Source of the DNA: Octopus vulgaris
Taxonomy: Eukaryota
Reading direction: 5' to 3'
NCBI GenBank assembly: GCA_951406725.2
Contig: OX597815.1
Span: forward strand, 170,004,001 to 170,068,000
Length of the DNA: 64,000 bases
The first letter of the stretch is position 1. Each line of letters opens with the position of its first letter. This document shows positions 1 through 64,000 of this stretch, in pieces. A program made the position numbers and the translations under genes. The notes under the pieces were generated by a model. That model saw nothing but the letters and a program-made list of their open reading frames with translations. It was not told the origin of the DNA and did not search any database.

Positions 1-4
1 TACA

Positions 5-35
<31 letters not shown>

Positions 36-52
36 GTATATATATATATACA

Positions 53-148
<96 letters not shown>

Positions 149-355
149 TATAAATATCAATAATAATAAATGGTAAAATTTATTAATCAATTAATAATTA
201 ATAATCTTACCAATTAGATCGGTATGTTAAGAGAACCATTATCGGTAACCTTATGCAAAAATTCTATAATTATAACCATAATGATAATTGTGCTTATAAT
301 TATAGAATTTTGGTGTATATATACACATATATGCATACACACACATGTTTATGTA

Positions 356-1593
356 CATCAGGTCATCCCATAAGATCTGTCCAATTTTACCTTTTCAAAA
401 ATTGAATGAAATTTAATAGTATTTTAGAATGTCTAATGGAAGTATAAATTATTTTTATGCATTTGTGTACATTTAAACTAATTAAATATTATGTTACAGA
501 ATAGTAAAATTAAAATTTCTTTGATTAAACCCTTTTTAACATGGTGATGCTTTATGAGTACAAAAAAGGAAACTCTGCAGCCGAAGCGACTCGAAACATG
601 CACTCAATTTATCGGAAAGAATGCTTGAATGAAAGAACTTGCAGAAGACGGTTTTCAAAATTTATATGCGGAGATTTCAGCCCTGAAGATGGAACAGGAC
701 GTCCAGTTGAATTTGATGGTAAGCTCCTTGAGGCATTACTTGAAAAAAATCCTGCATTATCAGCTGAAGAATTGGCAATAAAGCTTAGTTCAAACCATAC
801 AACTGTTCATCGTCATCTTCAACAACTTGGAAAGTGGGTGTCTCGTGAATTGTCCGAAAGCAACCGCAAATCCCAAGTTGTCATCTGCTTTTCTCCCCAT
901 TCTCGTGAACTCATTTCACCCTTTTTGGATAGACTTGTGACTGGTGACGAAAAATGGATCTTCTATCAAAATGTTAAACGTCGTAAATAGTGGCTTGGTA
1001 AAAGGGAAAAAGCTCAAGCACAACCGAGTAGGGAACTTCATAGAAAAATGTTTTTCTCTCTATCTGGTGGGATTGCAAAGGTGTAATTCACTTTGAATTG
1101 TTACCACCTAATGCAACAATCAATGCTCAAGTCTATTGCAGCAATTAGAGCGTTTGAACCAAGCTTTGAAGAAAAAAAGACCCGCTTTAGTGAATCGAAA
1201 AGGAGTGATGTTTCATCATGACAATGCACGAGCCCACACTGCAAAAATCACATCACAGAAGATCGAAGAGCTTGGTTGGGAAAAAATTCCTCTTCTACCT
1301 TATTCTCCCAATCTTGCTCCTTCAGACTATCCCTTGCTTCGTAGTTTACAGAATCATTTGGGGGACATAACTTTCGCAAACCAGGAAGAGGTCGAAACTG
1401 ACATTTCAGAGTTCTTTGCTTTGAAACCAAAAGAGTTTTACGTTGATGGGATTAAAAAGTTTGTAAAAAGATGGAAGGAAGTCATAGGTAATCAGGGAAA
1501 GTATATTGATGATTAAACGTCAATTAAATATAACATTTGATCACTTGGTTTTCTTTATTCAAAATTCGGACAGAACTTATGGGATGACCTGAT
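356..1593 (+). mobile_element. Near full-length, inactive mariner (Tc1/mariner) DNA transposon
   Basis: Terminal inverted repeats (TIRs) catcaggtcatcccataagatctgtcc / ggacagaacttatgggatgacctgata, flanked by TA; about 1.24 kb; internal transposase remnants. Confidence 0.95.
541..1516 (+). pseudogene. Mariner transposase pseudogene (HTH plus catalytic domain), broken by a stop and frameshifts
   Basis: ORF 541-990 has an HTH region, GKWVSREL and LVTGDEKWIFY. ORF 1136-1516 has HHDNAR and PYSPNLAPSDY. Confidence 0.93.
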
Positions 1594-2093
1594 ATATATA
1601 TATATACATGTATATATAAAATCTGAAATGTATAGTATTAAATATTCATCACGAGTGTTCTTACCAGTCATTTTGGCGTAAAGAATACAATGCAGTGTTA
1701 GGTAACAATCCGATTATATAACTTTACGCTCATCAGAGTTAGCCGTTATTATAAGGAATATGGTGACTGCTCTCTATTGTTTACCTAACACTCTGTTGTT
1801 ACCTAACACTCCATTATATTCTTTATGCGCAACCGATTGGTAAGATCTCCTACTTGTGTAACATGGTGCAGAGTCCTGTTGCCAGACAGGATCTTGCAGC
1901 AGCAACTCTCTTGACCATGGGTAGCACTACCTCCTCCAGTCGATGAAGGTCTGCCCCCGTCTATCTTATTAATAGTACATACATAAATACATACATACAT
2001 ACATAAATACATACATATATAAATACATACATACATGCATGCATAAATACATACATGCATATATACATACATACATATATACATACATACCTA

Positions 2094-2153
<60 letters not shown>

Positions 2154-2165
2154 CATATATATACA

Positions 2166-2231
<66 letters not shown>

Positions 2232-2232
2232 T

Positions 2233-2286
<54 letters not shown>

Positions 2287-2287
<1 letters not shown>

Positions 2288-2590
2288 GAGGTGCAATGGC
2301 CCAGTGGTTAGGGCAGCGGACTCGCGGTCGTAGGATCGTGGTTTCGATTCCCAGGCCGGGCATTGTGAGTGTTTATTGAGCGAAAACACCTAAAAGCTCC
2401 ACAAGGCTCCGGCAGGGGGTGGTGATCCCTGCTGTACTCTTTCACCACTCTTTCTCCCACTCTTTCTTCTGTTGGCCTGCTCGCTTAGCCGGCAGGGTGG
2501 CGTAATTCGAAGGTTAAAACAATGCGAATGCATTGTGACCAGCGATGTGTAACAACATCTGATGGTCTGGTCGGTCACGTGATCACGTGA
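2287..2590 (+). mobile_element. tRNA-derived SINE, family A
   Basis: A box TGGCCCAGTGG and B-box-like GGTTTCGATTCC. Homologous copies at 36446-36743 and 52316-52599. Sits in TA/TG microsatellite. Confidence 0.85.
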
Positions 2591-3141
2591 TATATATATA
2601 TATATATATATACATAAGAGAGAACGTATAGGAAGAAAAAATCATTTCACGAGTTGATATCCATAAATGGATGATCGTTTCGCAGCCTTCGTCATATCAA
2701 AGCAATTTATTTTAGTGCATAATAGATAAATAAACGATAAATTGCATATTAAGGTATCTAATATAAATTATATAATTCAGTTGCATATTCTATAAATCAA
2801 TACAGGTATAAAGACTTGCTCATCAGGTCAAAGGATTATCTTTACCAAATGTATTTACTGGATTTCAAATGCACCGGACGACACATTGCATCGCTTTGTT
2901 CCATCTTGGTTTACTAAGTAGTTTGTAGCCTGATCCATTAAAAGAGCTTTTCTTTATGAGTATCACTGGATTGTTCAATATATATGTGTGTGTGAGTGTG
3001 TTGTGTGCGTACGTGAGTGTGTATTATATATACAGGTATGTATATATGCATATATATATGTATATCTATATGTATATATGTATATATCTATATGTAATAT
3101 ATATATATATACATATATATATATATTATATATATGTAATA

Positions 3142-3173
<32 letters not shown>

Positions 3174-3336
3174 CGCAAACACACATACAATCATATATAT
3201 ATTCATATACATACATACACACATGCGCACGCTCACACACAAACATATGCACACACACACAGAGAAGTACGCACACATATATGTACACCAAGTGAGACAA
3301 ATATTACCCACGCTTGCGAACTTGATATTGTGATTT

Positions 3337-4570
3337 GTGTACCAGATATCTCTTTCTCTCTCTCTCTTTTCTCTCTCCCTCTCTCTTCTCCCTCTCTCTC
3401 TATCTATCGAAGTTAGATTCGACAGTGAAGAACGAGCCAAGGACCTTTCCACAAATTCTTTTGAATGCAAGAACTTAATGATGACCCCTACATACCATGA
3501 TCGTAGGGTCACAAAAATAACAATCAAAGATGTGCCCCCTGAGATACATTTTATAATGGCTTGTGTCTACCATTTGTTACGTTATCGAGGAGGCAATCCA
3601 TATCTTGGAAATCGCTGTCGTGGACCAGCAAAACTGGATTGGTCACGGAGTGGAAATCTTTGCTCAAGTTGATCCAATCAGCATTGAAAGGATTCCACAT
3701 CTAATCAAACTGGCAGACGGTTCGAATTTGCATGTGACCGTCGGAGGCAGAAAGCTACGTTGCTACGTTTGTGGTAGCAAATCACACCTGAAAATCAATT
3801 GCCCACTAGCACAGAAACAACAACAGCAACAAGACCAAGAACAACAACAATAACCACAAGAAAACCAACAAGAAAAAAACAGCACTGCTACCCACACCGC
3901 CATATGCACAAGTGATAAAACAGCTCTACAAACAAATGAAGGAACATCAGCAACCAACAAGCCAGCCCAACCAAACGACACCACCATCAGCGCCATCAAG
4001 AACAGAAACAACACCATCACCACCACTACCACCAACAACAGCAATAACTCCAGAGGAAGACGAGAAAACCAAAAGGACTTATACCCCTTCCCAAACCCCA
4101 TACACCATATCCCAACTCTCACCAACCAGCACCAACGCCAACAACAAAATCAACACACTCAGAAATAGACCCTAATACCCTTCCTCTCCCACCTTTTGAT
4201 TCCTCCGACATGTCGTCAGATGAAGACGACACAGAGGATTGGCAAGTGGCCAAAGAGGGGAGGAAAAAAAGAGGAAAAAGGAGAATAGAGAAGCAGACAA
4301 ACAAAGCAGGGAGGTTTACCACTCCCGAAACCAAAACACCCGCAGAAAACAAAAGCATTAACACCAAATTCCCCAACAATGTTGACCGTTATAAACACTA
4401 ACAATCCAGACCTAATGGAACACATTAGGTTAAACACCAACATAACAGCAAACAATACCAAAACAAATAATCACTCACGTACAATACCACTACAACACAT
4501 TAAAATCATACACATAACACAAAACATACACAACACACTGAAATCTGTCTACACGGATGCAGTAGGTTGA
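3337..4570 (+). pseudogene. Degenerate ORF1 (gag-like zinc knuckle) of an L1/Tx1-like non-LTR retrotransposon
   Basis: CYVCGSKSHLKINC is a CX2CX4HX4C knuckle, followed by a Q/T/P-rich low-complexity tract and a basic motif (WQVAKEGRKKRGKRR). Frameshifts and stops present. Confidence 0.7.
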
Positions 4571-4656
4571 TTTCAAAAATACCTCTCTAAAAACTGTACA
4601 AAAACCATCTGGAAGAAGATTGTGAGGTGAAGGACAAACAACTTTCGGACAGTAAG

Positions 4657-4694
<38 letters not shown>

Positions 4695-4747
4695 TTTCGT
4701 CTTCCTTTTGTTTGTAAAACAAAACTTTCAATAGGAACATTCTCAAA

Positions 4748-5360
4748 ATGGGTAGTATAAATGTACGTGGCTTGGGGGTCACCTTGGAAACAAGGCTACC
4801 TGCTAAATTACATCAAGTCACAGAATGTGCGTATCATAGCCACCAGCGAGACCAGACTCCATAACCTGAGGGCCCTCCAGCACATGTTCAGCAGACATTT
4901 TGATATTTATTTTTCTCCGTGTCTGCCGAGAATGGGCAGCGGCAGTACCGCGGTGCTTCTTCGGAAGAGGCTTGACCTCAAAGTAAGAGCAAGCATCCTA
5001 GACCGGGAGAGTAGGCTGGTCGTCTTGGATGTTGATGGCAGTAATGAGTGTGCTTTTCGACTGGTAACAGTTTATGCACTATCCTTAACAGGTCGGCCAG
5101 ATTTCTTTCAACGTCTAGAGGTTTTCCTGGGAAAGTCTCGACCTTTACTTTTAGTGGGGGATTGGAACGCTACTTTGGACACCCATCTAGACTCCGTGGG
5201 CAGATATAGTAATAGGAAGGGATGTAAATACCTCAAAAACCTGCTCAGACGTTTTCAACTGTCTGACAGATACCACTAGACCACCAGAATGCGCCAATGT
5301 GGGCATGGAGCAACGGAACCGGGTCGCCCAGATTGTATTTAGATAGAACATTCTATAGGT
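4748..5360 (+). pseudogene. APE endonuclease domain (ORF2 N-terminus) of a Tx1/L1-like LINE, truncated before the RT domain
   Basis: MGSINVRGLG, then a frameshift into IIATSETRL, LLLVGDWNATLD and YLDR: canonical APE motifs. Bounded by (TC)n and (GA)n tracts. Confidence 0.85.
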
Positions 5361-5402
5361 CGAAACTACTTTGAGCATGATCCTGTAAATCGTAAAAAGA
5401 GA

Positions 5403-5463
<61 letters not shown>

Positions 5464-5464
<1 letters not shown>

Positions 5465-5733
5465 ACTTTGCTCTCATGTGTTTATTCCTTCCCTGCTTGA
5501 GGTTACCGTGGTCTTTTCCGCAGGCTTTTCTTTCCGCGGATAAACCTAATCTTGCTTCTTACATTTAAAAAATTTCTTGTGTGATACCCAATCCCTTTTG
5601 ATCACCCTCCGATCCCTCTTGATCGGAATTTTACCGTTTTTTTCTCTTTTTTCCTTTTTCTTTTCCATTTTCGAAAATACTACATTTCTATTTGTCTCCT
5701 CTGTGTTCAGCTTTGTGTGGCCAATAAAGAAAG
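5464..5733 (+). mobile_element. Probable LINE 3' UTR ending in AATAAAGAAA
   Basis: Pyrimidine-rich segment after the APE relic. Its last ~42 nt resemble the 3' tail of SINE family B. Confidence 0.45.
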
Positions 5734-5758
5734 TTATGTCTGTATGTATGTATGTATG

Positions 5759-5812
<54 letters not shown>

Positions 5813-6012
5813 CATACATACATACATACATACATACATACATGCATACATACATACAGAGAGAGATACAAGAAAGAAAAAGAAGTAAAGGAAAGAATGA
5901 AAAGTTCTCTAAGTTAAGAATTCATACTTCTTTGAAAAGAGAATCTTTCCCGTTTGATAATATATTCCTGCCAGGGGCAAACCATGTATAATATAATATA
6001 TACATAGAGATA

Positions 6013-6046
<34 letters not shown>

Positions 6047-6573
6047 CATACATACATACATACATACATACATACATACATACATACAATATAATCAGCA
6101 GCAGAATTTATCCTTGAGGGTTGCGTGTTTTGCAAATATGTATAATGATAATTATAGTTATAGTTTGGGGGGAAATGGAAGAAAATTAAACCAAACTGAA
6201 ATAAAAAAGAAATGAAAAATAAAAATTCAATACGTGTATTCCTACTACAAAAAATTAATACACTCCAAATATGGCCTCCAAGTTTTTCTTTTATATAATT
6301 GTTTAAACAAATATGATAAGCTAGGTCACTATATATGACATCCAAATTCGTAAAATGATCCATATTTTTAGAAGGGCAAGGGTCAGATCTTTGCTTGCCA
6401 AACACATAGGTTCGGGTTCAGTCCTACTACTGCGTGGTACTTTGTGAAAGTGTCTTCTGCTATAGGCGCTGGTCGATCAAAGCCTTATGAGTAGATTTGG
6501 TTGACGGAAACTGGAAGAATCCCACCATATATAAACAAGTAAAAGATAATGGATATATGTATGTGTATTTATG

Positions 6574-6610
<37 letters not shown>

Positions 6611-6627
6611 ATGTATATATATATCTA

Positions 6628-7217
6628 CAGTAATCCCTCGACTATCGTGGGTGCTACGTTCCACCCCCCCCCCTGCGATGTTGCTTTGTACTGGATGGAA
6701 ATAGTGGATGCTCTGTTCGAAAATATAAGGACACAGATATTCTGTCGTATAGCCAGCTGGAAACGATGTTTCCTGAGGCTAAACAACAGTAAAAATCGTT
6801 CCCCCAAGGCAGCCACATTATGTTGGCAAATAGTCTTTACTTCAAAGAATCGTTACTGAATATCTCTCTTTGAGAGATTTAGAGATAATAATGTTTCTAT
6901 AATAATGCAGCACGGATTTTTGTCAGTGAACAGGTCGCGGATTTTAGCGACGAAAATATTTTGACAAATTAAACTTAAATGTTGCAGTGAATCGAACGGC
7001 TTTTGTGTGTTTCTTAAATGGCTTATAAACACCTTCCACGCTGCAATTGTTTTCGTTTCAGCACACGATCTCAGATCAAATTACTTGCTATGCGAGTACA
7101 TCTCCGTAATGTTTCTATTTATTTTATTATAAGTGCTAAACAACACCACGGAGGAACAGACGTGTGCTTAAATAATAAACCTCGATAGGTGAACCGCGAT
7201 ATGGAGACGGATTTCTG
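6628..7217. mobile_element. pogo/Tigger-like non-autonomous element with a nested insertion
   Basis: TA|CAGTAATCCCTCGACTATCG ... CGCGATATGGAGACGGATTTCTG|TA imperfect TIRs starting CAG. Confidence 0.55.
6905..7110 (+). repeat. Partial copy (right arm plus tail) of the palindrome-plus-tail repeat family
   Basis: Homologous to 10910-11113 and 29885-30070. Confidence 0.75.
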
Positions 7218-7275
7218 TATAATCTTAAACAGTATATGTGTGTGGCTAAATTGAAAATAACTTCTACATGCATTA

Positions 7276-7483
7276 ATGATTTCAAATTTTGGCACAAGGC
7301 CAGCAAGCTCGGAGAAGAATAAGTTGATTACATCGACCCCAGTGTTTAACTGGTACCTATTTTATCGACCCCCCAAAGGGATGAAAGGCAAAGTCGACTT
7401 TCGCGGACTTTGAACTCAGAGAGTAAAGACGGACGAAATGCCGCTAAGCATTTTGCCCGGCGTGTTTACGATTCCACCAGCCT
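7276..7483 (-). mobile_element. SINE family B (Nin-like central domain), ATT-tail variant
   Basis: Reverse complement of gtcgactttgcctttcatcc...ggggtcgataaaataggtaccag; tail gccttgtgccaaaatttgaaatcatta. Confidence 0.8.
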
Positions 7484-8260
7484 CAGTATTACGGTTTCAT
7501 CGACTCCGAAGGAATACAAGGCGCAGTTGACCTCGATTTGATTGGAGCTCAGAGCACTGAGAGACGAAACAGATACCCTAAGGTTTCCATCTGAAAACTC
7601 TGACAATGTGCGGTCGATAAATTGATTCAAATCTTTCCAGGGAAGCTTTGTGAGTTTACTTCCGAAGATTCATTAAAAACTAGTTAAAACGTTTAAAATA
7701 ATTAAGATAATATAATTAAGTATTATTAAGGGCGATTAACCTACTTGAAATAATTAAATTTAAAATACAAAGTATAAAATACAGCTTTACTTAAAATACT
7801 GGCAAATTGAATATAAATGATTAAAATTTTCAAGTTCAAAATTTATTAACTCGACAAGAAAAATGAACAGTGTGCAGAAAATATGGAAGCCCACAAAGAA
7901 ATAATTGAGGAAACTAATAAAGCAGACGTTTTAAGGCATTAAGATATGCTATCGGGTTAGGAATCAAAATGTGGATGAGAAAGATATGGAAAGAGATGCC
8001 AAAATGCATTTTAAGATATAAATATACTGCTAGTTAACTTCTCTCTACCTGTCTCCCTGTTACTCTCTCTGCCTTTGACACTCACTCGCTCTCTTTCTCA
8101 ATCTCTCAGAAAATACAATCACAGTCGATTGTATTTTCTGAGTAAACCGATTCCCTTCTCCTTTCCGCCAACCATTCTTTCTTCTGTTTTTATTTGCTTC
8201 TCTTTTTAAACATATAAACAACTATCTGTCTCTCTCCTAATGATGATATACACCATTATA

Positions 8261-8358
<98 letters not shown>

Positions 8359-8441
8359 GATATACTGTATATATCTATGTACACATATGTATACCGATAT
8401 ATGTCAATACAGCATATTAATATTTACGTATATATGTGTGC

Positions 8442-8489
<48 letters not shown>

Positions 8490-8910
8490 ATATTTTTGAA
8501 CACACATCCACATAAATAAATGAATATATGTATATATATGTTCATATATGCCATGTGTTTGTGTGTGTGTGTGCTTGCTTTCGAGCGCGTGTGCGTGCGT
8601 GCGTGCGCGCGTGTGTGTGCATGTATGCATTCAATATGGATGTATGTATCCATGCATGTATTCCACCGGAAAATTTGACACACTTGAAATATCGCTTCGG
8701 GATGTTTAAAAATGCAAAAACTTTAATAACGCTTTTCAATACCTACCACCCTCCTTACCTACCTACATGTACATACATAATACATACATATACACACATA
8801 TATATATATATGTGTGTTGGTGTGGGTGTGTATACATATACATCTATGTGCATGTGTACATGTATATATACATATACATATATATATTTATCTATGTATA
8901 TATACATCTA

Positions 8911-9009
<99 letters not shown>

Positions 9010-9807
9010 ATGAATAGCTATATTTATGTGTGTAATCTATATATAAATAATGGAGGCGAAGCCGACAGACGAGTATGTGTGCTAGAAAGGAACTGGAACA
9101 GGTTGTAAAATTGAAAAAATTCAAATATATATGGAAGAAACATCTCAAATGAAATATAGTGAGATGGAGGATCAAATACATGCACGAGGATTAAGACTGC
9201 ATTACAAGTTCCTTTCACTTTTCTAAATAAGCATTGATCTGTATATATCAATACATTTATTTCCTTCTGTATATTTCTTCTGTCGGTTGCTATTTGAAAT
9301 TATGAAAAGAAATGAAGTTAATATTTATGAAACCCGTTTTGCTTAACTTAACACTCTAGAATATATAACTTCAAACCCGCCACAATCTCATCGGTTTTAA
9401 TTTCCTCTCCTTCTCTCTATATTTGTGCATAATATTTTGCTTCGGCATTGTAAGACTAATAGCATGGTGTAAAGCTCAATATACAAATGCTTTAGAATGA
9501 AGCATTAGTGAAGTACAGAGCGGTAATAAAAAATGAGGTGACGATTGTCTATGAAGTTCATTAGCTTACAGCTGTTTCTGCTATGAGCTAGTGAAGATCA
9601 CAAGATAGTCCTTTATTCTTTTGTTATCTCAATTTCTTATTTGTATATATAGGCGCAGGTACGGCTGTGTGGATATGAAGAGAGTTTCCCTACCATGCGG
9701 CATTGGGTTAAGTTTCACTGTGCGGGACATTGAGAAAGTCTCTCCTAATCGGATCGACTAAAAATTTTGGGGGATGGATTTGGTAGATGGAAACTTAAAG
9801 AATTCGT

Positions 9808-9901
<94 letters not shown>

Positions 9902-9980
9902 CACACACACACATGTTGAATATAATGAGACAACAAAGCCAAGGTAGTGTGGAATTTCTAGGACATTTATGAAGGGAAAG

Positions 9981-10034
9981 ATCGTATTACAGCTGTTTCA
10001 GGTATATGAAAGATATCCCACCACCAGAGACGAT
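9981..10034 (-). ncRNA. Degenerate minimal hammerhead ribozyme motif
   Basis: Minus strand: atcgtct-CTGGTGG-tgggatat...atatacct-GAAA-cagctg-TA-atacgat. Palindromic stem III; 6 of 7 stem I pairs; core mutated. Confidence 0.5.
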
Positions 10035-10453
10035 TTCAGAGAGTTAAATAGAAGGAAATAGTAGATTTCAGTATAAGAAGTTATCTTGGAAAGGAAGAGA
10101 TATAATAAGTACAAAGGAAAGTATGAAGATAAAAAAGTATATGTTGGAGGTTAAATTTGCTGTTCCATTATCCAAGGAATGTGCTGAGTAGAAAGGGTAG
10201 AGAGGCTTCTTGTCCATCGTATGTAAATTCCGATAGACACTCCTATTTTGTTATTACAAATGGATAGTTTGTAGATATAAATTCCATGTGCTGTTCGTTC
10301 AAAGGAATCTTGTAGCGTAAATGAAATTTTGAGAATATACTGGTAGGGAGAATTAGATAGAGAGAAGAGAATAGAGAAGTATGTTAGAAGGAGGAAATGG
10401 TATGGGTCAAAAGGAGTAGGATAGGAAAGAAGAAAGAATATGGATACCAAAAC

Positions 10454-10525
<72 letters not shown>

Positions 10526-10700
10526 TAAGGGTAGAAATTGATATTTATCAATTAAGACCAGTGGTCTAGCATATTAAAAAAGAATCCGAAGATTAAAATA
10601 TTTGAGTTTGATCTGAGAACATAATCTTTTGTGGAGAATGACGATTTGACGTCTATATCTAGCATGTTGACTGTCCACTTTTCGTGTTCAGTCCTTAATT

Positions 10701-10754
<54 letters not shown>

Positions 10755-10756
<2 letters not shown>

Positions 10757-11113
10757 CAATTGCAACGTGCAAGATGTTTATAAGCCATTTAAGAACACAA
10801 AAAAACCCATTAGATTCACGTCAACATTTAAATTTAATTTGTGTCAAAATATTTTCGTCGCTTTGAAACCGCCACCTGTTCCCTGATAAAACTTCGTGCT
10901 GCATCTCAGAAGTTTTGTCAGTAAACAGGTCGCGATTTCAAAGCGACGAAAATATTTTGACACAAATTAAATTTAAATATTGAAGTGAATCTGACGGTTT
11001 TTTTGTGTGTTGTTAAATGGCTTATAAACATCTTCCATGCTACGCTGCAATTGTTTTTGTTTCAGCACACGATCTCAGATCAAGTTACTTGCTATGCAAG
11101 TACATCTCGCTAA
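10755..11113 (+). repeat. Palindrome-plus-tail repeat: ~140-bp inverted arms followed by a ~60-bp unique tail
   Basis: Arms aacaattgca...ctgataaaactt and aagttttgtcag...tgcaattgtt; tail cagcacacgatctcagatcaagttacttgctatgc. Three copies in the window. Confidence 0.8.
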
Positions 11114-11472
11114 CATATACATACATATATATATATATATGTCTCTTTTATCTTTCATTTGTTTCAGTCATTCGTCTGCGGCCATGCTGGTTCAGTGGTT
11201 TGAAGAATCTTTAGTTGAATACTCCAAATACTACATATATACATATACATACATATATATATTTGTGTATGTATGTATGCAAGTATGTATGTATTCATCA
11301 GTTTTGTTTGGCACTTTTAGATTCTACTGTCAGCTTATTCAAATCTTCATAAGTCGTGAATTTTGCTTTACTTTGATTATTGACTCCACAATCAGTAAAG
11401 GTTGGTTCTATTCTTAAAATTCTCTTGAAACACTTAAAAGAAATCCCGTAAAGACACACTCACGTACACACA

Positions 11473-11558
<86 letters not shown>

Positions 11559-12359
11559 CTCACCTTTTCATACGTATACAAACACACACATAAACATGTT
11601 TTTCTTTCCTGTGTTTGCTATAAAGAACTTTATTAAAAATGGCAGATACTATACGCCGCTTGGAGGGTGATATTATTTATATACATCCTTACGCATATTA
11701 CGTTTATTTTCGCATAAGCTAGTCACTGTGTCAGTAGGTCGAATAACTTTATTAGTTTATCGATGGAAGTATTGATTTCGATCAACGATAGACTCAAAGC
11801 TATTAGTTATGCATTTATATTTTGAAATATCTGCGGCGTTACTAATTAGCTAACCCTGGTTTATTCTACCGTGACTTTGAAAACGCAAAATTTACTTAGA
11901 CCTGGAGCGCTATATTGTAATTTATGTGGCAGGAACAGTAAGGTTTTCCTTCAGATAACGTTTCTTGAAAGCAGAAGAGCATAATGAGTTTATATCTTTA
12001 GTGCTTAGCTTAGTTGTCACTCAAAAGCAAGTATAGCCTGATAGATTGTAACACGCTTTCGTTAAATGTTTTTAGGAGCCCATACAACCATGAGTAAATA
12101 TAGACACTGTCAGTAATTCCATTTTAGAGTCATATGAACATCGGAGATGTGACAGTTAGAGAAAGGTAGAGAGGGAGAGAGAGAGAAAGAGTGAGGGAGA
12201 GAGAGAGTAGAGAGAGGGAGAGAGAAAGATTGAGAGAGAGAGAGAGTAGAGAGAGGGAGAGAGAAAGTAGAGAGAGGGAGAGAGAAAGAGTGAGAGAGAG
12301 GTGGGGAAGGAGCTAGCTGCGCACACAATCAGCTTAGTAGACTGGAGCACCATAAAATG

Positions 12360-12597
12360 AAATACCTATTTCTTTACTACCCACAAGGGGCTAAACATAG
12401 AGGGGACAAACAAGGACAGACAAACGGATTAAGTCGATTACATCGACCCCAGAGCGTAACTGGTACTTAATTTATCGACCCCAGGAGGATGAAAGGCAAA
12501 GTCGACCTCGGCGGAATTTGAACTTACAACGTAACGGCAGACGAAATACCGCCTAGCATTTCGCCCAGCGTGCTAACGTTTCTGCCAGCTCACCTTG
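12360..12597 (-). mobile_element. SINE family B, 'aaagaaataggtattt' tail variant
   Basis: Near full-length match to the copies at 16621, 26065, 34164 and 40816. Confidence 0.88.
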
Positions 12598-12959
12598 CGC
12601 AAGGCCACAACGCACAACACAGTCCAGGAATCGAACCAACGAGCTTATGATCGTCAGCCCAGCACTAACCACTAAGGGCCTGTGTCTTTACATAAATCTT
12701 GAGTAATTTCCGAACATTATTATGAGAGCTATGGTGGTCTGCTTACATTTTTAAAGGAATCTATTAGTCACATTTATTTCTTCACAAGATACATTGTTAC
12801 AAAATTTCGTTTCCTAGAGAAACTCAAATATCTTGATATTAAAACAATTTTATCGTTGACAATTCGAAAAACGTATTGAAATAATGTAACAATAAATATT
12901 CAATTAATGCATATATCCACTTCACATTTATGCTTACACACACACCCACATATATATAC

Positions 12960-13011
<52 letters not shown>

Positions 13012-13094
13012 GTGAATATATATATATTTATTTATTTACCTAATTATATATATATAATCTCTCTCCCCTTTTTATATATATATGCATTTATATA

Positions 13095-13296
13095 TAACTG
13101 GAAGCTTTATGAAAATAAACAAAAGACGAAGGCAGGTGGAGTACAAACAAACAATTGTATTAGTATGGCGCTCAGGAATATAAATAAAACAAGTCTTTTA
13201 CGTTTCGAGCCTACGCTCTTCAACAGAAAGATACACAGAAAAAAACAAGGAGAGAAAAAAATGCATGCAGAAGCTAGCGAATCAACATGGCGATCA
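13095..13296 (-). mobile_element. Short (TA)n-embedded element carrying a minimal hammerhead motif (13194-13231)
   Basis: Minus strand: tcttt-CTGTTGA-a-gagc-gtag-gctc-GAAA-cg-TA-aaaga. Shares a downstream tcctgagcg motif with the 38.4-kb element. Confidence 0.6.
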
Positions 13297-13317
13297 TTTA
13301 TATATACATACATATAT

Positions 13318-13360
<43 letters not shown>

Positions 13361-13474
13361 CATATACATAGAAACGTACATATTTGCATACAGACATACA
13401 TACATGCATATGTATATATGATTATATGTATATAAAACTATACATATATACAAATATATGCATATGTGTGTGTG

Positions 13475-13515
<41 letters not shown>

Positions 13516-13692
13516 ATTTATATATATATGATATCCCTCTCTTCCTCTCTCTCTATATCTATATATATATATATACATATAAATATACCGGAGTAAACAC
13601 ATATATGTGAAACAAGGTTGAATTTCTGCTGCTTTTAAATAAAGTATATATAAATATATACATATACATACATACGTACATACATGCATACA

Positions 13693-13734
<42 letters not shown>

Positions 13735-13799
13735 CATACATACATACATATATATATAATTATATATACAAAACTATGCATATATATATAAATATATGC

Positions 13800-13838
<39 letters not shown>

Positions 13839-14081
13839 CGTGTTGTTTATGTCATATAAATTTTTAAAACTTCGCGTGATCATGAAATAAATCTTTTTCA
13901 GGATGTCTCGAAGCACATACATAAAGCTATAAATAATAGCATATAAACATCTGACTGAAAAACTTTTGGATAGAAATATTAACGGTGTATTATTTATAGC
14001 TATATATGCATGCTTCGAGATATTCCAAATAAGATCCACACATGCAAAACACACACTCACACACAAAACAATCACACACGC

Positions 14082-14129
<48 letters not shown>

Positions 14130-14313
14130 TCATATCAATACATTCACACATACTGTAGTATGAATTTCGAGAGATAAAGAGAGAGATTGCAATATTGAGT
14201 TACAGAGTTAAGTATATTTTATAGACTCCAGGTCAGGTAACGTTGTCATTCGGTGTGCGAAAAAATGGTCAAATAATATCTTTGAAAGAGACATTCGTGA
14301 CAAACCAAAAGTT

Positions 14314-14344
<31 letters not shown>

Positions 14345-14369
14345 CATACATACATACATACATACATAC

Positions 14370-14740
14370 ATGGTGGCTGCCCTTTTGTTATCGCGTATGG
14401 CCATTGCACGAAGCTTAATCAATGTTGTTATCGTGCAATGCCTGTGCAAGAAGATTTTTTTTAAAGTGAGGAAAGGCTGTGCACTGAGTCAATCCCACTC
14501 ACTAAGCAACAGCAGCCATAATCCGAAAAGAAGAACAAGTCAACATCATCGGTAACCACTGAGCCGCAGGCTTTAAGTCGGAGTTATCCAAGTTACCTGA
14601 ATTACCATCTCCGAGTTATCCAAGTTACCTGAATTACCATACAAAGGCTAGGAGTCATACACTCCCAATGGTTTAACCGCCCGATCGGGTATTCAGTCCG
14701 ATTATTTCTATGTTCCTGCGCATGATACAGCCTTAAGACA
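14370..14740 (-). mobile_element. Non-coding element ending gcagccacca(TGTA)n, probably an RTE-dependent non-autonomous element
   Basis: 3' terminus similar to the RTE-like relic at 59712. Hairpin cattgcacga/tcgtgcaatg near the 3' end. Internal ~28-bp tandem duplication at 14581-14640. Confidence 0.4.
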
Positions 14741-14930
14741 TACATACATACATACATACATACATACATACATACATACATACATGCATACATAAATACA
14801 TACATACATACATGCATACATTAAAACTAGAAACTGTTAACAGACAACAAATGTAGGCTTTGCAAGACTCAGACTGAAGACATCACCCTCATTGTTGCCA
14901 ATATTGAGAAATTGTCTTCTAGATAATGTC

Positions 14931-15046
14931 TTCCCCAAGACACCTGATGAAGGCTGGAGTGTATATCAACAAGATGAGGACAAATATCCGTCAAATGTAA
15001 ATAATGTAAATAATGTGCAGAATTCCTCATCTCTTAAATATAGAAC
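14931..15046 (+). mobile_element. 5'-truncated, internally deleted copy of the hammerhead SINE (family H)
   Basis: ccccaagacacCTGATGAaggctggagtgtatatc joined directly to aacaagatgaggacaaatatccgtcaaatg; the GAAA half of the ribozyme is deleted. Confidence 0.8.
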
Positions 15047-16620
15047 GGTGGTATCCATAAAGATGAATAAAATTAAGAGATTAATACATGTAAAAATAGA
15101 GAGTTAGAGTAAAAGTATAATTAAGTAATTATTCTAATCTATCAAGAAGCCTTGCGTAGTGCATGGGCAAGCATTCCCTCTTGAATGTGAGGTAAAAATC
15201 ACTCCAATGCACTTTAAAACAATTTCATAATTTTGCATATAATTTTAAGTATAAAGCTTATTTAGATCTGACCCCATAGAACAGGTATAGGTAGCATTTT
15301 ATGAGAAGAGGCTGCATGAAATTGGGCTCAACATCAGGCGGGTCGCACTTTCTAAAAAGAATTTACCGTAATTTTTCGTTTAGACGTGCTATCCAGGAAG
15401 TCCCACGGACCGTTTTGTCAATGGCTGCTGTACAAAATTCACCTGCATAAAGTACCGCACTGTGGGATTGAACGAGAGAACTTAGGAAACGAATGTCTTA
15501 ACCATTGTCCAAGCTAATGACCGCATTACGAATATACATACCTCTATGCATACAAGCATTAGAGTAGAAACGAACATGTTTTTTATTAAGTAATAATTGA
15601 TATTTTATAACCACTTATTGATTTTTAAAATGTTATCTTTATAGATATGATTAAAATCTATCCTTATATAGTTTTTGCTTGTTTAAATAAATGGTCTTCT
15701 GGTAATATATATTACACATACGCAAGCACATTTGAAACATCTGTTTGTTTTAATGCACAATCAACGCTATCAAATTGCGGTATTGAACATATTTTTATAC
15801 CGCTTGGCATCGGTTTTAAAATATTAATGTTTAATAAAACCAAAGAAAAGTTATACGAATTGCAAAATTATTTACTTTCATGATAATAATTACTGTAACT
15901 TCAATAAATAAATTGATAATATTTTTTCAATATTTGTAATTACGGTTTTCCTTTCATTATAATTTAGCACATTTATATTTGAAATAATATTTCATGTTAA
16001 GAGATTCTTGGCATTTTTCTGCGTTTACATCAAAATTTTTACTTAATTAGCATTTGGCAATAACGAGAGAAATATTTAAAAATACATATAACTAATTTGA
16101 AGTTATATTTAATTTAAAGATATGGATCCTAAGAAACTTATCTTGAATCCATTCTGTGTAAAGTTTAGATAAAACTAATGAAAATAATGGATTATCTTTG
16201 AATGGAAAATAGTGAACTGTATAAGTTTTCATGGCATGTGTATTTGACAAAGAGTTAATACACATCCATCTGCATTGTCAATATTTTCCAAAATTTCTAT
16301 CGTTCTTATTAAGTACTGGTCGAGTAGCATAATAGTAAACCTGGGACTGAAGGGAGTTGCATATGTTAAGAGGGTTGGAACAGAGCTGAACCAAGGAGAC
16401 TAGTCGCATTTGTGAGAATGGGTACATTCACACACACACACACACACATATATACGACGGGCTTCTGTCAGATTCCGTCTACCAAATACACTCGCAAGGC
16501 TTTGGTCGGCTCAGGTCTATAGAAGAAGACACTTGCCCACAGTACAAAGGATGGATCTGAACTCGGAACCATGTGGTTAGGAAGCAAACTGCTTACTGCG
16601 CAACTACGCTTGCAATTGAT

Positions 16621-16857
16621 AAATACCTATTTCTTTACTACCCACAAGGGGCTAAACACAGAGAGGACAAACAAGGTCAGACAAAGGGTTATCGATTACA
16701 TCGACCCCAGTGCGTAACTGGCATTTAATTTATCGACCCCGAAAGGATGAAAGTCAAAGTCGACATCGGCGGAATTCGAACCCAGAACGTAACGGCAGAC
16801 GAAATACGGCTACGCATTTCGCCCGGCGTGGTAACGTTTCTGCCAGCTCGCCGCCTT
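16621..16857 (-). mobile_element. SINE family B, full length
   Basis: Family consensus match; imperfect TSD ttgcaattgataa / ttgcagttgacaa. Confidence 0.88.
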
Positions 16858-16982
16858 GCAGTTGACAATTATAATTTAGAAACACGTACACACACATACA
16901 TACGCACGCATGCAGATACAGACATATTCATTCTCACAAATGCGACTGGTCTCATTAGTTCAGCTGTATCCCAGCCAGAACG

Positions 16983-17061
<79 letters not shown>

Positions 17062-17689
17062 GAAGGAGCAGGTAGTCAAAATTTGAACACTTATTATTTA
17101 GTGAGCGTGTTTATTGATATATAAAATCTGTACATCACAACAAATACATACATACATATATACATACCTTACGTACATACATACATTCATTTACATGTAT
17201 GTGTGTGTGTGCGCGCGTGCCTGTGTGTGAGTATTTTGAAGAGGCATACGTTCAAGAATCGGTATTCATATATATACATATATGTATGCAGACACACACG
17301 TTTATGTATGCGTATGTATATGTGCGTATATGTGTGCATGTGTGTATGTATGCATATGTTTAATATGCGTGCATGTGTGTGTGCATGTATGTGTGTGTGC
17401 ATATGTACGTGTGTGTATGTGCATGTGCACGTGCGAGTGTGTGTATGTATGTGCGAAGTTAAAACAATCTCTTAATAGAGCAGTTACTGAAGGGCTAAAC
17501 AAAAATTCGAAAAACACGAAACGCTTTCGGTAAAATCTAATGATATAAAAACTGTAGTATGACTGACGACGTAGATATTAAGATCATATATTCATTTCTA
17601 GAGAAATAAACTGTCGTCAAGGTGGGGGAAAATATCTATAAATGTCTAAATGAGAATTATAGTTTATATCAACCACGAATAATGAATCC

Positions 17690-18535
17690 AATTTTTGGCA
17701 CAAGGCCAGTAAGTTCGGAGGTAGTGATAGGTCGATTAGATCGACCCCAGTGTTCAATTGGTACTTATTTTATCGACCTCAAAAGGACGAAGGACAAAGT
17801 CGACCTCAATAGCCTTTGAACTCACAACGTGAAGACGGGCGAAATGGTAAGCGGTATTTCGTCTGCCGCTACGTTCTGAGTTCAAATTCCGCCGAAGTCG
17901 GCTTTGCCTTTCATCCTTTCGGGGTCGATTAAATAAGTACCAGTTACGCACTGGGGTCGATATAATCGACTTAATCCATTTGTCTGTCCTTGTTTGTCTT
18001 CTCTGTGTTTAGCCCCTTGCGGGTAGTAAAGAAATAGGTATTTCGCTCAGCTAACGATTTTGCCAGCTCATCGCGCTTTACAGCAACTAGAAATAATGTT
18101 TTCAAATTTTGGCACAAGGCCAGCAATTTCATGGAAAGGAATAGGTCGATTAGATCGCCCCCAGTGTTCAACTGGTACTTATTTTATCGACCTCGAAAGG
18201 GCAAAGGACAAAGTCGACCTCGGCAGCCTTTGAACTAATAACGAGAAGACGGGCGAAATACCCCTTGTGGGTAGTAAAGAAATTCTTTACTACCCACAAG
18301 GGGCTAAACACAGACAGGACAAACAAGGACAGACAAACGGATTAAGTCAATTATATCGACCTCAGTGCGTAACTGGTACTTATTTAATCGACCCTAAAAG
18401 GATGAAAGGCAAAGTCGACCTCGGAGGAATTTGAACTAAGCATTTCGCCCGCCAGGCTAACGATTCTGCCAGCTGGTCGCAGCTTAGCTACTAGAAAGAA
18501 TGATTTCAAATTTTGGTACAAGGCTAGCAATTTAG
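17690..18535. mobile_element. Cluster of nested or partial SINE family B copies in both orientations
   Basis: At least four Nin-like domains on alternating strands. Confidence 0.8.
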
Positions 18536-18771
18536 CTGCTTTATAGCGACTAGAAAAAAAATACCAAACAGAAGCTGTGTTTGATCCCCATGTAACGTTC
18601 ATCTGGATACCAATGGGAAACTGTATGAATGTAATAGTAGAATATTTATCTTTTATCTTATACTTGTTTCAATCGTTGGAGTACGGCTATGCTGGGACAG
18701 TGTTGAAAGGTTTAGTCGAACAAATGGACTCCACTGCTTCTTTATTTAAACCTGTGCCAAAAGTTGAAACA

Positions 18772-18835
<64 letters not shown>

Positions 18836-19229
18836 TGTTTGGCTTAGGTTCGGTCTTATTCCTGGCAGGATGTCTGTGGGTAGCGGGTTACTACCTGTAA
18901 CCTTAGGTATTCACAAATTTTCAGCAGCCTTCAAAGAGCTTAGAACTCTCATAAGATGACGATACTGCTGGCCTTGTACCAAAATTTGAAACCATTATTA
19001 AGGTGGCGATAGGCGGAACCGTTAGCGCGCCGAACAAAATGCATAACGGCATTTCTTCACACTCTTTACTTTCTAAGTTCAAACTCCACTGAGGTCAGCG
19101 TCACCTTTTATCCTTTCAAGTTTGATAAACTAAGTACTAGTTGTGCACTCCTCACAAACTTTCGAGCGTTGTGCTTATAATAGATAGGATTAATATTATC
19201 ATTAATATTTCAGTAGTCTACACAACTCA

Positions 19230-20180
19230 GATCCGTGTGCATTGCATCTATGCACCGGCTTCATTATTTTTGCATTTCTATTGTTTACTCAATGTAATTT
19301 GTTCTCAGTACCCGACAATGTTGCGTAGCGGTATCTTGCATGCATTGCATATGAAGGCGGCGAGCTGGCAGAAACGTTAGCATCCGGGTGAATTGCGTAG
19401 CCGTATTTCCTCTACTGTTACGTTCTGAGTTCAAATTCCGCCGAGGTCGACTTTGCCTTTCATCCTTTCGGGTTCGATAAATTAAGTACCAGTTACACAC
19501 TGGGGTCGATATAATCGACTTAATCCGTTTGTCTGTCCTTGTTTGTCCCCTCTGTGTTTAGCCCCTTGTGGGTAGTACAGAAATAGGTATTTCGTCTGCC
19601 GTTACGCTCTGAGTTCAAATTCCGCCGAGGTCGACTTTGCCTTTCATCCTTTCGGGGTCGATAAATTAAGTACCAGTTACACACTGGTGTCGATATAATC
19701 GACTTAATCCGTTTGTCTGTCCTTGTTTGTCCTCTCTGTGTTTAGCCCCTTGTGGGTAGTAAAGAAAGGAGTATCTTGCATGCATTGCATATACACACGG
19801 CCTTATTTAGTTTTGAATTTCTATTGTACACTCTATGTAATGTGTTCTCAATGCCCATTGATGCTCTGTAGCCGTATTTTGTGTAAGTCTCAGGATTTTG
19901 GTTATCTCTTTATGAAAGTTTTATAATTGCCTAAATTTTCCATTCCTTTATTGCAGCTTATTGTAATGGATACATCGATTAAAAGAAATTTCTTTCCTTA
20001 GAAGATTTCACTGTATCTCGTCGGTTTGACTTAATTTCTGTCCGTACGGATTGGCATATCTCCATGTACGGTAACTTTGTAATTCTTTAAGATCTTTTCT
20101 GCATGTATTTAATAGTGCTGGTATAATTTCCAGTGTACGAGAGCTCCGATTCGGTCATGCCTGTATATCTGATATTTGTT
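19230..20180 (-). pseudogene. Ancient R4/Dong-like LINE relic, interrupted by the SINE dimer
   Basis: Minus-strand fragments LRTNYIE, YRHDRIGALVHWKL, DMPIRTD and LIDVSI match the motifs of the 61.6-kb relic or the clade. Confidence 0.6.
19354..19767 (+). mobile_element. SINE family B dimer (184-bp period) inside a 22-bp TSD
   Basis: TSD gtatcttgcatgcattgcatat at 19331-19352 and 19771-19792; junction gaaataggtatttcgtctgcc. Confidence 0.9.
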
Positions 20181-20953
20181 TTGCTACTGTTTTTTGTTAC
20201 TGTTTTTTATTATTGTTTTTAGCTGTTTGTAATGCTTCCACTTTATTCTTTACCGGATGTTTCTGTAACTCTGCACATTTTATATTATATTTTATAATGT
20301 TTTATATTAATTTACTAATAATTTTATAATTAGTTGTTTTATCGTAATTTCTGATTAGGCATTGTATAATTTTCTAGTAGCAGGAAAACAAGTCCTCTCT
20401 GAATTCGTTGCAAAATACTATCTTTCTGTGTCAATGCAATCATTATTTTCTTTACTTCCCCGCATGATCTTGCTAATGCAGTCAGTTCCGAGTTGAAAAT
20501 ATAATGTGATAATATTGATTTCAAATTTTGGCAGCAGCCAACAAATTCGGGGAAGAGGTTAAATCGATTACATCAACCCTCGTGCTCAGCTGGTACTTAT
20601 TTTATCGACTCCCCTAAGAATGAAAAGCAAAGTGGACCTCTGCGGAATTTGAACTCTGAACGATTCTTCCAGCTTGCCGTCTATAATTTGATATTGGCAG
20701 AACAACTAAGACGACGAGCTGGTTGAATCGTTAGCATGCCGGGTAAAATGCTTTGCGGCATTTAGTCCGTCTTTCCGTTCTGGATTCAAATTCCACTGTT
20801 GTCGACTTTGCCTTTCATCTTTCCGGGGTCGATAAAATAAGTACCAACTAAGTACTGGAGTCGATGTAACCGATTGTCTACTTAGCCCGAAGTTGCTGGC
20901 TTTGTACCAAAATTCGAAACCAATATTACTTGAGCTTTGAACCAACGGTCTTA

Positions 20954-21523
20954 TACTGGGTTGTCCGGAAAGTTTGTGCCGATTTTTAAAGGAAAGGAAA
21001 AGGTCAATAAATACTTGCCATTACATTTTTAATCAACCAAATATGAACCATTTTGTTGCACAATGCGTCTCCATCTTTCTTTTAACTTGAAAATACCCTC
21101 TTCCCAGAATTGAGGTGGTTTTATGGCAAATAATTCAACAAGGTATCTTTTTATGTCATCTAAGGAATTGAAATTTTTACCATTAAGACTATCCTGCAGA
21201 GACCTGAATAAATGGAAATCCGAAGAAGCAATATCTGGTGAATATGGAGAGTGGGGTAACACATCCCAGCCGAGCTGCAGCAATTTTTGTTTGGTTCCCA
21301 AAGCATCAAGTACCGAAAGTGAACTTTCTTGTCTTCCATTTTAAAGGCTTACTGAATTAATAGAGGTAATAGGAATATAAACACTCTTCCACAAAAAGAT
21401 AGCTGAAACTGTGCTCTAAATGGAGATGTAGTCAAATCCTATTTCATGGACTCAACCATGTTCTAAAATAAGTCGAAAGGTAAGCTACTATAAATCGGCA
21501 TGAACTTTCCGTACAACCCAATA
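20954..21523 (-). mobile_element. Internally deleted mariner derivative
   Basis: TIRs tactgggttgtccggaaagtttgtgccgattt / aaatcggcatgaactttccgtacaacccaata. Retains only the transposase C-terminus (LPHSPYSPDIASSDFHLF, 21029-21301). Confidence 0.9.
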
Positions 21524-21964
21524 TTTTCTTTTTATTCCTTTAAGCATTTAGCTGAAGCGTCTGATTACTCTTTGTAAACTTTTTCTTTTATTTTCTTCCT
21601 AAGCATGTGTGTCTCTGTGTTTCTAATAATTCTTTTTATCTCTGTTTCATTATCTGGCTTCTTTATCTTTTGTTCGGAAGTTTACTAATTTTCAACTCGT
21701 CAAATTTGCCTCGGCGCGTTTTTTTCTCAACCAAATCAAACATTAAATCATCTACCGGCTCCAAGTACTGTCTAGTTTCGCTCGTTAATTAAAAGATATT
21801 AGCAGCCGAAAAAGAATCACAGTGAAGGAATCCCTTGGCAGACTTCTTTCCTAATTCGTGTTGGAATTCGTTGTTATAATGCATTCTTTGGATGTGTGAG
21901 TAGAATTGTTTGATATCTCTTCATGGTATATTCGATATACTTGCATGTTGCTTGAGTTACCCTA

Positions 21965-22213
21965 AAAATAAATAAATGCGCCCTTTTAAAGCCTAGCCAG
22001 GCTCATGGGCCCGGTTTCCCGCTTTCTATGGCGTATGTGTTCCCCAGCTGGACGGGGCACTAGTCCATCGCAGCGTTACTCATTTTTGCCAGCTGAGTGG
22101 ACTCGAGCAGCGTGTTTTGCTCAAGAACACAACGCGTCGCCCGGTCCAGGAATTGAAACCACAATCTTACGATCATGGTGCTGACACCCTAACCACTAAG
22201 CCACGCGCCTCCA
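21965..22213 (-). mobile_element. tRNA-derived SINE, family D, with 14-bp TSD
   Basis: A box TGGCTTAGTGG. TSD cttgagttacccta at 21951-21964 and 22214-22227. Second copy at 45623-45846. Confidence 0.85.
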
Positions 22214-22705
22214 CTTGAGTTACCCTACGCATGGCTAATATCTCCAGAAGATACGATAGTTTGACCAAAAGAACCGGCAATTGCAAGCAAAAATAAATGT
22301 AGAAAAACAACGCATTTGACACTATCAAAAGCCACGTGGATAAGTGCTTATACTTTTCTTTCGCCATCTTACAATTTTCCATTGACATTTTTCTTGTTTA
22401 TTAGTTTCTCTCACTGGACTGCAGCCATACTGGGACACATCCTTCAAGAGTTTAGTTGAATAGATCGTCCTCAGTTCTTATTTTTAGTTCTGATTCTTAG
22501 ACTATCGATCCCTTTTGCTAAACCGCTAAGTTACAGGGACGTAAACAAACCAACACCAATTGTCAAGCAATAGTGGGTGGACAAACACAAAAACAAAGAA
22601 ACACACACACACACACACACACACGAAGAAAGAGCAGAAACCAGGAAAAAACACCGAGTAACAAGTCTTAACAACTGTTACAAAGGCGTTAGAGCGCTGG
22701 AACGT

Positions 22706-22957
22706 ATATCATTGCTATTATGTTAAACTGTCGTATGTCCATATTTGGCGAAATGCGTTGCTTTTCTACATTTATTTTTGCTTGCAATTACCGGTTCTTT
22801 TGGTCAAACTATCGTATCTCCAGCTGCTTCAGATCTCAATATATCAAAAATTGTCAAAGTGTACTACAACGGTTTGGAATGGAATGGGGAAGCAACTTTT
22901 CGTTTTCTGAAAAAGCAACGTTTTGAACTTACTACACCCTTGCATAATAGCAACGAT
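22706..22957 (+). repeat. Dispersed ~250-bp repeat of unknown class
   Basis: Colinear diverged copy at about 41440-41695. Confidence 0.75.
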
Positions 22958-23621
22958 ATATATATATATATATATATATGCCTATACCGTTGGCTTCCAC
23001 GAAGTTTCTGCTAAATTCTCTCGCAAGTCATGATCCACTCTGGGCTATAGTAAAAGATAAACATTGTTGATTAGTTACTAATCTTTACAACTATAAAAGG
23101 CTTTGTAGTATAGCTTCCACTGTTCTAGAACGGAGTTAGTTTTTGATATTGCGTTATTTCTTGTGGGCGGGTAAATTATGGGGTCATAGGGTCATCGGAT
23201 GGAACTTACGGTTTCTTTCATCTGGAAACTGAAGTTTTCACGTAGTGCTTTCATGTATTGTTTCTCAAATCTTGGGAAATCCTTAGATACTTCGTCAGCA
23301 TTTTCTGTGTGACTGTGTAAATATTTCCACCAAAATAACCAGAGAACACGAAGCCCCGTGTTTTCCATTTAATGTAACGTCCATTTTGTTAAAAGGAATA
23401 GCTGTCACTTCCCATAATTATGGATTACATGAGGCTTTGAGAAGCTCATTTGTGCCAGGCGCTGTTTAGATTTGGGTATCAATTTTTCTCTTGTTATTTC
23501 ATATTTCTGATGATGTATCATTCTATCTCTTTCCTCTCATCTTATTTCTGTCTTTATGTTGTTGATTTTATATAAGATTGGGAGATATCTCCTTATATAT
23601 GTATATATAAAATATATACAT

Positions 23622-23701
<80 letters not shown>

Positions 23702-24499
23702 ATATGTATATGTATATATGTATATACATGTATATGAATGCATATATGCATATATATATATAGATAGATATAGATATATATGTATGTATATATATATATA
23801 TGTATGTGTGTAAATGTGTGTGCGCGCGTGTGCGGATGTCTATGTATGTATTTGTTTTTGTTTCTGCATGTTTGTTTTCTTCTTTTCGTATCTAGATCTT
23901 GATAATCCTATACGCAAAGGTCTGAGATAGTTCAAACTTTCCTTCTAACTATATGGAATATTTCGTTTATTCCCTTGATATTGATGTTTCCATATATTTT
24001 CAGTTATTGCGATAGCCACGTTTGCATTTACAGTGTTCCATTTATATTTTATCGTTCACTTTAATTTCAGAGTGAGACTTTATGTCCGTACAGAAATCCA
24101 TCAATTTTTTTATTGTTTCTTGTTATATTCCAGAAGCCTTTTTTTTATTTCTTGCAAGCCTTCGCTGTCCCACATAATCAGATCTGTATGCCTTAAATAG
24201 TTGCAGTCTTTTATTTTAATGTTATATTTTTATCATATCGAAAACACTCTGCATAATATGTTTGCAAAACATAGTAATGCTAAATTCTGTATTCTGGAGC
24301 ATTTTTGACAGTGCCAGCGTTTTGGTTATTTATTTGCCTACATGCCTTAATTGATTTTCAAGGCACCTATTATCAAGGCACGTAGGGATTGGTTATATTT
24401 CCCGTTCTTTTTACTTTTATTTTTGTCTTACAGGTTTCAGCTAAAGGCCGGGGCCATGCTGGAGTACAGCCTTTCAGTGTGTTTGGGTTTCCTTTCTGT

Positions 24500-24860
24500 A
24501 CTGTTTTTGGTGAAGAAGCGAGTTGGACGGAGCTGTTCTTCATTTTGTCTACTGCTGCGATGTGGGCTCATCTCGGATTTCAGATCGAAATGTTTTCCAG
24601 TTGCTTTTTGAAGATTTCCACAGGTACACCACGCAAATCTCTGGGGTTGTTTGGCAGGATGTTGATGAGTTGCGGTTCCTTGAAACACAAACTGTTGCAG
24701 TTCTGGTTCATTGTTCGAGATGGAGAAGACGGGGTCTTTGGTATTAGACAGTGCCGTCCAGTTCGGTGAATGGCATAGCTTTGAATTTCAAAGTTGCATT
24801 CTTGCAAACTCTTTCTCCAGATTTTCATATACGAAAATTCTCTCCAGTTCTTTAGAGATA
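24500..24860 (-). pseudogene. 3' end of a CR1/L2-group LINE ORF2
   Basis: RTGRHCLIP...NSLCFKEPQLINILP...FKKQLE resembles the C-terminal pattern of CR1-group RTs. Confidence 0.6.
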
Positions 24861-24893
24861 CATTATTTATGTATATAACTAAGCATACATGTA

Positions 24894-24985
<92 letters not shown>

Positions 24986-25444
24986 ACAGAAACACACATA
25001 CATACGCACACTCGCACGCACACATACCATAGTATTAAATAAAAGTGTTAAATATTTATTATATGCAAATTAGTTGCCCTAGTTTTCTGAAGCTACTGAA
25101 TTTATCGAGTATTTAAACAGATTGGTTGCTTGTTCCCTGGGATTCGTGAAGTGATGTAGATATCTCTGATGTGACACCCAAAAGGGGCGAAAATTAACTG
25201 CTCACAATTTTTTCAGTTTGCTGTGAAAGAGAAAAATCTGCCATCTTTGTATGCCTACTACGTAGGTTTACATCTATCTATCTACACACACAGACACACA
25301 CACACTTATAGTCATTGTATCTGACGTACAAGTGATTGTTGTTAATTCTCTACCCACTGTTTTTATTCTTTCGCACATAAATATGATGAAAAGCAAATGT
25401 GTAGCACTTGAACTCCCAAGCTTTGAATGTAAATATCATTTATA

Positions 25445-25802
25445 TCACTCCTCTATTGAAGAATTACACATGCGATCAGCTTCTGTCAAAATGTTATCCT
25501 CAATGCAATGTTGCTGAAAAGATAAGCCATCTGTAAGAAATGCTGCCTCGGGATAAATATTGACAACATCTCTGTTAGAGAATACATACATATCAACACA
25601 AAAAAAATATTGGTGGAACATTTTCTCCAGCACTTTTAACATGCGCATCCGTAACATGTCTAATGTAGCGATTTTAGGAATAAAAGAATAATGGTATCTA
25701 ATTAGGTCAGCTGCCCTGTGGTTGTGGAATATCTCTTCCAAAATCTGAGAGGAGGAGATTTCAGCTCTGGACAAATGTTTCGAAACTTGAAGCTTTTGTT
25801 CC
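25445..25802 (-). CDS. Candidate terminal coding exon of an unidentified host gene
   Basis: About 118 open non-repetitive codons after the acceptor tttataatcag|G; stop at 25445; AATAAA about 80 nt downstream (25362-25367). No recognisable domain. Confidence 0.35.
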
Positions 25803-25941
25803 CTGATTATAAATTAACATTCATACAAATAATTATTGGTATTTCTTGATCAGGTTTCATAGATATTAGTAAACTAGGATTTTCAAAAAAAAAAAAAAAA
25901 AAAGAGAAAAAAAGCCGCTAATATGCATTCTACAAAGTTAC

Positions 25942-25989
25942 CTTGTAAGCAGAAAAGTAAAAGTATGTAAGATTTTTCTAAAGTTCAAC
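25942..25989 (-). CDS. Candidate 48-nt phase-2 exon upstream of the terminal exon
   Basis: ttttacag|G ... CAAG|gtaac; reads LNFRKILHTFTFLLTR and joins the next exon in frame. Confidence 0.3.
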
Positions 25990-26064
25990 CTGTAAAACTT
26001 AACGTTGTTATTCAAATTCCAACAACGCGTGATCTTTCTTAGAAACACATCTTCCTTGTGTTTC

Positions 26065-26298
26065 TAAGGCGGTGAGCTGGCAGAAACATTAGCACGCCGG
26101 GCGAAATGCATAGCGGTATTTCGTCTGCCATTACGTTCTGAGTTCAAATTCCGCCGAGGTCGACTTTGCCTTTCATTCTTTCGGGTTCGATAAATTAAGT
26201 ACCACTTACGCACTGAGGTCGATGTAATCGACTTAATCCCTTTGTCTGTTCTTGTTTGTCCCCTCTATGTTTAGCCCCTTGTAGGCAATAAAGAAATA
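26065..26298 (+). mobile_element. SINE family B, full length
   Basis: Family consensus match; imperfect TSD agaaacacatcttcct / agaaatacatctgcct. Confidence 0.88.
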
Positions 26299-27133
26299 AG
26301 AAATACATCTGCCTAGAAGGAAGAATTCTAATAATTATTTTAAAACACACACATCACACGTACGCAACCGCATACATATCGAATACACTCGCACACATAT
26401 CGCACACATATCACACACATACAAACACACACAAAGTGGGTAGGGATAAAATTTCTTCTGCCTTATCTCATATTCTCTCTTATTCTATCGTCCTATTATA
26501 GCTTGTTATGCCATGTGGGCAGAGCCCGAGGATTGTGTGAGGGCACCAGACATCTTATAAAATACTGTCAGAGCTGTTTTCTCAATGCTTTGTGAAGACA
26601 TGCATTTAGATAAATTTTCTTGTACTTTGTGTGAAATGATGAAAAATTTCAATACAAAATTGCGAAAAATGCTTTGGTAAAGCAAAGAGCCAACTCTGTG
26701 TCACTGGCATTCAGTGAACCTTAATAAAATTACTTGAAAATACAGCTATTAAAACCTTCATGTTTTCCTCTGAAATTTGGCTAATATCTGCTCGGGGAAT
26801 ATTATGTTAATTTTCAAATTAATTTTTAAAATTGGAAATAAGTAAGTATATTTGTAAATACAATATTTTTTGAAATTTCTATATTGTATAAATTTTATGA
26901 CACTTCCTTTGTAATTTTGGTTCGGAAAATATGATAACCGGGTGACGGTGAACTCTGGACATTTCCGTAGTTATAAGAAATCCTCAACGAGCCATAAATA
27001 TTATTGTACTTGCCGAAGTAGTGAGGTAAATATTACGAATCAGACGTAGAACATTGTTCACTAGTGGGCGTAAAGAATTAGCATAATGTAAAGACATTAA
27101 TAGATCGCAAATGTTAACTACTTGGAGACAAGT

Positions 27134-27457
27134 AAATACACATTATCTGTATTCAACCAGAGAATCAGTAGACCAATACGTTTAGTTAATCAGCCATAAA
27201 TATCTTGAAGAAATATCTTAAGACAAAAAGTCCCTCAACATATATCAAATTAATATTCTTGTAAACTAATGTTGATTATTGCAATTTACTTCACTTTGAA
27301 AAGATTTTTAAAGGTAACATAGTGTACAAGAAAAGCTACTGCGTCGACACGGACACATTATACACAAAGATAACAGCTGGAGAAAGAAGAATCAAACAAA
27401 AGAAAGATTCTGCAGGAAAGAAAAACTGATAACGGTGTAGAAAACTTTGTGAAACTT
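27134..27457 (+). repeat. Direct repeat copy 1 (~325 bp)
   Basis: Nearly identical to 29299-29624, with only a handful of differences. Confidence 0.9.
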
Positions 27458-28013
27458 ATCCGCTCGGGAAACGTAAATTTAGTATTAACATACTTAATGT
27501 TAACAAAAAATCTAATTAGAAATATTTACGTGTCTCGTAAGACAAGGTTAGCGCCCTACTGGATCATTTTGAGAAATACATAAAATAAATTCGGATACGT
27601 CTTGCTTTTATTAGACCCCACTCTGTAGACTTCAGTATACGTGTAGCAGTAGCAATTACAGAATCACCAGTTAAGCCTACAATATTGTATATGAGTCTAC
27701 TACAAATTTGGAAGACAAATTACAAATAATATATTTTATAGAGATTTCATATGCCTAAACTATTTTCGTTATTTCCCAATAATCTCTGAATATGCAATCG
27801 ATGCATATTACCACCACCACCACCACCACCACCACCACCACCACCACCACCACAACTACCAAAACTACCACCACTACCACCACCACCACCACCACCACCA
27901 CCACCACTACTGCCGCCACAACCACCACCACCACCACCATCCACCATCCTCCTCCTCCTCCTCATCATCATCACTTTCAACCGGATAAACTCTACTATAT
28001 ATATACATGCATG

Positions 28014-28063
<50 letters not shown>

Positions 28064-29298
28064 CGTATACATACATATATATATATATATACATATACAT
28101 ATACATACATACATATATATATGTATGTATGTATGTATGTATATATATGTATGCATGTATATATATATATGCACATAATTTGGCATGTGAAAAGGCGAGA
28201 AAGCGTATGCAATATATGTTTTAGAGTTTATATATGCACACACGCACGCAAACGCATAAACACACAGACAGATATGTAAATTCATGTCAGTATATTCACC
28301 GATACCAAATTTATTCAATTTGCAAAGTACAAGATGAAAACTATAAGTATGGTTTCACACGAGCGACGTTAATGAAAAAAAGTGCTCCTTTATACAGTTT
28401 TTATGTTCTATGAGCGTTATCGGAAAAGCATAAAAAAATTTACATTAGCATTTCGGTTATAAAGAGGAAAAGCGAAATCTTTGATAGAGTTAGAGTTCTA
28501 CCGTCCATTATTCCATAATACAACTACTGAAGCCAACACATTTAAAACTTGTTAGGTTTGATAAATCGTTTTATGAATTACAACACCAAACTAAACGACG
28601 GATTTATTTCTACAATCTACGAAGAACTGAGGAATATTATGCCATAATCCGATCAGGAAGCATCTATTTATGAAACATTTCCTACACATTATCTTTTCCG
28701 AATTTTAATCACTAATTTATTATCAATGCTTGTTCAAATACTATACCCCACATGTGAATAGGTTGAAGATTTAAAGGAACCTAGCATTATACCAATGACG
28801 CGAAAATAAATATTCAGATTTTGAAAATTTATATTATTATAAGGTTACATTTTTTTTTCTACCACAATCTGACCACTTGAAGAAGTTCTAGATTTCGGCA
28901 TATGATGAACGTTTCAACTCCAATAGCATTCTCTAGATAAATTAGGATACAAAACGTAGTCACAATTTTGACAGATATGATTAAACAGCTATACTCTGAT
29001 GCACAATCGATCAATCTATCAGCTAAACTGGGTTTGCATCTCTTTACAGCATGTTGGTTTGATAGAAACCTATTATGAAATTTAAATAAAAATATATACT
29101 TTATTTCAAAGACCTGTCAAAGATGATTTGTTTGTCATTATTTAAAATTTCAATAGTTGTTTGGATGACTGCTTTCTAAAACTAATTGTCACAACACCAG
29201 AAATAATATTCCCTTGAATCGTGAAGATATTGACAGCATTTATTTTCATTGTATTTGCATCCTTAATTTCCATAGGGTTCTTATTTATGTTAGAAAAA

Positions 29299-29624
29299 AA
29301 ATACACATTATCTGTATTCAACCAGAGAATCAGTAGACCAATACGTTTAGTTAATTAGCCATAAATATCTTGAAGAAATATCTTAAGACAAAAATTCCCT
29401 CAACATATATCAAATTAATATTCTTGTAAACTAATGTTGATTATTGCAATTTACTTCACTTTGAAAAGATTTTTAAAGGTAACATAGTGTACAAGAAAAA
29501 CTACTGCGTCGACACGGACACATTATACACACCAAGATAACAGCTGGAGAAAGAAGAATCAAACAAAAGAAATATTCTGCAGAAAAGAAAAACTGATAAC
29601 GGTGTAGAAAACTTTGTGAAACTT
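29299..29624 (+). repeat. Direct repeat copy 2 (~325 bp)
   Basis: Nearly identical to 27134-27457. Confidence 0.9.
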
Positions 29625-29816
29625 GTTCTGAGGATGCTGAACCTTACGAGAGAGATACTCGAAGGTTGCAACAAATGTCGACTTTCACTCTCACCGTAAT
29701 CCAATTCATTGCTAGTACGATTAAAAGAAAGGACGTAAAAAATAAGGATGATGTACACAAATAATCACAGATTGCGACTAAATCATTTAACCCAAAATTC
29801 AAAACGATTATTTTAA

Positions 29817-30070
29817 CATTGCAGCGTGGAAGGTGTTTATAAGCCATTTAAGAAAAACACAAAAACCGTTAGATTCACTTCAACAGTGAACAGGTCGCGG
29901 TCTCAAAGCGACGAAAATATTTTGGTAAATTATACGTAAATATTGAAGTGAATTTAACGGTTTTTGTGTTTTTCTTAAATGGCTTACAAAAACCTTCCAC
30001 ACTGCAATTGTTTTCGTTCCAGCACACGATCTCAGATCAGGTCTCTTGCTATGTCAGTACATATCCGTAA
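29817..30070 (+). repeat. Palindrome-plus-tail repeat, centrally deleted copy
   Basis: Homologous to 10755-11113; inner part of the left arm is missing. Confidence 0.78.
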
Positions 30071-31058
30071 TATTTTAATATTATTCTGCTTATACGGTAG
30101 CGAGCTGGCAGTATACTTAGCAGGTGGGGCGAAATGCTTGGCGGCATTTCGTCCGTCTTCACGTTCAGATTTCAAATTCCGACGAGATCGACTTTGCCAT
30201 TCATCCTTTGGGGTCGATAAAATAAGTACTATTTGAGTACTGGGGTCCATATTTACATCATGACGAATATCCTTCAATAGGTCTAACGAAACGTTTTACT
30301 CACTGCAAGTTACGTATGAACAAGACACTCATACGTACATATACATACATGCATATATACATACATGCATACATACATACATACTTCCATGTATTCCCTC
30401 CGTCCACTATCTCGGTGATAGTGGGCGGGCAGAGGGTAGTTTTTGTAGGATCTTTAGGTACCTTTCTATTGGGTCCTATCAGAAGCAACCGTCATTAAAC
30501 TGTCAGTAATGGGACTTTGGGGTATTTAAGTATTACGGCCTTACTGTGTGTCTTTTCAGTTAATGCTACACCACTGGATAAATGAAGCTAAGAAGTGTAC
30601 AGTTTCTTATTTATGGATACCAGCAAACACATTTTTTGTTGATGCGTGTTATGTACACACATCGTCTAACAGGACAAGATCTCCAATGACGAGGACCACC
30701 AGAATGTATTGAGAATGAATCGATGCATTATTGTTCGTATTCTCCCTGTTCTTTGTGCACCCCATCGGTTATCCTAAATATTAAATTATCTGCCAACAAA
30801 ATTATGAATTTCTTGAAATTACCACATTTTTCTTTGAGACAGTCAATTGATTGCTAATTTCTAAAGGACATCATTCAGAAAATTGGTACTTCTAGCTCTA
30901 TTCTTTTCGGCAGCAGACAACTTGACTATTTGATAAATAAAAAGTCGTTATAATAATTGCTGGATTGAAATAAGTTCTACGACCTATATGGTCAACTAAA
31001 ACCTAAGTTCGTGCGTCAGCATAACTGTAATCCTATACATATATATATATATATATAA

Positions 31059-31121
<63 letters not shown>

Positions 31122-31601
31122 TATATAAACATATATATAAATATATATGAATGCAAATACGTATCTATGTTTGAAAGTATGTGTGTGCATATACGTATAT
31201 ATTATAAAATACTAATACACACACATACACACACACACACATGCATACACATTCTCGCATACATGCACGCACGCACACGCATTTGCTTACACACATACTT
31301 AACAATTTCTCTTTAGGCACTTTCAAAACTAATGTCTAAACAGAGACTAATTTGTTTTCCCTCGTGAAACTAATGTTTGTCTGACACAGTCCGTCGATTA
31401 TACGACAGATTAGTAATTGTTTATCTTCATCGATATACTATTAAAATATGTAATTGAAAGCAAATAAACGAACTCAAAATATCACCATATTCTTTTGAAA
31501 CTGACAGTAGTCTGTCTTGGCAAACAATGAATTAATGAAGACAGAGAATTTAAATAAGTTTGTATAAAATGTGAATACCGAAGTTCTGTTTCCTGAGCCC
31601 T

Positions 31602-31668
<67 letters not shown>

Positions 31669-33168
31669 AACACACACACACATAGGCACACGCTCGCACG
31701 CGAAAAAGGACGGGAGATATGTTATTGTCTCTGTTGTTGTTGTTGTTGTTATGGTTCCCCAGTTAAAGAGGGAACTTTATCTCTGATGAAATTTTAACAG
31801 AGAAGTGAAACTAGTCCGGCTGATGCTTTGTATAAAAACAAGGTTTTTTTTTTACTAGTTTCAGCTACTGAATGGCAGCCATGGTCGGGTACCATCTTGA
31901 AGGGTTTAGACAAATAAGTCGACCTAGAACTTATTTTGGATCTAGTAATTACTCTACTGGTATTTTTTTTGCCAAATTGCGTAGCCATTAACAAAACAAC
32001 ACCGGTTGTCAAGCATTGGAGAAAACAAAAGCAGACACAAAACACACGCTGTATATATACATATATGTTCTACTATAAACCCGAGTTGAACAATGCTGTG
32101 TGGAAGATTACCGTATACGGCAGTCTACCATACAGTTTCCGTTTACCATCGTAAGGCAATGTTTAACTCTAGTTTATAGTAGAAGATTTTTGCCAAGGCG
32201 TTACATTGTAGGACTGAACGCCAAACCACATGATTGACTAATGAGCTTGTTAACCATATAACCAATTTCTCTCTATACATAAAGATATTGGCTAAAAATT
32301 TATAGATATGTTTCGTGGGAGTGATATAAGCTTCTGAAACAAGACCTTGGTGATATTCAATAAATTTAAGGTCGGTATTTATAGTAATTCCAATTATTGT
32401 AATGGATTAACGGGAAAATCCAAGAGTCCTTGGAAACTGGAAATATTTTATGATGGCAGTAATTAGCTCGCTGGGGATTGCATTCAAGGGTTCGATTTCT
32501 GGGCGACATGTAGAATCTTATGTTATGAGCCTTGTTATGGTAACGGGTAGTTTTATATCTTCTTCAGAATTATCCATGATTGGACAATTTACAAGCCAGA
32601 TGGAGGGAAATGTTTCTATTCTTGCAGGAAAATTTTAAAATGTTTAAAAATATTATAAAGACAACGAAATATTTTGTTTTATTATAAGTGGAGTGTGCTA
32701 GATTTTCTTTTTGTAATTCTAATATTTGAGTTCACATGTTTAATGGAGCGGACATTAAGAAGAGTATTCGCTCTAATAAGTATTTCTGATTTATGCACAA
32801 GGCCAGCAATTATGAAGGGAGGTAGTGAGTAGTTTAAATCGATCCCAGTACTGGAATGATACTTTATCTTACCTACGCCGAAATGCTGACCGGCAAATTT
32901 GGTTCCTGCATGATGAATCTACTTAATCTAATAATATCACCCTATTATTTTAATTATTCATCAAGCATGGGGAACAACTCCAGACAGGTTTCATCGTTTT
33001 TATGACCTTACAGTGAAATACAAAACTATTCTCCAAGAGCATAGTGCAGGCATAACTGTGTATTTAAGAAGCTCACTTTGCAACCAAGTGGCTTCGGGTT
33101 CAATCCCACTGCGCAGGACCTTCTTGAGCAAGTCTCTTCTACTATAACTCCTTACTGACGAATGCCTT

Positions 33169-33243
<75 letters not shown>

Positions 33244-33294
33244 CATACATATGTATATATATGTGTAAATATCGTGTATACATATACATACATT

Positions 33295-33391
<97 letters not shown>

Positions 33392-34163
33392 CATGTAAAG
33401 AAAACAGAAAATGGAGAAATATTCTGATAGATTTAGTTGCAGTTTCTAGAAGAGTGAGTAACCAGATAGAGACTCAGTTATCAGGCCTGTACGAAGAGCC
33501 CGATCACAGGAAGTAGTAAAACGGCATAAAATCTACTCTAAACATGAAAATGTCTAACTGGTTACCTTAGACAGGTTTTGAGCAAAAGATTTTGTCCTCG
33601 TAATCGAACATAACAACGATAGAAAATGTTTAAAAAATAGATTCTCCCTCACTATGCGATAAATGCATTATGCTTGAATACGTGAATAAAACGCCAAACT
33701 TTATTTGATTATTAAAAACGGACCGATATGCCTGGAAGCCAGCAACCAAACGATAGAAAACGTAAATTGTAATAAACAAACGTGGGGAAAAATAACTAAT
33801 GTTGTATTTACTTCAAAATATCAATAATATACGATGTTGAAATGTTTTGTTATTCTTTACGTAAACTAAGATAGTTTTCAACCATCATCAAGATGTCTAA
33901 TTTGATAACATCACCATTTCATGTAAACGAGATAAACTCATAACCACTCGTACAAATGTAATCATACAAGAATACATACAGAGTACATAAAAAATATCAG
34001 GAACATGGAAATATATGCTTATATACATGTATAGGTGTGTGTATGTGTGTAAGCTCGTACGTCCGGACACTATTCTATTTAGGCGAAATAAAAAAGGACA
34101 TCACAAACTGCAGACAGTTGTAGGAATTCCGAATAAGACATTATCATACTGAATTGTCACAAC

Positions 34164-34396
34164 TTATTTCTGTATTACCCACAAGGGGCTAAACATAGAG
34201 GGGACAAACAAGGACAAACATAGGTATTAAGTCGATTACATCGACCCCAGTGCGTAACTGGTACTTAATTTATCGATCCCGGAAGGATGAAAGGCAAAGT
34301 CGACCTCGGCGGAATTTGAACTCAGAACGTAACGGCAGACGAAATACCGCTAAGCATTTCGCCCAGCGTGCTAACGTTTCTGCCAGCTCGCCGCCT
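34164..34396 (-). mobile_element. SINE family B with 15-bp TSD
   Basis: TSD ctgaattgtcacaac at 34149-34163 and 34395-34409. Confidence 0.9.
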
Positions 34397-34558
34397 GAAT
34401 TGTCACAACCGTCTCATGAACAGTCACAGTTTGGGGAGCTTTTCTAGCCTAAATAAAAATATTTTTCGGTTCCTTTGATAGTAATATTTTCTTCCCCTTG
34501 TTTTGATTGCGTGTGCTGACTTGTGTGATTCACACACACACACGTATATATGTGCGTG

Positions 34559-34888
34559 TGAAGGTGCATGTTTTAGTGGTTCGAGCGTCGGGCTCACAAT
34601 CAGGAGGTTGTGAGTTCGATTCCCGGACCGGGCTGTGTGTTGTGTTCTTGAGCAAAACACTTTATTTCCCGTTGCTTCAGTTCACTCACCTGTAGAAATG
34701 AGTTGCAACGTCACTGGTGCCAAGGTGTATCTGCTTTTACCTTTCCCTTGGGTAACATCGGTGGCGTGGAGAGGGGAGGCTGCTATGCATGAGCGACTGC
34801 TGGTCTTCCATAAACAACCTTACTCGGACTTGTGCATCGGAAGGGAACTTTCTAAGTGCAATATCATGGTTATTCATAATCAAAAGGA

Positions 34889-34892
<4 letters not shown>
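34559..34892 (+). mobile_element. tRNA-derived SINE, family E
   Basis: TAGTGGTT A-box remnant and GAGTTCGATTCC B box; tgtgttcttgagcaaaacact segment shared with family D. Confidence 0.7.
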
Positions 34893-34919
<27 letters not shown>

Positions 34920-35167
34920 AGTTAATCTTGAACTCCAACATAACGTGGATGTTGCGTTAGAACACATAATACTGCGTTATTTACCATGAGAGGATGTCTC
35001 ATAAGGACTCATGCTACATAAAAACACTCGTATTTATATCGTTTATAATTTCATTATAACTACAGGTGCTTTTATGCCCAACGAGTCCTCAGACATTCTC
35101 TTAAGATAAATAATGCAGTATTCTGTATTCCGACATATTCTCCACTTTAAGTTGGAAATGAAGATTA

Positions 35168-36164
35168 CAAAGAGTGTTCATTAAAGATTTCCCCTGACCC
35201 ACTTCCCAAGGACTGGGATAAACGAAACTTGGAATATTTATTAGTTCTTCTCTATATAGCCACCACCAATGGTGAAACATTTCTCCCATCGCTTTATGCA
35301 GCTGTGAAGACCTCGCCTGTGGAAGTCGGTGGTTTGTGTCTGGATCCAAGACTTTACCTTGGAAATAAGTTCATCATCAGCCGAAAAGTGCTTCTCCTTC
35401 ATAAAAGACTTCATGTTTGTAAAGGGGTGGGATTCAGATGGTGTGAGGTCAGGAGAATAAAGAGAAGAGGAAGGAATTCATATTGGCAGGATGGTGCTTT
35501 CATCTGGGTAAAATACACATTGTGAACTGGGGCGTTGTCTTGGAGGAGGCGGACTCTTTTGGTCAGCATGCCGGTCGTCTCTGCCAAAAGAGCCTGGGAG
35601 CAATTGACTCGATCCTGCTTCTGAAAAGGTGTCAGCATCCAGGGAATCCATCGTACAGACAACTTCCGCAAGTGCAAATGATCGTCAATCATTTTCCCTA
35701 CACTTATCTTCACTTCTTGGGCTAGTTGCCGAATAGTTTTGCGGTGATCTTCCAAAATGGCGGCATCCACTTTATGGATGGTGTAGTCATAAATGGGGGG
35801 AATGTAGTCGTCCAGGAATAGGAGCAGTTTCCACCGATATCCGACCACATTTGAACTGGCGGTGTCAGTGCTTGACTACGTCGTATGATGGTGCATCGTC
35901 ACCATAAAGTTCTTTCATCTCATAGAAAGTCTCTTTTGGTGTACGACCTTTCAGGTATAAAAATATGATCACCGATCTGCATTCAACTGCGTCTATTATA
36001 ACACCTTAGTCCACTTTAGCAGTGATAAAAGCCAAGCAAATCCTTGTGGAAAGCTGCAATTTATAACATGACATACAGAGACATATATAATTATACCTGT
36101 ACAAGTTCCGTTTCCTGCAATAGCTGAAATTGGATCAGATGAAATATTTAATGAACACCCCACG
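35168..36164 (-). mobile_element. Decayed, internally deleted mariner element
   Basis: TA-flanked imperfect TIRs (gtgttcattaaa.atttc); transposase remnants RKLSVRWIPWML and LLQDNAPVH. Confidence 0.85.
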
Positions 36165-36245
36165 TACCTTTTGATATGTGTGTGTGTGTTTGAGTATGTG
36201 AGTATGTGCGTATGCATGTATGTATATAAATATATATGTATATAT

Positions 36246-36291
<46 letters not shown>

Positions 36292-36294
<3 letters not shown>

Positions 36295-36748
36295 GTTGTG
36301 TAATAAGTAGCTTGCTTACGAACCACATGGTCCCAGGTTCAGTCCCACTGCGTGGCACCTTGGGCAAGTGTCTTCTACTATAGCCTCCGGCCAACCAAAG
36401 CCTTGTGAGTGGAAACTGAAAGAAGCCCGTTTATATATGTATATATCACAGTGAACACCGTGACCGACCAGGCTATCAGATGTTGCTACACATCGCTGGT
36501 CACAATGCGCTTCGCATTGTTTTAGCCTTCAAGTGACGCCAGCCCACAGGCTAAGCGAGCAGAAGAAAGAGAGAAAGTTGTGGCGAAAGAGTACAGCAGG
36601 GATCATCACCACCCCATGCCGGAGCCTCATGGAGCTTTAGGTGTTTTCACTCAATAAACACTCACAATGCCCGGTCTGGGAATCGAAACCGCGATCCTAC
36701 GACCGCGAGTCCGCTGCCCTAACCACTGGGCCATTGCGCCTCCACATA

Positions 36749-36798
<50 letters not shown>

Positions 36799-37010
36799 TG
36801 TGTGTGTATGTGTTTGTGTGTCTGTGTTTTCTCCCCAATATCGCTTGACAACAGATGCTGGTGTGTTTACGTCCACGTAACCTAGCGGTTCGGCAAAATA
36901 ACCGATAGAATAAGTACTAAGCTTACAAAGAATAAGCCCTGGGGTCGATTTGCTTGACTAAAGACAGTGCTTCAGCAGGCCACAGTCAAATGACTGAAAC
37001 AAGAAAAAGA
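36292..37010 (+). mobile_element. Bipartite SINE family C (tRNA-like head, internal microsatellite, tail) with a nested family A SINE
   Basis: Head 36292-36430 and tail 36820-37010; the same head-microsatellite-tail order occurs at 38597-39020 and 31850-32262 on the minus strand. Confidence 0.7.
36446..36743 (-). mobile_element. SINE family A
   Basis: Reverse-complement homology to 2287-2590. Confidence 0.87.
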
Positions 37011-37399
37011 GTATATATATATATATATACATGCTTGCATATGATTTTGAGTATGTGTTTGAAAAAAATGAAGCAATGTAACATTATTGAATGTTGTGTA
37101 GGTCTATACAAAAATAGGTTTGGAATAGTGATTCCCTATGCATTTTAGATTATTGTCACTTTCAACCTGCACCCCCTTCTTTGTAGTTATTATGTATATA
37201 GCATTACCAACATTATACGTAATAACATAGAATATTTGAAAATAGATTTAATGTTAAATCACAAAAGCATTCATGGATGCCTTGACAAAGAAAACAACCA
37301 TAAGCGTTTACAGAATCCCGCGGTAACTGATAACATCCACTTTAAGAACTACTGGTATAGAACTAATTCATAAAATCTTATTGACATATTTTCTTTGCG

Positions 37400-37940
37400 G
37401 TTTGCATTACTGACAGATTAATACGCTTTAGATAAACCGCTGCAGTTATAAAACAGTCTGCTGAACGAATACGGAGTGGGTATCGATAAAAGTTTGAATC
37501 TCTCTGGACACGAAATAGAAACAAAATACTGGTCGTAAAGAAAATATTCGCAGATACCTGTAATCCGGAAAATGTAACAGAGCAGTCATCAATCATTAAA
37601 TGCAAATACAAGAAAATTCAGGAATAGTGTGTGGACACGAAAGATGAAATTCCAGACAGGAGATTTGTATAAGCTGAAATTACAGACGAACAACTGAAAT
37701 ATAAATTGACGTTGTCTTCTTGGCACATTATGAGCAAACAATACGCTATGGTTGTGAAGTAGTTTTGTTGCAAAGTGTAAACGTCCGTACTGACATAGAA
37801 ATATGACAAATAACAGCATGAATTATGTGGAAGATTATTGAAGCATCGCTACAAAGACAAATGAAGAAGAGGTCAACAAGGAGTTCCTCTGGGGACAAGG
37901 GATGAAATTGAAGTATTGAACCGAAAACATGAAACATTAT
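37400..37940 (+). pseudogene. Highly decayed RTE-like LINE fragment
   Basis: IRYGCEV resembles the LYGCE(T/A)W motif; many stops. Confidence 0.35.
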
Positions 37941-38075
37941 TCTGTTCGTTTTTTCATTTCATTCAAACATTTTGAACATTACCAACACTGTAATTTTAGA
38001 TTGGTTAATGGGATTTTATATCCCTCCATCCATACATGAATGTGTATTGGGTATACACACACACACATTTATACG

Positions 38076-38520
<445 letters not shown>

Positions 38521-38525
38521 AAAAT

Positions 38526-38593
<68 letters not shown>

Positions 38594-38596
38594 GTA

Positions 38597-39020
38597 TTTT
38601 TATCTTACATTTTACCCACTTCAGTCATTAAACTCTGGTAATGCTAGGGCACCATTATTTTAGGCGAATGAATTGACCCCAGTAAATTTTTGTAAAGTCT
38701 GGTACCTACTTTGTCGATCTTTTCCCGAACCTCTATTTTACGGGGACATAAACACGCCAACACCGGTTTGTCAAGCGTTGGTAGGGAGAAACACAGACAC
38801 AAAGACACACACACACACATGCACACATTCACACAACTAACACACACACTCTGACACGCACACGCATACAGGCACACATATAAACGATAGGCTTCTTTCA
38901 GTTTTTGTCCACCAAATTTACTGAAAGGTCTTCGGTCGGCCCGAGGCTATAGTAGAAGACACTTACTCAAATTTCCACGGAGTAGGAGTTAAACCTGGCA
39001 CCATGTGGTTGGGAAGCAAT
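38597..39020 (-). mobile_element. Bipartite SINE family C
   Basis: Head 38883-39020, CA-rich spacer, tail 38597-38800. Confidence 0.7.
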
Positions 39021-39120
39021 CTTGAGAGATACAGTATTCAAAATTCTGCTAGCTCTCCATATTTAATCCTGTCTGCCTTTAAATGTCTCTACATTATGAT
39101 GTGAAATATAAGATCTTTTC

Positions 39121-39246
39121 TACTCTGATGACGGAGGCTCGATTTATTTAATGTTGATTGCTTCCACAACGACCTGCATATTGCGATGAACTAGATCTAC
39201 GAACATTATGATCAATATTTGAACCTTCAGAAACAGCTATTGGACT
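39121..39246 (+). ncRNA. Degenerate hammerhead motif with a long stem II insertion
   Basis: CTGATGA-cggaggctcga...ttgaaccttca-GAAA-cagcta-TT; stem I is weak. Confidence 0.4.
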
Positions 39247-40815
39247 TATAACACCTTACTTCTTCCCCTTTAATTTTCTCTGTTGTTTGCACTCTGTGTA
39301 AATTGGATCTATCAATATAAATATCTATATATTTATACTTAAATATTCATCGTCTAAATGTCTTCACCCTTTATTTCCACTCGTTGTGAATGTATACATA
39401 TCTATATATTTTGTATTTCATACTTAAACTATTATATCTAATATATTTAATCTGTTTATCCGCATAATTACCTCTACACATACATATATGAATATAAATA
39501 ATTACGTACACACACACACACGCATATATCCATATATATATGTATGCGTATATATAGATATACACATATAAATACGTGACGAAAGATCAGCATGTATCTA
39601 ACATATATTTAACAGCTTCATAAGAAATCAACCAACATATAATACATAATGAACACTGAATGGAAGGATGTATATGAAGATTTTCGAAAGGTTAAAGAGA
39701 ATATAGAAAAATGTAGATAAGATATACACTTTAAAATCTCTTGTAGAGCATGCACAAAATCTCATCTTTATCTGTAAACCAACCGTAGGATATCATATGC
39801 ATTTACGACACGAATCATGCGGTCGGTCAAACATGAAGAAATAAATAGAAAATAAGAACTAAAAATCATGTGATATTAATACAGATATCTGGAGATGTTA
39901 CATATATCCATTCAGCCTTGTGAAATACATTTTCAATACATTTCTTCTTCACAACACACGAGGTAGATGCATCAGAAACAGCTGGATTGAAATACGAAAT
40001 TTGCTATCAATATGGCCGCATATACCACTAATGAAAGATTTTGATTATATAAATGGAATTTACGGATATACATAAAACTAAGTTAATGCTTAAATCTATT
40101 ATTACCAGGAGGAAATCACCATGATGTTATTATCTGGGATAATATGAATATAAACAAGTACTTTCCTGCCCGTAACTACTCCATATTTACGCGGTAAAAT
40201 ATTATAATATTTATGGATCATATTTATGAACTACAGATATTGTGTTTGCTGTGTGAGCTTTTCAGTTTCCCAAACACATTATCAGCTTTGTTTTGATCAT
40301 TTACCCAATAAAAAAAAAATAGGCTATCTATAAATATCTCAAGAACAAAAAAAACAAAACAAATATATACACAAATGAGCAAAACGCCGAACTTGGTTTC
40401 ACAGAAAATAAAATAAAACAACCTCCTAACTGATAAGATAAATTTGTTCAAAATATTAACAAAATTTAGAGAAGGAACATTAAGGGAAGAATAACTTTAC
40501 AAAATGCAGAATAAAGAGTTTTGCTGGTAAAGTTGGCGGATGAGGAGAATAACCAATAAAAACTGTCATAAAAATACAGATACATACAAGAGCGCGCCAC
40601 TACTGACATACACAGAAATACACAAATACACGTACAAGTACATACATCAATTTTTATTTAGCCTTTCTTGTCCTTTTCCTGTAAAAACGTTAACTGCTTA
40701 ATAGGCAACTACGTTAGAAGAATATATAAGTGTGTACTCGCAACCAGGATAATTTCCGCGTATCTTAAAGTTTCATGCAGTTAACGTTAGTAAATTGTAC
40801 TTGTTGCTTACTCCA

Positions 40816-41050
40816 AAATACCTATTTCTTCACTACCCACAAGGGGCTAAACACAGAGGGGACAAACAAGGACAGACAAACGGATTAAGTCGATTATATC
40901 GACCCCAGTGCGTAACTGGTACTTATTTAATCGACCCCGTAAGGATGAAAGGCAAAGTCGACCTCGGCGGGATTTGAACTCAGAACGTAGCGGCAGACGA
41001 AATACCGCTAAGCATTTCGCCCGGCCTGCTAACGATTCTGCCAGCTCGCC
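40816..41050 (-). mobile_element. SINE family B, full length
   Basis: Family consensus match. Confidence 0.88.
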
Positions 41051-41798
41051 ATTGTGTACAAGTGCGTGTGTGTGTGCATGCGTGTGTGCGTGTGTGTGTG
41101 AATGCTTGTTGGTACGCATGAACACTACTTGTCAGTCTATATAACTGTGTACGTGTGTATGTGTATGTGTGCGTGTGTTTGCACGTGAGGGTGTGTGCCT
41201 GTGTGTATTGCAGATACGTACTATGCACATATAAATCATTTCTAGCAAAATGGAAATATTGATGTAAAAATGTCACTTTTTAAAAAAAAATCAATGGAGC
41301 AAATTGAAAACGAGGTGTAATAAATCGCCAAAGGATACCAATTCATTAGAATTCATTTATATGCATGTGTGCTTGTGAGCATGCAAGCCTGTGTGTGTAT
41401 GTGCTAGCGCATGCGTAAAGTAATTTCTCTAAATGCACATATCATTGATATTATGTTAAACTGTGGTATATCCAAATTTGGCCAAATGCGCTGTATTTTT
41501 TAAATATTTATTTTTGCTTGCAATAGCCGGTTATTTTGGTCAAATTATCGTATCTCCAGCTGCTTCATTTGCCAAGAAATCAAAAATTGTCACAGTATAG
41601 TACAACGGTTTTGCTATGGAATGGTGAAACTAATTTTTCGTTTTCTGAAAAAGCAACGTTTTGGACTTACGACACTTTTGCATAATAGCAACGATTTGTA
41701 AATGAATGTGTATGCATATAAGTGATATAGTTTAAGTTGCTTTCCCTTCTATTTTCATAGTGTGTGTATGTGTGTGTATGTATGTATGTATGTATGTA

Positions 41799-41830
<32 letters not shown>

Positions 41831-42925
41831 TGTGTGTGTGTGTGTGATGTATAGGCAAACCTGTTAAAATACAACTCAGAAAATACTAAATACTTCGATA
41901 AAGTATTAGTTATGCTTGAAAGGAGAATGTTGTATCCTTGTTGTTCTGAAAGAAAATAGGATGAAAGGAAACCAAGCTAAAAGAAGCTCTGCGTGCGTGT
42001 GGGGGAGGAGTGTCTATCTGTCTGTGCGGGCGTGCGCGCGTGTGCGTGTATGTGCAAAGGAGGGAGATTGGAAAGATTAAAATCTAGTGAAGAGGTTATC
42101 TTATGAGGTGCAGTCGCAAAGGGAGGAACGGTTAGATGTGTAGCTGCAGGGATCAGAGTCTATGTAATCTAGGTTCCAATCTTGTGAGAAATTTGTTTGC
42201 GGACGTGTTTGTTTTGGTGCAAGTGCGTGTAACAATGTGTGTGTGTAAGTGAAAATTGGCTGGTATTTGGGTGAGTGGGGTGGTGAACATTATGTGTGTA
42301 AGTGTATAATATGATTGCGTATAAGTGTATAATGCATGTTGAGCTTGTGAGTCTGTGCACCTGATTTCAGCCAATGTAAGCTTGCTTGTGTGTGTGTCTA
42401 CGTAAATACAGAAAACGTTGACGTTATATGAGGTAGTATTGTGAGTTTGAATTCTTGTGCAATGCAGATAGTTGATTTGTATGTGCGCATGAGTGTCATT
42501 CATACGGGGCTTTTTTTTTATCAAGATCTAGCGCGAAAGTTACCTCTAAATTGTGGGTTTTGTGTGTGGTCATGCGAATTGAAATGGGCTGTGATGTAGT
42601 TAAATCAGAGAGGATAAATCGAGAAGTCAGTCAAATAGAGAAGAAAGTAAGCACATACTAATTGGAGATTTAGAAAATGGACAACGGAAAAAGGGGTTTA
42701 AAATTAAAATGTTTTTTTTTTTTAAGGAGAGAAAGCGGTCGTAGATGCATGCAAAGTACGCGTTTGCGGTATGAATGGCGCATATGTGTGTATGTGATTG
42801 TTTCGGTGGTGAATGGAAGTGGTTAGCAATCGGGTACTTATAGACAATGTGTGCTATACAAGAAAATGGGAAGATTTAATGGATATAAATTAATTTGTTT
42901 ATTAACATTGCCTATAATTGTTTCA

Positions 42926-43151
42926 ATTTACACTCAATACAAATTACTAACATTTAGAATAAGATAAGTTTGCATTCCGAAGATTTAGAGTAAAATATCA
43001 TCAGGGCGAAAGGACATTAAGGAAAATACATGTTGACCTGTTGAGATACTCCAAAAGACTTGTCTTTTTGCCCTGAGGATATTTGCTCCCAAATCTTCAA
43101 AATGCAAACTTATTTTATTCCATATGTTTGTAATTTGTATTGAGTGTAAAT
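42926..43151. repeat. Imperfect palindrome: ~90-bp arms with a 44-bp spacer
   Basis: Arms 42926-43016 and 43061-43151, each carrying an outward-facing CTGA(T/G)GA. Confidence 0.8.
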
Positions 43152-45264
43152 CTCTCCGTTTTCTTATTTAATAATATTTGATATTTATAATATATCTATT
43201 GTAGGGATACTTCTTAACAATATAATGTATTAAACTAGTGTTACTTATATGGAACCATCGCTACGAAAGATTTATATATTCTCGTAGTAGCTATATATAT
43301 ATATATAACATATGCGTGTGTGGCTTTGTGTCTGTGTTTGTCCACTCTCCATATCCATCCATCCATCCATACATACATACATTCATACATACATACATAC
43401 AAATACAATCCCTATATTACCGGGTCCAAAAATGTTCAGTATGTTGGCTTGAAAAATCGTGTCTCTTACAAAAGTTGAGAACCTCCGACGAATAAACTCG
43501 AGGAACGAAATTTTCTCCTGTATGTCCGCATGTCATTTTCATGTATGTCTGCATTTCAAGAAATGCATCTAGTCGGAATTTAAATGTAGGCCACCAGACA
43601 CTTAGTAAACCATTAAAATCTTGTTTTAACATCTTGCTTTAACATCTTGTTTACATGTGATGGCATCAAATTATTGTAACGTCAAATTATTGTGGTTTTC
43701 TTGTCTTCTTTACTAGCGTCACTTGCTTAAATGTTATCAGCCTAAAATACAACTGACAAAATGGCGAAATAAATTATCGTTTCGACCAGAAAACTCTGGA
43801 CAGCTGTTTTAAAAAGATTTGTGATATTTTTTAATTATAATATTACATTATCGACGACACGTACATGATATATGTGTTCTCTTTATACGCCCATTAGCAA
43901 CGGGAATTGCATCAGCAGAAGAGTCCCTTGACATCAACGAGTGTTAAAGGACTCTGGATCTCCCAGAAGAGGCGTGTCATCTCACACTGAAGATGAACAT
44001 GAACGTCAGATATCAATATTTTGCTACCATGTTAGCTCATTAGTCCCATATACTCGGCTCACAACGAAGTGCTACGTTGTAGCACTTCAGCAAATGGACT
44101 TTACACTATTTTCATATAGAACTGTAAGGCTTTTTATTATTCATTATCGATCTTGTTTAATTGTAACAAATAAAAGATGGCAACGCGATCGATTAATTTG
44201 CGAGTGATCAGTAGCTGTGTCTTAATCAAATTACAACTTGCCACCTTTCAAATGGAAGGCCGTTTTAAACACTAACACTAGAGAATGTATTTGCCGTTTT
44301 AAAAATATATAAGAAACTGCTGGTCACGGCTGGTAAGCACTTATTATAGCTCTATTCATTCAGGGCTTACCTAGGTCTGAATATTTCATGATAATGAGAA
44401 ATCGTCTATCTCAGGGTTGCTTAACTCTTCTTTTGATATTTTTCCTTTCCGTTTGATATCTACTTTCTTATTTTGACGCAAAGATATATCCCCAAATAAT
44501 CTCTCTATATAAGGCTCAAATCAGTGTCGAAACGTTATCTTTTAGATAGCGTGCTAACTCTTGTTTAATGAAGTAAAGAATTGCAGTCTGAGGAAAGTAA
44601 TGTTGTATCAGCAAAATCTTAAAAACATGGAATAACTTCGTTTCGTTTATTCTGTTAATATTAAATGAATCCGACAAAATATAAACGACGTATAAGTTAG
44701 TTGTATACACTTGTGTGTATGTGTGCGTGTGTATGTATGTGTATTTGTGTGTATGTGCTGTGTTTGTGCGTGTGCGTCTGTGCTTCCGAAGGTATTGGTA
44801 TCAGTGAGTGGTTGTGGGAATCCAGTAATACACAAATTTCTCATGAATATAATTGCCATTAGAATAATCATTTCTCCATATTTTATATACCAATTCCTTG
44901 AAACTGATGAAAATATATAATATAAAATAATGTAAGATAATATAATATACTATAATATGATACATCCCATTTATCATAATGCTGCTTTTATCAAAAACAA
45001 ATATAAAAAAAAAGAACTTTGCAACAGGGCTAGGAGGAATCCAGAAATTTCCTTATAAACAACAAAAACAAAATCTATATCTCATGCTGCATTTTGTGTC
45101 AAGTGCTTAATATCAACACATTGGTTTGGCACTCGAAAGAAATCGAAAATATTGGCATAAAAACGTTTGCAAGCACTTTATCTTCCAGTAAAAATATCCA
45201 GCAAGGATAAATATAAGGAACGAGTGCGCTTTCAACGAAACCTACTTTGATGCATGCATATATA

Positions 45265-45319
<55 letters not shown>

Positions 45320-45622
45320 TTACTCACACACACACATCCATCCGTACATATATATAATGAGTGAAGGAAAGGGATTTAGCATACACATACACATGCACAC
45401 ACACACACAAATACACATAAGTATGTATGTGTATAATATACATTGTATCTATTCATATTGCATATATTATAAATATATATCATATTGTTTATATATTATT
45501 TATAATATGTATAATATTATATAAAATATATATAGATATCATATATAATATATCTATACAATAGTATGTTATATACATGACATATATATGAAAAATATTA
45601 ATAAATGTTTCTTCGCGAGAGA

Positions 45623-45846
45623 TGCCAGGCTCATAAGGGCCGGCTTCTCGGTTTCAGTGGCGTAGAAATTCCCCCACCTGGACGGGATGCCGGTCCGTCG
45701 CACGATTACTCATTTTTGCCAGTTGAATGGGATGGAGCAATGTGAAATGAAGTGTTTCGCTCAAGAACACAACGCGTCGCTCGGTCCAGGAATCGAAACC
45801 AAAAACTTATGATCATGAGTTCAACACACTAAGCCACGCGCCTCCA
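45623..45846 (-). mobile_element. SINE family D
   Basis: Homologous to 21965-22213. Confidence 0.82.
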
Positions 45847-46007
45847 CGACATATTATATAGTATATATATATATATATACACAGATACATATATATATTA
45901 CATACCATATATATGATATATATATAATATATATATGATATAATAAATATGTATGTATGTGTATATAAATATGTGTGCATATGTATATATACATATATGT
46001 GTGCATT

Positions 46008-46062
<55 letters not shown>

Positions 46063-46496
46063 TTGGAAAACATTAATACCTGAAATGAATTTAAACAAGA
46101 TGAGAGAAACAATATATCTGGAAACAGTTTTGTTTCGCCTATTTGGAGGATAACGATATATAAGATACGCTGGCTGAACCACTCAGAAATCCACACAGAT
46201 AAACATTCAACAGAGCAGAAAAAACAAAAACAATATAAATCATCCTCTGAATTTGATATGAATCTGGAAAAAGGAATCAGGATGAATAATGAATGAATAT
46301 TTATAATAAACTATTAATATCGATCACATACACACACACACACACGTATGTGTGTGTATGTGTTTATATATATATAAGTCTATTTATATACATATATTCT
46401 TCTTATATAATATCAGTACCATATACTCACACAACACACACGCACGTACACACACTCAGACACACGCACATATATATAATACAATTATATACAGTG

Positions 46497-46529
<33 letters not shown>

Positions 46530-47346
46530 TGTGTGTGTTTGTGTGTGTGTGTGTGTTCTATTTATCGCATAATTTTATGAATTGTACGACAAATATCAGG
46601 TGTGTTTTTTTTTCAGTTAGAAGTTACAAAAATTGCTTGCGATTAAGATAATGAATATATTTTACCTTAATGTTTGCTATAGAAATAATAGTCGTATACA
46701 TTTACACTGAATACTTTTAAAACAAAATTGTAGATAAGGACACTACACAGCGAGTGTGTTAATATGTTTAATATATTTAGAGAGAGATCATTCAACGCTG
46801 TTTATGGTCAGGGATATTCAAATGTGGAACTTTATCGCGTTATTGTTCTCATTGTTGTTTGAATTTTTGATCCATGTGCTATGGGAATACACTTTCATCT
46901 TATGTTAGATCGATAATTTTCTTGCACTACTTCCTACGAACTGAGACCAGGATCACCTCGTTAATATCCCCGGAAGACCGTACAACAATCTAGCCTCATA
47001 AAATAGCACAAAGAAATAGTTACTACGCTTATCAAATATACTTATAATAGGAGCTAACTCGGGAGCAGAATTTCTAAGCTACGCTTGAACTAACAGCTAG
47101 AAATATCCTGCAAATTACAACTTCTCTCTAATAAAGAAAAATACATTTGACTATATAGTCCTTCATACTGAGCATCTTTGATCATAGGTGTGTGCAGTGA
47201 AGTTTAACCTGGGTTAAACGAGAAAAAGAAGGGCGAGGGGGAGGAGGATAAGGTTGAGGAGAAGAAGAAGAGAAAAAAGAAAGAAAGAATAATAACATCA
47301 CCAACAGCATCAACAACCACAAGACTTTACGCCATCTTTTGTGTTA

Positions 47347-47487
47347 TAAGGTTGTCCCAAAAGTTCGTAGAAAGTCTTGGAAAATAATGCTTTTTATTTT
47401 GAGGAATAATTTTTGTTGTTTTTGTTAGTACTTGGCGAGTAAAAATTCAATTTTCGCAAGTGTTTACGAACTTTTGGGACAACCTAA
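47347..47487. mobile_element. Mariner-type MITE (~140 bp)
   Basis: TA|taaggttgtcccaaaagttcgta ... tacgaacttttgggacaacctaa|TA. Confidence 0.85.
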
Positions 47488-47996
47488 TATTTATAACATA
47501 CAAGTACAGTTTGTTCAGTTCCAACAAATACTAGATATGATGGTCTAACATGGCGACCACGTTATTATAAGTATAGAAAAAGGATCTGAGAAATTTGAGG
47601 ATGATTATTTCGTGATCTAGAAGATTTAACTCTGAACATCTATTAACCCTTTAAAGTTCTGCCATTCACCACCAGGGGTATGCTTATACCACTGATGGTC
47701 TATAAGTTCATTTTACAACAGTATGGACTTTGAGATGGTAGAATCAATACAGTACTTAAAAAACTGTTTTCTTCGTACCTAAAGGATCAATAAAATGAAT
47801 ACCAGCTAAGTGTATATTCCACCGCACATTTTGTCTTGTCCTTGTCAAACCAGTGAACGAGATTCATTCTCTGCGGTGTTTCTTCTGACACTATTTTTAC
47901 TTTTCGGTTTCAAATTCCACAGAGGTCAACATTAACTTCCATCTTTTCAGGATCGGGAAAATAAAGTACCGAGAGGTCGATGGTATCAACTAAATT

Positions 47997-48603
47997 TAAG
48001 GCGGCGAGCTGGCAGAATCGTTAGTAGGCCGGGCAAAATGCTTGGCGGTATTTCATCTGCCGTTACGTTGTGAGTTAAAATTCCGCCGAGGTCGACTTTA
48101 CCTTTCATCCTTTCGGGGTCGATAAATTAAGTACCAGTTACGCACTGGGGTCGATGTAATCGACTTAATACCTATGTCTGTCCTTGCTTATCCCCTCTAT
48201 GTTTAGCCCCTTGTGGGTAATAAAGAAATAGGTATTTCGTCTGCCGCTACGTTCTGAGTTCAATTTCCGCCGAGGTCGACTTTGCCTTTCATCCTTTCGG
48301 GGTCTATAAATTAAGTACCAGTTACGCACTGGGGTCGATGTAATCGACTTAATACCTATGTCTGTCCTTGTTTATCCCCTCTATGTTTAGCTCCTTGTGG
48401 GTAATAAAGAAATAGGTATTTCGTCTGCCACTACGTTCTGAGTTCAATTTCCGCCGAGATCGACTTTGCCTTTCATCCTTTCGGGGTCGATAAATTAAGT
48501 ACCAGTTACGCACTGGGGTCGATGTAATCGACTTAATCGGTTTATCTGTCCTTGTTTGTCCCCTCTATGTTTAGCCCCTTGTGGGTAATAAAGAAATAGG
48601 TAT
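47997..48603 (+). mobile_element. SINE family B trimer (three 184-bp units) nested in an older family B copy
   Basis: ggtat at 48047, 48231, 48415 and 48599; TSD ggtatcaactaaat at 47982-47995 and 48599-48612. Confidence 0.92.
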
Positions 48604-48759
48604 CAACTAAATCCCTTCCATCAAAACTCGATGGTTTTATGCTTAAATTAGAAACGATTACTGTTTCAGTGGTTTTATTCTTGTATGCATTCATTGTAAT
48701 GAGGGCAGCCTTGAGTATGTGCATGTCTTCCGTTTGCTTCTGTCGCATTTAGAGTTGAT

Positions 48760-49900
48760 CTAAATATGTATATAGTGCCTTGTAGGAGTATTGTTCTATA
48801 AGTTGTGCATATTTGTGAACCCGATGGTTTTGGTTATGTATTTGCCAAGTTTTAATAATTCCCAAGGCATCAATTATTCTGGTTATTTCCGGATTTCGTA
48901 TGCTTTCTCAATTTTTGTTGGAAGTACAACAACGTTTGCAGCGGCTGAACTTTGATTAGAAGAACTTACTTTCGTAGTAGTCCCCAGAGAATGCCTGGGA
49001 TATTAAAATGATAGCTAATAAACCTTGATTTGCAGATTCCCGGATACAGCGGCTTTGTCATTCACTGAAACCTTTTTAGATATACGTTTATAGTTTTCTG
49101 TTGCTATTTTAGTATGCGAGAACAATTTCCAGTGTACGAACATCTCAACTATGTCATGTCTGTTTATATATTCTCCGTTAGGTAAAACTGAGCAGCTAAA
49201 GACAGCGAGATTAAATGCTTTCCCATCATTTTGTATATTCCTGAGTTACTTGATGTATGTTACATCATTCTATGTTTTTGGTTGTTCCTGAAAACTACGA
49301 ATACATTATGCAATCAAGAACACTTCAGTTTCAGTTTTAGATTAATTTTTGCAATTTCTTCATTAGTAATTTTATCATGAGTAGTTAGTGACATGTTTAA
49401 TACAGAAATACATAAACTATATGGAGAAACAGTATTAAAAGCCTTCTTTTAGTCAATCACTGCCATTCTCATACTCTTCATTCTTCTACTATTTTTCGTT
49501 CTGAGTTTATTGATCATTAATCCATATTTACAACTACATTAGGTATTGCTATATCCATTCTGCTTTTCTGAAAACGCGTTGCATTTATTTATTTATCCTC
49601 TATCATATTAATTCCGTTAAGACATTGGCAAACTGTAGAAAGGCAGCTTATGGTTCAGCAAGTTTTAGGGTTCGCCGTTTCTTTAATGTTGCCCCTGAGA
49701 GTACCAGTCATGTGTTTTCTCTGGCTCCATCAGTATCTCGTTAAACATCTCTGCTGGCAGCTTATAAATCCATGGTAAATATTTAAACTGAGAGTTAGAG
49801 TTCTTATAATGTCTTGTGACTTACAGATATTTACTTTCGAGAGTGACCGTGCTTCTTAATGTGTTGTTATGTTCTCACATCATTATTCAGTTGCTGTGTT
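48760..49900 (-). pseudogene. Ancient R4/Dong-like LINE relic; boundaries approximate
   Basis: Minus-strand RHDIVEMFVHWKL near 49125-49162; otherwise heavily decayed. Confidence 0.45.
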
Positions 49901-51324
49901 AGTTGTTTTGAATAATCTCGTCAAAATGACTGCCTCGATGCATGTCTCTAAAATTCGCCTGCTTTTCTTGCTGTTGGTGCTGCAGCGATATCTATTTTAT
50001 TTTTAACTAGTTATTGATAAATTCTTTCTCGGTCGAAATCGAACTGTTTGTTTTATTCAAAGAATAGCTGTGAATTTTCACGCCCATTAATTCTTTATAA
50101 CTCAACCAGAATTTCTTGTTTCAAACGTCTTTTGAAGTCGAATATTTCGTTTTCAGTTGACATTTCTGTAGTATTAGTCTCTCCATCCTACCTGTCCTTT
50201 CACTTCTGTCGCTTTATTATTGATTTTAGTAAGGATTCGGAGAGCTTTTCTCTATTTTCTATCTATGTCCATATGCTTGTTTTCCATGATGTTTGCTTAG
50301 GTTTGATATTATTATTATTATTATCTGAGTAAATCTGAGTGGGAACTCACTTTCTTTAGTAACTACAATCGCTGTTGCATATATTATTTCGTTTAGCCTT
50401 TTAATAGTGATGCCTTCCTTTGTATTCATTAGGTTTGCGATGAAATTCGTGTTTTTTTATTGTTACTGTGATTTCATTAGGTGACTCCATTCTTCATTAA
50501 TGGAAAGTTGTTTTGAATTCCTTAATTATTTCCATCACTCGATTGTCATGTTCATGGCTTCCACATTTAGAACTTCCAATGCTTAATCACCCTCATATAC
50601 ACTTTTATTTCTCTTTCTGTTGTTGAATTTCGTTTTGTTGTCGGTTAGTATATGTAGATGTTCTACAATTTTATTTTGTTTACTTTTATTTATCTTGGGT
50701 GTTATTGCACCTATAAGGGCTATATTCATTATCTATGTACCCACTGTCTCTATTTTAGTTGTTTATTTTCTGAGTGATACTTCTGTTTTCGTTAATGCAG
50801 TCTCTCTGTAAACTGTCCTCTTTCAATTGTTGAGATTCAATGTTGCTTCAGTATATTCATCCAGTTCATCTTTTGTGAGTAGAACGTGTTTCAAAATTAT
50901 GCATCTACAATCAAGACATATTCCTAACTTATACTTTTATGCACTTTCTGTTTTGTTAGTGAGACTTGAGTAAAATCCGTCTTAGATTGTCATTGATTTC
51001 CCCGGTTCCTGGTTATTTCAGTTATTTTCAGTGATACTGTGGTTAGTGATGCTGTGGTTATTTTGAATTTCTTTATTAACAATGGGATGAATGACACTGT
51101 TTTGTACAATTTTTTCACACACACAGATACACATCCATACATACACACATGTATACATACACACACACAAATATCCATCCATCCATCCATCCATCCATCC
51201 ATCCATACATACATACATACATATATATGTATATACAGGGAAAAGTAAAACAGAAACAAAGAAAATGCACACTAGGTATAAAAGTAATGAATTATTTTAT
51301 AAAAACAAAGATATATGCACATTA

Positions 51325-51732
<408 letters not shown>

Positions 51733-52093
51733 GCGTAAAAGATTTGGGGTGGTATTTAGGAGGATAAAAATAATTTAATTGTATGTATATATCTTTGTTT
51801 TTATTTTATAAAAGCCATTACTTTTATACCTATTGTGCAATTTCTTTGTTTCTTTTTACTTTTCCCTTATTTATACCACCTGTAGTCTTTTTCTTTGAGA
51901 CCTCTTTCTATTATATATATATGTATATGAGAATATGATTTTAGTAATTTCTGAAGTTAGTCGTCATCTTTTATTTGCTGCCGACTGAAACTGCGCTTGC
52001 GCGGTGTATTTGAAAAAAATATATAATATATAATATATAATGATGAGATCCGTGTTATTTTGTCTCTAAATTATATGTTAATGTTTGGCGTAC

Positions 52094-52163
52094 CCGCTGA
52101 TGAGAACATCGCCTATTAAAGTATTTTTTTTTTGTAATTAAAGTTCAAAACCTAGGTCCAGCC
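52094..52163 (+). ncRNA. Degenerate hammerhead motif
   Basis: ccg-CTGATGA-gaac...gttc-AAAA-cctagg-TC-cag; both deviations can be explained by CpG decay; palindromic stem III. Confidence 0.5.
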
Positions 52164-52315
52164 GTAAAACATGGTAAATATTTTTATTTTTCATTCCTTT
52201 CGAAATTGCTCTTAATTGTGGTTTGGACTTTTGACTGTTCCTTCCATCACGTAAGGTGACCTGTTAAGGGTCACGTCACCTCATTTTGTGTTTAAATGTA
52301 CACTAATTATATATA

Positions 52316-52599
52316 TCACCGTGACCGACCAGGCTATCAGATGTTGCTACACATCTCTGGTCACAATGCGCTTCGCATTGTTTTAGCCATCCCGCTGGCT
52401 AAACGAGCAGGCCAACAGAAGAAAGAGAGAAAATTGTAGTGAAAGAGTACAGCAGGGATCACCACAACCCCCTGCCGGAGCCTCGTGGAGCTTTAGGTGT
52501 TTTCGCTCAATAAACACTCACAACGCCCGGTCTGGGAATCGAAACCGCGATCCTACGACCGCGAATCCGCTGCCATAAAGACTGGGCCATTGCGCCTCC
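52316..52599 (-). mobile_element. SINE family A
   Basis: Reverse-complement homology to 2287-2590. Confidence 0.87.
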
Positions 52600-53201
52600 A
52601 CACACACATATATATATATATATGTATATATATTCATAAATATTATTTAATAACAGTCTGATTTGGCTCAGTGTAACTTAAACATTTTTAGGCTCGTAAA
52701 ATAAGCCTAGCTTTTCACGCTTTGGTAATCCTCGAAACTTTAAACTGCATGGAATCGAATAAAACTACAACTAAATAATATATATATAATTCCGCAAAAT
52801 CTGTTGAGTTCAACTTTCTTTGGTTTGTCCACTCACTCGTATATATACGTCGCATTTCTAGGGCTTCCTCTATCTGTAAAAATATCTATTTGATGAGTGA
52901 TGTTGTTTATATCTTTCCTGATGAGATTGATGCATAGCTGACCATAATTCTTCCTGTCGGCTGTATTTTGAATGCATCCATAGAAAATTATGTAGAAGAT
53001 ATGAAGATATAAATGTTTTACTAACATCCTGAGCGTTCGTCTCCTTTTTCAATTTTTCCTATTTTCTTCTAAATAAGACTTATTTATTCCGGAATCAAAT
53101 CACACACAAGTGTGATCATTGTTTCCTAGGACACAGGCAACATTTAGCTACCTTGTAATTATTCCCCTAGATCCTTCCTATAATTTGCACACTCATATAT
53201 A

Positions 53202-53242
<41 letters not shown>

Positions 53243-56200
53243 CTTGTGATTTCTTGTGTTTGTGATGGGAGACAAAATCCCCTGATATAATACAAATTGT
53301 ACTTCAATAAGTTTTTGATAAAAGATCTCCAAAAACAATGAATATTATTTACACAGTGTTTCTTCAACATTTACATAATTTTTGATCTGGTTCACTGGTT
53401 TCAATCGTTGTTATAGGCTATTTCTGGAAACATTCGTATGCTCATCATCGAAACCGACGGAGAATGCAACGCTATACCATTAATTTGCACATCGATTCCC
53501 TACAACATCTTACTATATTTTGTCATTCTAATAAAACCTACGGTTTTGTCATTTAAATAACACATACATTTTTGTGTTAGTACACGTTTTAATTTACTTT
53601 TAATCCAAGCCTCCTACTAACATTAGTGCATCGTTTCTCCTATACTGTGGAGTCTATTACATTCTTATGTGCTATCTAACTACTATTACGCACAAAAGGA
53701 TAAATACCTCTGTTTATTTTACCACGCATCACATACTGTCTTCCTGACATGTCGCTTTTTGTTTAATGAATATTTGTTCTAGTTGGTTGATTTCGTCCAA
53801 GAATGTTCTACTTTTCTGTTTTATATCCAATCCTGGTGTTAAAATCTTTCTATATTTAGTATTTTCTCAACCAACTGATTCTATAACATTTTATTTGTAA
53901 TTTTTCATCTCCCTGTTCTTTTCTTTTGTTTAAAATTCGATACAGTTTTTCTACATTTCTACTGATTTTCCTAAAGCTCCTTTTTATGTTATCTAACTTA
54001 TATGTGTAACACTATAATACCATGAATACAGTGTTTGTTAACTTTGTGTATCCATTTCAGAGCACAACGTACCATCACTAATCCGTAAACGTAGCTAATT
54101 CCGTATATTAACTATCGTGTATTGAACTCTTAACCAATACATAACAAATGTTGTACATTTGTTTAAATAATTAAAAACCACCAGTCACATGGCATCTACG
54201 AGTTTTATGTGAGCTTATCCATCTTTTTCTATTGCAATTAAAATAAACGCGGACACACAGTTGATTCCATCTCTACAGGATTACGGTTGATGTTATTATC
54301 TCCTCTCATACATTCTTTGTTGGTTGTGCTTCCGCTACAGCGGTATAGAAATTCGTAATTTGCAGCTCTTTGATCCTTCTTCCTATACTTGTGCTAAGCA
54401 AATTACAAAACTTGATAATGGTGTCGCTGAGAGAGAGAAAGGAAAATCTCTTGGTGACATAAACTTACAGTCTCAACCCAGCTCATGGCATTCGAAGCAA
54501 AACCTTACTTGTGTATTTGATTTGCTTATGTATTTAACTGTATCCTCAAGATAATACTTTGCGGTTAACTGAAAGTACGCCGCAAAATATCTCAATGTTG
54601 TCCAAATGGTGATTTCTTCAATGTACTATGTTCTTTCAAATTTGTTTTAAAATATCTTCCGTCTCTTTTACTGTAATCTTCTCCAACTCCACATGTAATT
54701 TCATTTCAGTTTCAGCTTATCCTTCTTTGCATATGAGTCAACTAGACCTTTCAAACTATTTTGAATATCAGCTTTATCTTTCTTAAAAAAAACCTACCAT
54801 ACTGATTTCAAATTTTAGCACAATGCCAGCAATTTCTGGGGATAGAGAGTAACTCAATTACATCAATCCCCCAATGCTCAACTGGTACTTATTTCATACA
54901 TACCAAAATATTAAAAGGTGAAGTTGACCCTGGTGATATATGAACTCGGAACCTAATATCGAGAAAAAAGCTGCAAAGCATTGTCTCCAACGCGCTAATG
55001 ATTCTGTCAGCTTGCCGCCTTATAAAACCCTACCATATTAATAAAAAAAACAAACTAATATTATCCTTGATACCCTCGGAATTTAGGCAAGATCAGTACT
55101 AAAATACTTTTGATTATAGATTTGCCTGAGCAGGGATGACCAGAAACAAATGAGGACTAGGAACGACAATAAAACACTTTGGATATTTACATATTAAAAC
55201 CTTCTTCAGTACAATTATTTCCTTGTTATCTGGAATATTTTCCTCTCCGACTCTTTTTTATAGCCATGAAACATCAATTTCTGATTGTATATCTACATAC
55301 TTGCTAAGACACCAGTTCCCTTTCTCTGTTGTGGTGAGGCCATCTATGCATTGTTTTTAGTTGATTCCTCTGTTACGTTTGTTTAGATGCTTCCTCCGTA
55401 TCAACTTTCATGATACATAAAACAGGGTATTCTAACCAAAAAAGTAATACAAGTGGGGATAATGGTGTCGAGTTAAAATATATTTTTAATCAATAATCAC
55501 ATTTGAGCACATGCCAAATCGACTCAACAAGATCTCATTCAGTTTTGTATTCTATCATATAATACAACTATATATTTTTTTATATGCTCAAAATTTCGGG
55601 ATTGAAACTACTACTAGCTTCCTGATAAGATTCTATGAATAGGTAACATCTAGCTTATGATCTGTGTCGGCATATTTTGTTTTTGCCTGGAAATACTTCC
55701 ACACACACACACACATAGGTATATATGTGCATATGTATGTATATGTATGTATGTATTTATATATGTATGTATGTACGTACGTATCTATCTATATGTGTAG
55801 TATGTATGTATATATATATATATATATGTATAGTATGTATATTTCTCTATGTATGTATAGTATACATATTTATCTATATGTAAGTATAGAGTCTATATCT
55901 ATATCATATATATATATTCGTATTTATATTTATACACGCATATATAATTTTGCCTACATACACAATTGCACATAGACATATCTACTCACCTTTGTCTGCC
56001 TGTCTGTCTGTCTATCCTTATATATACTATTCTCTCTAAGTTCCATTAATAGTTAGTGCATCAATACCAAAGAAAAGACATGTACGTGTACTTGTTTACT
56101 ACGTAATATTTTATCCTATCTTTTCATATAATAGTCACTTTTCTTCTTAAAATTGTAAAGTTGAAAGAAAATAATATCTGTTAAACTGTATACATCAAGT

Positions 56201-57094
56201 AAGAAAGATGTCTATATATCAGCACAAAAATAATATTTAATAAGTTATGTCTTCAGCGTTACAATATGCACAACATGTAAATAACGTATTATCGAAACGG
56301 ATATTACTTCTGAGATTATCTGGTATCCGTGTTTGCAATCAAAGGAAAGAATAATATACTTTATAACAACATGACCAAGCTGAGTCTTGATCAAACTTCG
56401 AAAATAAATTATTACTGTAACATGATTGGAAAAAAGGTTATTCGTACAGCCAGAAGCAGTTTCAGTATTATTGTAATATCTTTTCATAAAGAACGATGTC
56501 AAAGGAATAGCATGGCACGGAACATATATGAAAAATCAAAAAGAACGTTTATGTTATAATGTATACTTACACTAAAATTCTGAAGAGATATTGAAATATT
56601 TCAATCGAACCGTTGAGCAATTGTTGTCAACAATGAATGCCAATCGGAGATGATCTTGAATTAACCAGAAAGCATATTTGAAGTTGGCTTCACAAAAGTT
56701 GTTGGCTTCTAGGCAGCATGTATAGTTTCGGGATGAGACCAATTACATTTCAGTAATTATATACGAGATATATTATGTTTGTCGGAGTAGTTGATTACAT
56801 CATTGCCACAAGGGTGACTCATGTATATTAACTTTATGTAGACCTATTCTACTACGAGCCAATGACGAACTATCATAAATATGTATAGCAGGTTTGTCAT
56901 ATCGGTTTGTCAATGACTAAAATAAGTAGTGGGATCTTCAGCGAATTTACTTTAATTGTTCACCAGGACAGCATTTGCCTTTTGTCATACCCATGATATG
57001 TAGGTAACAAAGACTCATCATACTGAGTGCTGTTTTCGAAGAGTTAGCGCTATTAGGCTTCCACAAAAATAATAATAAGGATAAAGACAAGATT

Positions 57095-57435
57095 TACATT
57101 ATTTACATTTAACGGATATTTGTCCTCATCTTGTTTGTTGCTAACACAACGTTTCGGCTGATATACCCTCCAAACTTCACCAGGTGTCTTGGGGAAATTT
57201 CGAACCTGGGTTCTCATTCCTAAGGTATTTTTCGATGTTCTTCTTCTTCTTATTATTCAGGTCACTGCCTGGAATCGAACTCGGAATCTTGGGGTTAGTA
57301 GCCTGCGCTTTTAATCACTACGCCATATGCCCGTGGGCAATTATGGAGTGAATTTTAGGGCTTAGATTTACGGCGTAGTGGTTAAGAGCGCGGGCTACTA
57401 ACCCAAGATTCTGTTTTCCATTCCAGGCAGTGACT

Positions 57436-57490
<55 letters not shown>

Positions 57491-57675
57491 CAACAACGTC
57501 GAAAAATACCTTAGGAATGAGAACCCAAGTTCGAAATTTCCCCAAGACACCTGATGAAGGCTGGAGGATATATCAGCCAACATCTTGTGTTAACAACGAA
57601 CAAGATAGAGAACAAATATCCGTCAAATTTAAATAATGCAAATAACGTACATAATTCCTTATCTCTTAAAGATAG
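57095..57675. mobile_element. Head-to-head inverted dimer of the hammerhead SINE (family H) within one TSD
   Basis: Minus copy about 57095-57332, plus copy about 57372-57675; TSD aaagacaagatt at 57083-57094 and 57676-57687; HHRs at 57143-57188 (-) and 57546-57591 (+). Confidence 0.88.
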
Positions 57676-59711
57676 AAAGACAAGATTGTAAATTCAAACC
57701 TGGTTTTAAATATCAAAACCAATATAATGTGAAACAAAGCCGGCTCATTTTCTTCCAGCTGCTAGATTTGCTTCTTTAAACAATGAAACAGACAGTAATG
57801 AAGGAGTAATTGATGGACATGCTGGACCTACAGATGTAAGTACTTAGCTGGAGAAATGTTGGAGTTAATGATATTTATTGAGAAGCGCTTAAAATATCTT
57901 GGTAGGAATTTATAATTGACTAAAGGCAAACTTTTGATCACTAAACTGAAGCAAGTTTATTTACTTAATCAAAATTTGCAAGTGACTTGTCAAAAACGAA
58001 GCTCTAATTCAGCAACTTGCTTTATAGTAGACGGTCAACCCTGGTATTGCAATGACTTCAAACAAGTCACTAAAAAAGTCACCACAAGCACACATCAGAA
58101 AAGTCTAGGAAACGGTTTTCTTGCAACCGTATTGAAAAACAGTATTTGAATGTAAAGGTATGCGTTGCCATTTACCACTTTGTCACATGAAAAGATATAT
58201 GGTAGTATGGAAGTAGTGATTGATGCCATTTGTCAAAGGAACCCGTGTGGAGGTCCCATTGTTATTGTAATTGTATGTAAGCAGAATTTCCAAATTGATG
58301 TTGTGTCTTATGCTCGTAGAATAGTCATACTACATCAGATCATGATAGAGAATTTGTCTTGCCAGTTACGTCAGAGTTAATATATCTATCTATCATAAAT
58401 GAACAATGTCCAGTCTGCCTATTTACTTCACCCCGAAAAGATATTTATACTAAATTTCCCTATTAAACATGGTCTGATAAAAAATTTTCTTTCAGCAATG
58501 GTTTAAAGCAACTTAAGAGGATTTCTGTAACTATCTAAAACAAAAACGGCCAAATGTTATTGCAGGAAAGTTTTTGTGGTACTGTAAAGTGGGATTTAAT
58601 TGATATTGAACTGGAACAAACCATCGAGAAACTGGAATTAAACGTTTAGCATGATTTTGCTTTGGTAATGCATAAACCTTCTACCATATAATAAACTCTC
58701 TGGGTATAGAACTACAGCTGAGAACATTATCAGAGATAAAGAAATAGTCAATCACATATCGCTAAGAACACAATTCCCATATTTCATTTTTTGCATTGAT
58801 TTGCAAGATTCTTTATGTGAATTCGAATTTTGTTGTGTTTAGAGAGAGTCATTCTGCAAATATTTTTGACACGCGCAACGAAAGAGCTGTGATAAACAAA
58901 AACAAAACAAACGACTTACTGTTTAACCAAGTTAAACAAACAATCGATTAATAAGTTGGGTATTGAATCAACTGACTAATAATAATGGAGTGGAATTGAA
59001 CCAGAGCGTGTGTTATTAATATTGGCATAATTATCCTCCCTGGACACAACAAAAGTTCCATATTCTTATCTGGATTTCTTTCTTGAAAAATCTTGGTGCG
59101 GTAAAAGGTGAGCAAGTGGAACGACTTAATCAATATATTCATGCAAATGAAACATAATTCTAAGGCTTTTGAAATGAATGGCTAATGTTTGACCATTGCT
59201 AGATATAATATCGCGACGACCCGAGACTAAGTATATGAGAAAAAAATCACTATAATATATAAATCTCAATGATGTATAAATCTCTATAATGTATATTATT
59301 TGTATATTATTAAACTGTAGGTGTGCAGAGCTGAATCTATGATATAGAAGTTGGGCTACAATTAATTGTTTCGATTGATCAAGTGTATATTGTGAGTTTC
59401 GCTGCAAAGAATGAACACATTTCGGATATAACTTTATTCAACACACCTTAATTATTGATAATGTTGAGACAAAGTAAACAGACATATTTCCAAAACTACA
59501 AGTGTTAGATGTAAACCTAAAAGGCAGATTTCAAATCACATTCATCTGTCATGGAAAGAGTGTATATTTTGCTGCATTTTAAACATAACTTACGCTAAAA
59601 GCCAAAACAAAAATATATAACCCGCGCTCTCAGTAAATCATTAAAGAGGAATAATTTAGCACTAGTCTGAAACTTTACATACCTACCTACAGACGTACGT
59701 ACATATATACA

Positions 59712-60165
59712 TAGTGGCTGCTTTCTCTTATACGAGCAAAGACATTGTTAGACAGAATTGTTGAAATGAGTCATTGTTGATGCAATGTGAGGCCTTTGTA
59801 CGACTTTTGTGTCCGGCCAAAGATCTACCCGTTCTATTGCATAATGCACAGCTGTGCTGGCTGGCAGAAGGAACATGTGCCATTGTATGAATTCTTTTGA
59901 CATGCCTTTTCAATCCTTCACCTGAAAGGGACACCTTTCCACAGGTTCACATGTTCTATTGTGGACAATTTGCAATAGAACATACTCCTGTGAGTTCTCT
60001 GTTGGCCGACCAGTCCTGCATGATTCAAGCATTTCCTCCATATCGCAATTTCCTCCATATCGCAATTTCCTCCATATCGCAATTTCCTCCATATCACAAT
60101 TTACAAGGGGTTGATTCCTGTGAGTTTACCAGGCCTGCAAGATTCAAGCATTTTCTCCCACATAT
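59712..60165 (-). pseudogene. 3' end of an RTE-like LINE with C-terminal zinc-finger remnants
   Basis: GLKRHVKRIH and CALCNRTGRSLAGHKS; ends gcagccacta(TGTA-like); 17-bp unit repeated four times at 60031-60100. Confidence 0.6.
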
Positions 60166-61183
60166 CACACATACATACATACATACATACATACATACAT
60201 ACATACATACATACATACATACATACATACATACATACATAATACATACATATGAATACAAAGGAATATATATTCTATAATACATATACACACATATACA
60301 TACACAGCTAATGCAACATACCAAGTGTTTAGTAATTTTATTTTAATATGCACAACGATGTATACTTTAGGGTGCAACCGGAGGGTATAATATTCTTCTG
60401 CTGCGGCCCATGTGCGTAATTATTTAACTATAGAATGAAATGTAAGACAATCTACTGCGGGCGCATTTATATTTTATATATTACACGTAATAAAATTGAT
60501 CGAGAGTTGGACATCTTACATTGTGTGACACACACACGCACACACATGCACACATACACACATACATACACATACTCACATTCATATGTACATACATATA
60601 TAACTGATTTTTTAGAAAATATAATCCACCGTTTACTGGGACTATGGGATCCTGTATAGCAACATGTATCTTTCTTGCATACTATAGCATGGATGAATCG
60701 CAGCTCGTTAAAATTTATTAAAGAATTACTGACGTAATCATAACGTAGCAGAATCTCGTACATTGATTATCTCTTCGATTTCCGTCTGCAGTTAAGATTG
60801 TTTACGTCTTGACGTTAATATAAAGTTTTAAAAAAATAATACAGATATCAACTCTAAAGTTAGAAGTGATAAATTTATAGCAAAATTTTATATCCAGAGA
60901 TATTCTCAACGAAGATTTTACACCATCACAGGAATTAAATGCAGCAGACAGAAAAAAAAAAAACAACAACAAAAATTCAATTTCACAAAAGATTATAAAT
61001 ATGGCTCTGTGTAAACTTCCAGAAACAATTTTTTATAGTTTGCAGAGCCGATTTTCTGAGAGAAGTGTTATATATTTAGTAACGGTTTTAGAAACGTTGT
61101 GTTAATTAGAATATTCGTTAAAATATTTTGCACATTCAAACAACCTACATATAGGGCAGTATTAATATAGGATGTGGCTGAGA

Positions 61184-61374
61184 GAGGCGAGCTGATAAAA
61201 TCGTTGGCACGCCGGTATAAAAGCTTAGCGGCATTTCGTCCGTCTTCATGTTCTGAGTTCAAATTCCGCCAAGGTTGAGTTTATCTTTCCTCCTTTCGGA
61301 GTCGATAAAATAGGTACCAGATCTATACTGCAGTCGATGTAATCGAGTTTGCTGCCCTTGTGCCAAAATTTGAA

Positions 61375-61424
<50 letters not shown>

Positions 61425-61430
61425 TACTAC

Positions 61431-61499
<69 letters not shown>

Positions 61500-61512
61500 C
61501 ATTATTATTATT
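61184..61512 (+). mobile_element. SINE family B (ATT-tail variant) with expanded (ATT)n tail
   Basis: Family consensus head and Nin-like domain; tail tgtgccaaaatttgaa(att)n. Confidence 0.8.
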
Positions 61513-62050
61513 CAGTAGTTTTATTTTTATAGCGTGCTTTCACTTCACTACCAAGCGCAGCTCTGTGTGCCTTGGGTATGTGCTGTGATTTGTTGTGATG
61601 CTCTGATGGTTATTGTATGGAAAGTGTTCTGCGTAGGATGTGTGCAGTGCCTAGTAGTGCAATTTTCTGTATGTTATATGTGTTTGTAAGTCCTGGTGTT
61701 TTTGTTATGTATTTGTCTGAATATTTTTTTATCATGCCTAATGCACCTCCTATGATAGGAATTGTTTCTGTTTTCAGATTCCACATTCTAGTTACCTCTA
61801 TTTCCAGGTCTTTGTATTTTGAGAGTTTCTCCATTTCTTTTAGGGACACGTTGTCATCTGCCGGTATTGATACATCAATTAGAAAGCATTTTTTTCTTCA
61901 TGATCTCTGACAACTATATCTGGTCTGTTGGCCTTAATTTCTCTATCTGTGTGTATCGGCATATCCCAGAGTATGGTTGCTTTCTCGTTTTCTGTGACCT
62001 TTTCTGGTGTGTGCCTATACCATCTTTTTTCTGTTGTTATTCCATAATGT
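61513..62050 (-). mobile_element. 5'-truncated R4/Dong-like LINE (restriction-like endonuclease C-terminus plus 3' UTR) inserted in (TAA)n
   Basis: Open frame ILWDMPIHTDREIKANRPDIVV...LIDVSIP...KEMEKLSKYKDL...IQKIALLGTAHILRRTL; (TAA)n on both sides. Confidence 0.88.
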
Positions 62051-62097
62051 TATTATTACTATTATTATTATTATTATTATTATTACATTATTATTAC

Positions 62098-62145
<48 letters not shown>

Positions 62146-62148
62146 TAC

Positions 62149-62178
<30 letters not shown>

Positions 62179-62179
<1 letters not shown>

Positions 62180-62615
62180 GAGTGAGAGAGCAGTGCATGC
62201 CATCAAAGTGACACTGGGGTAAAATATACGAAGCCCAATATACCCATCATGACTACCCGTCTGATAAAGGTACACCAGGCACATGCATCACAACCATATG
62301 TGCGCGACATGGTGATCTCATATCAAGATAAACAGCACATGACCTTGCAGGTGGGGCCCAGTTAGAATTTTCTTCAGGTTGAGTAGCCCATCCCGCTCAA
62401 AAGGTCCCCGAATAAGGGTTGTTTAAGGATGTTGAAAGAACCACCCATGTTTCCAGAGGTGAATTATTCAAACCCCAAAGAATCCCTCTCAACACATGGC
62501 TATGATGCTCCCCCACTACTTCTGCTCGTGATCAGAGATGCACATATCGTCAGCCACTAAGGGACATGCTCAACTGGTTAAGGTCAAACAACTGACAAGC
62601 AAATCTGTGGTATTG

Positions 62616-62616
<1 letters not shown>
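62179..62616. repeat. Non-coding ~440-bp insert between (ATT)n tracts, probably a non-autonomous retroelement
   Basis: Sharp boundaries at the microsatellites, higher GC than the flanks, no recognisable ORF. Confidence 0.45.
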
Positions 62617-62669
<53 letters not shown>

Positions 62670-62671
<2 letters not shown>

Positions 62672-63133
62672 GACTGTGAGCTGGTGGAATCGCTAGCACG
62701 TTGGAAGAAACGCTTAGTGGTATTTCGCCCGTCGCTACATTCTGAGTTCAAATTCTGGCGGAGTTGACTTTGCCTTTCATCCTTCGGGGTCGATAAATTA
62801 AGTACCAGTTGAGTACTGGGGTCGATGTAATTGACTTAGTCCCTCCCCGAAAATTTCAGGTCTTGTGTCTATAATAGAAAGGATTATTATTATTTTCACT
62901 ATTAAGGCGGTGAGCTGGCAGAATCTTTAGCACGATGGGTGAAATGTTTAGCAGTATTTCACCCGTCGCTACGTTCTGGGCTAAAATTTCTCAGAGGTCG
63001 ACTTTGTCTTTCATCCTTTCGAAGGTCAGTAAATTAAGTACAAGTGTAACACTGCGGTCAATGTAACCGACTAGTCTCCTCCACCCAAATTTCAGACTTG
63101 TTCCTTTCGCAGAAAGGATTATTATTATTATTA
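62670..63133 (+). mobile_element. Two tandem SINE family B copies (ATT-tail variant)
   Basis: Heads at about 62670 and 62903, each ending agaaaggattattatt. Confidence 0.82.
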
Positions 63134-63137
63134 TAAG

Positions 63138-64000
63138 TATTCAGTCATCCAAGAAATAAACGTTTTTTTTCCATTGTATGGACTAAAAGTTGGAGGGAGT
63201 CGGGATAAACTGCCTGCATCAAATTTAGTTGCAAGTTTTGAGGAGTGCAGTCCGATTTTAACAGTTATTTTTCAAAGCTATAATGTAAGTGATAAATATG
63301 TATATTGGGTATATTTTGCTTTATGTGTTCAATAAGGGCAACAACGCAACGGAACGTGCGAGGAGTATTAATGCAGTATATGGGGAGCAGGCAATTAGCG
63401 TAAGCCAGTGTCAACGGTGGTTCTAGAAATTCCGAGCCGGAAACTACAGCCTAGAAGACGAGCCTCGTCCTGGAAGATCTGTAGAGCTCGACGAGGACGT
63501 CTTACAAAACCTGGTAGAACAAAATCGTATCGTAATTTTTTGTGGAACTAGCAGAGAAGCTTGAATTTACTCATCCAACCATTCATCGACACTTGCGTGA
63601 CATCAGGAAAGTCAGCAAATTGGGTCAATGTGTTCCTCACATGCTTTCCTCACAAACTAATCGCGCGCAGAGATTGAATGTGTGCTTTTCTTTGTTATCA
63701 CGTCTCACGAATGAACCTTTTTTGGACTGAATAGCCACTGAGGACGAGAAATGAGTTCTCTATAAAAATGTCAAGCGCCGAAGACAGTGGATAGAAAAAG
63801 GGGAAAACCGGTGCTCCAGGCTAAAGAAGGTCTTCACCCGCGTAAGGTGTTGTTATCTGTTTGGTGGGATGTGGAAGGTTTAGTCCACTCTGAAATTTTA
63901 AACCCAAACCAAACGATAAAAAGATCTGCTGCGAACAGCTTGAGCGGCTTAAATCATCTCTGAAGTCGAAAGGTGTTCTTCCATCAGGATAATGCCCGGC
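63138..64000 (+). mobile_element. Decayed mariner element running off the window end
   Basis: Transposase remnants YILLYVFNKG, KLGQCVPHML, ATEDEK, HPRKVLLSVWWD and FHQDNAR, with stops and frameshifts. Confidence 0.9.

Follow-up and report, generated by a model that had tools for sequence, protein, structure and literature searches.

Two copies of one repeat family lie head to head in the genome of Octopus vulgaris, enclosed by an exact 12-bp direct repeat. The locus raises the question of whether such a pair arrives in a single event or is built by successive ones, and which class of retroelement machinery mobilises it. It belongs to the window analysed here, a stretch of 64,000 nucleotides (GenBank assembly GCA_951406725.2, contig OX597815.1, forward-strand positions 170,004,001 to 170,068,000), to whose first letter all coordinates refer. 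An earlier note, made from the sequence alone, had read the pair as one insertion, by way of a hairpin or a twin-primed cDNA, of two copies pointing away from each other across a short spacer. The structure is genuine and old; the locus is a decayed insertion with no sign of function.

Architecture of the pair and its direct repeats

The family arms, at 57092-57327 (minus strand) and 57369-57643 (plus strand), have their 5' ends toward each other. With the upstream sequence and the 3' tail included, the features of the locus are as follows:

57083..57094, plus strand: outer 12-bp direct repeat, left copy; the likely TSD of the right element
57676..57687, plus strand: outer 12-bp direct repeat, right copy
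57092..57364, minus strand: left arm, a family copy without the 3' tail, reaching 32 nt upstream of the tRNA-like head
57369..57677, plus strand: right arm, a family copy whose sequence begins 5-8 nt inside the head, with its 3' end complete
57644..57677, plus strand: 3' tail of 32-34 nt, on the right arm only; also recovered as the loose-end consensus at 57095 from run contigs
57333..57364, minus strand: upstream family sequence, most of the supposed spacer, from run-contig consensus
57090..57097, plus strand: inner 8-bp direct repeat, left copy, sharing 5 nt with the end of the outer repeat and overlapping the 3' end of the left arm
57364..57371, plus strand: inner 8-bp direct repeat, right copy, lying where the arms meet

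The head-to-head pair and its exact outer repeat, both described in the earlier note, are borne out. The repeat, AAAGACAAGATT, matches the window only at 57083-57094 and 57676-57687 with up to one mismatch allowed, and an abutting direct repeat of at least 12 nt was met at two of 19,880 random pairs outside simple repeats, with 5 nt of slack at each end (a chance of ~1 in 10,000). The arms overlap over ~275 nt of family sequence and differ at 26 of the 218 columns compared (12%). They are also asymmetric: the 32-34-nt 3' tail is missing from the left, and the head of the right lacks its first 5-8 nt. The sequence difference between the arms, and the presence of the junctions in other sequencing runs, rule out a palindrome made by assembly or amplification. 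Both repeats, the limits of the arms and the one-sided tail, like the hammerhead remnants described below, are read directly from the locus.

The supposed spacer of ~40 nt (41 nt as measured) proved not to be foreign: most of it is upstream family sequence of the left copy. In each of the four public sequencing runs compared (X1, X2, X13 and X15, of 24 listed), 68-104 contigs track the window to 57364 and then share one continuation consensus (agreement 0.69-0.85), and positions 57328-57364 are therefore the left copy's own. The family is thus longer than its tRNA-like part, and the arms abut. This upstream sequence (57333-57364 and beyond) is common to the family contigs and may lead to an autonomous parent.

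Only positions 57365-57368 fit neither arm. These four bases equal in sequence the end of the outer repeat, and they are accounted for by a second, inner repeat: AGATTTAC occurs on the plus strand of the window only at 57090-57097 and 57364-57371, so placed that the left arm and nothing of the right lies between the two, and direct repeats of at least 8 nt were found at 65 of the 19,880 random pairs. When the left arm and one copy of AGATTTAC are subtracted, what remains is an ordinary single insertion, namely a tailed, nearly full-length right copy within a 12-bp TSD. That the pair shares a single TSD is not established, given this nested duplication, which is exact and encloses the left copy only. 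The arm junction is asymmetric and without a palindrome, so that the signature of self-priming is missing here. A candidate in which the true centre was the 12-nt palindrome of the head, with an insertion beside it, was ruled out by the family contigs that continue to 57364 and beyond.

The same four runs were interrogated for the junctions of the locus and for alternative alleles. Between 19,295 and 46,219 contigs per run match a 2-kb stretch, a figure that is not a copy number; the family is very abundant, and its contigs are, by a rough measure, far more numerous on the left than on the right arm in all four runs. The left flank-to-element junction is present in two runs (X1, X2) and the right junction in three (X1, X2, X15); X1 and X2 hold both outer junctions, no piece listed crosses the centre of the pair, and the contigs of X13 do not cover the junctions. 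X15 differs by ~6.5% in the flanks yet has the right junction in common with the window; its left-flank contig of 1,150 nt departs from the window at 57080 with 55 unplaced letters, which may carry the allele that decides between the readings below and are weighed here for none of them. X15 also lacks ~89 bp of the right flank (57844-57932). The search for an empty site, which the earlier note had suggested for other individuals or species, returned no joint that skips the element among the 15 listed of 722, and no single-copy allele in the four runs. A proposal that the flanks are a decayed Helitron ORF, showing continuity before insertion, was dropped: Pfam gave no family in six frames and phmmer no hit.

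Anatomy of the family and signs of PLE-type mobilisation

Four copies of the family, at three loci, lie in the window. A complete copy comprises a tRNA-like head, a tract of (AAT)n/(AAC)n, what remains of a hammerhead and an end rich in A and T, and there is no long ORF in the element. Its parts, and the two copies outside the pair, are:

57260..57332, minus strand: tRNA-like head of the left arm, with A-box-like (57315-57325) and B-box-like (57272-57280) motifs
57328..57339, unstranded: 12-nt palindrome at the start of the head, belonging to the family itself; fold-back occurs here in the third copy and in contigs of three of the four runs
57438..57498, plus strand: internal microsatellite, (AAT)n/(AAC)n, in the right arm; the left arm's version is short and of AAG type
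57143..57188, minus strand: decayed minimal type I hammerhead of the left arm; it retains GAAA and the ACGT palindrome, with mutations in the first core box and in stem II
57546..57591, plus strand: decayed minimal type I hammerhead of the right arm; it retains CTGATGA and both stems (I and II) but no longer has the GAAA box
51312..51733, minus strand: third family copy, without a tail; its head palindrome is the site of a fold-back of 18 nt (51716-51733; z -5.73)
14931..15045, plus strand: fourth family copy, 5'-truncated and tailed

The box-like motifs of the head were placed in the left arm and the third copy. ARAGORN found no tRNA, and Rfam returned no hammerhead or tRNA, with no match at the gathering threshold and only chance-level matches when searched locally. 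The parts of the hammerhead are CTGATGA, one unpaired A, stem II (5 bp), GAAA, the palindrome ACGT and stem I (also 5 bp). For every core box there is at least one intact version among the four copies, no copy has all of them intact, and stems I and II of the right arm fold with z -3.27. The 32-34-nt tail is carried by the right arm and the fourth copy and is missing from the left arm and the third. An 85-bp inverted duplication (51237-51319 and 51784-51867; 87% alike) encloses the third copy, beginning at that copy's 3' end; it is apparently non-family DNA, and may have existed earlier as a palindrome or represent a copy of target DNA made at insertion. No TSD of more than 7 nt was found.

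Several of these features are those of PLE insertions. A 5'-truncated copy lying inverted beside the 5' end and, at one end, a tail of 30-40 bp are given as typical of PLEs (PMC8557442). Inverted units flanked by TSDs of 8-10 bp are also described, which have a tail of 31 bp, palindromic junctions (for which self-priming is the published proposal) and, in one case, a verified empty site (PMC3846280). The present family has such an optional tail, of 32-34 nt and at one end only, and a minimal type I hammerhead in decayed form, laid out as are the minimal hammerheads described for PLEs (PMC4209133). A palindromic junction is lacking at this pair and is found in the third copy and in contigs of other copies. 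Insertion of PLEs within or next to copies already present is likewise reported (PMC6765202). The purified PLE protein PAc cleaves and extends both strands, with two start sites delimiting the tail; it is predicted to be a dimer, and its priming site is not homologous to the DNA that it cuts (PMC11167929).

Inverted joints recur within the family. An antisense piece is joined to a sense piece in 12 of the 15 joints listed (of 722), which demonstrates recurrence and gives no rate, the sides of each joint being only 18-29 letters long and drawn from paralogous copies. Three of these are fold-backs at the 12-nt head palindrome, represented by 5, 9, 0 and 5 contigs in X1, X2, X13 and X15, respectively; in a separate listing of 12 rows, four return to the 3' end, as expected of tandems. 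The three loci in the window include no partial head-to-tail tandem of the family. That mobilisation is of PLE type, as the earlier note had argued from the inversion, we consider very probable on anatomical grounds, because the one-arm tail, the decayed minimal hammerhead and the recurrent fold-back joints add to what inversion alone could say. Three observations count against it: none of the four hammerheads is intact, Rfam recognised neither hammerhead nor tRNA, and neither an autonomous PLE partner nor a shared 3' end was found. The family motifs had no match in metagenome, viral or genome contigs.

Other repeats of the window were recorded in passing. A second family of the same anatomy occupies 6905-7110, 10755-11116 and 29818-30070; two of its three loci are head-to-head, with a left arm that lacks a tail of ~50-60 nt, and its flanking repeats measure 8 bp (29809/30071) and 12 bp (6889/7107). 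Its hammerhead-like fold scores z -3.47 and -2.30, and its first core box, GTGAACA, is a natural C3G/G8C swap, a double change that partly restores cleavage in PAc (PMC11167929). A third family forms an inverted pair around a long (TA)n tract at 38076-38470, the minus strand of which has a minimal hammerhead, nearly intact, at ~38441. The commonest tRNA-headed repeat occurs as head-to-tail dimers and trimers (19359-19778, 48003-48603), whose later units start at unit position 50 with a 7-nt overlap. Further fold-back or inverted pairs lie at 42926-43151 (76% over 234 nt) and 22249-22819 (97% over 69 nt), and a recent direct duplication of 326 bp, 98% alike, at 27134-27457 and 29299-29624. Broken frames at 529-1516 and 35411-35875 bear a putative resemblance to mariner-type transposases.

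Origin of the head-to-head arrangement

How the tandem and inverted ends of PLEs form is described as still undefined (PMC8557442). For the present pair we give about an even chance to two successive insertions by a PLE enzyme, which would have built it within its nested 12-bp and 8-bp repeats; here and below, the relative standing of the mechanisms is a matter of judgement, not of computation. This reading is favoured because the exact inner repeat brackets the left arm only, against the random expectation given above, and because excision of that arm with one 8-mer leaves a normal single insertion. The right copy would have inserted first, by target-primed reverse transcription from a tailed RNA end, duplicating 12 bp. 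A second RNA would then have entered in the opposite orientation at the 5' junction of the first copy, through an 8-nt staggered cut whose top overhang could pair over 6 nt with the tail-less RNA end, and whose bottom overhang could pair with the RNA exactly where the left arm stops. Complementarity at that stop point is expected because the family appears, from contig consensus, to continue past 57364. The enzyme, the order of insertion and its timing are inferred.

The ages and templates of the arms bear on the same question. Polarised on the two other copies, and with one column ambiguous, derived changes number 16 in the right arm and nine in the left (p 0.23), so that the right arm looks the more diverged. 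The excess of family contigs on the left arm in all four runs, a rough measure, likewise speaks for two insertions. One non-CpG column, the ambiguous one, groups the left arm with the third copy and the right arm with the fourth, hinting that the arms were copied from different templates. Several points tell against two insertions. A separate second insertion within a few bases of the junction is unlikely without targeting, and an allele with the right copy only was not seen in the four runs. At the two head-to-head pairs of the second family in the window, an inner repeat of more than 4 nt is absent. By analogy, the inverted PLE units described in PMC3846280, one of them with a verified empty site, would speak for one flanking TSD, and priming by PAc without homology (PMC11167929) would weaken the argument from overhang pairing.

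A single PLE reaction is a serious possibility, to which we assign somewhat less than an even chance. Both target strands would be nicked and primed, and two cDNAs would meet head to head; the inner 8-bp repeat would then be a short templated copy of the left junction, produced as the cDNAs were being linked, and the 12-bp repeat the TSD of the whole unit. Such a reaction dispenses with precise re-targeting, and its product matches the unit described in the published accounts, with an inverted 5' copy, a tail of 30-40 bp at one end and a TSD of 8-10 bp (PMC8557442, PMC3846280). The activity of PAc on both strands, its two tail-defining starts and its predicted dimer (PMC11167929) are likewise in keeping with it, as are the head-to-head joints that are common in the family and present at two of the three loci of the second family. 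It requires, however, an extra template switch that copied 8 nt exactly, and the equal ages that it predicts for the arms sit uneasily with the 16:9 lean, itself not significant, and with the column that splits them.

An improbable alternative, the nearest to the earlier idea of a hairpin, is a self-primed hairpin cDNA with a 6-nt loop and a 12-bp TSD, followed by a central deletion of ~39 nt that removed the start of the right arm. Comparison with the contig consensus identifies window positions 57362-57370 as family sense sequence beside the mirror point, and self-priming has been put forward for palindromic junctions (PMC3846280); fold-backs occur at the head palindrome of the third copy and in the contigs of X1, X2 and X15 counted above, with none in X13. 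The deletion is nevertheless an additional step, that 8 bp should repeat the left junction exactly is left to coincidence (~0.3-1%), and the single template predicted conflicts with the split column. Of the original proposal, then, the pairing itself stands, and a one-event origin through a hairpin or twin-primed cDNA is not established, given the nested 8-bp repeat and the lack of a junction palindrome. In L1-type twin priming of one RNA monomer, the inverted and direct parts do not overlap; with ~275 nt of overlap between the arms, that route is excluded.

Scarcely credible, in our estimation, is a tRNA SINE mobilised by a LINE, the pair having arisen by L1-type twin priming or as chance neighbours: a head with A- and B-box-like motifs would suit it, and another tRNA-headed family (an imperfect control, with tandems of its own and a TSD at only one of five single copies examined) also shows two head-to-head adjacencies among its 22 hits in the window, but those two pairs lack an outer repeat of more than 6 nt, and the arms here overlap nearly throughout. 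The family does not begin at the tRNA start, its sequence continuing 32 nt upstream of the head in the window and further in the contigs; it retains the remnant of a hammerhead; and at its 3' end it has a tail that is unique and optional, neither poly(A) nor a simple repeat, the microsatellite being internal. The earlier statement that inverted arrangements are unusual for LINE-mobilised SINEs holds for Alu, for which one 5'-inverted insertion in 5,554 is reported (PMC2912911), as against inversion or fold-back at two of the three family loci in the window.

Relation to described elements and meaning

The family shares attributes with several described systems. Endonuclease-positive PLE units (Penelope/Poseidon and Adineta vaga Pen2a; PMC3846280, PMC8557442) are described with the same head-to-head 5' copy, one-end tail of 30-40 bp, minimal hammerhead of type I and palindromic fold-backs, and with a short flanking TSD to which the outer 12-bp repeat may correspond. 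The present family differs from them in having no ORF, in the tRNA-like Pol III head and microsatellite upstream of its hammerhead, and in the nested second duplication, which goes unmentioned in the accessible portions of those two papers. The SINE-like schistosome elements Sm-alpha and Sj-alpha (PMC6765202, PMC2770079) are reported as abundant, non-coding and built of a Pol III-type promoter that derives from a tRNA and, after it, a hammerhead, a likeness by description only; the octopus family has in addition a minimal hammerhead of PLE type, with the tail and inversion of a PLE. Animal non-LTR retrozymes (bioRxiv 10.64898/2026.07.22.740005; PMC7229834), similarly, are short non-coding elements with type I hammerheads, proposed to be non-autonomous PLE derivatives. 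They are defined in those accounts by head-to-tail tandems with complete hammerheads and by circular RNAs, whereas the copies in the window are dispersed or inverted, have a tRNA-like head, and nowhere form a tandem of at least two units with complete hammerheads. Helenus and Ajax, non-autonomous elements that captured a tRNA-derived promoter in their terminal repeat, offer an analogy only, being described as LTR elements with PBS and PPT, in contrast to the PLE features seen here (PMC10886601).

The family may be an octopus tRNA-derived SINE, of those attributed to Ohshima and Okada (1994). No tRNA-headed family with a PLE tail and inversion was found in the literature searched, whose coverage excluded Repbase, SINEBase and most subscription papers; in one survey, 893 of the 900 SINE families with recent activity are left without a classification (PMC13282606). 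The head-to-head arrangement is already known for PLEs; it is the nested duplication and the tRNA-headed family of PLE type that are modestly interesting.

We offer tentatively, as a view that may well prove wrong, that this is a very high-copy SINE-like family in which a tRNA-derived Pol III promoter has come to lie within a PLE hammerhead-and-tail module, whose partner is a PLE and not a LINE, and whose head-to-head units form by a second priming at the 5' junction that leaves nested duplications. If so, these duplications would constitute a countable, genome-wide signature of the way in which PLE inverted ends are formed. The abundance of the family would allow one-step and two-step origins to be counted from nested duplications, arm ages and single-copy alleles. 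Should elements annotated as tRNA SINEs indeed depend on PLEs, part of the 'SINE' fraction of this genome would be misassigned.
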